Positions 1 through 56,020 of a stretch of DNA of 56,020 nucleotides are shown piece after piece. Origin of the DNA: Thermoplasmata archaeon (GTDB lineage: Archaea; Thermoplasmatota; Thermoplasmata; Thermoplasmatales; ARK-15); contig JBMFTB010000003.1 of assembly GCA_049967255.1 (NCBI GenBank), forward strand, positions 1 through 56,020. The letters are read 5' to 3'. A program made the translations under genes and the position numbers. Numbering within the stretch: position 1 is the stretch's first letter; each line of letters begins with the position of its first letter. Under the pieces are notes generated by a model. It was not told the origin of the DNA, made no database searches, and saw nothing but the letters and a program-made list of their open reading frames with translations.

Positions 1-91
1 CAGCCAATCGTTGCGGTTCAATGAAACTCCGCTCACGGGTGGAGCAGGAGACCAGCAACAAGCTCCGAAGCTTTAGCGAGGAGTAGCTGAC
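1..91 (+). mobile_element. Right end of IS200/IS605-family (IS1341/IS607-like, tnpB) element, including probable omegaRNA scaffold 3' part; element truncated by window start
   Basis: Ends CAAGCTCCGAAGCTTTAGCGAGGAGTAGCTGAC, matching the typical tnpB right-end pattern (AAGCYC..CTTTAG..GGRGTAGYTSAC) with subterminal hairpin and terminal TGAC; second hairpin CTCCGC...GTGGAG at 28-44; frame 1 reads QPIVAVQ* (1-24), like TnpB C-terminal tails. RuvC core is not in the window. Confidence 0.72.
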
Positions 92-164
92 ATATTCTAG
101 AAGATCGAATATTTTTCATCCATATGAAGGAAAAAATTATAAAAATGAAAACAATGATATATCT

Positions 165-515
165 ATGGAATTTAAATATGGTAAGCTCGTGTTGACAAAA
201 ATAACATTCAAAAATGTCAGGTATTTCAAGGACAGGGCATTTTTTGAATATGACACGGAATATCAGATTGAAACTGGTCAGGAGGTGGAAAAAATACTCA
301 AAGAAAATTTTAATTTTTGTTTCATAATATCCAGTGAAAAAAGGATAAGGGATGAGGAGATTGATAGGATTATCAAAGCCACAATGTCCTGGCTTTATGA
401 AAAGCACAAGAATGATTATGATTACCTGGCATGTTGCCAAGCAGAAAGTGGTTTGATTCTTGAAATAAATGAATTTTACAAAAAATCTGAATTTGAGATA
501 AATAAAAATATCTAG
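165..515 (+). CDS. Hypothetical protein (116 aa)
   Basis: Open frame with protein-like composition, stop overlapping the convergent phoU-like stop; no family recognised. Confidence 0.55.
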   Translation: MEFKYGKLVLTKITFKNVRYFKDRAFFEYDTEYQIETGQEVEKILKENFNFCFIISSEKRIRDEEIDRIIKATMSWLYEKHKNDYDYLACCQAESGLILEINEFYKKSEFEINKNI

Positions 516-1504
516 GTCTTTTCCTTTAGCATTCCCTCGTCTATTGTGATTTCAGCTATATCTGATGAATACATTGCTATCCTTATCAGGCTTTCTATTA
601 TGAAAGCCATACCTATAAGTTCTTTTCCCCTCTTTTTATTTAATTCATTTATTGTTTTTCTAGCAATATTAGAAAATTCGTGTGCTCTTTCTATAACGCT
701 ATTCGCTTGATTCAGATCAAGGTGTTTGTATGAATGATATGATTCTCTGAAAAGCTCCGTTGCATAATTAAAGAGCTGTAAAAGTTCCTTGCCATCGTTA
801 ATTCTATTTTCAAGCATCATGTTTGATATATTTACAGCATGGTCACCTATTCTTTCTAAAAGTTTTGCTATTGATCTAATGTTGAAAGCCTTCGTTATAT
901 CTATGTCTAGATCCCTGAGAATGTTGGAGTTTTTAAGGGCCATATAGAATTGTTTTGAAATTAGCCAGAATACCCTGTCAAGTTGCATGTCCCTTTCAAT
1001 TATGTCCATTGCAAAGCTTTCATTAAAATTGGAATAAAGTTCTTTAACGTCCAGCAACATGTTTTCTGTCATGTTATAAAGCCTTTGCACCATTTTTTCA
1101 ATCGGAAGGTCTGAAAATTTAGAAAGATCTTGTAGAAGAATTGAATTATTGCTTTCTTCCACAATTTCCACACCTAGGCTCAGAATTGTAAATTTATTAA
1201 CAGCACTTTTTATCTGTTCAGAAAGAACGGTTTTTGAAACTATTTTGATTGTATCAAATCCTGCTAGATAAATGGCGATTAGTTTTCTTAAAATGAGATC
1301 CTCTTTTTCATTTTCAATTACCAGGTAAATCTCCTTATGTTCATTTTCTTCAAAAATTTTTGTTGATAGCATAAGACTTCCATCTTTCAATTCCTTAAGC
1401 TGTAAGGCATCTCCTTCAGTTATTTTGTTCTTTATCACCCAATCCTTTGGAAGTGAAATTATATAGGTGGATCCTCCAGTTTTCTGTACTTTCCTGAATT
1501 CCAT
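512..1504 (-). CDS. phoU: Archaeal phosphate uptake regulator (AbrB/SpoVT N-terminal DNA-binding domain + PhoU domains)
   Basis: N-term RKVQKTGGSTYIISLPKDWV (AbrB-like); PhoU motif LLERIGDHAVNIS. Confidence 0.9.
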   Translation of the reverse strand: MEFRKVQKTGGSTYIISLPKDWVIKNKITEGDALQLKELKDGSLMLSTKIFEENEHKEIYLVIENEKEDLILRKLIAIYLAGFDTIKIVSKTVLSEQIKSAVNKFTILSLGVEIVEESNNSILLQDLSKFSDLPIEKMVQRLYNMTENMLLDVKELYSNFNESFAMDIIERDMQLDRVFWLISKQFYMALKNSNILRDLDIDITKAFNIRSIAKLLERIGDHAVNISNMMLENRINDGKELLQLFNYATELFRESYHSYKHLDLNQANSVIERAHEFSNIARKTINELNKKRGKELIGMAFIIESLIRIAMYSSDIAEITIDEGMLKEKT

Positions 1505-1623
1505 ATATTTAGAAATATGATAAAATATTTAAATTTTTCATTCTTCTATATTTTATATAGTAATATATACAATATTTGAAGTATCTATATATATCTTTAA
1601 CAAATTTATGGATTGGTGAAAAA

Positions 1624-3015
1624 ATGGATAATAAAAATCCTTTCGAGGATATAGACTCTACAAAGCTTAACTTCGGCCATATAAAAATATGGTTCACTGC
1701 TGGCATGGGCTTTTTTACAGACGCATACGATTTATTCATAATAGGCATAGTTCTAATTCTTTTGACAGGGCCATATAGTACAGCATTTCATTTGAACACT
1801 GTTGAATCTGCCCTAATAGGTACATCCGCACTTGCGGCTGCTATAATAGGGCAGCTTATGTTTGGTAGAATAGCGGATATAATAGGTAGAAAGAAGGTTT
1901 ACGGTATAGAAGCTTCCATATTGGCAATCGGTGCGATACTCAGCGCATTTTCTATGAATTTTTTGTTTTTGTTCCTATCAAGATTTCTCCTTGGTATAGG
2001 CATAGGTGGTGATTACCCTGTAAGTGCAACAATAATGAGTGAATATTCAAACAGGAAGGACAGAGGTAAACTTATAGGCTTTGTTTTTGCAAATCAGGGT
2101 ATAGGCTCTGTTGTAGCAGTAGCTGTGGGCGTGATTTCAGTCGTTGCATTCTCCCCTGACCTTGCCTGGAGGTTTATGCTAGCATTTGGGGCAATACCAG
2201 CATTATCCGTAATTTATCTAAGGAGAAAGCTTCCTGAGACACCTAGATATTCTTTGCTAGTTTCACAGGATATTGAAACTGCTAAAAACGCAAAGAAAGT
2301 GGTAGGAGTAAACGATAAAAATTTGCCAAAGGCTTCTACCCAGGTATCAAAGTTCTCAACTTTCATAAAAGCATATTGGAAAACATTGCTAATTACTTCA
2401 AGCACCTGGTTCTTCCTTGATATAGCATATTATGGCACTGGTATATATTCAAGCCCTATTGTAAGCAATATAGTATCAGCAGGCACACTTCCAATGAAAA
2501 TTTTGATTGCTGGTTTGCCTTTCATGGTTGGCTTTTTCGGATACTTTACGGCAGTAGGATTACTTGACAAACTCGGCAGAAAGACCATACAGGTACAAGG
2601 TTTCTTCATGATGGCGCTTCTATACATAATAGTTTCAAGTGTAATGATCGTTCACGGATCGAAAGTTGTTGGATTTACTATACCAGTTGATATTGCATTT
2701 ATCCTTTACTCGCTATCATTCTTCTTCATAGACTTCGGCCCAAATGAAACAACATTCATTTTGCCTGCAGAAGTTTTCCCTGTTAAGTATAGAACTACAG
2801 GCCATGGTATTTCTGCAGCTGCAGGAAAAGTTGGTGCAGCAATCAGCACATTCCTAATGCCTGTCCTGTTAATCACAATTGGTATAAAAGAGGTACTTTT
2901 AATTCTGGGAGGCATATCAATAATAGGCGGTTTGATTTCTTTAGCAATAAAAGAACCAGCAAATAAATCACTGGAAGAGGCTTCAAATGAAAAAATAATC
3001 GTTCAACCAGACTAA
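1624..3015 (+). CDS. MFS transporter, phosphate:H+ symporter (Pho84/PHS)-like
   Basis: GMGFFTDAYDLF, GIGIGGDYPVSATIMSEY, FGPNETTFILPAEVFP motifs; about 12 TM; GGTGA SD at 1615-1619 favours ATG 1624; divergent from phoU-like gene. Confidence 0.88.
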   Translation: MDNKNPFEDIDSTKLNFGHIKIWFTAGMGFFTDAYDLFIIGIVLILLTGPYSTAFHLNTVESALIGTSALAAAIIGQLMFGRIADIIGRKKVYGIEASILAIGAILSAFSMNFLFLFLSRFLLGIGIGGDYPVSATIMSEYSNRKDRGKLIGFVFANQGIGSVVAVAVGVISVVAFSPDLAWRFMLAFGAIPALSVIYLRRKLPETPRYSLLVSQDIETAKNAKKVVGVNDKNLPKASTQVSKFSTFIKAYWKTLLITSSTWFFLDIAYYGTGIYSSPIVSNIVSAGTLPMKILIAGLPFMVGFFGYFTAVGLLDKLGRKTIQVQGFFMMALLYIIVSSVMIVHGSKVVGFTIPVDIAFILYSLSFFFIDFGPNETTFILPAEVFPVKYRTTGHGISAAAGKVGAAISTFLMPVLLITIGIKEVLLILGGISIIGGLISLAIKEPANKSLEEASNEKIIVQPD

Positions 3016-3020
3016 TTTTT

Positions 3021-4256
3021 TTATTTTTTTATTACATTCTTGAAAAATATATAGTAAAGAACAGAGCTTGTAACATAGAATGAAGCGCATATGTAAAATG
3101 GAAGATTCAGTGAATAATTCATGATGATGCCCCCAAAATACACAGAAATGGAGTTCATGCCTATCCATGAAAGTGAAACTAAGCTTGACATGAACGGTCT
3201 GAATTCTTCAGGAATCATTGTCAGTTCAAAAGAACTCTGTATTGGGCCTGTAACGTTCATTAAAATTGTTCTAAAAAAATATAATGCTGAGAAAAAATAT
3301 ATTCCCATTGAAGACAAGTTAGATGAAAATGGCATGGAAAGCAGAAGCAGAGCTGCAATCAGCTGGAAAGTAACTATTGTACTTAAAGAACCTCTTTTGC
3401 GTGCCAGAAAAGGAACGAAGAGCATTAAAATTGCCATAGCGAATGTGGTAATGGAGAAAATATAGGAAATTGCAGAAATACCCAAATGAAACCTGTACTG
3501 AAATTGCAACTGAAAATAAGGAATAACGAATCCAGCTCCAAGACCAATTAAGGATGCAGGTATGGTAAGTTTTAACATTGTTTTTAAAATTTCTCTAGGC
3601 ACTTTTTTTCTTTCTTCTCTTTCAATTTTTATGTCATCCTTTAAAAATCTTATCATTATTAAAGTAATTGTCCATAGTATTAAAACGGTTAAAAGAGCAA
3701 GTTTAAAACCCATGAGATCATTTCCAAACAAGAATCTACCTAAACCTGGAAATAATCCGGATGCAGTTATTCCCAGGGTCGATCCTATAAGGTTTACAAA
3801 ACCATTGAAAGAAAAAACAAAATTTCTTCTTTTCTCTTCGGCAGCTTTGGAAAGAAGGCTATTAAAATTAGGACTTGAAAATGCCTGGGCTAGTCCGGAT
3901 ATTACGGCACCTGAATAAAAAAGTAAAACATTGCTGGTGATTACGTAAATCAGAATGAAAATGATGCTAAATAAGCTTCCAATAAAAAGCATTTTCCTTG
4001 ACCCTATTCTTGAGGATATTATACCTATGGGGAGTGCCATCAACAAATAAGAAAATCCGGATACGGAAGAAAGTGCACCATAAAAAACAGTACTATAGCC
4101 TAAACTGACTATATAAAAAATGAATATAAAACTAAATATACCTCCTCCTATGGAGCTAAACACCTCCATAATAATTAAATATTTCACTGTAGTACTAAAA
4201 TTGGAATATTCATATCGAAAGTTTTTAATGATGTTTAAAAGGTTAAGCATCTTCAA
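3021..4256 (-). CDS. MFS transporter, substrate unknown
   Basis: About 12 hydrophobic segments, MFS motif A variant GIISSRIGSRKM. Confidence 0.85.
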   Translation of the reverse strand: MKMLNLLNIIKNFRYEYSNFSTTVKYLIIMEVFSSIGGGIFSFIFIFYIVSLGYSTVFYGALSSVSGFSYLLMALPIGIISSRIGSRKMLFIGSLFSIIFILIYVITSNVLLFYSGAVISGLAQAFSSPNFNSLLSKAAEEKRRNFVFSFNGFVNLIGSTLGITASGLFPGLGRFLFGNDLMGFKLALLTVLILWTITLIMIRFLKDDIKIEREERKKVPREILKTMLKLTIPASLIGLGAGFVIPYFQLQFQYRFHLGISAISYIFSITTFAMAILMLFVPFLARKRGSLSTIVTFQLIAALLLLSMPFSSNLSSMGIYFFSALYFFRTILMNVTGPIQSSFELTMIPEEFRPFMSSLVSLSWIGMNSISVYFGGIIMNYSLNLPFYICASFYVTSSVLYYIFFKNVIKK

Positions 4257-4332
4257 AGGTAAAACTGAGACAGACTAAAAAATATTTCTTAAAATTAATT
4301 AGCATCTTTGTTATTATGGGATTGGTGATTTA

Positions 4333-5556
4333 ATGAAAAATAAAATTGCTATGGACAAGCCAGTTGTTGAAATGGATGGAGATGAAATGACAAGAGTTCT
4401 CTGGGCTTGGGTAAAGGAAAAATTACTTATTCCATACGTTGATCTAAAAACTGAATACTATGACCTTCACGTTTTAAACAGGGATAAAACGGATGATAAG
4501 GTAACTTACCAGGCTGCAGAGGCGGTTAAGAAATGGGGTGTGGGTGTAAAATGCGCTACAATCACACCAAATGCTGAAAGGGTAAAGGAGTTCAATCTAA
4601 AGAAGGAATGGCCTAGCCCAAATGGTACTATAAGAAAAATACTTGATGGTACGGTATTCAGAGCACCGATTACAGTCAAAAGCATACAACCCGCAGTGAG
4701 GTTCTGGAAAAAACCAATAGTTGTTGCAAGGCATGCATTCGGTGATATTTATGATGGTGTAGGAATTAGGTTTGATGAACCAGGAACTGCTGAAATCACT
4801 TACAAATCCCAGAGCGGAAAGGAGAAAAAGGTATCCTATCCGAAATTTAGTGGTCCAGGCGTAATACAGGGTGTTTATAACCTTGACAAATCCATAGAGG
4901 GTTTTGCAAGAGCAACATTCAAATATGCCTTGATCAATAAAATGGATCTATGGTTTGCAACAAAGGACACAATATCAAAGGTTTATGATGCAAGGTTCAA
5001 AGAGATTTTCAACGAAATATATGAAAAGGAATTCAAAGAAGAATTCAATAAGCTCGGTATAAATTATAATTATTATTTAATAGATGATGCCGTTGCCAGA
5101 GTAGTCAGATCAGAAGGTGGTTTTGTCTGGGCATGCAAGAATTACGACGGTGATGTATTTTCAGATTTTGTTTCAACTGCATATGTTGGTACACTTGCGC
5201 TTATGACATCAGAGTTACTTTCACCTGAGGGCTATTATCTTTCAGAAGCTGCTCACGGAACGGTACAGAGGCATTATTATAAATATCTTAAGGGTGAAAA
5301 AGTATCCACAAATCCAACTGCCCTTATTTATGCATGGACGAGGGGCTTGAAGAGAAGGGGAGAAATTGATGGAAATAAGGAGCTCATAAATTTTGCAGAA
5401 AAGCTTGAACTGGCTGTGATAAAAACTATTGAAGAGGACAGGATAATGACACAGGATGTTGCTAAACTTGCTGAACCTCCAGTAAATGCAATCGTTACAT
5501 CTGAAGAATTCATAGAAGCAATAAGGAAAAATTTGGAGAAACTGTTAAACAATTAA
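4333..5556 (+). CDS. icd: NADP-dependent isocitrate dehydrogenase, eukaryote-like (type II) subfamily
   Basis: VVEMDGDEMTR, KCATITP, WPSPNGTIRKILDGTVFRAPI, ACKNYDGDV, EAAHGTVQRHY. Confidence 0.93.
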   Translation: MKNKIAMDKPVVEMDGDEMTRVLWAWVKEKLLIPYVDLKTEYYDLHVLNRDKTDDKVTYQAAEAVKKWGVGVKCATITPNAERVKEFNLKKEWPSPNGTIRKILDGTVFRAPITVKSIQPAVRFWKKPIVVARHAFGDIYDGVGIRFDEPGTAEITYKSQSGKEKKVSYPKFSGPGVIQGVYNLDKSIEGFARATFKYALINKMDLWFATKDTISKVYDARFKEIFNEIYEKEFKEEFNKLGINYNYYLIDDAVARVVRSEGGFVWACKNYDGDVFSDFVSTAYVGTLALMTSELLSPEGYYLSEAAHGTVQRHYYKYLKGEKVSTNPTALIYAWTRGLKRRGEIDGNKELINFAEKLELAVIKTIEEDRIMTQDVAKLAEPPVNAIVTSEEFIEAIRKNLEKLLNN

Positions 5557-5620
5557 TTTTTTTATTTTTAATTGAAAGCTTTACAAAATATTTAAATAAG
5601 AATCTATTTTTTGAAGATCC

Positions 5621-6373
5621 ATGGCTGATGTACTTGAAATAAAGAATCTACATGTTGAAATTGAAGGTAAGGAGATTCTAAAGGGGGTAAATCTAAAAAT
5701 TGAAAAGGGTAAATTACACGCATTAATGGGTCCTAACGGTTCAGGAAAATCGACGCTTGCTCATGTTATAATGGGTGATAAAAGATACAAAATCACTGAA
5801 GGAACAGTGCTTTTTAATGATATTGACATAACATCCCTTGGAACGGATGAAAGGTCAAAACTTGGACTTTTCTTAACATTTCAAAACCCGGTTGAACTTT
5901 CAGGTGTGAAACTTTTCACCTTTCTCAGGTCAGCATATACAGTACATTATCCTGATGATAAGAAGACATTCCAGGAATTTATAACATTTGTACAATCGAA
6001 GGCAAAGCTGCTTAACATGGATACTTCTCTTTTAAGCAGAAACGTGAACGAAGGTTTTTCAGGGGGCGAAAAAAAGAAGGCTGAAATTTTACAGATGGCT
6101 CTGTTAAAGCCTAAAATAGCTATTGTGGATGAAATTGATTCAGGCCTTGATGTGGATGCGCTTGAGGCTGTTGCAAAATCGCTTAAGGAAACAATTTATT
6201 CAGAGCCAAAGATGGGTTCATTGCTTATAACGCATTACATGAGGATTCTGAAATACCTGTCCCCTGATAATGTTCATGTAATGATGGATGGAAAAATAGT
6301 ATTATCGGGCGATTACAGCCTTGCACTTAAAATAGAAGAGAAGGGATATGAATGGATAAAAGAGAAGAATTAA
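5621..6373 (+). CDS. sufC: Fe-S assembly ABC ATPase SufC
   Basis: GPNGSGKS, NEGFSGGEKKK, DEIDSGLDVDA. Confidence 0.95.
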   Translation: MADVLEIKNLHVEIEGKEILKGVNLKIEKGKLHALMGPNGSGKSTLAHVIMGDKRYKITEGTVLFNDIDITSLGTDERSKLGLFLTFQNPVELSGVKLFTFLRSAYTVHYPDDKKTFQEFITFVQSKAKLLNMDTSLLSRNVNEGFSGGEKKKAEILQMALLKPKIAIVDEIDSGLDVDALEAVAKSLKETIYSEPKMGSLLITHYMRILKYLSPDNVHVMMDGKIVLSGDYSLALKIEEKGYEWIKEKN

Positions 6374-7767
6374 AGGACATAATTCCTGAGGAAAATGGTC
6401 AGGGTAATTTCATCACAAAAGCTAGGTATCCGCATATATTCCAGGAAGGCCTGGATAGAAGAGTAGTTGAAGAAATTTCAGAAATAAAGAAGGAACCTGA
6501 ATGGATGAAGAGGCTGAGATTGAAGGCTCTTGAAATTTTTAATTCAAAGCCTATGCCAAACTGGGGGCCTCCTCTTGACATTGATTTTAACAAAATAAGG
6601 TACTATGTTCTGCCAGATGAGATCAAGGCAAGAAGATGGGAAGATTTGCCCCAGGAAATAAGGGAAACATATGAAAAATTGGGTCTACCTGAAATGGAAA
6701 AGAAATACCTGAGTGGATCAGTTGCTGTACTCGATTCTGAAGGTGTTTACGCAAACCTAAAAAAGCAGTTTGAGGAAAAAGGTGTTATATATTTGGACAC
6801 TGATACTGCATTGCAAAAATACCCAAATATATTCAGAGAATATTTTATGAATATCGTGCCTATAGGGGATAACAAATTTTCAGCACTCAATGGTGCTGTA
6901 TGGAGCGGTGGATCTTTCATTTATGTTCCTGAAAATGTGCATCTTGATCTTCCTCTTATGACATATTTCAGGATGAATATACAGGCCGAAGGCCAATTTG
7001 AACATACAATAATAATAGCTGAAAAAGGCGCGTCTGTGAGTTATATTGAAGGATGCACTGCCCCTATTTACAATACAAGTTCACTTCATAGTGCAGTCGT
7101 TGAGGTGTATGTGAAAGAGAATGCAAAGGTGAGGTTCACAACTGTTCAAAACTGGAGCCATGATATTTATAATCTTAATACTGAAAGGGCTAGGGTAGAA
7201 AAGAATGGAAAGATGGAGTGGGTAGGTGGTTCTCTTGGATCTAAGGTAACAATGTTATATCCATCATCCTATCTCGTAGGTGAAGGATCTTCAGCATCAC
7301 ATTTAACCATTGCACTTGCATCAGGCAATACATGGAAGGACAATGGTGCAAAGGTTTTACATCTTGCTCCTAATACATCATCAAAGATAATTTCAAAAAG
7401 TATAAGCATGAAAGGTGGAGTTTCTGTTTACAGGGGTCTTGTTAGAATACCAAAGGGAGCATTGAATGCAAAATCACATGTTCAATGCGATGCCCTTATA
7501 CTTGATGAAAGTTCCAAAAATTTTACATATCCACACAATGAGGTCTATGAGGAAACGTCTACACTTACGCACGAGGCATCAGCTGGAAAGATAGGTGAAG
7601 AACAGCTTTTCTATATAATGACCAGGGGTCTATCCGAGGATGAGGCAAGATCAATGATAGTTCTCGGATTTCTTGATGATATTATGCGCGAAATACCTTT
7701 GGAATTTTCCATTGAACTCAACAAACTCATAAGATTACAGCTTGGAAGGTATGGTGGTACAGGATGA
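6352..7767 (+). CDS. sufB: Fe-S assembly scaffold SufB
   Basis: QFEHTIIIAE, YIEGCTAP, SLHSAVVE, HEASAGKI motifs. Confidence 0.95.
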   Translation: MDKREELKDIIPEENGQGNFITKARYPHIFQEGLDRRVVEEISEIKKEPEWMKRLRLKALEIFNSKPMPNWGPPLDIDFNKIRYYVLPDEIKARRWEDLPQEIRETYEKLGLPEMEKKYLSGSVAVLDSEGVYANLKKQFEEKGVIYLDTDTALQKYPNIFREYFMNIVPIGDNKFSALNGAVWSGGSFIYVPENVHLDLPLMTYFRMNIQAEGQFEHTIIIAEKGASVSYIEGCTAPIYNTSSLHSAVVEVYVKENAKVRFTTVQNWSHDIYNLNTERARVEKNGKMEWVGGSLGSKVTMLYPSSYLVGEGSSASHLTIALASGNTWKDNGAKVLHLAPNTSSKIISKSISMKGGVSVYRGLVRIPKGALNAKSHVQCDALILDESSKNFTYPHNEVYEETSTLTHEASAGKIGEEQLFYIMTRGLSEDEARSMIVLGFLDDIMREIPLEFSIELNKLIRLQLGRYGGTG

Positions 7768-8972
7768 GCATTGAAGATAAAATAATAAAATTTTCAAGAT
7801 CAAGAAATGAGCCTGAGTGGCTCACGAATTTAAGATTATTAAATTTCAGGAAATATTTTGACATAAAGAAAAAATCCATTTCTGATTCACCACTTGAAAA
7901 GAGGTACACTACATTTGATATTGAGGAATTCCTTGACAATATTCCAGAGGAAACGCAGAAAGGAAAATTTATGGAGGAAAAGGATTATTTTGTTATTGAT
8001 TATACAAAAAATGGAAAGCTTGAAATTAATCCAAAATCCTTAAAATCTACAACATTAACAGGCATAAGGAATGCCATTTTAATGTACCCTGACCTTTTAA
8101 AAAGTTCTATGGAAAACGCGAATGATGAATGGACTGCTCTTGGAAATGCGCTTTGGGACACGGGCATATTTGTAAATGTTCCAGAAGAAAGAAGATGTGA
8201 AAGGATAATGAAATTTAAAACAATATTTCCTGAGCATGTAATTGTAAAAAAGGATTTATTTAACATAGGAGCCAATTCCTTTCTGCAGTTTGTTGAGTAT
8301 TCTAACGCCACAGAGAAATTCACGGGCATTGAAGAAACTTCTATATTCATAGGTAAAAATTCTTCACTCAAGCACCTTACAATGATAGATGGTGGTGGAT
8401 CAAAAATGGCTTCAATTAAAAATTCTCATATGATGTCTCAAGCCAGGGATGAATGGTACTATGCTGTAAAAAACGTAGAAAAGCACATTATAGTTACAAA
8501 CGCAGAGCTTTCAGGTGAATATTCTTCCATTGAACATAAGGGTGCTATACTTGCAAATGGTATGGAGCATTATGACGTCAATACAAATATTTTTCATAAT
8601 GCACATCATACAAAAAGTGATGCAAATGTTCGCGCAACCCTGGAAGGTAATTCAAGGGCCATAATGCGTGGGTCCATAAAGGTTTCAAAGGATGCAAATG
8701 ATTCAAATGCATATTTTGCTGGGAACGCTCTATTGTTAAGTGAAAATGCTAAAAGCAACGCCCTTCCATTTCTGGAAATAGAAGGGGACAGGGCAGTTGC
8801 TAAGCACGCGGCAACAGCTACAAACGTTGATTATGATCAACTTTTTTACATTCAGAGTCGCGGTGTGAATGAAAGAAGCGCAAAAAATCTTCTAGTAGAG
8901 GGATTTCTTGACCCTGTTGTTAGACAGATACTTATATATGAGGGGACGAGGTACCTGATATACTATGATTGA
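7764..8972 (+). CDS. sufD: Fe-S assembly protein SufD
   Basis: beta-helix paralog of SufB; ALPFLEI..D...KHAAT, LFYIQSRG; ATGA-coupled to sufB. Confidence 0.88.
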   Translation: MSIEDKIIKFSRSRNEPEWLTNLRLLNFRKYFDIKKKSISDSPLEKRYTTFDIEEFLDNIPEETQKGKFMEEKDYFVIDYTKNGKLEINPKSLKSTTLTGIRNAILMYPDLLKSSMENANDEWTALGNALWDTGIFVNVPEERRCERIMKFKTIFPEHVIVKKDLFNIGANSFLQFVEYSNATEKFTGIEETSIFIGKNSSLKHLTMIDGGGSKMASIKNSHMMSQARDEWYYAVKNVEKHIIVTNAELSGEYSSIEHKGAILANGMEHYDVNTNIFHNAHHTKSDANVRATLEGNSRAIMRGSIKVSKDANDSNAYFAGNALLLSENAKSNALPFLEIEGDRAVAKHAATATNVDYDQLFYIQSRGVNERSAKNLLVEGFLDPVVRQILIYEGTRYLIYYD

Positions 8973-10233
8973 TATAAATACCATAAGAAAGGATTTTCCA
9001 ATTTTGGAAAGAAGGTTCAATGGAAAGAGAATGATTTATCTGGACAGTACTGCCACTTCACAGAAGCCTATACAAATGATAGAAGCAATCTCTGACTATT
9101 ACAAAAAATACAATGCAAATGTTCACAGAGGTATTTATGGCCTTAGTGAGGAGGCTACGGATCTTTACGAAAAATCAAGAAAAAACATATCATCTTTTAT
9201 TAATTCAAGAAACGCTGAGAGTATTGTATTTGTTAGAAATACCACAGAGGCATTAAATCTGCTATCTTATTCGCTCGGAAAAAAATTGAAGAAAGGGGAT
9301 GAAATTGTTACTACAGTTATGGAGCACCATTCCAATATCGTTCCCTGGCAATTTTTACAGGAAAAGGGCATTAAAATAAAGTTTGTTGATATTAATGAAG
9401 ACGGTACTTTAAGAATGGAGCAGCTCAGTGAATTAATAACAAAGAGAACGAAAATAGTATCAGTCACGCATGTATCAAATGTACTTGGAACAATAAATGA
9501 TGTTGAATATATAGGTAAAATCGCCCATGAAAATGATTCATACTTTATTGTTGATGGAGCGCAGTCCGTTCCGCATATGCCTGTTGATGTTAATTCCATA
9601 GACTGCGATTTCCTTGCATTTTCAGGACACAAAATGCTCGGTCCAATGGGCATTGGCGTACTTTATGGAAAAAAAGAAATCTTAGATGAAATGGATCCAT
9701 TTATGGGTGGTGGGGAAATGATCAACGAGGTACATTTATCAGGTGCAACATGGGCTGAAGTACCTTTAAAGTTTGAGGCAGGGACTCCTAATGTGGAAGG
9801 TGCAGTTGGGCTCTCTGCTGCTGTTGATTACCTTAAAAAATTGGGTATGGACAATGTAAGGGAACATGAAAAGGAGCTTGTTAAATATGCCATGGATAGA
9901 TTAGAGAGTTTTGATGACATTACATTCTATGGCCCAAGGAATCCTGAAATTAAAGGAGGGGTGATTGCATTTAATTTCAAAAATGTAAAAAATGCAAAAA
10001 TTGCCAAGGTCCTAATGGATGAAGGTATAATGATACATCCACATGATGTTGCATCAATCCTGGATATTGATGCTGTAATGGTAAGATCAGGCCACCACTG
10101 TGCACAGCCATTAATGGAAAGGCTTGGTGTACCTGCAACATCAAGGGCTAGCTTTTATATATACAATGATAGGGATGATATTGACGAATTCATAAGAGCT
10201 TTGGTAAACGTAAAAAAGGTGTTGAAATTATGA
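8965..10233 (+). CDS. sufS: Cysteine desulfurase SufS
   Basis: YLDSTATSQKP, DGAQ, FSGHKMLGP (PLP Lys), RSGHHCAQP catalytic Cys. Confidence 0.95.
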   Translation: MIDINTIRKDFPILERRFNGKRMIYLDSTATSQKPIQMIEAISDYYKKYNANVHRGIYGLSEEATDLYEKSRKNISSFINSRNAESIVFVRNTTEALNLLSYSLGKKLKKGDEIVTTVMEHHSNIVPWQFLQEKGIKIKFVDINEDGTLRMEQLSELITKRTKIVSVTHVSNVLGTINDVEYIGKIAHENDSYFIVDGAQSVPHMPVDVNSIDCDFLAFSGHKMLGPMGIGVLYGKKEILDEMDPFMGGGEMINEVHLSGATWAEVPLKFEAGTPNVEGAVGLSAAVDYLKKLGMDNVREHEKELVKYAMDRLESFDDITFYGPRNPEIKGGVIAFNFKNVKNAKIAKVLMDEGIMIHPHDVASILDIDAVMVRSGHHCAQPLMERLGVPATSRASFYIYNDRDDIDEFIRALVNVKKVLKL

Positions 10234-10598
10234 GTTATGACATTTATATGGATTTTATTCTTGAGCATTATAAAAATCCAAGTAATTATGGCAAAATAGA
10301 AAATCCGAGCACGAGTAGCAAGGGTTTAAACCCTTTATGCGGTGATGAGCTAGAAATATACATACTTGTTGAAAAAAATGCAATAAAGGATATTAAATTC
10401 ACTGGTAAGGGTTGTGCAATTAGCCAAGCATCAGCATCAATACTAACAGAGATGGTAAAAGGTAAGGATATCGATTATGTAAAGAACCTGAAGGAAAAGG
10501 ATCTCCTTGATGCTCTTGGTATAGAAATATCACCTTCAAGGCTAAAATGCGCACTGTTAAGTTACAACACCCTTATGGAAGCGATTTCAAAGCTCTGA
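10230..10598 (+). CDS. sufU: SufU/IscU-type Fe-S scaffold or sulfur-transfer protein
   Basis: NPLCGD, GCAISQASAS, RLKCALL (three conserved Cys); last gene of the suf operon. Confidence 0.9.
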   Translation: MSYDIYMDFILEHYKNPSNYGKIENPSTSSKGLNPLCGDELEIYILVEKNAIKDIKFTGKGCAISQASASILTEMVKGKDIDYVKNLKEKDLLDALGIEISPSRLKCALLSYNTLMEAISKL

Positions 10599-11082
10599 TT
10601 ATCTCCTTCATCATATCTGGCAGGGCAGAAGGATCTGTTCCAGTTATTATATTTCCATCCCTTTCTACACTCTTGCCCGTATACATAGCACCAGCATTAA
10701 TTAAATCATCCTTTATAGAATAAAATGAAGTAATCTTTTTGTTCTTTACTATTCCTGCCGAGATAAGAAGCCATGGGCCATGGCATATTGCAGCAACAAT
10801 TTTTCCACTATCAAACATTTTTTTTATAAAATCTAAAATCTCTTTTGATCTTCTAAGGTAATCTGGCGCATAACCACCTGGAACAAAAACAGCGTCGAAA
10901 TTTTTATAATCATTTTCATCAATTATTTTATCCGATTTTAAGACCATTCCATTTTTTCCCTTGAATTCTCCCTGTTTTGTTGAAATCACAGTAACATCTA
11001 TGCCTTCTTCCTTAAATCTATACAAAGGGTAGAGGAACTCAATTTCTTCAACATAATTTTCTAACAACAGAGCAACATTCAT
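10573..11082 (-). CDS. pfpI: PfpI/DJ-1 family intracellular protease/deglycase
   Basis: EEIEFLYP, VFVPGG, AICHGPW nucleophile elbow. Confidence 0.9.
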   Translation of the reverse strand: MNVALLLENYVEEIEFLYPLYRFKEEGIDVTVISTKQGEFKGKNGMVLKSDKIIDENDYKNFDAVFVPGGYAPDYLRRSKEILDFIKKMFDSGKIVAAICHGPWLLISAGIVKNKKITSFYSIKDDLINAGAMYTGKSVERDGNIITGTDPSALPDMMKEIIRALKSLP

Positions 11083-12077
11083 AATTCTATAATGGTATTT
11101 TTAATATTTAAAATTTTAACCGGCCTGATGTATGGATTTTTTATGAATTCATATGGGGAATTTTTGAATATCATCAATGATTCTGGCCTTGAAAGGAATC
11201 TGTCCATGGTAATAGTGGATGTCTTTAATATTTCAACAGGATTAACATTAAAAAGTAGTGATGCAAAGAGCATCTCTATTCTAATGGACGGAATTGAAAT
11301 CATTGCATTATCAGTGCCAAGAGCAATGCTTATGCCTTTTTTTAAAAATCTACTAATATCCATTTTAATGTTAAAAAATAAACCTGATCTAGGGCATATG
11401 ACAATGGGCACATTCTTCTCCCTGACTTTTTCAAGATCGTAATCTTCTGCCTTATGCATATGCACAAGAAAGTCAGGATTAAGGTTCAGAATTTTATCAA
11501 TATCCTCTCTATCTCTCTCACTTGCATGAATTGCGAATAACTTTCCTTTTTCCTTTGTAATTTTTGATATTTCACTTAAAAATTTATAATCATAATCTGA
11601 AATTGAGCTCATTCCTATGCCTGCTGAGTTATTAAGGAGATATTCAATCTCATCGTAATCAAGAATGTTTTTTCCCGGTCTTGCAAGAATCATTGGCCTT
11701 GTTTTATCAAATTTTAATGATTTAATCAATTTCAATCCTTCAATTCCACCCTCCCTGAAATCAAAGAATGCTCTTAAATTTTCTTTTTCCATTATTTTCA
11801 ATGACTTTTTCATGCCTTTTATAATAGTATTTTTGCTTGCATTTTCAAGCATTTTCTGCTTGAACCCGCCTGGGCCAACGAGATCCATCACACTTATTCT
11901 AGGAACATTCTCAATGAATGAATCACCTATATGCGTGTGTGCGTTCACAAACCCGCTTAAAACAATGAAATCGGGTTTTTTATCAGTTTCCTCAAAAATT
12001 ATGCGCTTATCCTCAATACTTATAGATTTCACAGCATATTTACCATTAAAAAATACGTGTGCAACGATCTCTTTCAT
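11079..12077 (-). CDS. Metal-dependent amidohydrolase
   Basis: NAHTHIGD (HxH), IHASE, VHM, GTDN metal ligands. Confidence 0.85.
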   Translation of the reverse strand: MKEIVAHVFFNGKYAVKSISIEDKRIIFEETDKKPDFIVLSGFVNAHTHIGDSFIENVPRISVMDLVGPGGFKQKMLENASKNTIIKGMKKSLKIMEKENLRAFFDFREGGIEGLKLIKSLKFDKTRPMILARPGKNILDYDEIEYLLNNSAGIGMSSISDYDYKFLSEISKITKEKGKLFAIHASERDREDIDKILNLNPDFLVHMHKAEDYDLEKVREKNVPIVICPRSGLFFNIKMDISRFLKKGISIALGTDNAMISIPSIRIEMLFASLLFNVNPVEILKTSTITMDRFLSRPESLMIFKNSPYEFIKNPYIRPVKILNIKNTIIEL

Positions 12078-12817
12078 TTTTTCTGCCTCAATATTTCAAA
12101 ACCTTCTTCAGAGATTTTAAAGTTTTTCTCTTCAGGATCAAATCTTGTGCCTCTTGCCTTCAATATCTGCAATGATCTTGAATCGTAGCTCCTTTTAATT
12201 GTTCTTGAGAGATAGATTATGCCACCACCAAGAACCATTTCAGGTCTGATTTTTGAAACATCACCTTCATCTGTGAAAATAGCAGTGGAACCCTTTTCCA
12301 CGAAAAATCTCACAAACTTAGCCATTACAGGATTTCTCCTCTCTTCTTCAACACCAAACCTTTTTAATGTTGTAAATGAATCAATAACCACCCTATCGTA
12401 TTTTTTTTCTTTGTATTCTAACTCAAGTTTTAGTTGTAAACTTTCGAATGTTAGCTCACCTTTTTCAATATTTTTGTTCAAGCTTGAAACATCCCTTATT
12501 TCACCTTTAGCAGTCATGTCTCTCACAGGATACACTGTAGAATACAGAGATGGTGTTGGAACGGCATCCATTACGGAAAGAGAAAGAAGGTTCCAACCAA
12601 AGGATTCTGTGATAGGATTCAAAATAGAATATGGTGGTCTGTCCGTTGCTATGTAAAGGCATTTTTCACCCTGTCTTAAACCTTCATATAAAAATCTTAA
12701 AGAAAAAAGTGTTTTTCCCGTACCTGAATTTCCTGCAATAAAATATACCTTGTTTGCAGGGAGCCCACCATAAAACATATCATCCAGCCACTGTATTCCA
12801 AACTTTAACCTTTGCAT
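12074..12817 (-). CDS. KaiC/RAD55-like RecA-superfamily ATPase
   Basis: Walker A GNSGTGKT, Walker B VVIDS, C-terminal LQILKARGT motif. Confidence 0.88.
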   Translation of the reverse strand: MQRLKFGIQWLDDMFYGGLPANKVYFIAGNSGTGKTLFSLRFLYEGLRQGEKCLYIATDRPPYSILNPITESFGWNLLSLSVMDAVPTPSLYSTVYPVRDMTAKGEIRDVSSLNKNIEKGELTFESLQLKLELEYKEKKYDRVVIDSFTTLKRFGVEEERRNPVMAKFVRFFVEKGSTAIFTDEGDVSKIRPEMVLGGGIIYLSRTIKRSYDSRSLQILKARGTRFDPEEKNFKISEEGFEILRQKK

Positions 12818-12819
12818 AA

Positions 12820-13524
12820 TTATTCCACCATAAAACCGGACTCATTCAATATCAGGGGTAAAAATGTTTTTTTAAGTATGTAAGAACTCTTGACAATTTC
12901 AAGAGTGAAATCATTGCCCTCGCGTTCTATTTTTATTACAGCGTCCATCATTCTCATTATATTGTTAAGGTCATCAAAATCTTCTGCAATTATAAGTGTT
13001 GTTGAATTCTCCATCACTCTGAGGAAATCTACAAATGTTATTGCAGCCTCTTCAACTTCTACCCCGAGTGTATAGAACAGTTTCAGGGATGTGAGTGAAT
13101 CAAGAACAATTCTCTTGAATTTTCTTCTTTCAAGAATGTTTTTAAGCGTTGACCTTAAATTAAAAACATCAATTTCTTTTATCTGGTATTTCATTGAAAC
13201 ATCTTTCATCTTTAGCACTTCCGAAACCTGTGTTACCTCTCTATACGGGGCTATTTCTCTTTTTTTAGAAGTTGGTACAGCATCAATTACATTCACAATG
13301 TCAAGATTCCAGTGCATATTTTCAAAATTTTTTCTTACTTCATAAGCTGATTCATCAAGTGAAATGTATAACGTATCCTCATTTTTATCTGTACCATCAA
13401 TAAGGTATTGCAAACCTATAATTGTTTTACCTGAACCTGGAGGTCCATAAATTAAATTTACTGTATTTTCTCTCAGACCTGGAAAATAATCAGATAACCC
13501 TTTTATGCCCAAATCCAATGACAT
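12820..13524 (-). CDS. KaiC/RAD55-like RecA-superfamily ATPase
   Basis: Walker A GPPGSGKT, YISLDE, Walker B IVLDS. Confidence 0.88.
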   Translation of the reverse strand: MSLDLGIKGLSDYFPGLRENTVNLIYGPPGSGKTIIGLQYLIDGTDKNEDTLYISLDESAYEVRKNFENMHWNLDIVNVIDAVPTSKKREIAPYREVTQVSEVLKMKDVSMKYQIKEIDVFNLRSTLKNILERRKFKRIVLDSLTSLKLFYTLGVEVEEAAITFVDFLRVMENSTTLIIAEDFDDLNNIMRMMDAVIKIEREGNDFTLEIVKSSYILKKTFLPLILNESGFMVE

Positions 13525-13632
13525 CGAAAAACAAATATGAATTTAGTTTAAAAAATTTTCTTTAAAAAAATTAAATGAGAATAAAATATATATATAGTTC
13601 ATGTTTTAAGGGTTAACACTTTTGGTGGTAAT

Positions 13633-13818
13633 ATGAATTATACACGGTTTGAAAAGGCAAGGATAATTGGGGCAAGGGCATTGCAAATTTCACTTGGTGC
13701 CCCTGTATTAATAAATGTTCCTGAAAATTTTATAGATCCCGTTGACATCGCGTTGCTGGAATTTGAAAAGGGTGCAATACCCATAACCGTGCTCAGGAGC
13801 AAGAAAAATTTTACTTAA
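13633..13818 (+). CDS. rpoK: RNA polymerase subunit K (Rpo6)
   Basis: [21 protein letters not shown]. Confidence 0.95.
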
Positions 13819-15037
13819 TTTCAAAATCAATACCAGGTTTTGGTAAAATTACATTTTTATCGCCTATCTGTGTCATCAAAGCTTCCCTGTTTTCACCATG
13901 GAAAAGTACAACAGTCTCCGCCCCGCTTTTTTCAATGAAGTTTAAAAGTTCAGAATTACCCGCGTGTGCTGAGAAATCAAATGTTATTACATCCATGTTT
14001 ATTCTCTCTTTTACACCATTTATGTCCACAAATCCCGTATCCAGAAGCATTCTTCCATTTGTATTTTCAACCTGATATCCTGTTATGAGAACACCGCTCT
14101 TTGGATCGTTTTTCAACTGTTCTAAATAATATAAAACAGGTCCTCCCTCAAGCATTCCACCTGTTGTAATTATAACGCCTGAATCAAGTGCTTTTTTTCT
14201 ATCGCTCCTGTTCCTGACCCTTCTTGCATATTTCCTCGCGGCTTTGAACGCCTGCGCATCCTTAAGGTATGAGCTGTACTTTGCAAATATCTGGTTCACA
14301 GTGTTTGACATACCATCCACCCAGTATTCCATACCCAGTCTTTCCATAACCATCATTAGCTCCTGCGTCCTTGAAACAGCAAATGCAGGAATAAGAACTT
14401 TTCCTCTCCTATCGAGTATTTCCTCTATTTTTTCCAGAAATCTTGATTCAGTTAATGCTCTCGGTGGATGCTCTTTTCCCGCGTAGGTTGACTCTATGAA
14501 TACTATGTCCGCCTGAGGGAAATCACTTCCGCTTACGAGCCTTGTATCCACAGTGTTTAGATCACCCGTAAAAATGAACGATTTTTCATTTTTTACCAGG
14601 TAAATTGTTGAACCTGGAATATGGCCCGCATTATAAGGTATGATTTCGGTATCACCCACGATTATTTTTTTCCTGTATGAAATGTTTATGTAAAGCTTTT
14701 TCAGGTTTTCAACATCCTCTATGACGAAAGGTGAGTTATATCCCTCAATGTTCATCACCTTCACGCTATCCCTGAGTAGAAGGTCTGTCAATTCAAGTGT
14801 TAGTGGAGTGCCATATACAGGCATATTATATTTCAGAGTAAGATAAGGGAGCATACCGGAGTGATCAAGATGTGCATGCGTGAGAAAAACAGCATCGGGT
14901 TTTGGTGAATCTAAAGGGAATTTTGGAGGTTTAGTTGGTGTGATTCCATATTCAAAGAGGAAGTTTTTTCCATTGTCTGAAAGATACATCCCGAGGCTTC
15001 CCACCTCGTCTGCACCACCTAAAAATTTTATTTTCAT
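13811..15037 (-). CDS. Metallo-beta-lactamase/beta-CASP ribonuclease (aCPSF-like)
   Basis: [28 protein letters not shown]; start placed at MKIKFLGG (uncertain). Confidence 0.88.
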
Positions 15038-15042
15038 CTTAA

Positions 15043-15987
15043 TCATTCCCATTCAATTGTGGCCGGTGGCTTGTTCGTAATGTCATACACAACCCTGTTT
15101 ATTTCAGGTATCTTGTTGGTAATGCTGATGGATATTTTTTCCAATATCTCATGGGGTATTTTTGAATATGTACCGGACATGCCATCAATTGAATCTATGA
15201 TTCTTATTGCCACGGTATATCCATAGGCTCTCTTGTCTCCATGCACCCCCGTAGTCTTTATTGGAAGGAGCACTGGAAAATACTGCCAAGGCTTTTTAAT
15301 CTGGCCACTTTCAACAGCTTTTTCAATTTCAATTTCCACTATTTCTGTTGCATCCCTTAAAAGATCAAGTTTTATCCTATCCACTTCGCCTACAACCCTA
15401 ATTGAAAGACCCGGTCCAGGAAAAGGCTGCCTCTCCCAGTTTTTTATACCCAAATACCTGGCAATTTCTCTTACTTCATCCTTGTAAAGGTCACGAAGTG
15501 GTTCAACAACTTTCAATTCCATATTTTCAGGCAGGCCACCAACATTATGGTGTGTTTTTATCCTGTCCCTTATACCTCCACCACTCTCAATCCAGTCAGG
15601 CGCAATGGTACCTTGGATAAGATATTTAGCATTGAAATTTTTTGCCTCATCCTCGAAATTTCTTATAAATCGTTCACCCACAATTTTCCTCTTTTCTTCA
15701 GGATCCTTAACGCCCTTTAAATGTGAAAGGAAATCATACTCCCTGTTTATTACCTTTATTTTTATATTTAAGTTATTGAAAATTCCTTCTACCCTTTCTG
15801 ATTCATTTTTTCTCATTAAACCCGTATCGATGAATATGGGAAGTAAATTTTTATCTATCGCCATATGCGCCAAAACAGCGCACACTGTACTATCAACTCC
15901 GCCCGATACTGCAATTACTGCCCTGCCATCTATCTCTTCCCTTAATTTATTTACAGTTTCTTTAACGAATTTATCTACATCAAACAT
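15043..15987 (-). CDS. guaAB: GMP synthase ATP-pyrophosphatase subunit B
   Basis: SGGVDS PP-loop, [27 protein letters not shown]; no glutaminase domain (split archaeal form). Confidence 0.93.
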
Positions 15988-16461
15988 TTAAATCAAATCC
16001 TCTAATGCTTTTTTACCAGCTTCCAATGCTTTTTCATTTTCAATTTTCATATACTCCTTTAATTTTTCATTTACATTCTTGTTGTACAATGATACTATTC
16101 TTGCAGCAAGTAAAGCACCATTCCTTGCATTGTCCAGGCCAACTACCGCTACTGGTACTCCCTTTGGCATCTGAACCATGCTAAGCAATGAATCGAATGG
16201 TACTTTACCCGATATTGGTACTCCTATAACAGGTTTTGTAGTTAATGATGAAATAAAACCTGGTAATGCTGCGCTCAAGCCCGCTACTGCAATAAATACA
16301 TTTGCATCAGAATTTTTTACAAGATTCATAAGTTCCTGCGGATTCCTGTGTGCTGAAATTATTTTTACGTCATAAGAAATACCAAGTTCCTTTAAAACAT
16401 CAACTATCTCTTTTAAATGTTCCCTGTCACTTGCACTTCCAGCCAATATTTGAACATCCAT
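15988..16461 (-). CDS. purE: N5-CAIR mutase / AIR carboxylase PurE
   Basis: GSASD, SAHR, AGLSAALPG, QMPKGVPVA; true start at MDVQ (16461), not 16629. Confidence 0.93.
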   Translation of the reverse strand: MDVQILAGSASDREHLKEIVDVLKELGISYDVKIISAHRNPQELMNLVKNSDANVFIAVAGLSAALPGFISSLTTKPVIGVPISGKVPFDSLLSMVQMPKGVPVAVVGLDNARNGALLAARIVSLYNKNVNEKLKEYMKIENEKALEAGKKALEDLI

Positions 16462-16493
16462 AAAAAAACCAAAAAGATGTAATGATTTAAAAT

Positions 16494-16796
16494 TTATGTT
16501 TTCATTATTACCAGAATGAAAATTAAAAAGCTGATAACTGCCCCAATTATTGCCCCACCTATATATGCTAGTCCAGGAATAAGTATTACATTGACAAAAT
16601 ATCCAGAATCTGAAATATGGCAGTACCAAACATATATAATGCCTACTATGAGGCCTATCAAAAGAAGCGAAATGCCTGCAATCCTACTTTTACCACTGCC
16701 AAAATAAGCTGTAAATACACCAAGTATGAAAAGCACTAGTGCAAAAATCACAAGTATAATCTGGCCGAACAGTGATAGCGTTATTGAAATGTCCAT
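16494..16796 (-). CDS. Small membrane protein (about 3 TM), unknown function
   Basis: Three hydrophobic segments, operon position between the Lrp-domain gene and purE. Confidence 0.7.
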   Translation of the reverse strand: MDISITLSLFGQIILVIFALVLFILGVFTAYFGSGKSRIAGISLLLIGLIVGIIYVWYCHISDSGYFVNVILIPGLAYIGGAIIGAVISFLIFILVIMKT

Positions 16797-16806
16797 TTTT
16801 CACACC

Positions 16807-17040
16807 TCAGAACTTAATCCCTGTTAGGGTTTTTGTATCAATTACACCGGGTATATTCCTTATCTGATCCACGACTATTTTTCCAAGCTCATTGAAATCC
16901 TTTGCTTCAATTTTTGCTATGAGATCATACTCACCAAACAATGGATGTAGTTCAATGATCTCCTTTATTTTTCTTAATTCATCGTAAACATCATGCTCCT
17001 TACCTGGAGCTGTACTAATCAACACAAATCCAATTGCCAT
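16807..17040 (-). CDS. Stand-alone Lrp/AsnC ligand-binding (RAM) domain protein
   Basis: GFVLI..PGKE, LFGEYDLIAKIEA, IRNIPGVIDTKT; GGTGA SD upstream. Confidence 0.88.
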   Translation of the reverse strand: MAIGFVLISTAPGKEHDVYDELRKIKEIIELHPLFGEYDLIAKIEAKDFNELGKIVVDQIRNIPGVIDTKTLTGIKF

Positions 17041-17121
17041 TTTTATTCACCTACATTGTTATTTTTAGGAATCGTTTAACAATATGGATTTCCATTATAA
17101 ATAATTTTTTAATTAAATTTT

Positions 17122-17424
17122 TCAATAAAGCAATACAACTGCTTGGGCATGTGGCACATTTGATATCCTTATTATATTTTCTTCGTTAACAATACCTTCT
17201 TCAATTGCTATTTTAATTACATTTTCACCGACAAGATTTATTATTGTAGCAATCTTTAAGGCATTCCTGAAAGCCTTTTCAGTAACATATGCCTCGTGAT
17301 AAAATTCCTTTTTTATTTCAATATGTAATTCACCCTCCTCAAACCTTTTTCCAAGCAGGTTTGAATCGCATGCAGCAAGTAAAGTTTCATTTTGTGTTTT
17401 CCATATCCTCATTGAAATTTTCAT
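17122..17424 (-). CDS. DUF424 family protein
   Basis: LLAACD..LLGK.FEEG, FY, ATIINLVGENVI..AIEEG..., VPHAQ. Confidence 0.85.
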   Translation of the reverse strand: MKISMRIWKTQNETLLAACDSNLLGKRFEEGELHIEIKKEFYHEAYVTEKAFRNALKIATIINLVGENVIKIAIEEGIVNEENIIRISNVPHAQAVVLLY

Positions 17425-17468
17425 CTAATATGGGTTATGTAAATCATTTAATTAATTGTTTCTAGAAA

Positions 17469-17494
17469 TAAAAATCTTCTTAAAAAGATTTTTA
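17469..17494. promoter_or_regulatory. Inverted repeat TAAAAATCTT-N6-AAGATTTTTA, candidate operator
   Basis: Perfect 10-bp arms about 33 nt upstream of the MFS-DUF47 start, in a divergent promoter region. Confidence 0.4.
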
Positions 17495-17526
17495 ACATTC
17501 ATTGCCATGTAAGTATGTGATCGGAA

Positions 17527-19485
17527 TTGGATAAGGGAACAATAGCATCAACCATTGACAATATGGACGTTTCAAGGTTCCATTACAAAATGCTATTGCT
17601 TTCCGCCGCCGGTGTATTTCTTGATGGTTTCGATCTATTCATTATAAGTGTTGTTCTTCTATTCATTCGACCCATCTGGATAAATACCTTGCCCATAGGG
17701 CAGCAGGAAAGTGTTCTAGGTTTGCTTGCATCCTCCGCTCTTCTAGGGATGTTTTTAGGTGCTTTGACACTTGGCCATTATACGGATAGGATGGGACGAA
17801 AGGCTATGTATGTTGTAGATCTTATATTCTTTGTTATTTTTGCTGCATTGTCTGCAGTTTCAGCAAATATCTGGGAATTAATTATATTTAGGTTTTTACT
17901 TGGACTAGGCATAGGTGCAGATTATCCAATCAGCTCAACTTATGTAACAGAATTTTCTCCTAGCAAGGTCAGGGGAAGGTTAATTTCTACAACATTTATG
18001 TTTTGGGGCCTTGGTGCTTTAACTGCAGCTTTGGTTGGTTATTTAATTGCTCTTTTTCAACCCTTAGGAATTGATTCTTGGAGATTAATGCTTCTCTCAG
18101 GTATAGTCCCAGCTGTGATAGTTATAATTTTGAGAGCAACCATGCCAGAATCCCCGAGATGGTTATTATCCCAGGGTAAATCCAAAGAGGCAATAAAGGT
18201 TTTAAAATCATTGAATGTTGAAATACAGGAAAGCGATATTTTACCTTCAAAAAAAGAAAAAGCATCAATACGTGATTTACTTTCGCCAATTTACAGAAAA
18301 AGGACATTTTTTGCCTGGATACCTTGGTTTTTTATGGACATTGGTGTTTATGGCATTGGTATATATTTACCGACATTACTTTATGAACTCGGTTTTAAGA
18401 ATAATTTAAGTTCCATACTTGGTACGGCATTTCTAGACATATTCGGTATAATAGGTTTCATCCTCGCAATATATCTAATAGATAGGACCGGAAGGTTGAA
18501 GCTCCAGTCAATAGGTTTCCTTGGTATGACTGTTTCATTACTTCTTTTGGCAATATTAGGACCTATAAATCTTATTTTTTTATTCCTAATATTTGCAATA
18601 TTTCAGATATCTGAAAATGCAGGACCAAATACGACCACATGGGTTGTAGCTACAGAACTTTTCCCAACAAGGTTAAGGGCAACTGCACAGGGATCATCTG
18701 CTGCAATAAGCAGGCTTGGTGCAATTTCAGGTGTATTTTTGCTTCCCATAATAACAGGTCTTTTTGGTAATGAAATTTCACTCATTTTTGTAGCCACAGC
18801 AACATTTCTTGGATTCCTTGTAACAGTTTTAATAGGCGAAGAAACCAGGGCACTTTCCCTGGAAGAAGCATCAACAGTTTTCAGAGAATTTTCATCATAT
18901 ATAGTAAAATTGACAACAAATGTTGAACTTGCTGCAAAGGAACTTTATGATCTTTCAATCAATTTTGAAAAAATACAAGAAAATGCAAAAAGGATCAAGG
19001 ATCTCGAACACGAAAATGATGAAATTGTATCTGAAATATTCAAAAAATTGAACAGGAAATTCCCTGCTCCAATAGATAATATGGATGTAGCGGCATTGGT
19101 GCGAGGTCTTGATGATATAATTGATGCTATTGAATCTACGAGTAAAAAAATGATTATTTATGATATAAAGAATTCAACAGATGAAATTATTGCACTCTCA
19201 GAAATAAACATGAAAGCTGTTTTTGAACTTAAGGAGGCACTTGTGAGCATAATGGCCATTAGACTTGGTGAATACAGTGAAATAGTTGAAAGATGCAGGG
19301 ATGTTCATAAGCTTGAAAATTATACAGATGATATTGTTGATAATGTAATCAAAGATATCTTGGGATCAAACGATCCAATGAAAATATTAAGGTACAAGGA
19401 AATTTACGAGAGCCTGGAGGGTATAACCGATAGGTGTGATGATGTGGCCGATATAATTTTGAGCCTGATAGTGAAATATTCTTAA
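17527..19485 (+). CDS. Pho84-like MFS transporter fused to C-terminal DUF47 (PhoU-like) domain
   Basis: N-term about 450 aa: GVFLDGFDLF, GLGIGADYPISSTYVTEF, AGPNTTTWVVATELFP; C-term about 200 aa: LEHEND, PIDNMD...LDDIIDAIE, KEIYESLEGITDRCDDVAD; TTG start. Confidence 0.85.
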   Translation: MDKGTIASTIDNMDVSRFHYKMLLLSAAGVFLDGFDLFIISVVLLFIRPIWINTLPIGQQESVLGLLASSALLGMFLGALTLGHYTDRMGRKAMYVVDLIFFVIFAALSAVSANIWELIIFRFLLGLGIGADYPISSTYVTEFSPSKVRGRLISTTFMFWGLGALTAALVGYLIALFQPLGIDSWRLMLLSGIVPAVIVIILRATMPESPRWLLSQGKSKEAIKVLKSLNVEIQESDILPSKKEKASIRDLLSPIYRKRTFFAWIPWFFMDIGVYGIGIYLPTLLYELGFKNNLSSILGTAFLDIFGIIGFILAIYLIDRTGRLKLQSIGFLGMTVSLLLLAILGPINLIFLFLIFAIFQISENAGPNTTTWVVATELFPTRLRATAQGSSAAISRLGAISGVFLLPIITGLFGNEISLIFVATATFLGFLVTVLIGEETRALSLEEASTVFREFSSYIVKLTTNVELAAKELYDLSINFEKIQENAKRIKDLEHENDEIVSEIFKKLNRKFPAPIDNMDVAALVRGLDDIIDAIESTSKKMIIYDIKNSTDEIIALSEINMKAVFELKEALVSIMAIRLGEYSEIVERCRDVHKLENYTDDIVDNVIKDILGSNDPMKILRYKEIYESLEGITDRCDDVADIILSLIVKYS

Positions 19486-19535
19486 GTTTAAAATTATGAA
19501 AAGTTTTTTAATATCCAGATGAATATCAAAAATGG

Positions 19536-20324
19536 ATGATAGAAAAACTTTCTGAAATTGGAAAAATCGTTAGAAAGTCCGTTCAGGAATTTTTAGATAA
19601 AAATTATATGGGTGCAAGAGAAATAATGAAGATAGGGGCTGATGGTACACCAACATCAAAGATTGATCTCATCGCGGAAGATGAAGTTTTCAGGTTTGTA
19701 AAGGAAAAGGATCTTCCCTTAAACATTTTGAGCGAGGAATATGGTTTTTTTGATAGAAATTATGAGTACACGCTTGTCCTTGATCCTATCGATGGTTCTT
19801 TTAATGCAGAAATGAACATCCCATTCTATTCAATTTCCATGGCAATTGGAAAAAAAGATTTGATGGATGTTAAATACGCGCTTGTAATGAATCTTATAAA
19901 TGGAAAAAGATACTGGGCGGAGAAGGGTAAAGGAGCATATTTTGAAGAAAGAAAATTAAAAGCAAAAAATAATCATGATGAAATTCTTAGTGTCATAAGT
20001 ATGGGTAAAGAATCATCTGAAGTCATATGGAAAATAATTAAAAATTCAAGGAGGGTAAGGTCCTTTGGTTGCGCCTCTCTCGAGATGTCATTGGTTGCTG
20101 ATGGTAGTGCTGATATTTTCCTATATTACTTCACAAAAAGGAATGTATTGAGAGTTATTGACATTGCAGCAAGTACACTAATTGTTAGAGAATCAGGCGG
20201 TGAGGTTTATGACCTAAGCGATTTTTCACCACTTAATATGGCATATGATCTATCATTGAGAAAAAATATACTTGCATCTGGTGATGGAGCATATGCAAAA
20301 CAAATATGGAGGATGTTAAAATGA
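19536..20324 (+). CDS. Inositol monophosphatase/FBPase family phosphatase
   Basis: GADGTPTSKID..AE, SEE, DPIDGS, DIAAS. Confidence 0.9.
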   Translation: MIEKLSEIGKIVRKSVQEFLDKNYMGAREIMKIGADGTPTSKIDLIAEDEVFRFVKEKDLPLNILSEEYGFFDRNYEYTLVLDPIDGSFNAEMNIPFYSISMAIGKKDLMDVKYALVMNLINGKRYWAEKGKGAYFEERKLKAKNNHDEILSVISMGKESSEVIWKIIKNSRRVRSFGCASLEMSLVADGSADIFLYYFTKRNVLRVIDIAASTLIVRESGGEVYDLSDFSPLNMAYDLSLRKNILASGDGAYAKQIWRMLK

Positions 20325-21124
20325 AATTCGGCATTGTTGCCAATCCGGAAATAAGCAGGAGCATAAATGTTGCAAAATTTGTTTATGATTATCTTAAAAA
20401 AAATCATGATGTATTAATTGAATCAAAAACTGCTAAAAAGATGCATAAGAGTGGAATTCCCATTCCAGAAATGGATGTTGATATTATTATTACTATTGGT
20501 GGTGATGGTACAGTATTGAAAACTCTTCAGAACACAAACAAACCAATATTTCCAATAAACCTTGGGAAACTTGGATTTTTAACGGAAGTAGTACCTGTTG
20601 ACCTTGAATATTCCCTAGACAGGCTAATTAATGGTAATTATTTCCTTGATAAAAGAAAAAAAATAAAGGTTCTTCTAAATGAAAAAAGGTTGCCAGATTG
20701 CACAAATGAAGTTGTTATCCATACATCTGAAATATCAAAATTAAGAACATATGCAATCTACATCGACAGGGAACTGCTTGAAGATTTAAGAGCCGACGGG
20801 CTAATTGTTGCAACAGCAACAGGATCAACATCCTATGCAATGAGCACAGGAGGGCCTATCGTTGACCCAAGGATAAATGCTATGGTGATAGCGTATATCG
20901 CACCATTTAAGTTAAGCGTAAGGTCACATGTTGTACCTAGCAGTTCAGAGCTTGAAGTACATCTACTTGATAGAACAAGGAAAAGTGTAATAGTGCTAGA
21001 TGGACAAATGCAAAAGAAAATCACCCATAAAGACATAATAGATGTCACAGAAAGTGAGAATGAAGCAATATTTGTAAGGTTCAATCTGAGCTTTTATGAG
21101 AAATTGAGGGAAAAGATATTATGA
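20321..21124 (+). CDS. nadK: NAD kinase
   Basis: GGDGT, NLGKLGFL, NEVV, DGL..TATGSTSYAMSTGGP; ATGA overlap with the upstream gene. Confidence 0.93.
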   Translation: MKFGIVANPEISRSINVAKFVYDYLKKNHDVLIESKTAKKMHKSGIPIPEMDVDIIITIGGDGTVLKTLQNTNKPIFPINLGKLGFLTEVVPVDLEYSLDRLINGNYFLDKRKKIKVLLNEKRLPDCTNEVVIHTSEISKLRTYAIYIDRELLEDLRADGLIVATATGSTSYAMSTGGPIVDPRINAMVIAYIAPFKLSVRSHVVPSSSELEVHLLDRTRKSVIVLDGQMQKKITHKDIIDVTESENEAIFVRFNLSFYEKLREKIL

Positions 21125-21486
21125 GCTACAGGATAAAAAAGGAAACGTTAGAAATGATAATGGAGAGTGCTAAGGATTCATATCCAAATGAATTTGCAGC
21201 ATTTTTAAGAGCTGACAGAAACATTATTTATGAAATTGTACTGCTTCCAGGAACAGTTTCAGGAAAAAGAAGTGCCGTTTACAGGCTTTATATGAAACCC
21301 ATAGATTTTTCTCTCATTGGTACAGTACATTCCCATCCATCAGGTGTTACTATTCCAAGCCCTGAAGATCTTGATCTTTTTTCAAAAACTGGAAAGGTAC
21401 ACATTATTGTGGGCTTTCCATATAGAATAACAGATTTTTCCGCTTATGATAGGAATGGCAAAAATATAGATGTTGAGATATTATGA
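21121..21486 (+). CDS. JAMM/MPN+ metalloprotease
   Basis: YPNE, HSHPSG..PS..D motif. Confidence 0.9.
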   Translation: MSYRIKKETLEMIMESAKDSYPNEFAAFLRADRNIIYEIVLLPGTVSGKRSAVYRLYMKPIDFSLIGTVHSHPSGVTIPSPEDLDLFSKTGKVHIIVGFPYRITDFSAYDRNGKNIDVEIL

Positions 21487-22115
21487 AAATTATTGATGCA
21501 AATAAAAATATTCCCGTAAAGGCTAATCAGGCGGTTTTAATTGATGTTTTTAGGGCTACTACCAGCATTGTTATCATGCTTTCCAGAAATGCAAAAGAGA
21601 TAATACCATTTGAAAATGAAACAAAGGCAAGGGAATTTTTTAAGACTCATAAAGATTATTTACTTGTTGGGGAACATGATGGCATAAAGATTGAGGGTTT
21701 TGATTACGGTAACGAGCCTTCCAAGCTGATAAGCGCAAATTTGGAAGGAAAAGGAATTATATTCGTTTCAACAAACGGTACAAGAGTTTTAAAATCTCTC
21801 GAAACAAAAAGAACAATTATTGCATCATTCTTAAATGCCGACGCTGTCTTAGATAAAATGACAATGGATGATCCCATAGTATGTGCCAATAGGAAGGATT
21901 TATTTTGTGTGGAAGATTTTCTATGTGCATCATATTTAAAAGCAAAAAAATTGCGCGTGGCTATAGATTTTAAAAGATTGAAGAATATAATCCTAAATTC
22001 TAAAAGTGCCCAAAGATTAAGAGCCCTGAATGCAGAAAAGGACATTGAAATAGCATTAATGTTGAACAGTATACCCATAGTACCTGTATATGAACATGGA
22101 AGAATTATTTTGTGA
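21483..22115 (+). CDS. 2-phosphosulfolactate phosphatase (ComB) family protein
   Basis: IDVFRATTSI, GE.DG.KI.GFDYGNEPS, STNGT, ED..CA. Confidence 0.85.
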   Translation: MKIIDANKNIPVKANQAVLIDVFRATTSIVIMLSRNAKEIIPFENETKAREFFKTHKDYLLVGEHDGIKIEGFDYGNEPSKLISANLEGKGIIFVSTNGTRVLKSLETKRTIIASFLNADAVLDKMTMDDPIVCANRKDLFCVEDFLCASYLKAKKLRVAIDFKRLKNIILNSKSAQRLRALNAEKDIEIALMLNSIPIVPVYEHGRIIL

Positions 22116-22270
22116 GATATTCATCAGCAGATGCATTAGATTTTTTAGACTCGACCAAAGAATTCTGCTTTTACGGAAACGTTCTATATAAAGGCAAAAT
22201 ATGGAGTTCCATAGAAGCAATTTCTTATCGATTCGGTATAATTATTTATTATGCCGATTGTTTATCTTAG
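22112..22270 (+). CDS. Candidate 52-aa small protein (not in ORF track)
   Basis: GTG start overlaps the comB-like stop (GTGA), open for 52 codons to TAG at 22268-22270; no family recognised. Confidence 0.25.
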   Translation: MRYSSADALDFLDSTKEFCFYGNVLYKGKIWSSIEAISYRFGIIIYYADCLS

Positions 22271-22377
22271 CATAATTATATATAATCTATCGATAAACTT
22301 TCATATATTTTGAATACTTGAACATTAAATCATTTAAAATTTGCTATTTAAAAACTCTTAATAATATCCTTAAATTT

Positions 22378-22734
22378 TCATTTAATGTAAATTATTATAT
22401 ATAAAAATAATATAAGGATTATTAAAATAATTGCTCCAACAACGCTTAAAATTATAGTTACCTTTGAATTGCCAAAGATTATGGGCATAGGACCTATCAG
22501 AACAACACCTCCAAAATCAACTTTTGTATTACTAGTATTTTCAAACATTGAAAGGAATATGATCAAAATTGAAAAAATTAGTGCAATTGCTGCAAGAGCA
22601 GCGTATAAACTTGAGCCGTAGACAACTGGAAAAATGAAAAAGCCGAAGCCTAAGTACCCCTTTATTATTCCTATTACAATCATAGCAATAGTTGCAAAAA
22701 GTAGGAATATTCCAAAATAAAAAGTATTTCTCAT
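22378..22734 (-). CDS. DUF131 (TIGR00304-like) membrane protein
   Basis: FGGVVLIGPMPIIFG motif. Confidence 0.85.
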   Translation of the reverse strand: MRNTFYFGIFLLFATIAMIVIGIIKGYLGFGFFIFPVVYGSSLYAALAAIALIFSILIIFLSMFENTSNTKVDFGGVVLIGPMPIIFGNSKVTIILSVVGAIILIILILFLYIIIYIK

Positions 22735-23555
22735 ACTATTTTATACCCACAGGACCTGCAATATTTATCGGTTGGCTTTAACCCAGCACCGCAATTCGGG
22801 CATTTCCTAACTTTCAGGGTATAACCACAATTCCAGCAAAATTGATCTTTTGAATCTACTTCAACACCGCATTTTGGGCATTTTAAACCACCGCTTTCAA
22901 TTTCTTCATTTTTTAAAATTTTCTGTGTTCTTAATGAATATTTTAAAGAATCTGAATAATTGTTTTCTTCAAATGCATTTTTTGCCAATCTTAAATATTC
23001 CAATGCAATAATCTTTCTATTCTCATCCGAACCATCGTACAAGTTCTGTGCCATTTCAAGCGAAAATTTGGCTGCAAGATAATTTTCTGGCAATTTTTTT
23101 TGAAGCTGGAATGATGGTGAAACTGTTTCATCATCATTTTTCTGTGCATATGATAAATTTCTTTCTCTTGGTAATTCTTCCTTTCTTTGTTGATCTAATC
23201 TTTCATCTTTAGGTATTTCTGTACCTTCAAGTTTTGACCTATCTAAAATTCTTCTTGCTTCATCTGAAAGTGAAATTGATCCATTATAATCACCCCTGTT
23301 GTACAGTGATTCTGCCTTGTCTAGAACAGCTATGGCTGGTCCAACCTTTACTCCTTTTTTTCCAAGTATTACTGCAATAGATTTTGTTGATTCAATTTTA
23401 TTGAATGCCTCATCCTTTAAATTTTTTATAGATGATTTGCTTGATCTAAGGCCCATTTTTTTCAATAAATTCAAGGACAGAATAATAACTATGAACGCAA
23501 GAACAACCAGAACGGTATAAATAATTATTGTTGTATAATTCATTTGCATGAACAC
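22731..23555 (-). CDS. Membrane-anchored helical-repeat protein with C-terminal double zinc ribbon
   Basis: N-terminal TM; TPR-like helices; CPKCG..CWNCG and CPNCG..CRSCG. Confidence 0.8.
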   Translation of the reverse strand: MFMQMNYTTIIIYTVLVVLAFIVIILSLNLLKKMGLRSSKSSIKNLKDEAFNKIESTKSIAVILGKKGVKVGPAIAVLDKAESLYNRGDYNGSISLSDEARRILDRSKLEGTEIPKDERLDQQRKEELPRERNLSYAQKNDDETVSPSFQLQKKLPENYLAAKFSLEMAQNLYDGSDENRKIIALEYLRLAKNAFEENNYSDSLKYSLRTQKILKNEEIESGGLKCPKCGVEVDSKDQFCWNCGYTLKVRKCPNCGAGLKPTDKYCRSCGYKIV

Positions 23556-23634
23556 TATTTTAAAAAAGTTAATAAATTTTTTCTCAATATGAACTTTTTA
23601 TGAAATAATTAATGAAAGGTTTATGTTTTAGGAT

Positions 23635-23650
23635 CAATAAAACTTATATA
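23635..23650 (+). promoter_or_regulatory. BRE/TATA promoter of rps15
   Basis: CAATAAAACTTATATA about 40 nt upstream of ATG, AGGTGA SD at 23679-23684. Confidence 0.5.
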
Positions 23651-23690
23651 TGGTCTGAAATTAAGGATGAACAGTTATAGGTGAAAAATT

Positions 23691-24146
23691 ATGTCAAGGT
23701 TACATTCAAGCAAGCATGGAAGATCGGGATCGAAGCCTCCAATAAGGAATAAAGCACCTGATTGGGTGAAATTGAAGGATAGGGAGGCCGAGGAAAAGTT
23801 AGTTGAATTATTAAAGGAAGGAAATACAATGAGCAGAGCAGGCATTATATTAAGGGATATTTATGCTGTACCAAGGATTAGGTATGTAACCGGGAAAAAA
23901 ATGCTCAAGATTGTAAGAGACCATGGTCTTGAACCAAAGATACCTGAAGATCTTCTTGCGCTGATGAAAAAGGCAGTTTATCTTAACAAGCACTTACAAA
24001 ATAATCCAAATGATCTATCAAATCTGAGGGGATTGCATTTGATAGAGTCAAAAATAACAAGGCTTGTTAAGTATTATAAAAAAATAGGAAGGCTCCCAGA
24101 AAATTGGAAATACAGCCTGGAAACAGCAGAATTGCTTATTAAATAG
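23691..24146 (+). CDS. rps15: 30S ribosomal protein uS15
   Basis: MSRLHSSKHGRSGS, IPEDL..L..KAV, L.LIESKI.RL.KYY. Confidence 0.96.
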   Translation: MSRLHSSKHGRSGSKPPIRNKAPDWVKLKDREAEEKLVELLKEGNTMSRAGIILRDIYAVPRIRYVTGKKMLKIVRDHGLEPKIPEDLLALMKKAVYLNKHLQNNPNDLSNLRGLHLIESKITRLVKYYKKIGRLPENWKYSLETAELLIK

Positions 24147-24148
24147 AT

Positions 24149-25480
24149 ATGTTCCAAATATCAGAATGTTTGGATGAAAAATTTAAAAGAGCTGTTGAAA
24201 GGGTTAGGGATTGTAATTTTTTTCGTGTTATAACGCATTATGATGCGGATGGTGTATCCTCTGCATCTATAATTTTCAATGCCTTAAGAAGGGAAGGTAA
24301 GGAAATCCATATATCTTTTCTCAAGGATATTTCGGAAGAAAATATGAAAAAGATGTTAAAAGGCAGTCAAGATTGTATTTTGACCCTAGATCTCGGTTCA
24401 TCAATGGTATCTCTTCTCGAGAATTATAAAAATGTAATAATTATTGATCACCATCCACCTGAAAGGGATTCTGAAAAAATTTTGCACATAAATCCTCATT
24501 TATGCAATCTCTCAGGATCGACTGATGCCTGTGGATCAACACTTGCCTATATATTTTCACTATATTTGAACAGTGAAAATTGGAAGGATTATCATGCATT
24601 CTTTTCAGGTACGATTGGTGACAGGCAGCACATAAACGGTTATTCTGGCCTTAATAAACTGGTAGTGAATTTTCTTGAAGAAAACGGTGTAAAAAAAATT
24701 GAGGATATTTCACTTGAAGGACCAACTGTTAAGGATATGCTTTTTCTTGCAACAGATCCGTTCATTCCAGGTTATACGGGCAATGAGGAAAATGTATTAT
24801 CAATCCTTAAAAACCTTGGGATTAGTTCTGATAAAAATCCTAAAGATCTTAACGAAGAGGAAAAGACGGTCCTTTATTCTTGGATAGCTTTGCAGTTAAT
24901 AAAAAGGGGCATTGAAAGTGATATAATACAGGCATTGGTAATAGATAAACATTTTATTGAAAATTATGGTATGTTTGATTTTACACTTTCAAATTATGTA
25001 GATGCCACAGCAAGAATGAATAAGCAGGGGTTGGCATTATTATTCCTTTCAGGATCTTTGGGAAAAAGGGATGAAATAATAGATGCATGGACTCAATTTA
25101 AAAATATTCTCATAAAAGAACTTTATAATGGATTAGAAAATAAAATCGATATGGATAATATACAATATTTTTATGTGGGTGAAGATTCAATTGCAGGCTC
25201 AGCATCAGGAATACTAATGAACTATGCACTTGATAGAAACAAACCTGTGATAGCAATGCATGATTCAAATGGAGAATTACACATATCCGCAAGGGGAACA
25301 AGGGCATTGATGTCAAAGGGTGTAAATCTTGGTGCAGCATTGAAATTTTGTGGTGAAGGGAATGGTGGCTCTGGTGGAGGCCACGACATTGCTGCAGGTG
25401 CAACAATTCCTAAAGAAAATGTAAAAAATTTTTTAAAATGTCTTGATAACGCAATAGGAAAACAAATTAAAAAAACATAA
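24149..25480 (+). CDS. DHH/DHHA1 phosphoesterase (archaeal RecJ-like)
   Basis: THYDADG, DLGS, DHH, GGGHDIAAGA; conserved position after rps15. Confidence 0.9.
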   Translation: MFQISECLDEKFKRAVERVRDCNFFRVITHYDADGVSSASIIFNALRREGKEIHISFLKDISEENMKKMLKGSQDCILTLDLGSSMVSLLENYKNVIIIDHHPPERDSEKILHINPHLCNLSGSTDACGSTLAYIFSLYLNSENWKDYHAFFSGTIGDRQHINGYSGLNKLVVNFLEENGVKKIEDISLEGPTVKDMLFLATDPFIPGYTGNEENVLSILKNLGISSDKNPKDLNEEEKTVLYSWIALQLIKRGIESDIIQALVIDKHFIENYGMFDFTLSNYVDATARMNKQGLALLFLSGSLGKRDEIIDAWTQFKNILIKELYNGLENKIDMDNIQYFYVGEDSIAGSASGILMNYALDRNKPVIAMHDSNGELHISARGTRALMSKGVNLGAALKFCGEGNGGSGGGHDIAAGATIPKENVKNFLKCLDNAIGKQIKKT

Positions 25481-25484
25481 GGAA

Positions 25485-26213
25485 TTATTTTTTATCCTTT
25501 TGCTCATCAAGGAGTTCTGGATGAAGCACATATCCACATGCATAGCACATTACAGCATCTTTGCTTATCAAAGTGCCACAATTCGGGCATGGTATAACAT
25601 CCTCATCCTTTGGTTTTTCAGGGATTTCTATTGCCTTTTCTTCTATTGTACTTTTTTCTACATCTACGGAAGGCAATTGACCTAATGTTCCCGCGGAAGA
25701 AATGTCAATCTGTTTTTTCATTGTTTCTATTGAACTTATGAGATTTTTAACATTTACTGCTATTTCCATTACCTCTTTCTGCTTTAATTGATAATCCTGT
25801 ATGAATTTGTTCATTATACTCTCATTTTCCTTGAACCTGGACACATATGAATCAAGTGTTGATGCAAGAGAGTTTATCTTATTTTCAAACTGTGAAAAAT
25901 TATCAAGTGATTTCTTTAATTTATCTTTCATTGTATCAATTTCCTTAGATTTGCTGTTCAATTGATCTTCAATTAATTTCAATTTTTCAGCATTGTTTTC
26001 TATTTCTTTCTCTTTATTTGTTAGATACTTTTCCCTTTCTTTTAATTTTGTGTCAAAGTTTTTAAGATCACTTTCCCATTGTGTAACTTTTCTCTCTTTA
26101 TCCAGAAGCTCCTGTTCTTTCTTCTTTAATTCTTCTGCCTGTGCCTTTACTTTCTTTAGGTAACCTTCTACCTGTTCTAAAATTGATTCATCTGAATTAG
26201 CCAAAAATACCAC
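25485..26213 (-). CDS. Coiled-coil protein with C-terminal zinc ribbon
   Basis: Long heptad-rich K/E region; CPNCG..CYACG. Confidence 0.75.
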   Translation of the reverse strand: MVFLANSDESILEQVEGYLKKVKAQAEELKKKEQELLDKERKVTQWESDLKNFDTKLKEREKYLTNKEKEIENNAEKLKLIEDQLNSKSKEIDTMKDKLKKSLDNFSQFENKINSLASTLDSYVSRFKENESIMNKFIQDYQLKQKEVMEIAVNVKNLISSIETMKKQIDISSAGTLGQLPSVDVEKSTIEEKAIEIPEKPKDEDVIPCPNCGTLISKDAVMCYACGYVLHPELLDEQKDKK

Positions 26214-26313
26214 CTCTTTTCATAAAATGAATTGCATATTAATAATTTAAATTTTTCTATTCTTTTGATATAAATAGGAAAGTTTTATTTCTAAAATAAA
26301 CATTCATTCATTT

Positions 26314-26991
26314 ATGCTTGAACTTGAAGAGAAAATTGCAGGAGAGATTGTATTATCAGACAATCCTGGTCTTACATTGAGAAAATGGAGGGAGGAGTTT
26401 CATATAACACAGCAGGATTTATCATCCTTTTTAAAGGTATCACCATCAGTGATAAGCGATTATGAAATAGGAAGGAGGAAATCCCCGGGAATTGTAGCAA
26501 TAAAGAGAATTGTTGAAGCGTTGGTTGCCATAGACATATCCAGGGGAGGAAATACAATTAAAAAGTATTCTAAAAACTTTGGAAGTGATGCAATAATAGA
26601 TATTAAGGAATTTTTTAAATCCGTTTCCTGCAGAGAAGTGGTTGATAACATAGAGGGCAAAAATCTTACTGAAAGAATCGACCTTGATAAAAAAATATAC
26701 GGTTATACCATGATAGATAGTATTAAGGCCATAATTGAATTTAATGCGAACGATTACCTTAAAATTTACGGGTGGAGCAATGAGAGAGCACTTATTTTTA
26801 CAGGAGTAAAATATGGTAGGTCACCCATGGTTGCTATAAGGGCACATCCATTAAAACCAGGTATGGTCGTATTTGCAAGACCTGAGAACGTTGATCCACT
26901 TTCAATAAAACTTGCAGAACTCGAAAACCTTCCACTTGTAGTTACTGAACTCGATGACAGGACAATAATATCAAGATTGCACAAGCTCTGA
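26314..26991 (+). CDS. Xre-type HTH transcriptional regulator (COG1709-like, DRTGG-like C-terminal domain)
   Basis: LRKWRE.F.ITQ..L...L.VSPSVISDYE.GRRKSPG; RALIFTGV..GRSPMVAIR. Confidence 0.85.
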   Translation: MLELEEKIAGEIVLSDNPGLTLRKWREEFHITQQDLSSFLKVSPSVISDYEIGRRKSPGIVAIKRIVEALVAIDISRGGNTIKKYSKNFGSDAIIDIKEFFKSVSCREVVDNIEGKNLTERIDLDKKIYGYTMIDSIKAIIEFNANDYLKIYGWSNERALIFTGVKYGRSPMVAIRAHPLKPGMVVFARPENVDPLSIKLAELENLPLVVTELDDRTIISRLHKL

Positions 26992-27747
26992 TCATTCTTT
27001 ATTTTCAATATCAATAACATAGTCTTTTGCAATCTGTCTCAATATTTTCATTGTTCCTGAACCATACTGCATAGCTATTTTTTTCCTTTTTATAACGCTA
27101 TCAGGCAATCCAATTTTTTTTGCCAGTTTTCTAACAATTATCTTCCTCTCAACATCAATTTTTTCTTTAACTGGAAGTGAAAGTGAGAATTTCACCATTT
27201 CAGTACATATGAATGGTGTATGGAGAACCTTACCAAAATCATTTGCTATTTTCTGTTCCCTTGGAAGAGTGATTGTAAGAAGTCTCAGTATGTCTTTTTC
27301 CATCAGTTCAGGATTTTTCTCATACTTTTTATATCCGCCAAAAAGTTCGTCAGATCCCTGGCCAGTGAAAACATGCTTTTCCCTTAAATTTGACAGAGCT
27401 ATGTAATATGGAATTTCAAATGAAAGATCAACAACAGAAAGGTCAGTGTAATTTTTAAGCAGTGATTCCATGGCATTCTTAACGTTTGTTTTGTTCAGAT
27501 AAATTATATTGTGTTTTTTTATGGAAAAATGTTCTGCAACCTCAATAGCATTTTCTATGTCTTTTGAATCTTTTGCACCGACAGTGTATACATTTACGTC
27601 ATAGAAATCCATAAGTAGGGCAAGTATTATGGAGCTATCCAGCCCACCTGAGAGAAGAACAGCTACCTTTTTTACACCTAGAGATGGAATGTTATTTGTA
27701 AGCAAATTATAAAGTACATCCTCATATGTTATATTGACGTAAGACAT
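26992..27747 (-). CDS. Asparagine synthase C-terminal (ATP-pyrophosphatase) domain protein, no glutaminase domain
   Basis: LLSGGLDSS, TGQGSDELFGGY, RKKIAMQYGSG. Confidence 0.8.
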   Translation of the reverse strand: MSYVNITYEDVLYNLLTNNIPSLGVKKVAVLLSGGLDSSIILALLMDFYDVNVYTVGAKDSKDIENAIEVAEHFSIKKHNIIYLNKTNVKNAMESLLKNYTDLSVVDLSFEIPYYIALSNLREKHVFTGQGSDELFGGYKKYEKNPELMEKDILRLLTITLPREQKIANDFGKVLHTPFICTEMVKFSLSLPVKEKIDVERKIIVRKLAKKIGLPDSVIKRKKIAMQYGSGTMKILRQIAKDYVIDIENKE

Positions 27748-29396
27748 CTATTAACACTCTCTTTTACTCTTTTCTCTAAATCTATTATCTTTAACCTTTC
27801 CTGAAGTGTTGTATCCCTATCCCTGATGGTAACCGTGCCATTTTCAAGCGTTTCATAATCTATTGTTATGCAATATGGAACACCTATCTCATCAGCCCTA
27901 GCATATCTTCTTCCTATTGAACCAGATTCGTCATAGTAGCAGGGAATTCCCGCTTCCTTGATTGAATCGTATATATCCCTTGCCCTTTCATCCAGTCCAT
28001 CTTTTGACATCAATGGAAAAATAGCAATTTTATAAGGTGCAATGTGAGGTTTTAACTTAAGCACCCTATAACCTGAATCTTTTCTAGTATAGAGAGTATG
28101 TTCAAGAAGTGAAAGAATAATTCTATCTATTCCAAATGATGGTTCAATGACCCATGGTATAACATCTTCAGTATTAATTTCCTTCTCGATTTCTTCTATC
28201 CTGTAACACTTATTAGGTATTTCAATGCCTTTATAAACAGGATTTTCTTTATTTGTCTTTGAATTTTTAAGAAATTCAAAAACAGCTTTCCATTCTTTAC
28301 CGTAATACTTCTTTAGTTCCTCCTCAATAGGAACATATTTCCTTTCCTTAATAACCTTTGGCTCGGATAATTTTCTTTTATAAACAAGCATTACCCCAGA
28401 ATGTTCACTGTGCTGTTTCAGATCATATTGATTCCTATCGGCAATGCCTGTTACTTCTATCCAGCCATTTGTTGTTTCAACTTCACAATCCCAGCAGTCC
28501 CTGGAATAATGTGCAAGTTCCTCAGGATAATGCTGTCTGAATCTGATTTTCTCCGCGTCAATGCCAATGTTCAGTAAAAATCTCTGAACAAGACCGATAA
28601 AGTAAGCAAGGGGTTGCTGTTTAATTATACCCGTTTTCAACGCATCTTCAATTGAAATTTTTCTTTTATCACCATTGTTAGGAACAAGTAGAACCATATC
28701 TTTCATTATTTCTTTGAAATAACCAGGCCAGTAAATAGAATCCGGGTCAAAGAAAATTTCCGCTTCTGCCATATTGAATTCCCTTAACCTTATCAAACTT
28801 TGTCTCGGGGCTATTTCATTTCTGAACCCCTTTCCTATTTGTACAATACCAAAGGGTAAATTATCTCTGAAATATCTAAGGTAGGGTAAATAGTTAATGA
28901 AAATGCCTTGAGCAGTTTCAGGTCTCAGATATGCCTGTTTTCCTTTTCCTGGACCTACTCTTGTCCCGAGCATTAGGTTAAATTTTTCAGGAGAGGATAA
29001 TTTTCCACCACATTTTTCGCATTTAAGTTTCAGTTCTTCCATCCTTTTTACCATAAATTCATAGGATTTAAGTTCAAAGGTTGGATCTTTTGCCTTTATT
29101 AGTTCATCTACCCTGTATGCTTCACCACAATTTTCACAATAGGTGATGTAATCTGTAAAAACGCTTGTGTGACCGGATGCATCAAGCACTTCCTCAGGTG
29201 TTACATTCGGTGAATCTATAGGTGCCATGCCTTCCATATTGATAAAAATGTTTTTCCATACATTTAATATGTTATCTTTTATCAATACGCCTATTGGTCC
29301 ATAATCGTAAAACCCAGAAAAACCACCATAAATATCAAATGCCGGCCAGAAAATTGCCCTTCTTTTTGCAAGTTCTATGACCTCTTGGTATGTCAT
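27729..29396 (-). CDS. glyS: Glycyl-tRNA synthetase (alpha2, archaeal/eukaryotic type)
   Basis: GFYDYGP, LRPETAQGIF, FRNEIAPRQ..IRLREF, IEPSFGIDR, GSIGRRYARADEIG. Confidence 0.96.
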   Translation of the reverse strand: MTYQEVIELAKRRAIFWPAFDIYGGFSGFYDYGPIGVLIKDNILNVWKNIFINMEGMAPIDSPNVTPEEVLDASGHTSVFTDYITYCENCGEAYRVDELIKAKDPTFELKSYEFMVKRMEELKLKCEKCGGKLSSPEKFNLMLGTRVGPGKGKQAYLRPETAQGIFINYLPYLRYFRDNLPFGIVQIGKGFRNEIAPRQSLIRLREFNMAEAEIFFDPDSIYWPGYFKEIMKDMVLLVPNNGDKRKISIEDALKTGIIKQQPLAYFIGLVQRFLLNIGIDAEKIRFRQHYPEELAHYSRDCWDCEVETTNGWIEVTGIADRNQYDLKQHSEHSGVMLVYKRKLSEPKVIKERKYVPIEEELKKYYGKEWKAVFEFLKNSKTNKENPVYKGIEIPNKCYRIEEIEKEINTEDVIPWVIEPSFGIDRIILSLLEHTLYTRKDSGYRVLKLKPHIAPYKIAIFPLMSKDGLDERARDIYDSIKEAGIPCYYDESGSIGRRYARADEIGVPYCITIDYETLENGTVTIRDRDTTLQERLKIIDLEKRVKESVNRCLTSI

Positions 29397-29401
29397 CTAG
29401 A

Positions 29402-30262
29402 TCACTCTTTAAATATTTCTAGAAGATCTGTATCGTAGAGCATTGCTACAAGATTATCATAAGAATCTCTTACAGGTAACTGAGAAAAATTTTCATCTAT
29501 CATTATCTTTGCAGCTTTGTATGCCGGTGATTTATTAAGAACAGTTGCAGGATCCTTGACCATAGCTTTGGATACTGGTGATTTTGGCACCTCTATCTTT
29601 TCTTCAACATACAAAATTTTAAGAATATTCCTCATACCTTCCCAGGTCCAGGAATCCTCGTCTTCCCCAATGCCAAGCTGACTGCTGGCTTCATTTGTTT
29701 CAACCTTTGCATTTTCAAAAATATCCCTGTCTGTAATAACGCCCACAAGATTTGCATCATCATCAACAACTGGGTATGCATTTATCTTTGTAAGTGTAAT
29801 CATCCTGAAAACAACTTTAAGAGGCGTAGATTGATGAACAAGTATGCATGGATTATTTATGAATTTTTCAACAGGATCTGATATCTTTTTCTGATAAATT
29901 AATTTTAGGTAGTCATAGGGAGTTACAATGCCTACAACTCTTTTCTTTTCGTCTATTACAGCAATGTGTCTCCTCTTTGTTTTCCTAAAAATTTCAGCAC
30001 CTTTTGTAACAGTTGAATCTGGAGAAATTGTTGGAGCATCCTCTCTCATTACCAGTGCTATCTGGTCCTCTTTTGGTTTTTCAAATATATCTCTTCTCGT
30101 TATCATTCCCAAATATCTCTTATTTTCATCTACAACCGGGATGCCCGTTATATTATGTTTTACCATCAACTTAAGCGCATCATTCCTTGTTGCAGGAGCA
30201 ACAAGAACAATGGGATTCTTTGTCATAATATCAGATATTTTTTCGTTCATTAATGTATTCAC
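29402..30262 (-). CDS. Tandem CBS-domain protein
   Basis: Four CBS repeats (IPVVD...GMIT, YPVVD...GVIT.RD). Confidence 0.88.
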   Translation of the reverse strand: MNTLMNEKISDIMTKNPIVLVAPATRNDALKLMVKHNITGIPVVDENKRYLGMITRRDIFEKPKEDQIALVMREDAPTISPDSTVTKGAEIFRKTKRRHIAVIDEKKRVVGIVTPYDYLKLIYQKKISDPVEKFINNPCILVHQSTPLKVVFRMITLTKINAYPVVDDDANLVGVITDRDIFENAKVETNEASSQLGIGEDEDSWTWEGMRNILKILYVEEKIEVPKSPVSKAMVKDPATVLNKSPAYKAAKIMIDENFSQLPVRDSYDNLVAMLYDTDLLEIFKE

Positions 30263-30340
30263 CTCTTAAGGAGTACTCAATGTAAATTTTCTGCTATTAT
30301 ATTAATTTATTTCTTAATTTAACAAAAAAAGTAAAAAAAT

Positions 30341-31036
30341 TTATAAAAACATTTTCTTGAAAATATCTTTTGCTTCTTTTACATCACTCTCCGGAGCATC
30401 AGTATATGTTATCCACCAGTCATAACCCTTGAATTTTTCAAGCATTTTTTTAGCAGATGATACGTCTGAAGGTGGTTTGTTCAGGAATTTGTCACCAATG
30501 ATTTCATTGTTTGGCCAGTTTGCGGGCATAACATTATTGTATTTATCAACCATTTGCAAGGCCTTTATGCTCCTAAGTATTTCCCCTATATTTCTTCCTA
30601 TCTCAAGAGGATAATACATTATAAGCCTTACAACAGAATTCGGGTCAACAATGAAAACTGCTCTCACTGTGGATGTGCTTGATTCTGCATGTATCATACC
30701 TAGTGATTTTGAAACTGTACCCATCGGATCAGCTATTACAGGAAAAGGTAGTTCTATTCCAAGCTTTTCCTTTATCCAGTTTATCCATTCTATATGACTT
30801 ATGTTTGAATCAACACTCAAGCCGATCAATTCTGTATTTAGTTTTTTGAAATCATCGTACTTTGATGCAAAAGAATAGAATTCTGTTGTGCATACAGGAG
30901 TAAAATCCCCTGGATGGCTAAAAAGAACAAACCATTTCCCATTGTATTTAGCTGGCAATTCAATTTTTCCCTGTGTTGTCATCACAGATATCTGTGGAAA
31001 TTTTTCCCCTATTAATGGCATTCCCAATTCTGACAT
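30341..31036 (-). CDS. Archaeal peroxiredoxin (Prx6/1-Cys type)
   Basis: [15 protein letters not shown]...GRN..EILR, DWW; only one Cys in the protein; GGTGA SD favours start 31036. Confidence 0.92.
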
Positions 31037-31056
31037 TTTTATCACCAATGGATTAT

Positions 31057-31068
31057 TACATTAATGTA
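31057..31068. promoter_or_regulatory. Palindrome TACATTAATGTA in the divergent prx / Lrp-regulator promoter
   Basis: Perfect 12-bp palindrome about 20-30 nt upstream of the prx start. Confidence 0.3.
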
Positions 31069-31164
31069 TAATAATTTTTTCCTTTCAGACAAAAAAATTT
31101 TACAAATATGTATTTTTTTTAAACGATGAGTAAAATTATTATATGCTTTTTCATTACCAAAGTT

Positions 31165-31578
31165 ATGGTTGATTTAAATATAAAGATACTGGAGCAACTT
31201 GAAAAAAATCCAGAATATTCGCTTCAGGAAATTGCCCAAAATCTAGGGGTTAGCAAAGGTACAATAAGGAACAGAATATCAAAAATGAAAGAGAATGGAA
31301 TTCTTATTGGATTTAAAATACGTATATCTTATAAAAGTATTGGGAAAGATGAAGCGTATGTGGGTCTAGATATTTCTCCAGAGAATTTTATTACTGCGCT
31401 TGAAGAAATAAGAAATTTTAGTTTTGTTAGGGAAATTTATGCAACAAGTGGTGATCATGTTGCAATTGCCTATCTTGTGGATGAATCTAAAAACATTGTA
31501 GAATCTATTAAAAAAATAAATGAAGTAAAGGGTGTAAGGAATGTTTATCCTGCATTTGTCCAAAAGATAATCAAATAA
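31165..31578 (+). CDS. Lrp/AsnC family transcriptional regulator
   Basis: HTH (LQEIAQNLGVSKGTIRNRI..M.E.GI) + RAM domain (YATSGDH). Confidence 0.9.
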   Translation: MVDLNIKILEQLEKNPEYSLQEIAQNLGVSKGTIRNRISKMKENGILIGFKIRISYKSIGKDEAYVGLDISPENFITALEEIRNFSFVREIYATSGDHVAIAYLVDESKNIVESIKKINEVKGVRNVYPAFVQKIIK

Positions 31579-31622
31579 CTGATCAACAAATTTAAATAAA
31601 GAATTAGTTTAAAGATCAAACA

Positions 31623-31913
31623 ATGGCAAATGACATATCATTTAAGGTTGTGAACAAGGGCAAGGATTTTATTGAACTCGAGGTTCAAAATTACGATAAT
31701 ACTATAATAAAGCCTCTTGTTGAGGAACTCAGCAGAGATCCTATGGTTGTTGAAGCAAAATATCACATAGATCATCCTACTCTAGATAATCCAAAAATAT
31801 ACATAAAGGTAAAGGAAGGTAAGCCTCAGGCCGCTGTAAAAAGGGCATTGAAAAAAATAGAGAAAGTTTTCGAGGATTTAGAAATAGAAGCAAAAAAGCA
31901 ATTAATTTCTTGA
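31623..31913 (+). CDS. rpoL: RNA polymerase subunit L (Rpo11)
   Basis: DNT...L.EEL..DP.V..A.Y.IDHP. Confidence 0.9.
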   Translation: MANDISFKVVNKGKDFIELEVQNYDNTIIKPLVEELSRDPMVVEAKYHIDHPTLDNPKIYIKVKEGKPQAAVKRALKKIEKVFEDLEIEAKKQLIS

Positions 31914-32771
31914 GTGCTTCACAATTTCTACATTAGGTGGTTTTACAAGTGCAATCTTTCTTAATTCCTTTGGTACCAGAACATTTACCATTATAGGTGC
32001 AAATGGTTTTTCCTGCTTCATTGTAATTTTACCTGAATTTTCTAGAAATAGAAGTGATATGAGAACCTTAATTGAATCCTCTTTTGTACCATTTTCGATC
32101 TGATTTTTGTAAAACTCATCATCCATTTCACATATTCTTGACCATATTTCCTGAATATCATCCTCAATGCTTTCCTGATGTAGCCTTTGACCAATAAGTA
32201 TTCTGTATTTTTCATCTATCTTTTTCTTTTCTTCATTTTCTTTAGATCTTTTTTCCGATTCAGACATTGCATCCTTTAAAGCAGATATAAGCTCTGAAAG
32301 AGTGACAGGTCTTTTTTCCGCTCTTCTCACAGGTTCCTGAAATGGGTTGGAATTTACTATGGTATCCGTGATGTCATAATCGCCAGTTGTTTCAGGCATG
32401 GGGCTGTAAGGATCCCAGAGGTCATAAAAATCCTCCTCCTTTTCATTGAACATTTTTAAGACCTTTTCACTCTTTTTAAACAATATTTCCCAGGCCATGA
32501 GAACAAGTTTGCCAGCCGTAATAAAATCAAGAATATTTTCTTCCTTTACTTTCTTCAAATAAAGCTGTGTGAATTTTACAAGATCTATATCAAATGGATT
32601 GAAATTTTCATCAAGAACAAGCTGGAAAGCTGCAGCAATTGCTTTTAATTTTGGGTCATCGATGGAAATATAAAGGTTTGATTTCTCATCCTTCAGCATT
32701 TCAAGGTAATTGTCTATCTGTTCCTGACTCATATTTTTTTTCATTATATCCATTATTATATCCTTATCCAA
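31902..32771 (-). CDS. scpA: Kleisin ScpA
   Basis: NPFDIDLV.FT..YL, RPVTLSELI.AL, LLFLE..GKI...Q..PF; directly follows smc. Confidence 0.88.
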   Translation of the reverse strand: MDKDIIMDIMKKNMSQEQIDNYLEMLKDEKSNLYISIDDPKLKAIAAAFQLVLDENFNPFDIDLVKFTQLYLKKVKEENILDFITAGKLVLMAWEILFKKSEKVLKMFNEKEEDFYDLWDPYSPMPETTGDYDITDTIVNSNPFQEPVRRAEKRPVTLSELISALKDAMSESEKRSKENEEKKKIDEKYRILIGQRLHQESIEDDIQEIWSRICEMDDEFYKNQIENGTKEDSIKVLISLLFLENSGKITMKQEKPFAPIMVNVLVPKELRKIALVKPPNVEIVKHSRN

Positions 32772-35700
32772 CTGAATTCACCCCCTCACCATATGTTTCC
32801 TCATATACCTTTGAAATGCCATCTGGAAGTATTGTAACCCCAAGAACGTTGTCCGAGTACTTTAAAACTGCTCTCCTTAAAGATACAACAATAAATTGTG
32901 CCTTGTTTGAATTTTCTTTTAATATTCTTGCAACATTTTCTGCATTGTATCCATCAAGGAACATGTCAGATTCATCAAAGAGGTAGAAAGGTGATGGATC
33001 ATATTGCTGTATGGCGAGTATGAATGTTAGTGCAGTCAAACTTTTCTCTCCACCACTTAATGCTTCAAGCCTTATCATTTTTTTACCCTTTGGCCTTGCC
33101 TTAATCACTAGACCTCCCTGAAAAGGATCTTCTTCATTTTCTAGGTACATTATTGCTTCGCCACCGTTCGTTATTTCATAATAGATCTTAGAAAAGTTTT
33201 CCTTGATTGCCTTATAAACAGAAATGAGCCCATCCTTCTTCTTTTCATTTAGCTCATTCATAAGCCTAATTAAGTTTGTTTTTTCATCAGAAAGGTTAGA
33301 ATAATTGTCCTTCAGATCCTTTAATCTTGCATTTTCAGTATCATAATCTTCAATGCTTTTCATATTTACAGGTTCCATTGATTTCATTGTTGATTCACAG
33401 TATTCAATAGTTTTCTTCAGTTCTGAAATGCCTGGAACAGGTTCCTTAATCTCTATGCCATAGGAATTGTATTCTCTTTCAGCTTCCTCAAGAGAATTCC
33501 TGTTTTCATTAATTCTTGTTTTTAATGTTATTATAAAATCATTTTTCCTGTTTATTTCCTCTGAAACCTTTTGCATTTTCAATTCTATTGCAGAAATATC
33601 GTTCTGTATTCTTTCCCTTTCCTCCCATTTCTTCTTTATGCTTTCCTCTATAGATGCATTTATTTCCTGGAATTTTCTAAGCTTTAATTCATTTTCCTCT
33701 ATTTCCTCTTTTAGATTTTTTACATCCTTTTCCTTTTGATCCCTTTCAGAAATCAATTTGAAAATATTTTTATCATTTGTTTCAATCGTTTTTGATAAAT
33801 CAATAACCTCATGTTCAATATCTCTGGAAAGCATGCTGAATGTTGTAAAATCATGCTCAAGATTTTCAATGCTATTTTTTATTGATTTAATTTTTTCCTG
33901 TATCTCTGCTGGGGCATATGATTCTAGCTTAATTTTCATAGAATTTATGTCTTTTTCTACAAACTCTACATTTTCATTTAATTGCCTTACCTCATCCTCT
34001 AATATTTTGATATTTTCTTCCAGCTTTTTCTTTTCATCAAATTTTTTTGTAAGCTGTATCTTTAACTTTGCAAGCTTCTCTCTGTTTTCTTCTATAGTTT
34101 TAGTATATATGGATACATCTTCAAGCCTGTTCTGGGAAAGATCATGCAATTCTTTGCTCACCTGATCAAGGTGTTTTAACACATCTTTATACTCATTGTC
34201 AAGGTTTTCTTTTTCCATATTCGCATTTCTAAGCTCCCTGGAAATGATGTCCATATCACCTATTGTGCTTGATCTTTCGCTTCTTTGTACAAGTCCACCT
34301 GTTATTGCTCCACTTGCCTCTATAAGCTGGCCATCCCTTGTTACAAGCCTAACACCTCCCATCAGTTTTCTTGCCGTATTCAGATCTTCAACAGCAACAG
34401 TATCACTGAAAACATACCATAATGGACCCTCTATTTCCTTGTCAAATTTTATTAAATCTAGTATCAACCCAATTGCCTTCTGATCCTTTATAGCTAGCAA
34501 GGCTTTACCCCTAGGCCTTCCGGGTATCATTTTATTAATTGGTAAGAATGTTGCCGTACCCTTTTTATTCTGTTTCAAATAATCTATGCAAACTGCCGCT
34601 ACTTCATCGTTTTCAACAACTAGTGATTCTAGCCTGTTTCCGCCGGCTATGTCAATAGCCAGACTAAGATCTTCAGGTATTTTTATTAGTTCTCTTACCG
34701 TACCCTTTATTCCTTTGATTATACCCCTGTCCCTTGCTTCAAGAATAGAATTAACGCTTTCCATTGTTTTATTCATTTCAATCTTTGCTTTTGATTTTTC
34801 ATATGCACGTGTAAGTGAGAGTATTTTTCCCTCAAGGTTATTAATCTTTTCTCTTAGTTCTACCTCCTTGTTTTTTAGTGTATAATATAAATCCTGCAAA
34901 TCTTTACCTCTTTTTTTAAGATCGCTTTCCTTTTCTTTTACAGAATCAATCCTCCATTCTGCATCTTTTATATTAAGCTCAATAGTCTTAATGTCCTCCT
35001 CCAAAGATGCAATGTACTCAATAATATTCTTATAGTTTTCTTTGTTAGAAACAAGTCCAGAATTTTTTTTAGCAAATTTTTCTTTCAGTTCGGATAGGTC
35101 CATGTGCCTTCTCATTAATTTTTCCTGGATTTCTTTTACTTCATTGGAAGAGTTTGTTATCTTTTCTTCAAGTGATTTCAACTCCTCCTTTTTAGATTTA
35201 AGCATATTTTCAGCTTTATCCCTTTTTTCTTCTGTTTCATTGAGTTTTGATGATTTTTCTTCAAGTGTTTTTTTCATTGTTTTTTTCTGTGCTTCTAACA
35301 TTTTCAAATCATTATTTATTTCATCTATTCTTGCCTGAAAGTCCTCTATTCTCATCCTGTATTTTCCTATTGTTAGCCTTAAGTCATCGATCTGGTTCTT
35401 TATTTTTAAATGCTCTTCACCGCCACCTCTAGAAATTTCATCATTAATTTTCGATAGTAAATCTTTTTTCTGAGTCATTTCATTTTCATTTGTTGAAAGT
35501 TCATTTTTAAGTTTTTCAATTTCGGCATTAAGCTTATTGATCTCATCCATATCCCCATCTATCTCTCCGCTTAATTGCTTTATTTTCCTGTATTCTAGTG
35601 ATGCACGTGATTTTGTTAGTTCTTCCTTCAATTCAAGATATCTAAGCGCTGTCTTTCTGTCATTTTCTAAGCTAGACAGCCTTGATTCAATCTCCCTGAT

Positions 35701-36297
35701 TATAACCTCTATTTTAACCATGTTATCTTCTGTTTCCTGCTTTTTTCTTTCAGCATCCGCAATCTGTTCATCATACTTAGTAATTCCAGAAATTTCTTCT
35801 AGTATCCTCCTTCTTTCAAGAGGCGACATCTCTACAATCCTGGTAATATCTCCTTGCTGAACTATGTTGTAACCATCAGCAAATATTTTTGCCCTTGAAA
35901 GTAATGCAGTAAAATCCTGAAGCTTTGCTTTGTCATTATTTATATAAAAATAACTGTTATAATCTTCTTCTTGGTTCGATCTCTTTATCACCCTGGTAAA
36001 TGTTACCTCATCCGTATCAACGGGTATTTCCCGGTCAGTGTTATCAAACACAAGAGAAACTTTGCAATAATCGGCTGGTTTTCTATCCTTTCCACCATTA
36101 AAAATCAGATCAGTAAGCCTTTGTGCCCTTAGCACTTTAGAACTTTTAGGACCAAGGACAAATAGTATTGCATCCGATATATTACTTTTACCAGAACCAT
36201 TAGGACCACTAACACCAGTAAAGCCTTTTTTAAATTCTATGCTAGTCTTTCTTCCAAAACTTTTGAAATTTTCCATATCTAATTTTTTTAGAAACAT
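32764..36297 (-). CDS. smc: Chromosome segregation protein SMC
   Basis: GPNGSGKSN, VQQGD, coiled coils, hinge, LSGGEKS, LFDE.D..LD. Confidence 0.97.
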   Translation of the reverse strand: MFLKKLDMENFKSFGRKTSIEFKKGFTGVSGPNGSGKSNISDAILFVLGPKSSKVLRAQRLTDLIFNGGKDRKPADYCKVSLVFDNTDREIPVDTDEVTFTRVIKRSNQEEDYNSYFYINNDKAKLQDFTALLSRAKIFADGYNIVQQGDITRIVEMSPLERRRILEEISGITKYDEQIADAERKKQETEDNMVKIEVIIREIESRLSSLENDRKTALRYLELKEELTKSRASLEYRKIKQLSGEIDGDMDEINKLNAEIEKLKNELSTNENEMTQKKDLLSKINDEISRGGGEEHLKIKNQIDDLRLTIGKYRMRIEDFQARIDEINNDLKMLEAQKKTMKKTLEEKSSKLNETEEKRDKAENMLKSKKEELKSLEEKITNSSNEVKEIQEKLMRRHMDLSELKEKFAKKNSGLVSNKENYKNIIEYIASLEEDIKTIELNIKDAEWRIDSVKEKESDLKKRGKDLQDLYYTLKNKEVELREKINNLEGKILSLTRAYEKSKAKIEMNKTMESVNSILEARDRGIIKGIKGTVRELIKIPEDLSLAIDIAGGNRLESLVVENDEVAAVCIDYLKQNKKGTATFLPINKMIPGRPRGKALLAIKDQKAIGLILDLIKFDKEIEGPLWYVFSDTVAVEDLNTARKLMGGVRLVTRDGQLIEASGAITGGLVQRSERSSTIGDMDIISRELRNANMEKENLDNEYKDVLKHLDQVSKELHDLSQNRLEDVSIYTKTIEENREKLAKLKIQLTKKFDEKKKLEENIKILEDEVRQLNENVEFVEKDINSMKIKLESYAPAEIQEKIKSIKNSIENLEHDFTTFSMLSRDIEHEVIDLSKTIETNDKNIFKLISERDQKEKDVKNLKEEIEENELKLRKFQEINASIEESIKKKWEERERIQNDISAIELKMQKVSEEINRKNDFIITLKTRINENRNSLEEAEREYNSYGIEIKEPVPGISELKKTIEYCESTMKSMEPVNMKSIEDYDTENARLKDLKDNYSNLSDEKTNLIRLMNELNEKKKDGLISVYKAIKENFSKIYYEITNGGEAIMYLENEEDPFQGGLVIKARPKGKKMIRLEALSGGEKSLTALTFILAIQQYDPSPFYLFDESDMFLDGYNAENVARILKENSNKAQFIVVSLRRAVLKYSDNVLGVTILPDGISKVYEETYGEGVNSVG

Positions 36298-36439
36298 ATG
36301 ACCACCATTGTCATACTCATGTCAGCTATTTATATGATATACATATGCTATTATATAAACTTATCGTCATATATACCCTTGCTGTTTAAGCTTAACAACT
36401 GACAAAGAAATTAAATATTGATTATTCATTCAAAAAATT

Positions 36440-36736
36440 ATGGTAAAGGAAGAAGATGTTATTGAGGTATTAAAAAGTGTCATTGATCCTGAAATAGGTC
36501 TAGATGTGATCAATCTTGGTCTTGTTTATGAGATAAAAGTAAACGATGATATAGTTTATATAAAAATGACTATGACAACGCCTGGTTGTCCTTTAGCATC
36601 CTGGATACTTGCAGATGCTGAAAATAAAATTAAACAACTGCCAGAAGTAAAGGATGTGCAGATTGAACTTGTCTGGGATCCGCCTTGGTCCGTGGACAGG
36701 ATAAGCGAAGAAGCCAGGAAACTTCTTGGCCTATGA
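36440..36736 (+). CDS. DUF59/SufT (MIP18-like) Fe-S maturation protein
   Basis: V.DPEIG.DV.NLGLVY, MTMTTPGCPL, VWDPPW. Confidence 0.9.
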   Translation: MVKEEDVIEVLKSVIDPEIGLDVINLGLVYEIKVNDDIVYIKMTMTTPGCPLASWILADAENKIKQLPEVKDVQIELVWDPPWSVDRISEEARKLLGL

Positions 36737-36737
36737 G

Positions 36738-37136
36738 TTAAATATCAAAAAGAACTCTTAATCTTCCAGTCTTGTCCACCATAAGCATGTGGTATGTTAC
36801 AGCTTTTATAACAAGATAAGAACCATGCTTTTCTCTATTATATTTTTCACCTACAAGTTCAGCATTAAGTGTTAAACCATTTATTTTTACCCTGGCATAT
36901 CCGGGTACGAATTGTTCCGCATCAAACAAATAAAGTATTTCTGATAAAAATTTGACAAGGAGTGAATCATAATTTTCAGCACTTAAATTAAAATTTTTTT
37001 TAATTGTTTTATCAACTTTATTTATATCTATAGAAAGAGAAATCATGGCTAATGCAGCTTCCTCAAATGCCTTCTCAAGGTTTAAGCTTTCCACCTCAAT
37101 GCCTATATCAGCTGTATGCTCTAAAATCTTGTACAT
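36738..37136 (-). CDS. Archease
   Basis: LEHTADIG, IKAVTYH, LFDI C-terminus. Confidence 0.93.
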   Translation of the reverse strand: MYKILEHTADIGIEVESLNLEKAFEEAALAMISLSIDINKVDKTIKKNFNLSAENYDSLLVKFLSEILYLFDAEQFVPGYARVKINGLTLNAELVGEKYNREKHGSYLVIKAVTYHMLMVDKTGRLRVLFDI

Positions 37137-37142
37137 GTTTAG

Positions 37143-37217
37143 CGGGCGCAGGGGGATTTGGACCCCCGATCTACAGCTTAGGAGGCTGCCGCCTTATCCA
37201 TGCTAGGCCATGCGCCC
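37143..37217 (-). tRNA. tRNA-Arg(CCT), 75 nt, no intron, no encoded CCA
   Basis: Acceptor GGGCGCA/TGCGCCC, D stem GCCT/AGGC, anticodon stem GCAGC/GCTGT with loop CTCCTAA, T stem GGGGG/CCCCC with atypical loop TCCAAAT. Confidence 0.93.
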
Positions 37218-37260
37218 TACTCTAACCTTATGATCTAGTGTTATTTAATTTTTATTTGTT

Positions 37261-38469
37261 TTAGATCATTGTGTAACCTGTAACAAAAATTGAAATAATG
37301 ATAAGAATCCATGTTGCCCATAGTACCAGATTTGTAGTTTTTGAATTTTTGTATCTGCCAAGCAATTTTTCACTTGATGAAAGTTTAATCAAAAAATACA
37401 TTGGTATAGGAAGAAGAACAGTATTCAACACCATTGCATCTATCATTAAATTGACAAGATCAGGAAATAGTACTGTAAAAAGTGCTGAAGGTACTATTTC
37501 AAGAAAATAAAATGTATAAAAAATCTTTGCCTGAAAGAATTTATAATTTAGGCTTTGTGGCAGATCAAAATAGTCCGCGAGTGACCATGCGGATGAAAGT
37601 GAAATCACTACGCCTGAAAGTATGCCAGCACCCAGTATACCAATGCCGAATAGATAAGGTGAATAGGATCCAGCATATGCGGAAAATACTTTTGAAAGAT
37701 CAAGTATACCTACATCACCGTTCAGTTTTCCATAAAACATGGATGCAGATGTTACCATTATTGCTATCATTAATGATTCGCTTATTATCGCTCCCATAAG
37801 TGACTCTTTTCTTTCATTTTTTAATTCATTTATATCCATTTTTCTGTCTACAACTGCACTTTCATGATAAAATATCATCCAGGGCATTATTACTGCACCT
37901 ATATTTGCAAGAACGAGCGTTATGTAACCAAGGTTTAAGAACTGGGGTGAAGATATTATTGTTGCAAGTGCCTGTGGAGATGGCCTGTTTATTAATGCAG
38001 AGATGAAAAATGTAAATAGTATTAATGTAATATAAAGAAGTACATTTTCAACTTTTTTATAACTACCTCTCATCACTATGAATGTGTGGAAAATTGCAGC
38101 AAGTAAAATTGCAATGGGTATGGGTACACCAAATATAAGACCGGCTGCTCCTATGCCAGCAAATTCACCAACAAAAGCTATTAAATTTATTATTACCATA
38201 GAACCTATTGAGATCATTGAAAGAGATTTTCCAAAATTTTCTTTTATCAATAACCCGAAACCCTTTTTAGTTATAATTCCAAGTCTTGCAGCACTTTCTT
38301 GTACAAAATAGAGAGGTATTATTAAAAATATTAAAAGCCAAGTAAGGCCCAAAGCGTAGTTTGATCCAGATACTAGAGCAGTGAATACACTGGGTGCATC
38401 CACGTCTGCAATCATTACAATCCAGCCTGGGCCTAGTATTGACAGTATTTTTAGCAATTTATTTTGCAT
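37261..38469 (-). CDS. NRAMP-family divalent metal (Mn/Fe) transporter
   Basis: LGPGWIVMIADVD, QE.AARLG..T.KG, GAVIMPWMIFYHES. Confidence 0.9.
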   Translation of the reverse strand: MQNKLLKILSILGPGWIVMIADVDAPSVFTALVSGSNYALGLTWLLIFLIIPLYFVQESAARLGIITKKGFGLLIKENFGKSLSMISIGSMVIINLIAFVGEFAGIGAAGLIFGVPIPIAILLAAIFHTFIVMRGSYKKVENVLLYITLILFTFFISALINRPSPQALATIISSPQFLNLGYITLVLANIGAVIMPWMIFYHESAVVDRKMDINELKNERKESLMGAIISESLMIAIMVTSASMFYGKLNGDVGILDLSKVFSAYAGSYSPYLFGIGILGAGILSGVVISLSSAWSLADYFDLPQSLNYKFFQAKIFYTFYFLEIVPSALFTVLFPDLVNLMIDAMVLNTVLLPIPMYFLIKLSSSEKLLGRYKNSKTTNLVLWATWILIIISIFVTGYTMI

Positions 38470-39110
38470 TCTTTCACCCGAATAACTAGTAAATCATTGT
38501 TGTCCAGTATAAATCTGCCCTTTCTTGTTAAAACTATAGCACCTTCTGAATTTTTCTCTATTAATTTTATATTTTCATTTGGTTTAATTCCAAAGGTTTT
38601 GAATTTTGTAAGAATATTCAGTTCTTCAAATGTGATCCTTTGAACCTTATAGGTAACTTTTAGATCTGCATCAATTAGTCTTATTTCATCTTTTTGCTCT
38701 TTTATTGAAAATGGATTACCGTGCGGGCATGTATTTAAATTTTTTAACTTTTTAAGAATAAATTTTTCAAGTTGGCCGTTAATAGCATGCTCGAAATCGG
38801 ATGATAGAACATGGCATTTTTCCCAAGGTACATTTAAAAAATTATAAAGGAAAGCTTCAGCAATCCTGTGTTTTTTTACAACGTTACTCGCTATTATCAT
38901 TCCCTTTTCAGATAAGACAATCCCCCTATAAGGTATTTTTTTTACCAGACCCATTTTTTCAAATCTATTTATTTCATCATTAACTGCTCCTGTTGAATAT
39001 TTCATAATTTTTGCTAATAATGTAAGGCGTGAAATTCCAAAACTTTCCTGTAGTTCGTAAATTGAAATAAAATAATCTTCCTGTTCTCTTGTTAATTTAA
39101 TGTCAACCAT
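38451..39110 (-). CDS. DtxR/MntR/IdeR metal-dependent repressor with FeoA-like C-terminal domain
   Basis: EDY...IY, KHRIAE.FL, FEH, CPHGNP; start placed at MVDIK (39110). Confidence 0.9.
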   Translation of the reverse strand: MVDIKLTREQEDYFISIYELQESFGISRLTLLAKIMKYSTGAVNDEINRFEKMGLVKKIPYRGIVLSEKGMIIASNVVKKHRIAEAFLYNFLNVPWEKCHVLSSDFEHAINGQLEKFILKKLKNLNTCPHGNPFSIKEQKDEIRLIDADLKVTYKVQRITFEELNILTKFKTFGIKPNENIKLIEKNSEGAIVLTRKGRFILDNNDLLVIRVKECKINC

Positions 39111-39117
39111 AAATAAG

Positions 39118-39135
39118 ATTAATGTTAACATTAAT
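39118..39135. promoter_or_regulatory. Perfect 18-bp palindrome ATTAATGTTAACATTAAT, candidate DtxR-family operator
   Basis: Self-complementary, lies between the putative TATA (39131-39140, minus strand) and the repressor ATG. Confidence 0.55.
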
Positions 39136-39194
39136 TTAAATTTTTTCAATTGAAAGAAAAAAATTATAATGGAGTTATTTTATATGGTAAAATA

Positions 39195-39671
39195 ATGAAT
39201 TTCACATATCTGGAACATTACATTCCTTCCATATTAACAAATTTGTACAGTTTTCTTGTTGGTAAGGAAATTTTTTATGGTATACTAATACTAGCAGTTG
39301 GTATACTTATGATATTTTTTTCAAGATATTTTAAGTATTTATTTTTCTTTTTTTATTTACTGTTCATTTTCATTTTTATTGGTTACTATTCAAATCTTAC
39401 ATCTAAATTCATTTTGAGTTTATTGGTTGCACTTTTAATTTTTATGCCATTCCTTTATTTGGCATTTAAAAATGGTTATTCAATGACAATAATAAATTTA
39501 TTTATGCTAAGTTATTTATTAATACTTTTTCCTTTAATTAAATTTTACATGAATTCTTACATTGGCATTTCTTTAATTGTAATTGGTATATTCATAATGT
39601 CAATTTTGACATTTTTGTTATTCTTATCTTTAAAAAGGAAGATGTTTATTCCTGAAGGTGAAAGGTTATGA
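39195..39671 (+). CDS. Hypothetical multi-pass membrane protein
   Basis: Very hydrophobic, very AT-rich, operon-coupled (ATGA) to the next gene; start uncertain (39150 or 39195). Confidence 0.6.
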   Translation: MNFTYLEHYIPSILTNLYSFLVGKEIFYGILILAVGILMIFFSRYFKYLFFFFYLLFIFIFIGYYSNLTSKFILSLLVALLIFMPFLYLAFKNGYSMTIINLFMLSYLLILFPLIKFYMNSYIGISLIVIGIFIMSILTFLLFLSLKRKMFIPEGERL

Positions 39672-40141
39672 TTTCATTGAATTATATAATTGAATTTTTC
39701 AGAAGCAATAGCGGTGCTTTAATACTTCTAATTGCACTTACCGTAATAATTTCAATGGAGGTCATGGTATATATTCAATCTCTGAGATATATACTAGTTG
39801 GTGCACTATTATCCGGTCTTGTTTTTTTAGGATTGGGAATCCTTTTCTATGGCTATTCATCTGCATACCTTTATTCACTGCTCATTCTAATTGTTACTGT
39901 AATTATTATTCTCATTGGCACATACATTGTTTCATTTATTATTTTTCTTATTTATTTATTTGACATTATGATGATTTTGATAGTTTATTTCTCATTTTCA
40001 ATATACAGTATCTGGACCTGGGTAATATCAGTTGCAATATCTATAGTTATTTATTTCTTAATAAAGCATTTTGAAAAATTGCTGAAAAAAAGACTATTTC
40101 TTTTAGATTCACAAATAAATGAAAGGTCCAGGGGTGAATGA
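39668..40141 (+). CDS. Hypothetical multi-pass membrane protein
   Basis: About 5 TM segments, abuts the CYTH gene. Confidence 0.6.
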   Translation: MISLNYIIEFFRSNSGALILLIALTVIISMEVMVYIQSLRYILVGALLSGLVFLGLGILFYGYSSAYLYSLLILIVTVIIILIGTYIVSFIIFLIYLFDIMMILIVYFSFSIYSIWTWVISVAISIVIYFLIKHFEKLLKKRLFLLDSQINERSRGE

Positions 40142-40663
40142 ATGTTTGAAATAGAAATAAAATCAAGGATAGATGATCCAGATCAGATGGAATATAAAAT
40201 TAAAAAAATAGGTGCAAAATTTGAAATGGAAATAATCCAGGAAGATATTTATTTTAAGCATCCCTGTAAAGATTTTAAAATAACAGATGAAGCCCTAAGA
40301 CTAAGAAAAATGAACAATGAATTTTTCTTAACGTACAAGGGCCCCAAGGTAGATAAAGAAACTAAAACAAGGGAAGAAATAGAATTAAAAACAGATGAGA
40401 AAATTTTAGATTTATTAAAAAATCTTGGATTTTCCATTGCTGGTGTTGTACGTAAAATAAGAAAAAATTACAGAATAAATGATATGGTAATAAGCATTGA
40501 TAATGTAGAAAAACTTGGATATTTTGTGGAAATTGAAACATTTGGGGATTTGGAATCAGGGAAAGAAAAAATTTTAAAAATGGCAAGTGATTTAGGTCTA
40601 AATAGGCTAGAAAGGAGATCATATTTTGAACTAATGGTTGGAGAAAAAGATGGACAGGATTGA
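40142..40663 (+). CDS. CYTH-domain triphosphatase (class IV adenylate cyclase CyaB-like)
   Basis: EIEIK (ExExK), D.YF, ALRLR, TYKGP, V.K.R, FVEIE. Confidence 0.9.
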   Translation: MFEIEIKSRIDDPDQMEYKIKKIGAKFEMEIIQEDIYFKHPCKDFKITDEALRLRKMNNEFFLTYKGPKVDKETKTREEIELKTDEKILDLLKNLGFSIAGVVRKIRKNYRINDMVISIDNVEKLGYFVEIETFGDLESGKEKILKMASDLGLNRLERRSYFELMVGEKDGQD

Positions 40664-41639
40664 ATTCATTGACCTAACAAAAAAATACTACCTTGGTGAA
40701 ATGAAGGATCATGAAGTATACGCAAGATTATCCAGGCTTGAAAGAAATAATGAATTTAAAAATTCCCTTAGCAATTTATCTAGGGTAGAAAGGGAACATG
40801 CAAAATTCTTCTCACAGCTTTTGAAAAAGCAAGGAATTAACGTTGAAAATGAAAAAGTGAGCAAGATTTCAATTTCGTTTTCAATATTCTTAAGATACAT
40901 ATTAGGTCTATCACTCACGCTGAAAATATTAGAAAGAGGAGAATCGGATGCTATAAAAAAATATATTGATTATCTGAAGAATTCAGACCTGGACGAAAAT
41001 GATAAAAAGCTCTTGAAGAACATAATCATTGATGAAATGTTTCATGAGGATTTCTTCGAAGAAAGTGAAGAAAAGGTAGCAAAGAGAACAGAAAAAATAA
41101 GGGATGCTGTCTATGGCATGTCCGATGGTCTTGTTGAAGTGCTAGCCTCCGTTGCTGGTCTTGCACCTGTTCTATTGAAATCCATATTTGTTGCTATAGG
41201 CGGTCTTGTCGTAGGAATATCTGGAAGTTTGTCAATGGCCATAGGCGCATATCTATCCGTTAAGGCACAAAGGGATTACAGTGATTCTAAAATAAAACTG
41301 GAAAGAATTAAAGAAGAGATAAAGGGAGAGAAAAAAAATGAAGAAGAGGAAAATTTTTCAAATCCATTATCATCAGCAATTAACACTGGACTTTTTTACA
41401 TAATAGGCGCCATGTTTCCTATTTTACCATTCTTCTTCATGGGTGGCATTTATGCCCTTGTACTTTCATTTTCACTTGTTGTAATATCCCAATCCATTAC
41501 GAGCATTATCATATCAATACTTTCAGGAACGCCAATATTAAAAAGTCTATTGAGGACTGTAACTTTAACCGTTTTAGCAGCTATAGGCACGTATGTAATA
41601 GGAAATATTATACATTCTGTAATCGGAATAAGCATCTGA
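40650..41639 (+). CDS. Rubrerythrin/ferritin-like domain fused to VIT1/CCC1 membrane domain (MbfA-like iron exporter)
   Basis: ExxH motifs (EREH, EMFHE); RDAVYGMSDGLVE, SGSLSMAIGAYLS. Confidence 0.87.
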   Translation: MDRIEFIDLTKKYYLGEMKDHEVYARLSRLERNNEFKNSLSNLSRVEREHAKFFSQLLKKQGINVENEKVSKISISFSIFLRYILGLSLTLKILERGESDAIKKYIDYLKNSDLDENDKKLLKNIIIDEMFHEDFFEESEEKVAKRTEKIRDAVYGMSDGLVEVLASVAGLAPVLLKSIFVAIGGLVVGISGSLSMAIGAYLSVKAQRDYSDSKIKLERIKEEIKGEKKNEEEENFSNPLSSAINTGLFYIIGAMFPILPFFFMGGIYALVLSFSLVVISQSITSIIISILSGTPILKSLLRTVTLTVLAAIGTYVIGNIIHSVIGISI

Positions 41640-41640
41640 T

Positions 41641-43593
41641 CTATTTTTCTGTAAATCTCCTTCTTGAAGTAAAAGGTGTAAATGGCTTTCCATTTCCATG
41701 GAAAAACTTTGAGAAGAATTCAACATAATGCAACCTTGCTCCTTGAATGCCGGGTTCAAAAATTGCAATCAGAATGTTTGTGCCATGACCAATGATAAGT
41801 ACAAGGAATGCAATAATAATATGTGATGGCACACCATAATGAAGCGCTTTTATGAAAATATTATCAAGTACATAAGCCAAGATTACAGATGCAAGAAGAA
41901 CACCCATTATCCTCGTGAATGAAAGGATGTGGCTAATGATAGATGCCATCTCCATTATTGAAAAAATACCTTCACCGAATAGAAGTAATGCAACACCTAT
42001 TCCAAGCAGGGGGATGCTCACATAAACACCTATGAAAAAATTCACAGGTGGCCATTTGAGAAGCCATAATCCAAGTAATGTGAATCCCCATGTGATGAAT
42101 AACCAGCCAATTCTTCCATACATTTCCTTAATATGGTTCTTCCCATTTTCACCATAGTATTTATACATCGTGTAATGATTAATTGCGCCGAGGACAAGAC
42201 CATACGTTACATAAATCACACCTATCCAGGCCGTTATGAGCAAAAGCTTTGAAACATCGTGTATGGGATCAAGAATTGGCCTGTAGGGCAGTGAAAGACC
42301 GAAGTATTCGTTGAAAATTATACCAAAAATTATGCCTATAGCAGACCCCCATATCATGGCTCTAGCTAGTCTGCTCCAGCTCCAGTTTGACATCATAGTT
42401 CTACCAAAGCTTGATATAGCCCTAGGAAGCCTGCTTTTTTTGGGCGGGTTCGTAACACGCTTTAAAAGCCATATACTAAAAAGTAGTATAACAATACCAT
42501 AACCTACATCTCCTAGCATAAACCCGAAGAAAATTGGAAAAACAATTGAGAATATTATTGTAGGGTCAAATTCTAAAGAATTTGGTAATGAATAAAAATT
42601 GATAAAGAATTCAAAAAATTTTACTGGCTTAGGATTTTCAAGCAATGTCGGTGGTTCTTCGTTTGTTTTAAGAATAGAGAATATTACCATTCTGCCTGTT
42701 AAATTTTCAAGGTCGTTTTTTATTTTTTCAATTTGCCTCTCAGGTATCCAGCCCGTTATTGCAAATGTTTTATCCCCCATCCCAAATTTAACATTTATTT
42801 CAAGCTTTTTAACATAAATTTCAAGTTCTTCAGCTATTGCACATACAATTGGATAATATTCATCAGAAATTTTCTCCAGCTCTTCTTTTAAATTCCTTTC
42901 TTCTTTTTCTATTCGATTGAGCTCCTCCTCAAGTAATTTTATTTCATTATCGGTTGTATCATTAAGCCTTGAAAGTTGATAAATGATGGGTTTAAATTTA
43001 TTTACAGTCTCCATAACCTTTGTTTCTTCAATTCTTGGTCCTGTTACAATAAATTCAATGTAATGGTCTCCAGCTACCTTAAAAAGAACATTTTCAATGG
43101 AAGAAAGCTCTTTTACAAGATCATCCCTGTATTCAACACCCGTTCTGCCTATAATGAAAAATATTGATTTTGAATTTAAGTTTATGGCATCTATGCTCAG
43201 GTTTTTCAGAATTTTAAGGCTTTCAAGGTCGTTTTCAATCGCCTTCCTGTTTGTTTTGAGTTTTTCTAGCCTATCCCTTATCCTGTTTATTTCACTGTCT
43301 ATATTGACAGAACCTATTGCATTTTTCAAATCCTCATATACATTAAACCTAAATTTTTTATTTGCATTGCGCGGAGATAAATACTTTTCAAGACCCTTAA
43401 ATCTAACAAGCTGTTCACTTATTTCCCTGTAATTGGATGGCACAGTACCCTGTGATAAATATGAAAGTATTTCTGGGCCGACATTTTCTATCTGTATAGC
43501 ACCTATGTCATGAAAATAATCTATTATTTTATCCCTGTAATCAAGTAGAGATATTACGGATATTTTAACGAGTTTTACAGGTCTCAGGACCAT
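41641..43593 (-). CDS. atpI: A-type ATP synthase subunit I (a)
   Basis: PPTLLENP, DPT, FGFMLGDVGYG, LSFTR..G, RLHYVEFFSKF. Confidence 0.93.
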   Translation of the reverse strand: MVLRPVKLVKISVISLLDYRDKIIDYFHDIGAIQIENVGPEILSYLSQGTVPSNYREISEQLVRFKGLEKYLSPRNANKKFRFNVYEDLKNAIGSVNIDSEINRIRDRLEKLKTNRKAIENDLESLKILKNLSIDAINLNSKSIFFIIGRTGVEYRDDLVKELSSIENVLFKVAGDHYIEFIVTGPRIEETKVMETVNKFKPIIYQLSRLNDTTDNEIKLLEEELNRIEKEERNLKEELEKISDEYYPIVCAIAEELEIYVKKLEINVKFGMGDKTFAITGWIPERQIEKIKNDLENLTGRMVIFSILKTNEEPPTLLENPKPVKFFEFFINFYSLPNSLEFDPTIIFSIVFPIFFGFMLGDVGYGIVILLFSIWLLKRVTNPPKKSRLPRAISSFGRTMMSNWSWSRLARAMIWGSAIGIIFGIIFNEYFGLSLPYRPILDPIHDVSKLLLITAWIGVIYVTYGLVLGAINHYTMYKYYGENGKNHIKEMYGRIGWLFITWGFTLLGLWLLKWPPVNFFIGVYVSIPLLGIGVALLLFGEGIFSIMEMASIISHILSFTRIMGVLLASVILAYVLDNIFIKALHYGVPSHIIIAFLVLIIGHGTNILIAIFEPGIQGARLHYVEFFSKFFHGNGKPFTPFTSRRRFTEK

Positions 43594-43910
43594 TATTTTT
43601 CCTCCAATATGGATTTTGCTAAATCTTCAACATACTCCTTTTCTATGGATATCTTTTCCAACCTTTTCATTTTTTCATCCCATTCTTTTTTTAATTTTGA
43701 AATCTCTTTTTCAATCATCGCGTTGTAATCATTTTCAAGATTAAGCTTAATTGACTCAAGCTCTTTTTCTGCATTTTTTAAGATTTCTTCAGCCTTTTTC
43801 TTAGCATCCTCTATCTTTGCCATGGATCGTTCATTCTCTTCCCTAATCATTCTTGATACTTCCTCTTCAGCCTTTCTGATTCTTTTTAATTCTTCATTTA
43901 CATCGGCCAT
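43593..43910 (-). CDS. atpH: A-type ATP synthase subunit H/G (peripheral stalk)
   Basis: L..IRKAEEE, charged coiled coil, GGTGA SD, coupled to atpI. Confidence 0.8.
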   Translation of the reverse strand: MADVNEELKRIRKAEEEVSRMIREENERSMAKIEDAKKKAEEILKNAEKELESIKLNLENDYNAMIEKEISKLKKEWDEKMKRLEKISIEKEYVEDLAKSILEEK

Positions 43911-44006
43911 TCAGATCACCATTAACATTAATACTGTGAGTATTGCAACCATACCAACGAATAGGTTAATCTTCCACAGGTTCCTAATCAACCAAAGTTT
44001 CAGCAT
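43911..44006 (-). CDS. Candidate 31-aa single-TM microprotein [31 protein letters not shown] (not in ORF track)
   Basis: ATG at 44006 with GGAG upstream; TGA abuts the atpH ATG; fills the atpD-atpH gap; hydrophobic C-terminal half. Confidence 0.35.
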   Translation of the reverse strand: MLKLWLIRNLWKINLFVGMVAILTVLMLMVI

Positions 44007-44637
44007 TTTCCTTTTTCTCCAAATTACTTTTTATTTTTTTAAGTGTAACAAAAGTATCCCTTTCCATTTCATCAAATTTCATTTTCAAATACGTTGCCTG
44101 TTGTTCTATGTTTGGTATCAATACCTTTTCTATTGCATTAGATCTTCTGTTTGTTTTTTCAATCTCCGCAAGTAATTTTTTGATGGAATTTTCAGTTTCA
44201 GCAATTTCAAGTATTATATTATGGTAATTCTCAAAATCCTTTATGATCTGGTCTATTTTTGCAGAAAAGCCAACAAGCCTGTAGCTCGTATTTACAAGAT
44301 TTTCAAAAGAGGATCTACCTAGTTCAGGAATCCTTATTCCCATTACGTTTTTCGTCTTTATGGAAATGCCAGACATCTTTCTTACCATCATAGTTGCGCT
44401 TTCTAGGCCAACTGTACCATGGTATATTTCAGCAATTTTGACAGTTTCATACGCCCTTGTGGCAGCCTTTTCAAGGTCAGTTCTTAAATTCTTTGATTTT
44501 TTGATCAATTTTAAGAATTCCATTACAAGGGCTGCCCTTTTCAATTTTAAAAGATCAAGTCCCCTCTTTGCTAAAATAATCCTTTTTTTAAGTTTAAGCA
44601 ATTCCATCCTTGTTGGCTTAACGTTCTGCAGTGCCAT
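43984..44637 (-). CDS. atpD: A-type ATP synthase subunit D
   Basis: [32 protein letters not shown]; start at MALQ. Confidence 0.93.
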
Positions 44638-46015
44638 TTCCTGTCCTAAACCTCCTTCCATACTTTTCTATATGATCCTTCTTTACCCTTTTTAATTCGC
44701 TCTCAGGGATGCTTGCGAGCAACTTCCATCCTAGATCAAGTGTTTCTATGATTGTCCTGTCCTCATCCTTCCCCTGACCTATGAAGCTTTTTTCAAAAAC
44801 ATCCGCAAATTTCAGGAATTGCCTATCCTCGGGTGTAAGTGCTCCTTCTCCAACAATTGCACTTAGGCTTCTAAGATCCCTGCCCCTAGCATATGATGAA
44901 TAGAGCTGGTCGGCTACACCTCTGTGATCTTCTCTCGTTTTACCCTTACCTATGCCCTGGTTCATAAGCCTTGAAAGGCTCATTAGCACATCTATCGGTG
45001 GATAGACACCCCTGTGGAAAAGATCCCTTGATAAAACTACCTGACCTTCCGTAATATATCCAGTTAGATCAGGAATAGGGTGCGTTATATCATCCCCGGG
45101 CATTGTAAGAATAGGAAATTGAGTAACTGAACCTTTCTTTCCCTTTATCTTTCCTGCCCTTTCGTAAAGTGTTGCAAGGTCTGTATACATATACCCTGGA
45201 TAACCCCTTCTTCCCGGTACCTCTTCCCTTGCAGCTGATATTTCCCTTAGCGCCTCACAGTAATTTGTCATATCGGTTAATATAACAAGTACATGCATAT
45301 CCTTTTCAAAAGCAAGATATTCTGCTGCTGTAAGTGCCATCCTAGGTGTTATTATCCTTTCCATGCTTGGGTCTGATGCAAGATTGAGAAACATTACAGA
45401 CCTTTCAAATGCACCAGTGCTCCTGAAATTATCAATGAAGAAATACGCTTCCTCACTTGTGATACCCATTGCAGCAAATATTACTGCAAAGTTTTCACCC
45501 TCACCGAGAACCTTTGCCTGCCTTGCTATCTGTGCAGCAATATCATTATGTGGCAGGCCAGATCCAGAAAATATAGGAAGTTTCTGGCCTCTTACAAGCG
45601 TGTTCATGCCATCAATTGCCGATATACCTGTCTGGATGAATTCGGATGGCTCATCCCTCGCATAAGGGTTTATTGCGTAACCAACTATTTCCATTTTTTC
45701 CTTAGATAGCAGTGGTCCTCCACCATCTCTTGGATTTCCTAAGCCATCAAAAACCCTGCCAAGCATTTCATCGCTAACTGGTAATCTAACTATATCCCCC
45801 AAAAATTTTACAGATGTATTAGGAACATCAAGCCCTGTTGTTGGACCAAACACCTGAACAATGGCCAGACCTTTCCTCGTATCAAGGACCTGACCACTTT
45901 TTTTCTCACCATTAGGAAGAGTAATTTCTACCATTTCATTGTAACCTGCGTTTTCTACATTTTCAACAAAAATCAGAGGACCTGAAATCTGGCTTACCGT
46001 CTTATATTCAAGCAT
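44618..46015 (-). CDS. atpB: A-type ATP synthase subunit B
   Basis: [41 protein letters not shown]. Confidence 0.97.
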
Positions 46016-46019
46016 TACC

Positions 46020-47762
46020 TTACACCCCCTTCAATGTTCTGAATTCATTTCTAATCTGTTCCATTATTGAACTAATCTGGTCAAGGTTTTCTTCCCTTAT
46101 TTCTTTCATTCTTGAAATCTGATCCCTGACCTTCATGGTTAGAATTGATTTCAAGGCCATGCCTGATGCTATTGCTTCCATTGCATTATCATGGAAAAGT
46201 AGAATTGCTTTGAGCATAAGATTCTGCTTTTTCAAAGAACAATATGTATCAACTTCATCAAATGCACTCTGCTGCAAATAATCTTCTCTTATCATTTTTG
46301 CAGTATCAAGTATTACTCTTTCTCTATCGGGCAGTGCATCTGGACCTACAAGCTGAACTATTTCCTGAAGTTCTTCCTCCTGCTGAAGCAGTGCCATGGC
46401 CCTGTCTCTGATCGTATTCCAGTCCTGGCTAACATTTTTTGAAAACCAGGATCCAACGGTAGTATGGTATTGTGAATAACTTGTTAACCAGTTAACGGAT
46501 GGAAAATGTCGTCTGTTTGCAAGGGAAGCATCAAGCGCCCAGAACACTTTAGTGAGTCTGAGCGTTCCCTGAGAGACGGGTTCAGATGTATCACCTCCCG
46601 GAGGCGATACTGCACCAACAATAGTAACAGAACCCTGCGTGCCATTTAAATTTATTACCCTTCCTGCCCTTTCATAAAATTCTGCAAGTCTTCTGCTCAG
46701 ATATGCAGGATATCCTTCTTCTCCTGGCATTTCCTCTAATCTGCCTGATATTTCTCTCATTGCTTCTGCCCATCTGCTTGTACTGTCCGCCATTAATGAA
46801 ACATCGTAGCCCATATCCCTGTAATATTCTGCTATTGTTACGGCGGTATATACACTCGCTTCCCTTGCAGCAACAGGCATGTTACTCGTGTTAGCTATCA
46901 GGACAGTTCTGTCCATCAAAGGCCCCTTTGTTTTAGGATCTATTAATTCAGGAAATGTGACAAGAACCTCAGTCATTTCATTTCCTCTTTCACCGCATCC
47001 TACATAAACAACAATGTCTGTATCTGACCACTTTGCCAGTTGATGCTGTATTACCGTTTTTCCGCTTCCAAATGGTCCAATAACACAAGCTGTGCCACCC
47101 TTCGCAACAGTGAAGAACGTATCTATAACCCTCTGGCCGGTGATAAGTGGTGTTGTTGGAGGAAGTTTTTCTTTAATTGGTCTTGGAAATCTAACGTTTG
47201 ATTTTTCAGAAAGACCTAGGTTTATATTCTTACCATTCATTTCAACAGAATAAACATTATCCCTTATGGTGAATTTACCTGATTCAATGCCTGACAATTT
47301 ACCCCTAATGCCTGAAGGAACCATAATTTTTGTTTTAATTGTCTGTGATTCCTGAACATAGCCAACTACACTTCCGGGTAAAACATCGTCACCAGTTTTG
47401 GCAGTAGGAACAAAATCCCACTTTTTATCTATATTCAGAGCATTTGCAGTAATGCCCCTTTTAATAAAATTACCACTTTTTTCCTTTATTACCTGTAGAG
47501 GCCTCTGTACACCATCATATATGCTCCTTAATAAGCCAGGACCAAGTTCAACAGAAAGAGGCATGCCTGTATTAACCACCTTATCATTTGGTTTTACACC
47601 GCTTGTATCTTCATATACCTGAATAATTGAGCTGTTTCCAGTAATTCTTATAATTTCACCTACAAGCCCTTCTTCACCTACAAGAACAACATCGTACATC
47701 TTTGCATTTTCAACGTTCTTTGCAACAACAACAGGTCCAGAAACCCTGTAGATTAAACCCAT
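46020..47762 (-). CDS. atpA: A-type ATP synthase subunit A (no intein)
   Basis: [28 protein letters not shown]. Confidence 0.97.
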
Positions 47763-47768
47763 AATGAT

Positions 47769-48095
47769 TCACGCTCCAATATCTATCCCAAGTACCCTTT
47801 TTACAATTTCCTTTAGCACCTCTTCCTCACCCTTTTTAGTTTTTACCTGTGATGGAATAAAAACAACAAGAGGTTTTGTTAAAAACTCAATTTTCTCCAG
47901 ATCTGCATTGGCTAAATGATCTCTTATAAAATCAGATGCAATTATTATACCCACATCTTTTCTGCTTAAGAGAGAATTTAATTTTACTGCACAATCCTTT
48001 TCATCAACTATGTAACATTCGGAACAACCAATCAACCTATAACCCAGGACAAGTTCCCTTTCACCTATGACAACAATTTTGTATGTTTCTTCCAT
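47769..48095 (-). CDS. atpF: A-type ATP synthase subunit F
   Basis: IVVIGERELVLGYRLIG, DVGIII, operon position. Confidence 0.88.
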   Translation of the reverse strand: MEETYKIVVIGERELVLGYRLIGCSECYIVDEKDCAVKLNSLLSRKDVGIIIASDFIRDHLANADLEKIEFLTKPLVVFIPSQVKTKKGEEEVLKEIVKRVLGIDIGA

Positions 48096-49169
48096 TTAAA
48101 CCACCTTAATAAGCATTGATTTTATTCTATCCTCTGATAACCTATACTGCTTACCGTATGAAATCTTTCTTATATTTTCCCTTTCAGTTTCAAACATTAA
48201 AAGCAGCCCGATCACGGAAGCAAGTCCAGGTGATGCAATCCTAAAGGATGAAATGTTTCTGTTTACTATGTAATTTTCAAGCTGTATTTCAAACTCTTTT
48301 AAATCTTTTGATTCATTGTATTTTTCAAGTGCCTTGCTCAGATCATATATGTCCTTTATTTTTTCTACAATATCACCTATGCTTGATGCATGGACAAGAT
48401 CATCGAGCCTCTGCCCTTTCAAATTACCACCATCGATCATGTACTTCTTCAATTCTGGAGCCTGTATGCCCATATCCATACCTCTTATAAGAGTCATAAT
48501 ATTTTTTGAATCTATCTGGCTAGAAATCAAATGAAGCACAGGAATTTCATTACCTTGAAAGAGTTTTATTTTTTCAAGAAGGTTCCTGAAGTAAAATAGA
48601 TCAAGTGAAAGAAGCATTTCACCTGGATCACCACTCTTTTTAAAACTTTCAACATTTTCCATCAATACCCTTCCATATGGAAATTTTAAAAGATACTTTA
48701 TTATTGAATCTATATCCTGTTCCTCTATCATTATTTTGAAATCCTCTGAAGTCATTTGGCCAGCAACTATGCCCGCGGGTAGATCTCTTTCACTCAGTAG
48801 AAACATTTCAGTCTCGCTTATTTTCCTTCCGAGTAACTTCGATGAAATTATGATTTTTATGTTAGCAATGTCCCATTTTGAAATATAGCTTCTTAAGGCA
48901 TCCAGACCTATCCTGGGTGTAATGTTCAACGCAATTTTTGAAATTCTTACAAGGTTAGAATTTACGCTCATCTCTATAAGATCCACACCCGAATATTTTG
49001 TTGAATAATAGGAAATGTATTCTTTGTAAGGTGTTTCCATTAATAGACTTACAAGTTGCTGTACATCAGGTGTGGATATGAGCTGATCTATTAACGATTG
49101 ATTTAACAAACTTGACTCAATGGCCTTAGCCCTCGCATAAGCATAAGCATAGGAGATAAACCCTTGCAA
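48096..49169 (-). CDS. atpC: A-type ATP synthase subunit C
   Basis: YAYARAKA..S.LL, WDIANIK, E.ENIRKI..G; TTG start. Confidence 0.9.
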   Translation of the reverse strand: MQGFISYAYAYARAKAIESSLLNQSLIDQLISTPDVQQLVSLLMETPYKEYISYYSTKYSGVDLIEMSVNSNLVRISKIALNITPRIGLDALRSYISKWDIANIKIIISSKLLGRKISETEMFLLSERDLPAGIVAGQMTSEDFKIMIEEQDIDSIIKYLLKFPYGRVLMENVESFKKSGDPGEMLLSLDLFYFRNLLEKIKLFQGNEIPVLHLISSQIDSKNIMTLIRGMDMGIQAPELKKYMIDGGNLKGQRLDDLVHASSIGDIVEKIKDIYDLSKALEKYNESKDLKEFEIQLENYIVNRNISSFRIASPGLASVIGLLLMFETERENIRKISYGKQYRLSEDRIKSMLIKVV

Positions 49170-49170
49170 T

Positions 49171-49749
49171 TTATAGCTCCTCCTTAATCTTTTGATATAT
49201 CTTTTCCTTTAACTCTATTGATTTTTCCTCAATGAGATTTTTTATTGATCGATCTGAAATAATTTTACCGTCCTTGGTTGAAATTATTACACCACCAAGA
49301 TCATCAAGCATCCTGTTTATGCTTACATTTTTTAATGAATGTATCAAACCCTTGTCCAGTTCTGATATTTGAATTATTGCATTATCGTTATCTATGTTCA
49401 ATTCCTTAAGACCTTTTTCTATTGAATTCATGAGATAATTCCTATAAACTTCTGTTTTCCTGAAATACTTGATTGAATCCTTTACTTTGTTAACATAATC
49501 GTTAATGATTTTATCCAATGAATCCATATACTCGCGCTTGAGTTCAACGTTTATTGATGATATCTTTCTCATTTTTTCAAGTTCAAGTTCCCTGATGAAT
49601 TTTTCCCTTCCATCTTCAACAATCTTTTTAGCTCTTGCCTCTGCATCAACAAGTATCTTTGAAATTTGATCTTCCGTAGTTTTTCTTATTGATTCTAGCT
49701 CTAAATTGCCCTTATCGTATATGCCCTTGATCACATCATCTATTGCCAT
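49171..49749 (-). CDS. atpE: A-type ATP synthase subunit E
   Basis: Stalk coiled coil, GGVIIST.DG.I..D.S motif. Confidence 0.85.
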   Translation of the reverse strand: MAIDDVIKGIYDKGNLELESIRKTTEDQISKILVDAEARAKKIVEDGREKFIRELELEKMRKISSINVELKREYMDSLDKIINDYVNKVKDSIKYFRKTEVYRNYLMNSIEKGLKELNIDNDNAIIQISELDKGLIHSLKNVSINRMLDDLGGVIISTKDGKIISDRSIKNLIEEKSIELKEKIYQKIKEEL

Positions 49750-49753
49750 TTTT

Positions 49754-49984
49754 TCAACCGAGAATGTGCATCAGTATGATTAAGCCAAATACAAAACCAA
49801 ATATGAACAGGGTCTCTGGTATAACTAGGAAAAAAAGAACCTGACCCATTTTTTCTGGCTTTTCAGCAACGACACCCATACCTGCTGCACCAATACCCTG
49901 TTGAGCAAGTCCAGTACCAATAAGGCCTCCGGCCATGGATACTGCTGCTGCAAGAGCGTATATAGCAGTTGCAGTAGTTAACAT
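49754..49984 (-). CDS. atpK: A-type ATP synthase proteolipid subunit K (c), single hairpin
   Basis: GLAQQGIGAAG, IPETLFIFG carboxylate helix; GGAGGT SD. Confidence 0.93.
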   Translation of the reverse strand: MLTTATAIYALAAAVSMAGGLIGTGLAQQGIGAAGMGVVAEKPEKMGQVLFFLVIPETLFIFGFVFGLIILMHILG

Positions 49985-50082
49985 TTATTTACCTCCTTGA
50001 GGTGAAATTACAAAACTGCATATAAAACTTTTTAAAATTTTCTAGAAAAATTTTTTAATCAATTTTAAATGTAAAGGAGAAA

Positions 50083-50718
50083 ATGAATTTAGAAAAAATA
50101 AAAAAAATTGAAATAAACTTTAAAACTTATGTCTTGTACGGTACAGTAAGGGGTTATGCTGCTGAAGAAAATGATATTGATGAAATTTTAAAAAACAATA
50201 ATTTTGATCTCATAATGCTTGGCATTTCACCAGAAGACCTTGAAGGTTTAAAAATTTACATAGAAAAACCATTTGAAGTTGATTTATCCGATTATGAAAT
50301 CATATACGGTTTAAAATTACAGGAATTTGGAAAAGTAAAAATGCCCGTACCATCTTTTACAAAGGTAGTTAAACTTGCAAAAGAGAAAAATATAGAAATT
50401 TTAGCAATTGATATGAATGAAAATGAATATGCGCAAGCGTATACAAAAAATGTAAAATTTATGGATCTTATCAGGTACACTTTCAGGAAGAAAAGGATAA
50501 TGAAAAAGGATTTCAAGGCCGGCTCGCCAGAAGAATTTGTTTTAAAATGGGATTTAGAAATAAATAGATTAAAGGGTTATGCTAGATTAGAAAATGAAAG
50601 AGAATTGTACATAGCCAACAAAATTAAAAATAATGTGCAAGGAAATAACATTTTTGTAATAGTAGATTTTGAAAGGATGAAAGGTATAATAAAAAATGTA
50701 CAGAGTGATGGAAATTGA
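50083..50718 (+). CDS. Hypothetical protein, distant TraB/GumN-superfamily-like
   Basis: Pattern LYGTVRG...DLIMLG, ERELYIA..I, IFVIVD parallels TraB motifs with substitutions. Confidence 0.5.
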   Translation: MNLEKIKKIEINFKTYVLYGTVRGYAAEENDIDEILKNNNFDLIMLGISPEDLEGLKIYIEKPFEVDLSDYEIIYGLKLQEFGKVKMPVPSFTKVVKLAKEKNIEILAIDMNENEYAQAYTKNVKFMDLIRYTFRKKRIMKKDFKAGSPEEFVLKWDLEINRLKGYARLENERELYIANKIKNNVQGNNIFVIVDFERMKGIIKNVQSDGN

Positions 50719-51584
50719 AAATAAGAACAGTGATTGGCAATGGAGTCAGCATTATAGCTTCTATAATATTAGGTTTATTTCTTCTTTTTATTCTAAAAAT
50801 GCTTGAACATTTAAATATTATTCCTGAAGTGTATGATGAGGCAATAACCGTTTTAATTGCCATATTTATCACATACCTTGTTACAAAATTTTTTGGTAAT
50901 ATATTATATGTTTATGCAATACAGAAGTTCAATGAAAAAAATGCTAAGAATTTCAGGACGACATTTCAGATAATATTCTTCACGATAATTTCAGCAATAA
51001 TAATATTTACCATTGGCACAAATATAACTGTAGGTCTCATTAGTGCAGGTTTTGCAAGCATAATTTTGGGTATTGCAGCACAATCTGTCCTGAGCAATTT
51101 TTTTGCAGGTTTTTATCTTATATTTGCAAAACCCTTTAACATAGGTGAAAGGGTAACGGTAAATAATTCACAGTTCAGCAGTTTTTCATCCACATATCCC
51201 CATGAATTTCAGATCCCAGAATTCACAGGTATTGTTGAAGAAATTGGTTTTTTGTACACAAAAATGATCAATGATGAAAACATTTTAGTTACAATTCCAA
51301 ACTCAACAATAATAAATGCTATGGTTTACAATTACTCAAAAAATGAAAAGAGGATTGTAAAGGTACGTTTTGATATCCCTGCAGCTATAAATTTAAATAA
51401 TTTTAAGAAAAAATTTCTTGATACTTTCAGTGACAAGGAAATAAAGATTCTGGATATAAAAATTTTAGATTTGTTCATAGATCACTATAATCTTGCTGTT
51501 ATAACAGAGGTATCTAATTTAAAAATCGATGATGTTAAAGACAGAATTTTGTCTCATGTTACAAATTTAACTAAAAATAATTAG
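50715..51584 (+). CDS. mscS: Small-conductance mechanosensitive channel (MscS family)
   Basis: LGIAAQSVLSNFFAG, PFNIGERV, G.VEEIG..YT, IPNS. Confidence 0.9.
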   Translation: MKIRTVIGNGVSIIASIILGLFLLFILKMLEHLNIIPEVYDEAITVLIAIFITYLVTKFFGNILYVYAIQKFNEKNAKNFRTTFQIIFFTIISAIIIFTIGTNITVGLISAGFASIILGIAAQSVLSNFFAGFYLIFAKPFNIGERVTVNNSQFSSFSSTYPHEFQIPEFTGIVEEIGFLYTKMINDENILVTIPNSTIINAMVYNYSKNEKRIVKVRFDIPAAINLNNFKKKFLDTFSDKEIKILDIKILDLFIDHYNLAVITEVSNLKIDDVKDRILSHVTNLTKNN

Positions 51585-51661
51585 GCTTTATGATTAAAAT
51601 TAAATTTTATCAGAAAAATTTTTATTTAGAAAAAACCTTACCTTAGTAGGTGATTAAAAGT

Positions 51662-52039
51662 ATGCCAGCATTTTTCAGGAAAAAGCCCATTAAACCATTG
51701 GACAAACCTTCGGGTGGTGCTGAACCAAGGAAATATCTTGACCTTAATGAATATGAACCGAGCATAGAGCTAGGTTCTACGGGACCTGTTGTCAGGGTAG
51801 GGGAAATTTTCAGGTATGAGGAGCTTAAGGATTTGACTGAATATGTATACAACGGGGATATTCTTATTCTTGACTACACTGCAATTGCTGAAGATGAACT
51901 TTCCTTGAGGAGAATAATAAATGAACTTAAAAGTGTAGCAAAGGATGTAGATGGGGACGTTGTTGCCATTGGCAAGAATTATCTTTTCGTTACACCCGCC
52001 GGTATTAAGATTGATAGAAATAAGATAAGGGCAAAGTAA
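51662..52039 (+). CDS. sepF: Archaeal SepF cell-division protein
   Basis: Y.DL.EY, Y.GDILILD, L......DGD...IG..Y...TP..I.I; GGTGA SD. Confidence 0.85.
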   Translation: MPAFFRKKPIKPLDKPSGGAEPRKYLDLNEYEPSIELGSTGPVVRVGEIFRYEELKDLTEYVYNGDILILDYTAIAEDELSLRRIINELKSVAKDVDGDVVAIGKNYLFVTPAGIKIDRNKIRAK

Positions 52040-52044
52040 TCATT

Positions 52045-52563
52045 ATGACAGGTGTAAAATTCGTTGGGAGTGGAGGTCAGGGCGTAATACTGGCAGGTTT
52101 AATATTAGGGAAAGCAGCTGCAATATATGAGGGAAAGGAAGCAGTTTATACAGAGAGTTATGGTGCAGAAACAAGGGGCGGTTTTTCAAGTTCTTCACTA
52201 GTAATATCTAATGAAAAAATTGATTACCCATATGTTATTGATGCGGATGTAATTGTTGCTTTTTCTCAGAAGGGTTATGATTCAGCGTACAATACACTAA
52301 AAAAAGATGGTATCCTTATTTACGAGAGTGATCTAGTCTCGCCTGCAAAGGCAGAAAAGATGTACGGAATACCTGCTACAAGGCTTGTAAAGGAAAAATT
52401 CAATAAAACTACATCTGTGAATATGGCAATGCTTGGGTATCTGGTAAAAATAACAAACATTGTTTCAAAACAATCAGTTTTGAAAGCAGTGGCAGAATCC
52501 GTGCCCAAGGGCACCGAAAAAGAAAATATGGATGCTGTTGAACTCGGATATAATTATAGCTAA
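52045..52563 (+). CDS. 2-oxoacid:ferredoxin oxidoreductase gamma subunit
   Basis: GSGGQGV..AG, SYGAETRGG.S, NM.MLG. Confidence 0.9.
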   Translation: MTGVKFVGSGGQGVILAGLILGKAAAIYEGKEAVYTESYGAETRGGFSSSSLVISNEKIDYPYVIDADVIVAFSQKGYDSAYNTLKKDGILIYESDLVSPAKAEKMYGIPATRLVKEKFNKTTSVNMAMLGYLVKITNIVSKQSVLKAVAESVPKGTEKENMDAVELGYNYS

Positions 52564-52592
52564 ATTTTTTATTCAACATTTTATTACTCTAT

Positions 52593-52659
52593 TGAATGTG
52601 ATGAAAAGAGGGTCAACTGAGCATTATTTGCTGTGATGATCCCTATGAGTCCTGATTCA
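52593..52659 (+). ncRNA. Box C/D guide sRNA; D guide predicted to direct Cm34 of elongator pre-tRNA-Met(CAU)
   Basis: C box GTGATGA 52598-52604; 12-nt guide AAAGAGGGTCAA; D' CTGA 52617-52620; 12-nt spacer; C' GTGATGA 52633-52639; 12-nt guide TCCCTATGAGTC; D CTGA 52652-52655; terminal stem TGAA/TTCA. Confidence 0.88.
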
Positions 52660-53838
52660 CCTGAACATGTGCTCAGGAACCTCTGTAGTTCCCTTCGTTG
52701 ATTTTGTTATTTTTTCTATTGCTTTTATGAAATCCTGAAGAATTACATAATCCCTATTTTCCCTGATTGCATTCATACCAGATTCTGTGCATATTGCTTT
52801 TATATCCGCACCTGACATACCCTGCGTCAATTTTGAAAGATATTTTAGATCAACATTTGAAATGTTCATTCTTCTCGTGTGAATGAAGAATATCTTTTCC
52901 CTCGCTTCCTCATTTGGCATGGGTATCTCTATTATCCTGTCAAACCTTCCCGGTCTTACAAGGGCTTCATCAAGTATATCGGGTCTGTTAGTTGCTGCAA
53001 TAATCTTTACATTTCCAAGCGGGTCAAATCCATCCATCTCCGCAAGCAACTGCATGAGCGTCCTCTGGACTTCCCTGTCACCTGATGTTGAAAGGTCAAG
53101 CCTTCTAGATCCTATTGCATCAATTTCATCTATAAAAAGAATTGAAGGTGATTTTTCCCTAGCTAGATCAAACAGTTCTCTTACAAGTCTTGCGCCTTCA
53201 CCTATGTATTTTCTAACAAGTTCAGAACCTACAGTTCTAATAAATGTAGCATTCGTGTTATGCGCTACAGCTTTTGCAAGCAATGTTTTTCCTGTACCGG
53301 GTGGTCCAACAAGCAAAACGCCCTTGGGTGGTTCTATTCCTACTTTTTTAAAAAGGTCAGGATTAAGCAATGGTAATTCAACAGTTTCCTTAACATCCCT
53401 TATCTGTTCTTCAAGTCCACCAATATCATCATATGTAATATCGGGTTTTGTAACTATTTCTGCTGCAACAATAGATGGATCATAACTTTCAGGTAAAACG
53501 CCTATAATTGAAAGTGTTGTCTTGTTTAAAGCTACCCTTGCACCTGCCTTTAATTTATCCCCCGGAATATGCTCAGAAACATTAACAACAAAAGAAGGGC
53601 CTGTAGAACTTCTAACAACAATTTTTTTATCATTTAAAACATCCTCAATATAACCAAGTAATAATGGAGGTGCCCTGAGCCTATTGAGTTCCTTTTTAAG
53701 CTGATCATTTTCATACTGCATCCTTTTTAATTCAGATTCTAAAAATTTTTTTTCGCTTTCAAGGATGCGCATTTGTTTAAGGTACTCATCCCTTTCTAGA
53801 TCGTAGGATATGCCAGATTCAACATCATCCTTTGCCAT
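52657..53838 (-). CDS. pan: Proteasome-activating nucleotidase
   Basis: N-terminal coiled coil + [35 protein letters not shown]-terminal HMFR tail. Confidence 0.95.
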
Positions 53839-53991
53839 TAACTCACCTTTTAATCTTTATCTGGTTCTCATATATTTATTTTTTCTTTAAAAAATAGACA
53901 TTTATTATTTTATTATAAAGTTAAAATAGAAATATGTAATGGAAAAATATATATAATGATGCTTTTCTTCTGCATTGTCCCGGTGGTGAAA

Positions 53992-54477
53992 ATGATTTGT
54001 GAGGTATGTGGTAAAAATGTACCCAGGCTGAGGAAAGTTTTGATTGAGGGTGCAATCATGAATGTTTGTGATGAGTGTGCGAAGCTCGGCACACCCATAG
54101 AAAAGCCTAATGTAAAAGTGCAGAGATCCCCAATGCCACAAAATATACATACACATCATGTTGAGGAAAAACACCAGAAAAAGAAGGATGATATGCTTGA
54201 TGAGGAAATGGTCCTTGTCGATGATTATGGTGAAAGGGTCAGGAAAGCGAGGGATGCTATGAACCTTTCACTTGAAGATGCGGCTAAAAAAATGCTTGAA
54301 AAAAAGAATGTTCTTTCAAAGATTGAAAGAGGTGAAATGAAACCCGACAGGGAATTGATAAAGAAATTAGAAAGGTTTTATAACATAAAGCTTATGGAAA
54401 AGGTCACAGCTATTCCAGGAGAACAAAAAACAGTTAAAAACACATTAACACTGGGTGATTTAATAAAAAAAGAATGA
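53992..54477 (+). CDS. mbf1: Archaeal multiprotein bridging factor 1 (Zn ribbon + HTH)
   Basis: CEVCG..VC.EC, LV.DYG..VR.AR, TLGD; GGTGA SD favours start 53992. Confidence 0.92.
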   Translation: MICEVCGKNVPRLRKVLIEGAIMNVCDECAKLGTPIEKPNVKVQRSPMPQNIHTHHVEEKHQKKKDDMLDEEMVLVDDYGERVRKARDAMNLSLEDAAKKMLEKKNVLSKIERGEMKPDRELIKKLERFYNIKLMEKVTAIPGEQKTVKNTLTLGDLIKKE

Positions 54478-54482
54478 TATTT

Positions 54483-55076
54483 TCATTCTATTAATCTTGC
54501 CCTAATTAAAGATCTCAATGGAACACCTTCAACTTCATTCCTATCTGTTTTGTTAACTATTGTTAATGCCAGAACGGGTTTTCCTCCCATGCTCTTTATG
54601 TCTTTTATTGCTTTTGTCATTGTCTCGCCTGTGCTTATTACATCATCAACTATTACAATTTCCTTCTCTGCTACGGATGCAAAGTTTGAGCTGAATGTTC
54701 CCTCTTTGTTAGTAGGCTGTGGTCTGTAAACAATAAGTTCAGAATCAAGCTGTTCTGCAATGAATGATGCAAGAGGTATACCATTTATCGCGATACCAAC
54801 TATGGAATCGGGTTGAAAATCTCTTTTGTTCATTTCTTCAATGATAATATCTGCAAATATTTCAGCTAATTTTGATATCCTATAAGGATAAATGCCAATT
54901 GATCTCCACCCTACCTTTACATCACGTGGAGCTGATACTTTTTTTTCAAAACCCTTTGAAAGCAACCATTGAACAGTTTGTGTAGAAAGGTGTAATTCAG
55001 TTGCAATTTCCTTTTCCGGTATACCTTTATTTTTTAGTTCAAGAGCCTGTTTAGCAAGCTCATCTATGTTTTTCAT
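54483..55076 (-). CDS. gfcR: HTH + phosphoribosyltransferase-fold protein (GfcR / PyrE-like regulator)
   Basis: IATELHLS..TV.WLL HTH; VGIA.NGIPLA; IVDDVISTGET PRPP loop. Confidence 0.8.
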   Translation of the reverse strand: MKNIDELAKQALELKNKGIPEKEIATELHLSTQTVQWLLSKGFEKKVSAPRDVKVGWRSIGIYPYRISKLAEIFADIIIEEMNKRDFQPDSIVGIAINGIPLASFIAEQLDSELIVYRPQPTNKEGTFSSNFASVAEKEIVIVDDVISTGETMTKAIKDIKSMGGKPVLALTIVNKTDRNEVEGVPLRSLIRARLIE

Positions 55077-55122
55077 TTATACCACCTGCATGTTCTATAT
55101 TTTTTTCACTTAAATTAATATT

Positions 55123-55138
55123 TTGGTCTTCAGACCAA
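55123..55138. promoter_or_regulatory. Palindrome TTGGTCT-TC-AGACCAA, candidate operator
   Basis: 7-bp perfect arms just upstream of the AT-rich promoter of the gfcR-like gene. Confidence 0.35.
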
Positions 55139-55374
55139 TTTTTTATTAAAGTGAATTCAAGTTCTTGATTAGAAGTAAACCAAGACCGCTTCAGCATTGA
55201 GATGAATGTACTTCCTTAATGATAAATTAAAAAAGGGAACCGTACCAAAGTGAAATTTTATTTAAATTAGAAATTGAGAGTACCATCATAAAAGCACTTC
55301 AGTAATTTTTGCTATGTTTCATTATTAAAAAAGTAAACTATTTAAACCAATTTTATTATAACTTAATGAGCTAA

Positions 55375-55806
55375 ATGAAAGAAGTTGAGTATTTAAGGAG
55401 TATATTAAAAAAATTAATGCTCTATCTAGGCCTTGACGAGGCATCAAGCACCATTTATTCTACTCTTGCCGTCTCAGAAAAGCCATTAACAATAAAAGAA
55501 ATTATTGATAGGACAAATTACTCCATAGCAAGGATTTATGCATCACTTGGTATACTTATAAAAGAGGATCTGGTTGAAAAGCTGAGGGAAAATGGTTCTG
55601 TTAAATTTGTTGCAAATATTAATTTTATAAATGTTTTCGAGAATAGGAGGAAGGAAATAATGGAGAATTTCCTAAAGCCTTTAATAAATTTTAAGTATTC
55701 TGAAAAGACTGAACCAATAGATGAAATACTCCGGTATGCAAAAAAAATTTATGAATATTTTCAGTCAGTGAATGAGAAAAGTGAGGAATTAAAGAAGGGC
55801 CGGTAG
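55375..55806 (+). CDS. TrmB/GbsR-like winged-helix transcriptional regulator
   Basis: LGL....S.IYSTL.....PLT..EI...T.YS.ARIYASL..L....LV. Confidence 0.8.
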   Translation: MKEVEYLRSILKKLMLYLGLDEASSTIYSTLAVSEKPLTIKEIIDRTNYSIARIYASLGILIKEDLVEKLRENGSVKFVANINFINVFENRRKEIMENFLKPLINFKYSEKTEPIDEILRYAKKIYEYFQSVNEKSEELKKGR

Positions 55807-55869
55807 ATCAGTTGGTAGATCGTTTGCTTCGCAAGCAAAAGGCCCCGGGTTCAAATCCCGGCCGGTCCA
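55797..55869 (+). tRNA. tRNA-Ala(CGC), 73 nt, no intron, no encoded CCA
   Basis: Acceptor GGGCCGG/CCGGTCC with G3:U70, D stem GATC/GATC, anticodon loop TTCGCAA, T loop TTCAAAT, discriminator A. Confidence 0.95.
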
Positions 55870-56020
55870 TTGTGAATTCCAATTTTCTCATATTCTCTCC
55901 ACAACTTTTCCTTACGCCTGCTGCTTACATATCTTCTTGATTTCTGATATACGAGCATAGAAAGGTGTCATCAGATTTGATTATTTTTCATTTGTTACCG
56001 CGACCCACATGTTTTCAGGA

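Follow-up and report, generated by a model that had tools for sequence, protein, structure and literature searches.

The MFS–DUF47 gene and its features

The window (the whole stretch of DNA analysed, 56,020 nucleotides of a Thermoplasmata archaeon) carries on its forward strand one open reading frame whose product joins a carrier of the major facilitator superfamily (MFS) to a DUF47 domain. The gene and its parts are as follows.

17490..17495, + strand: TATA-like TTTTAA, candidate archaeal promoter element, 32–37 nt upstream of the TTG
17527..19485, + strand: whole coding sequence, 652 amino acids and stop, TTG start, translating without internal stops
17575..18834, + strand: MFS carrier core, residues 17–436 (Pfam, AlphaFold2, HMMER, Foldseek)
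18835..18891, + strand: junction between the MFS core and DUF47, residues 437–455 (GEETRALSLEEASTVFREF)
18892..19482, + strand: DUF47/PhoU_div domain, residues 456–652 (Pfam PF01865, PDB 3l39, AlphaFold2)

An in-frame ATG first occurs at codon 13 (17563). The TTG start was preferred to it because residues 5–12 (TIxSxIDN) are kept in the alignment of homologues whose starts lie further upstream. The TTTTAA element, read from the sequence, is possibly a promoter element of this gene.

Pfam placed both parts of the protein well above the respective cut-offs: Sugar_tr at residues 26–452 (E 1.7e-67, 228.7 bits, cut-off 22.3), MFS_1 at residues 28–402 (E 6.7e-39, 134.2 bits, cut-off 33.4) and PhoU_div/DUF47 (PF01865) at residues 450–649 (E 2.2e-21, 76.6 bits, cut-off 24.4). 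The DUF47 match spans positions 8–213 of the 214-position profile, and the motifs LEHENDEIV, PIDNMDVAALVRGLDDIIDAIE and KEIYESLEGITDRCDDVAD were all found. The preliminary description of this DNA, which had proposed one unbroken 652-residue frame ending in a complete DUF47 domain, was therefore confirmed on both counts.

The carrier resembles Pho84-type phosphate symporters

The AlphaFold2 model of the carrier consists of 12 long helices, of which TM6 and TM7 are joined by a helical loop on the intracellular side (residues 204–256). This 6+6 topology, together with the scores above both cut-offs, assigned it to the sugar-porter-like MFS proteins (PF00083/PF07690). The best sequence matches in the PDB were OsPT11 (9kmq, E 7.8e-48) and PiPT (7sp5). 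The latter (7sp5_A) was also the top match in Foldseek, where TM-scores against solved MFS structures, normalised to the target, were 0.75–0.83. Matches to the functional families were weaker. The phosphate:H+ symporter model TIGR00887 scored 204.3 bits against an equivalog cut-off of 610.3, and the best NCBIfam match, TIGR00895 (aromatic acid/H+ symporter), scored 220.9 bits, which is also below its cut-off.

We then compared the substrate site with that of PiPT, using the full list of site residues that we take to be the one given by Pedersen et al. in 2013. HMMER alignment to 7sp5 and 9kmq identified the equivalent residues as D33, D36, D132, Y133, W160, W267, D271, Y275, N368 and R396. In a table of 79 homologues, of which 54 are fused and 25 are not, the residues matching PiPT D45, D48, D149, Y150, W320, D324, Y328 and N431 were invariant in all the fused proteins; the unfused ones hold the same site residues, except for N429 → D in one and N431 → G in one. 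The remaining two positions have changed in one lineage: PiPT Q177 and K459 are replaced by W160 and R396 in 36 of 36 Thermoplasmatota fused sequences, including the window protein, whereas the canonical Q and K are kept in the other 18 fused proteins (the Nitrososphaerota and Marsarchaeota clades) and in 24 of the 25 unfused ones. The same double change was seen in two unfused paralogues of the host genome, which further alter D48 and N431. Asp324 is the proposed protonation site of PiPT (PMC3824880), and the titles of PDB variant entries show that Y150, D324, Y328 and K459 of PiPT have been studied. From the best PDB matches, the Foldseek result and the conserved site we infer that the protein is a proton-coupled phosphate carrier of the Pho84/PiPT (PHS-like) type, in agreement with its earlier designation as Pho84-like.

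The DUF47 domain and the junction

The DUF47 part was modelled by AlphaFold2 as six helices in two three-helix repeats (residues 456–651). It matched PDB 3l39, a 'putative PhoU-like phosphate regulatory protein', with an E value of 1.1e-18; the match to TIGR00153, a hypothetical equivalog of NCBIfam for DUF47 proteins, reached 51.3 bits and thus stayed below the cut-off of 104.3. Four acidic motifs were located, E494-H-x-x-D498, D529-D-x-x-D533, E597-N-x-x-D601 and E631-x3-D635-x3-D639. The positions of E494, D498, P515, D529, D533, E597, D601, E631 and D635 are 98–100% conserved in 130 stand-alone DUF47 representatives, and the fused domain was shown to keep every acidic residue that is invariant in the family.

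The junction consists of the C-terminal 'ETxxxSLEE' segment of sugar porters and a short helix that enters helix 1 of DUF47 with no spacer. In an alignment of 36 fused homologues, junction residues L445, S449, F452 and F455 were invariant. AlphaFold2 modelled the full protein with a pTM of 0.68; both domains were confident and the linker was of low confidence (pLDDT below 50, about 42, at residues 442–450), so the model supports no docking geometry or usable domain interface. We also looked for a docking patch on the cytoplasmic face of the carrier that would be specific to fused proteins. At eleven positions the three fused clades have a conserved residue that differs from the unfused proteins, but most of these positions lie in membrane helices and only R382, in the TM10-11 loop, and S449 are cytoplasmic, so no convincing patch emerged.

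Distribution and origin of the fusion

Among the 120 best homologue clusters of a protein search, 101 had both Pfam domains. One open frame with both domains was found at 56 loci of other genome records, mostly separate species-level metagenome-assembled genomes (MAGs); the locus in the window is the 57th and is outside this count. The lineages with the fusion are Thermoplasmatota, Nitrososphaerota and Marsarchaeota/Thermoprotei. Nearly all the MAGs concerned bear isolate names that suggest acid mine drainage, acidic hot springs or vents, and public databases label the fusion merely 'MFS transporter'. The architecture had been regarded as uncharacterised, and literature searches aimed at the MFS–DUF47 combination indeed found no paper describing it. 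It is not rare, however, since it is widespread in archaeal MAGs from acid habitats and is present in the databases under that general label.

In the DUF47 tree, all the fused domains formed one clade with an SH-aLRT support of 97, and its three subclades agreed with those in the MFS tree. Two proteins (P0126 and P0129) that begin inside TM12 are gene-call fragments of fused proteins and were counted as fused; an AU test in which these two were labelled as stand-alone rejected monophyly (p 0.0001), and that labelling was the cause. The fused DUF47 domains were thus shown to have a single origin.

In the MFS tree, the root of which is placed by a very long outgroup branch, the fused clade of Thermoplasmata and a set of unfused bacterial proteins were found on one strongly supported branch. 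These relatives, from Sulfobacillus, Bacillota MAGs, Thiotrichales and Francisellaceae, have carriers that are 37–48% identical with the same site residues but, unlike the archaeal fusion, have no DUF47 domain. The gammaproteobacterial forms end instead in an unrelated coiled coil of about 45 residues. A vestigial DUF47 domain was considered for these tails and rejected, as they are coiled-coil-like and their E values of 0.015–0.3 are insignificant in a tiny database. A split 'Rosetta-stone' pair was likewise sought, and none of the unfused bacterial relatives has a DUF47 gene within 6 kb.

Synteny around the 56 fused loci was only lineage-specific. The neighbours are IMPase-like, NAD kinase, JAB and ComB-like genes in the clade of the window, FGAM synthase subunits in the I-plasma-like clade, and genes for a DUF84 NTPase and a 2-oxoacid:ferredoxin oxidoreductase in the Nitrososphaerota clade. 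No phosphate-related neighbour and none shared across the clades was found among these loci.

Phosphate genes of the host

We searched the 96%-complete host genome for other components of phosphate uptake and regulation. No HisKA or Response_reg domain was present, that is, no two-component system was detected, and the PhoR route of bacteria therefore cannot apply. There was no PstB match above the cut-off. The only PiT is short (C13:10277-11023) and sits between genes for an aldehyde dehydrogenase and an FAD oxidoreductase, with no DUF47 gene adjacent. Given the lack of a PstB match and a single short PiT with no DUF47 partner, it seems likely that MFS carriers are the main route of phosphate uptake. 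Neither PPK1 nor a Ppx-GppA exopolyphosphatase was found; PPK2 was outside the search.

Two stand-alone DUF47 genes occur in the genome, neither of them beside a PiT, and their products are 24–25% identical to the fused domain and sit on very long branches. There is also one AbrB-PhoU gene. It lies in the window (512-1504), divergent from an adjoining second, unfused PHS-type MFS gene (1576-3015), and this arrangement may count as a link to phosphate for the MFS family in the window.

Comparison with known systems

A recent survey of bacteria pairs PhoU with Pst, PitR with PitA, and a PhoU domain with NptA; PitA was also present in 97.8% of the genomes with PitR, and pitA adjoined pitR with one exception (PMC13170248). 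This bears out the earlier statement that DUF47 proteins are normally encoded by separate genes paired with PiT transporters. PitR, for example that of S. aureus, belongs to the same Pfam family (PF01865) as the C-terminal 200 residues of the fusion and has the same invariant acidic residues, and both systems link the domain to a phosphate carrier. The differences are that PitR is encoded by a separate gene beside a PiT (PHO4, PF01384), whereas the fusion carries DUF47 covalently on an MFS carrier, and that PitR acts through the PhoPR/PhoBR two-component system, for which the host of the fusion has neither HisKA nor Response_reg domains.

NptA of S. aureus is closer in design, being a secondary phosphate carrier with a C-terminal domain of the PhoU superfamily (PMC13170248). 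It combines Na_Pi_cotrans (PF02690) with PhoU (PF01895), whereas the fusion combines MFS with PhoU_div (PF01865), and neither PF02690 nor PF01895 was among the Pfam matches of the fusion at E values up to 0.01. NptA–PhoU was surveyed in bacteria and found in 258 of 926 genomes (PMC13170248), whereas the MFS–DUF47 fusion is archaeal.

The best sequence and fold matches of the carrier are PHS proteins (TC 2.A.1.9), namely PiPT of Piriformospora indica, Pho84 and plant PHT1. They share with it the aspartates of TM1 and TM4, the W-x3-D-x3-Y motif of TM7 and the asparagine of TM10, and differ in overall identity (about 26%), in having Q177 and K459 where the fusion has W160 and R396, and, in eukaryotes, in lacking a DUF47 domain. 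The analogue of the whole fusion is plant SPX–MFS (PHT5/VPT1; PMC4821872), an MFS phosphate carrier with an attached helical cytoplasmic domain for phosphate status. The SPX domain itself is unrelated, N-terminal and joined to a different MFS subfamily, whereas the additional domain of the fusion is a C-terminal DUF47, and no Pfam match to SPX was seen in the fusion. SPX domains read inositol pyrophosphates. The likeness to SPX control drawn in the preliminary description is one of function. The principle of a fused regulator already has precedents in NptA–PhoU and SPX–MFS.

Discussion

We infer the function of the MFS–DUF47 fusion and its gating mechanism from its sequence. The mechanism that we favour as most likely is direct control of transport in cis or signalling to another partner, and we lean, if only slightly, towards a Pho84/PiPT-like H+/phosphate carrier under feedback control in cis by the attached DUF47 domain. 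In such a protein, the conserved 19-residue segment would connect the last transmembrane helix to a complete DUF47 domain of the PitR type, which would face the cytoplasm. As the preliminary description had suggested, the domain would be a built-in sensor, with E/DxxxD clusters that respond to the phosphate status of the cytoplasm or to a metal-phosphate signal. The domain would be tethered to the intracellular segment that serves as a C-terminal latch in MFS proteins of the sugar-porter type and, because it is attached there, is proposed to bias the state of the carrier, shifting it between the outward and inward states and so inhibiting uptake by feedback in cis. The fusion would thus probably allow the carrier to shut itself off. 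An H+/Pi symporter in an acidic habitat would be driven by the large pH gradient to overload the cell, and a brake of this kind would be useful there. In bacteria, the NptA PhoU domain and PitR each work together with the transporter they belong to, and the results for NptA suggest that such domains may also modulate import directly (PMC13170248). The absence of any two-hybrid interaction between S. aureus PitR and transporter proteins (PMC11705898) counts against gating in cis.

The same bacterial proteins suggest that the domain might report rather than gate. The carrier would move phosphate, and DUF47 would inform a partner in the cytoplasm about transport activity or phosphate status; this partner might be the AbrB-PhoU regulator of the window or, by DUF47–DUF47 dimerisation, one of the orphan DUF47 proteins. 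PitR and the NptA PhoU domain mainly control the regulator PhoPR (PMC13170248), S. aureus PitR homodimerises (PMC11705898), Pho84 of yeast is known to be a transceptor (PMC3824880), and the host has candidate partners in its two DUF47 genes away from the PiT and its AbrB-PhoU gene. We nevertheless consider it unlikely that signalling takes the place of gating, as no partner gene is conserved beside the fusion across lineages and the orphan proteins differ greatly from the fused domain. Signalling of this kind is compatible with gating in cis, and the two are not exclusive.

In PhoU-family proteins, E/DxxxD motifs are the ligands of metal clusters, and the fusion could serve metal tolerance, with the carrier moving metal-phosphate complexes, possibly outward, and the acidic clusters of DUF47 sensing metals. 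The near confinement of the fusion to MAGs with acid-mine, acidic hot-spring and vent names would fit, and a review has proposed that Pho84-like carriers of acidophilic archaea take part in polyphosphate-based copper resistance (PMC5328820). In the host, however, that model has no polyphosphate arm, as judged by the lack of Ppx-GppA and PPK1 (PPK2 lying outside the search), and the carrier retains all the proton-coupling residues of an importer-type symporter, which makes a role in metal tolerance quite improbable.

A slightly smaller chance still is given to a different substrate, another oxyanion or an organic anion, with DUF47 as a general regulatory module unlinked to phosphate. Its basis is the TIGR00895 score, slightly above that of TIGR00887 although both are below their cut-offs, and the Q177W/K459R change, which runs through the whole Thermoplasmata clade and recurs in the two host paralogues with altered D48 and N431. 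Eight of the ten PiPT site residues are nevertheless invariant, K → R preserves the charge, the Nitrososphaerota and Marsarchaeota fused clades retain the canonical Q and K, and all studied modules of the DUF47/PhoU family are tied to phosphate transport (PMC13170248).

Finally, although the source assembly is fragmented (193 contigs), an assembly or frameshift artefact joining two adjacent genes is effectively refuted, because the frame is shared by more than 100 clusters drawn from several databases and by 56 loci of other, separately assembled records, with a junction that is invariant among the fused homologues and no split MFS and DUF47 gene pair seen beside any unfused relative; the 652-residue fusion is real.

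It has long been asked whether PhoU-family proteins act on the transporter itself or only on a sensor kinase. The archaeal MFS–DUF47 family departs from the pattern of one clade for one transporter, and the attachment of a PitR-type domain to an MFS carrier in organisms with no two-component system argues for direct, kinase-independent action. Since carrier and regulator are on one chain, experiments with truncations, point mutants and cryo-EM should be simple. A wider proposal, which we hold tentatively and rate as somewhat less than probable, is that DUF47 domains of the PitR type are modules for phosphate status, independent of any single transporter family, and act by direct physical contact with the carrier; in the archaeal family, one of them would gate an MFS H+/phosphate symporter through its C-terminal latch. 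If this is true, the fusion would be a prokaryotic counterpart to the SPX–MFS control of eukaryotes and would bring the long-sought interface between a PhoU-family protein and its transporter into one chain, where cryo-EM could solve it. The fusion also hints at how acidophilic archaea without Pst may avert an excess of phosphate when the pH gradient is large, and on the wider proposal gating by DUF47 would be the main brake on phosphate uptake in those that have no Pst, PhoR/PhoB or polyphosphate enzymes.

The fused gene and its domains

ORF listing and translation gave only one long frame at this position, with a TTG start and no internal stops:

17527-19485, + strand: 652-aa protein, N-terminal MFS carrier and C-terminal DUF47 (PhoU_div) domain

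Pfam recognized both domains in it, thus confirming the single uninterrupted MFS–DUF47 frame of the preliminary description, and all the DUF47 motifs quoted there were found in the translation.

Pfam domains of the fused protein
Sugar_tr (PF00083): residues 26-452, E 1.7e-67
MFS_1: residues 28-402
PhoU_div/DUF47 (PF01865): residues 450-649, E 2.2e-21, 76.6 bits (cut-off 24.4), profile positions 8-213 of 214

The DUF47 domain is complete: besides the profile coverage, six helices over residues 456-651 were predicted by AlphaFold2, and PDB entry 3l39 ("putative PhoU-like phosphate regulatory protein") matches this half at 1.1e-18. When 55 fused domains were aligned with 130 stand-alone representatives, E494, D498, P515, D529, D533, E597, D601, E631 and D635 were present in 100% of the fused and 98–100% of the stand-alone set. 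The binding capacity of these acidic clusters, whatever the ligand, is probably kept in the fused domain. There is no spacer between carrier and DUF47; the junction, with the consensus G-x-E-T-K-x-L-S-L-E-D-V-S-E-I-F-K-x-F-Y, is among the best-conserved stretches of a 36-sequence alignment, in which L445, S449, F452 and F455 are invariant.

Occurrence of the fused form

The same frame recurs across separately assembled genome records, so an assembly artefact is untenable. PF00083 and PF01865 were both annotated in 101 of the 120 best homologue clusters, nearly all of them 620–715 aa long and originating from NCBI, JGI, ENA, MGnify and Logan assemblies. When one genome per GTDB species was scanned, 80 loci came up, and with our own profiles for each half both domains were found in one open frame in 56; the conserved junction points the same way. 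At two loci, L061 (Marsarchaeota G2) and L077 (Marsarchaeota G1), the fused gene (about 6000-7880) is split by a frameshift within its MFS half, through decay or an error in sequencing.

The fusion was found in three groups and is known from MAGs alone. In Thermoplasmatota its carriers include an Aciduliprofundum MAG and I-plasma, which comes from acid mine drainage; the other two groups are Nitrososphaerota ("Thaumarchaeota") and Marsarchaeota/Thermoprotei. Isolate names suggest acid mine drainage, acidic hot springs and vents as habitats. With a junction-spanning query, a frame of 650 aa or more that takes in carrier and DUF47 was detected in 21 genomes from three families, among 151 sampled evenly from the class of the window. 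At 50% clustering, the 150 best relatives of the DUF47 half included only about five fused representatives, and the remainder were ordinary stand-alone proteins of 205–215 aa with 28–38% identity. The architecture is therefore lineage-restricted yet common where present.

The carrier half

The best solved sequence relatives of the carrier were rice PHT1;11 (9kmq, 7.8e-48), a bacterial glucose carrier (4lds, 2.2e-40) and PiPT, the phosphate:H+ symporter of Piriformospora indica (7sp5, 3e-39). PiPT was also the first Foldseek match of the AlphaFold2 model (mean pLDDT 85.1, pTM 0.68). Together with the retained site residues, this upholds the earlier assignment to Pho84-like MFS carriers. The TIGR00887 (PHS family) score was 204 bits against a curated cut-off of 610, and TIGR00895 scored slightly higher; because of this we call the carrier PHS-like only, short of certified PHS membership.

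PiPT residues and their counterparts in the fused protein (HMMER alignment to 7sp5; chain numbering is native plus 2)
D45 / D48: D33 / D36
D149-Y150: D132-Y133
Q177: W160
W320 / D324 / Y328: W267 / D271 / Y275
N431: N368
K459: R396

Apart from Asp324, we take these positions to be site residues; the list reportedly goes back to Pedersen and co-workers in 2013. It is supported by PDB variant entries of PiPT (Y150A, D324E, Y328F and K459Q). Asp324 is the proposed protonation site (PMC3824880).

In a survey of 54 fused and 25 unfused relatives, all mapped positions except Q177 and K459 were invariant in the fused proteins. Q177 was replaced by W and K459 by R in 36/36 Thermoplasmatota fused proteins; both residues were kept in the fused proteins of Nitrososphaerota and Marsarchaeota and in bacterial relatives. 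This coupled change may mark altered selectivity or adaptation to pH. It was also seen in two unfused MFS paralogues of the host genome (G000:C5:40882-42267 and G000:C93:435-1781), which additionally carry D48T and N431T.

Host genome and gene neighbourhood

The host assembly (G000; 1.54 Mb, 193 contigs, 96% complete) has three DUF47 matches: besides the fusion there are two stand-alone genes of divergent sequence. The genes considered here are:

G000:C2:16171-16776: stand-alone DUF47 gene L002, very divergent, no PiT beside it
G000:C4:40975-41562: stand-alone DUF47 gene L003, very divergent, no PiT beside it
G000:C13:10277-11023: sole PiT, short (301 aa), without a DUF47 neighbour
Window 512-1504, - strand: AbrB/MazE-PhoU 'phosphate uptake regulator', 330 aa, the only PhoU-domain protein of the assembly
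Window 1576-3015, + strand: second PHS-type (Pho84/PiPT-type) MFS carrier, unfused, divergent from the AbrB/MazE-PhoU gene

One stand-alone DUF47 gene adjoins genes for glycerophosphodiester phosphodiesterase and glycerol kinase, the other sits between PolB and eIF2-gamma, and we regard both products as orphan proteins like PitR, the DUF47 partner of the PiT carrier PitA. The neighbours of the PiT gene encode an aldehyde dehydrogenase and a FAD enzyme resembling glycerol-3-phosphate oxidase. The second MFS carrier has the canonical site motifs GGDYP, NQG, WFxLDIAYYG, FGPN and GK, and with the AbrB/MazE-PhoU gene it makes a second pairing of MFS and PhoU families within the window. Since no PstB above cut-off and only one short PiT were found in the assembly, the MFS carriers look like the main route of phosphate entry.

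Across the 56 fused loci, neighbourhoods were conserved within lineages only, with nothing phosphate-related. Directly downstream of the fusion (19536-21486, + strand) lie an inositol-monophosphatase-family gene, an NAD kinase gene overlapping it, a JAB-type gene and a ComB-like gene, an order kept after the fusion in 10/10 loci of the clade to which the window belongs; in some archaea an inositol-monophosphatase-like domain and NAD kinase are fused into one protein.

Origin of the fusion

The fused DUF47 domains formed one clade (SH-aLRT 97), split into Nitrososphaerota, Marsarchaeota/Thermoprotei and Thermoplasmatota. An AU test rejected their monophyly because two rows, P0126 and P0129, were mislabelled stand-alone; both begin inside TM12 and are hence fragments of fused genes. 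One Thaumarchaeota MAG has, 1 kb downstream of its fused gene and on the opposite strand, an ordinary DUF47 gene that stands alone (L082:8980-9612, - strand, 211 aa); the product of this gene clusters with stand-alone proteins, outside the fused clade.

The MFS tree recovered the same three clades and united unfused bacterial carriers (Sulfobacillus, other Bacillota, Thiotrichales/Francisellaceae) with the fused proteins of Thermoplasmatota at 100% support. In the simplest history, a single fusion would have spread from one archaeal phylum to others and lost its DUF47 domain when transferred to bacteria; the direction of change is tentative, as the root of the tree sits on a very long outgroup branch. 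The unfused gammaproteobacterial carriers (L072-L087, Thiotrichales/Francisellaceae) have a conserved coiled-coil-like tail of 45–60 aa after TM12, e.g. IETEMNAAEISLLHVQDDIRRLSNDLK..., which is unrelated to DUF47 and not a remnant of it; this tail may be another kind of regulatory extension, attached where DUF47 sits in the fused proteins.

Possible function

We propose that the DUF47 domain would sense cytoplasmic phosphate or metal-phosphate and act through the C-terminal "ETxxxSLEE" segment, which is part of the intracellular latch in sugar-porter-type MFS proteins; by shifting the conformational balance of the carrier it would limit uptake once phosphate is sufficient. The firm basis is a single chain with intact carrier site residues and DUF47 signature, the spacerless conserved junction and the lack of two-component systems, neither HisKA nor Response_reg having been found in the 96%-complete assembly. 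Repression of PhoR, as by bacterial PhoU-type proteins (PMC13170248), consequently has no target in this host. The occurrence of the fusion in acid habitats agrees with a need to restrain an H+-coupled importer in this way.

The weak points of gating in cis are the linker, modelled at low confidence, the comparison of fused and unfused carriers, from which no cytoplasmic patch specific to the fused ones emerged, and PitR of S. aureus, which dimerises but showed no two-hybrid binding to transporter proteins (PMC11705898). The main rival is a transceptor or signalling role, which could coexist with gating and in which the AbrB-PhoU regulator or one of the orphan DUF47 proteins would receive the signal. 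The W160/R396 clade might possibly carry a substrate other than phosphate. Export of metal-phosphate (cf. PMC5328820) loses support, as neither of the polyphosphate enzymes PPK1 and Ppx-GppA was found in the assembly.

The view of the architecture as uncharacterised was supported: no description of an MFS–DUF47 protein was found in the full-text literature searched. The fused form is common in its lineages and already visible in public databases, where entries are called "MFS transporter" or, in the case of JGI, "predicted phosphate transport protein (TIGR00153 family)". A 2026 survey, limited to bacteria and single-domain PitR proteins and not mentioning MFS, lists three pairings: PhoU with Pst, PitR with PitA, and a PhoU domain fused to the Na+/phosphate cotransporter NptA (PMC13170248). 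The present pairing is archaeal and covalently joined, and its carrier is an MFS protein; the plant SPX-MFS carriers are a eukaryotic analogue (PMC4821872). The fusion would thus be a fourth regulator–carrier pairing, occurring in organisms without the kinase that these regulators are thought to control. Although its function is inferred, the fusion gives experimenters direct access to the way in which PhoU-family domains act on transporters.
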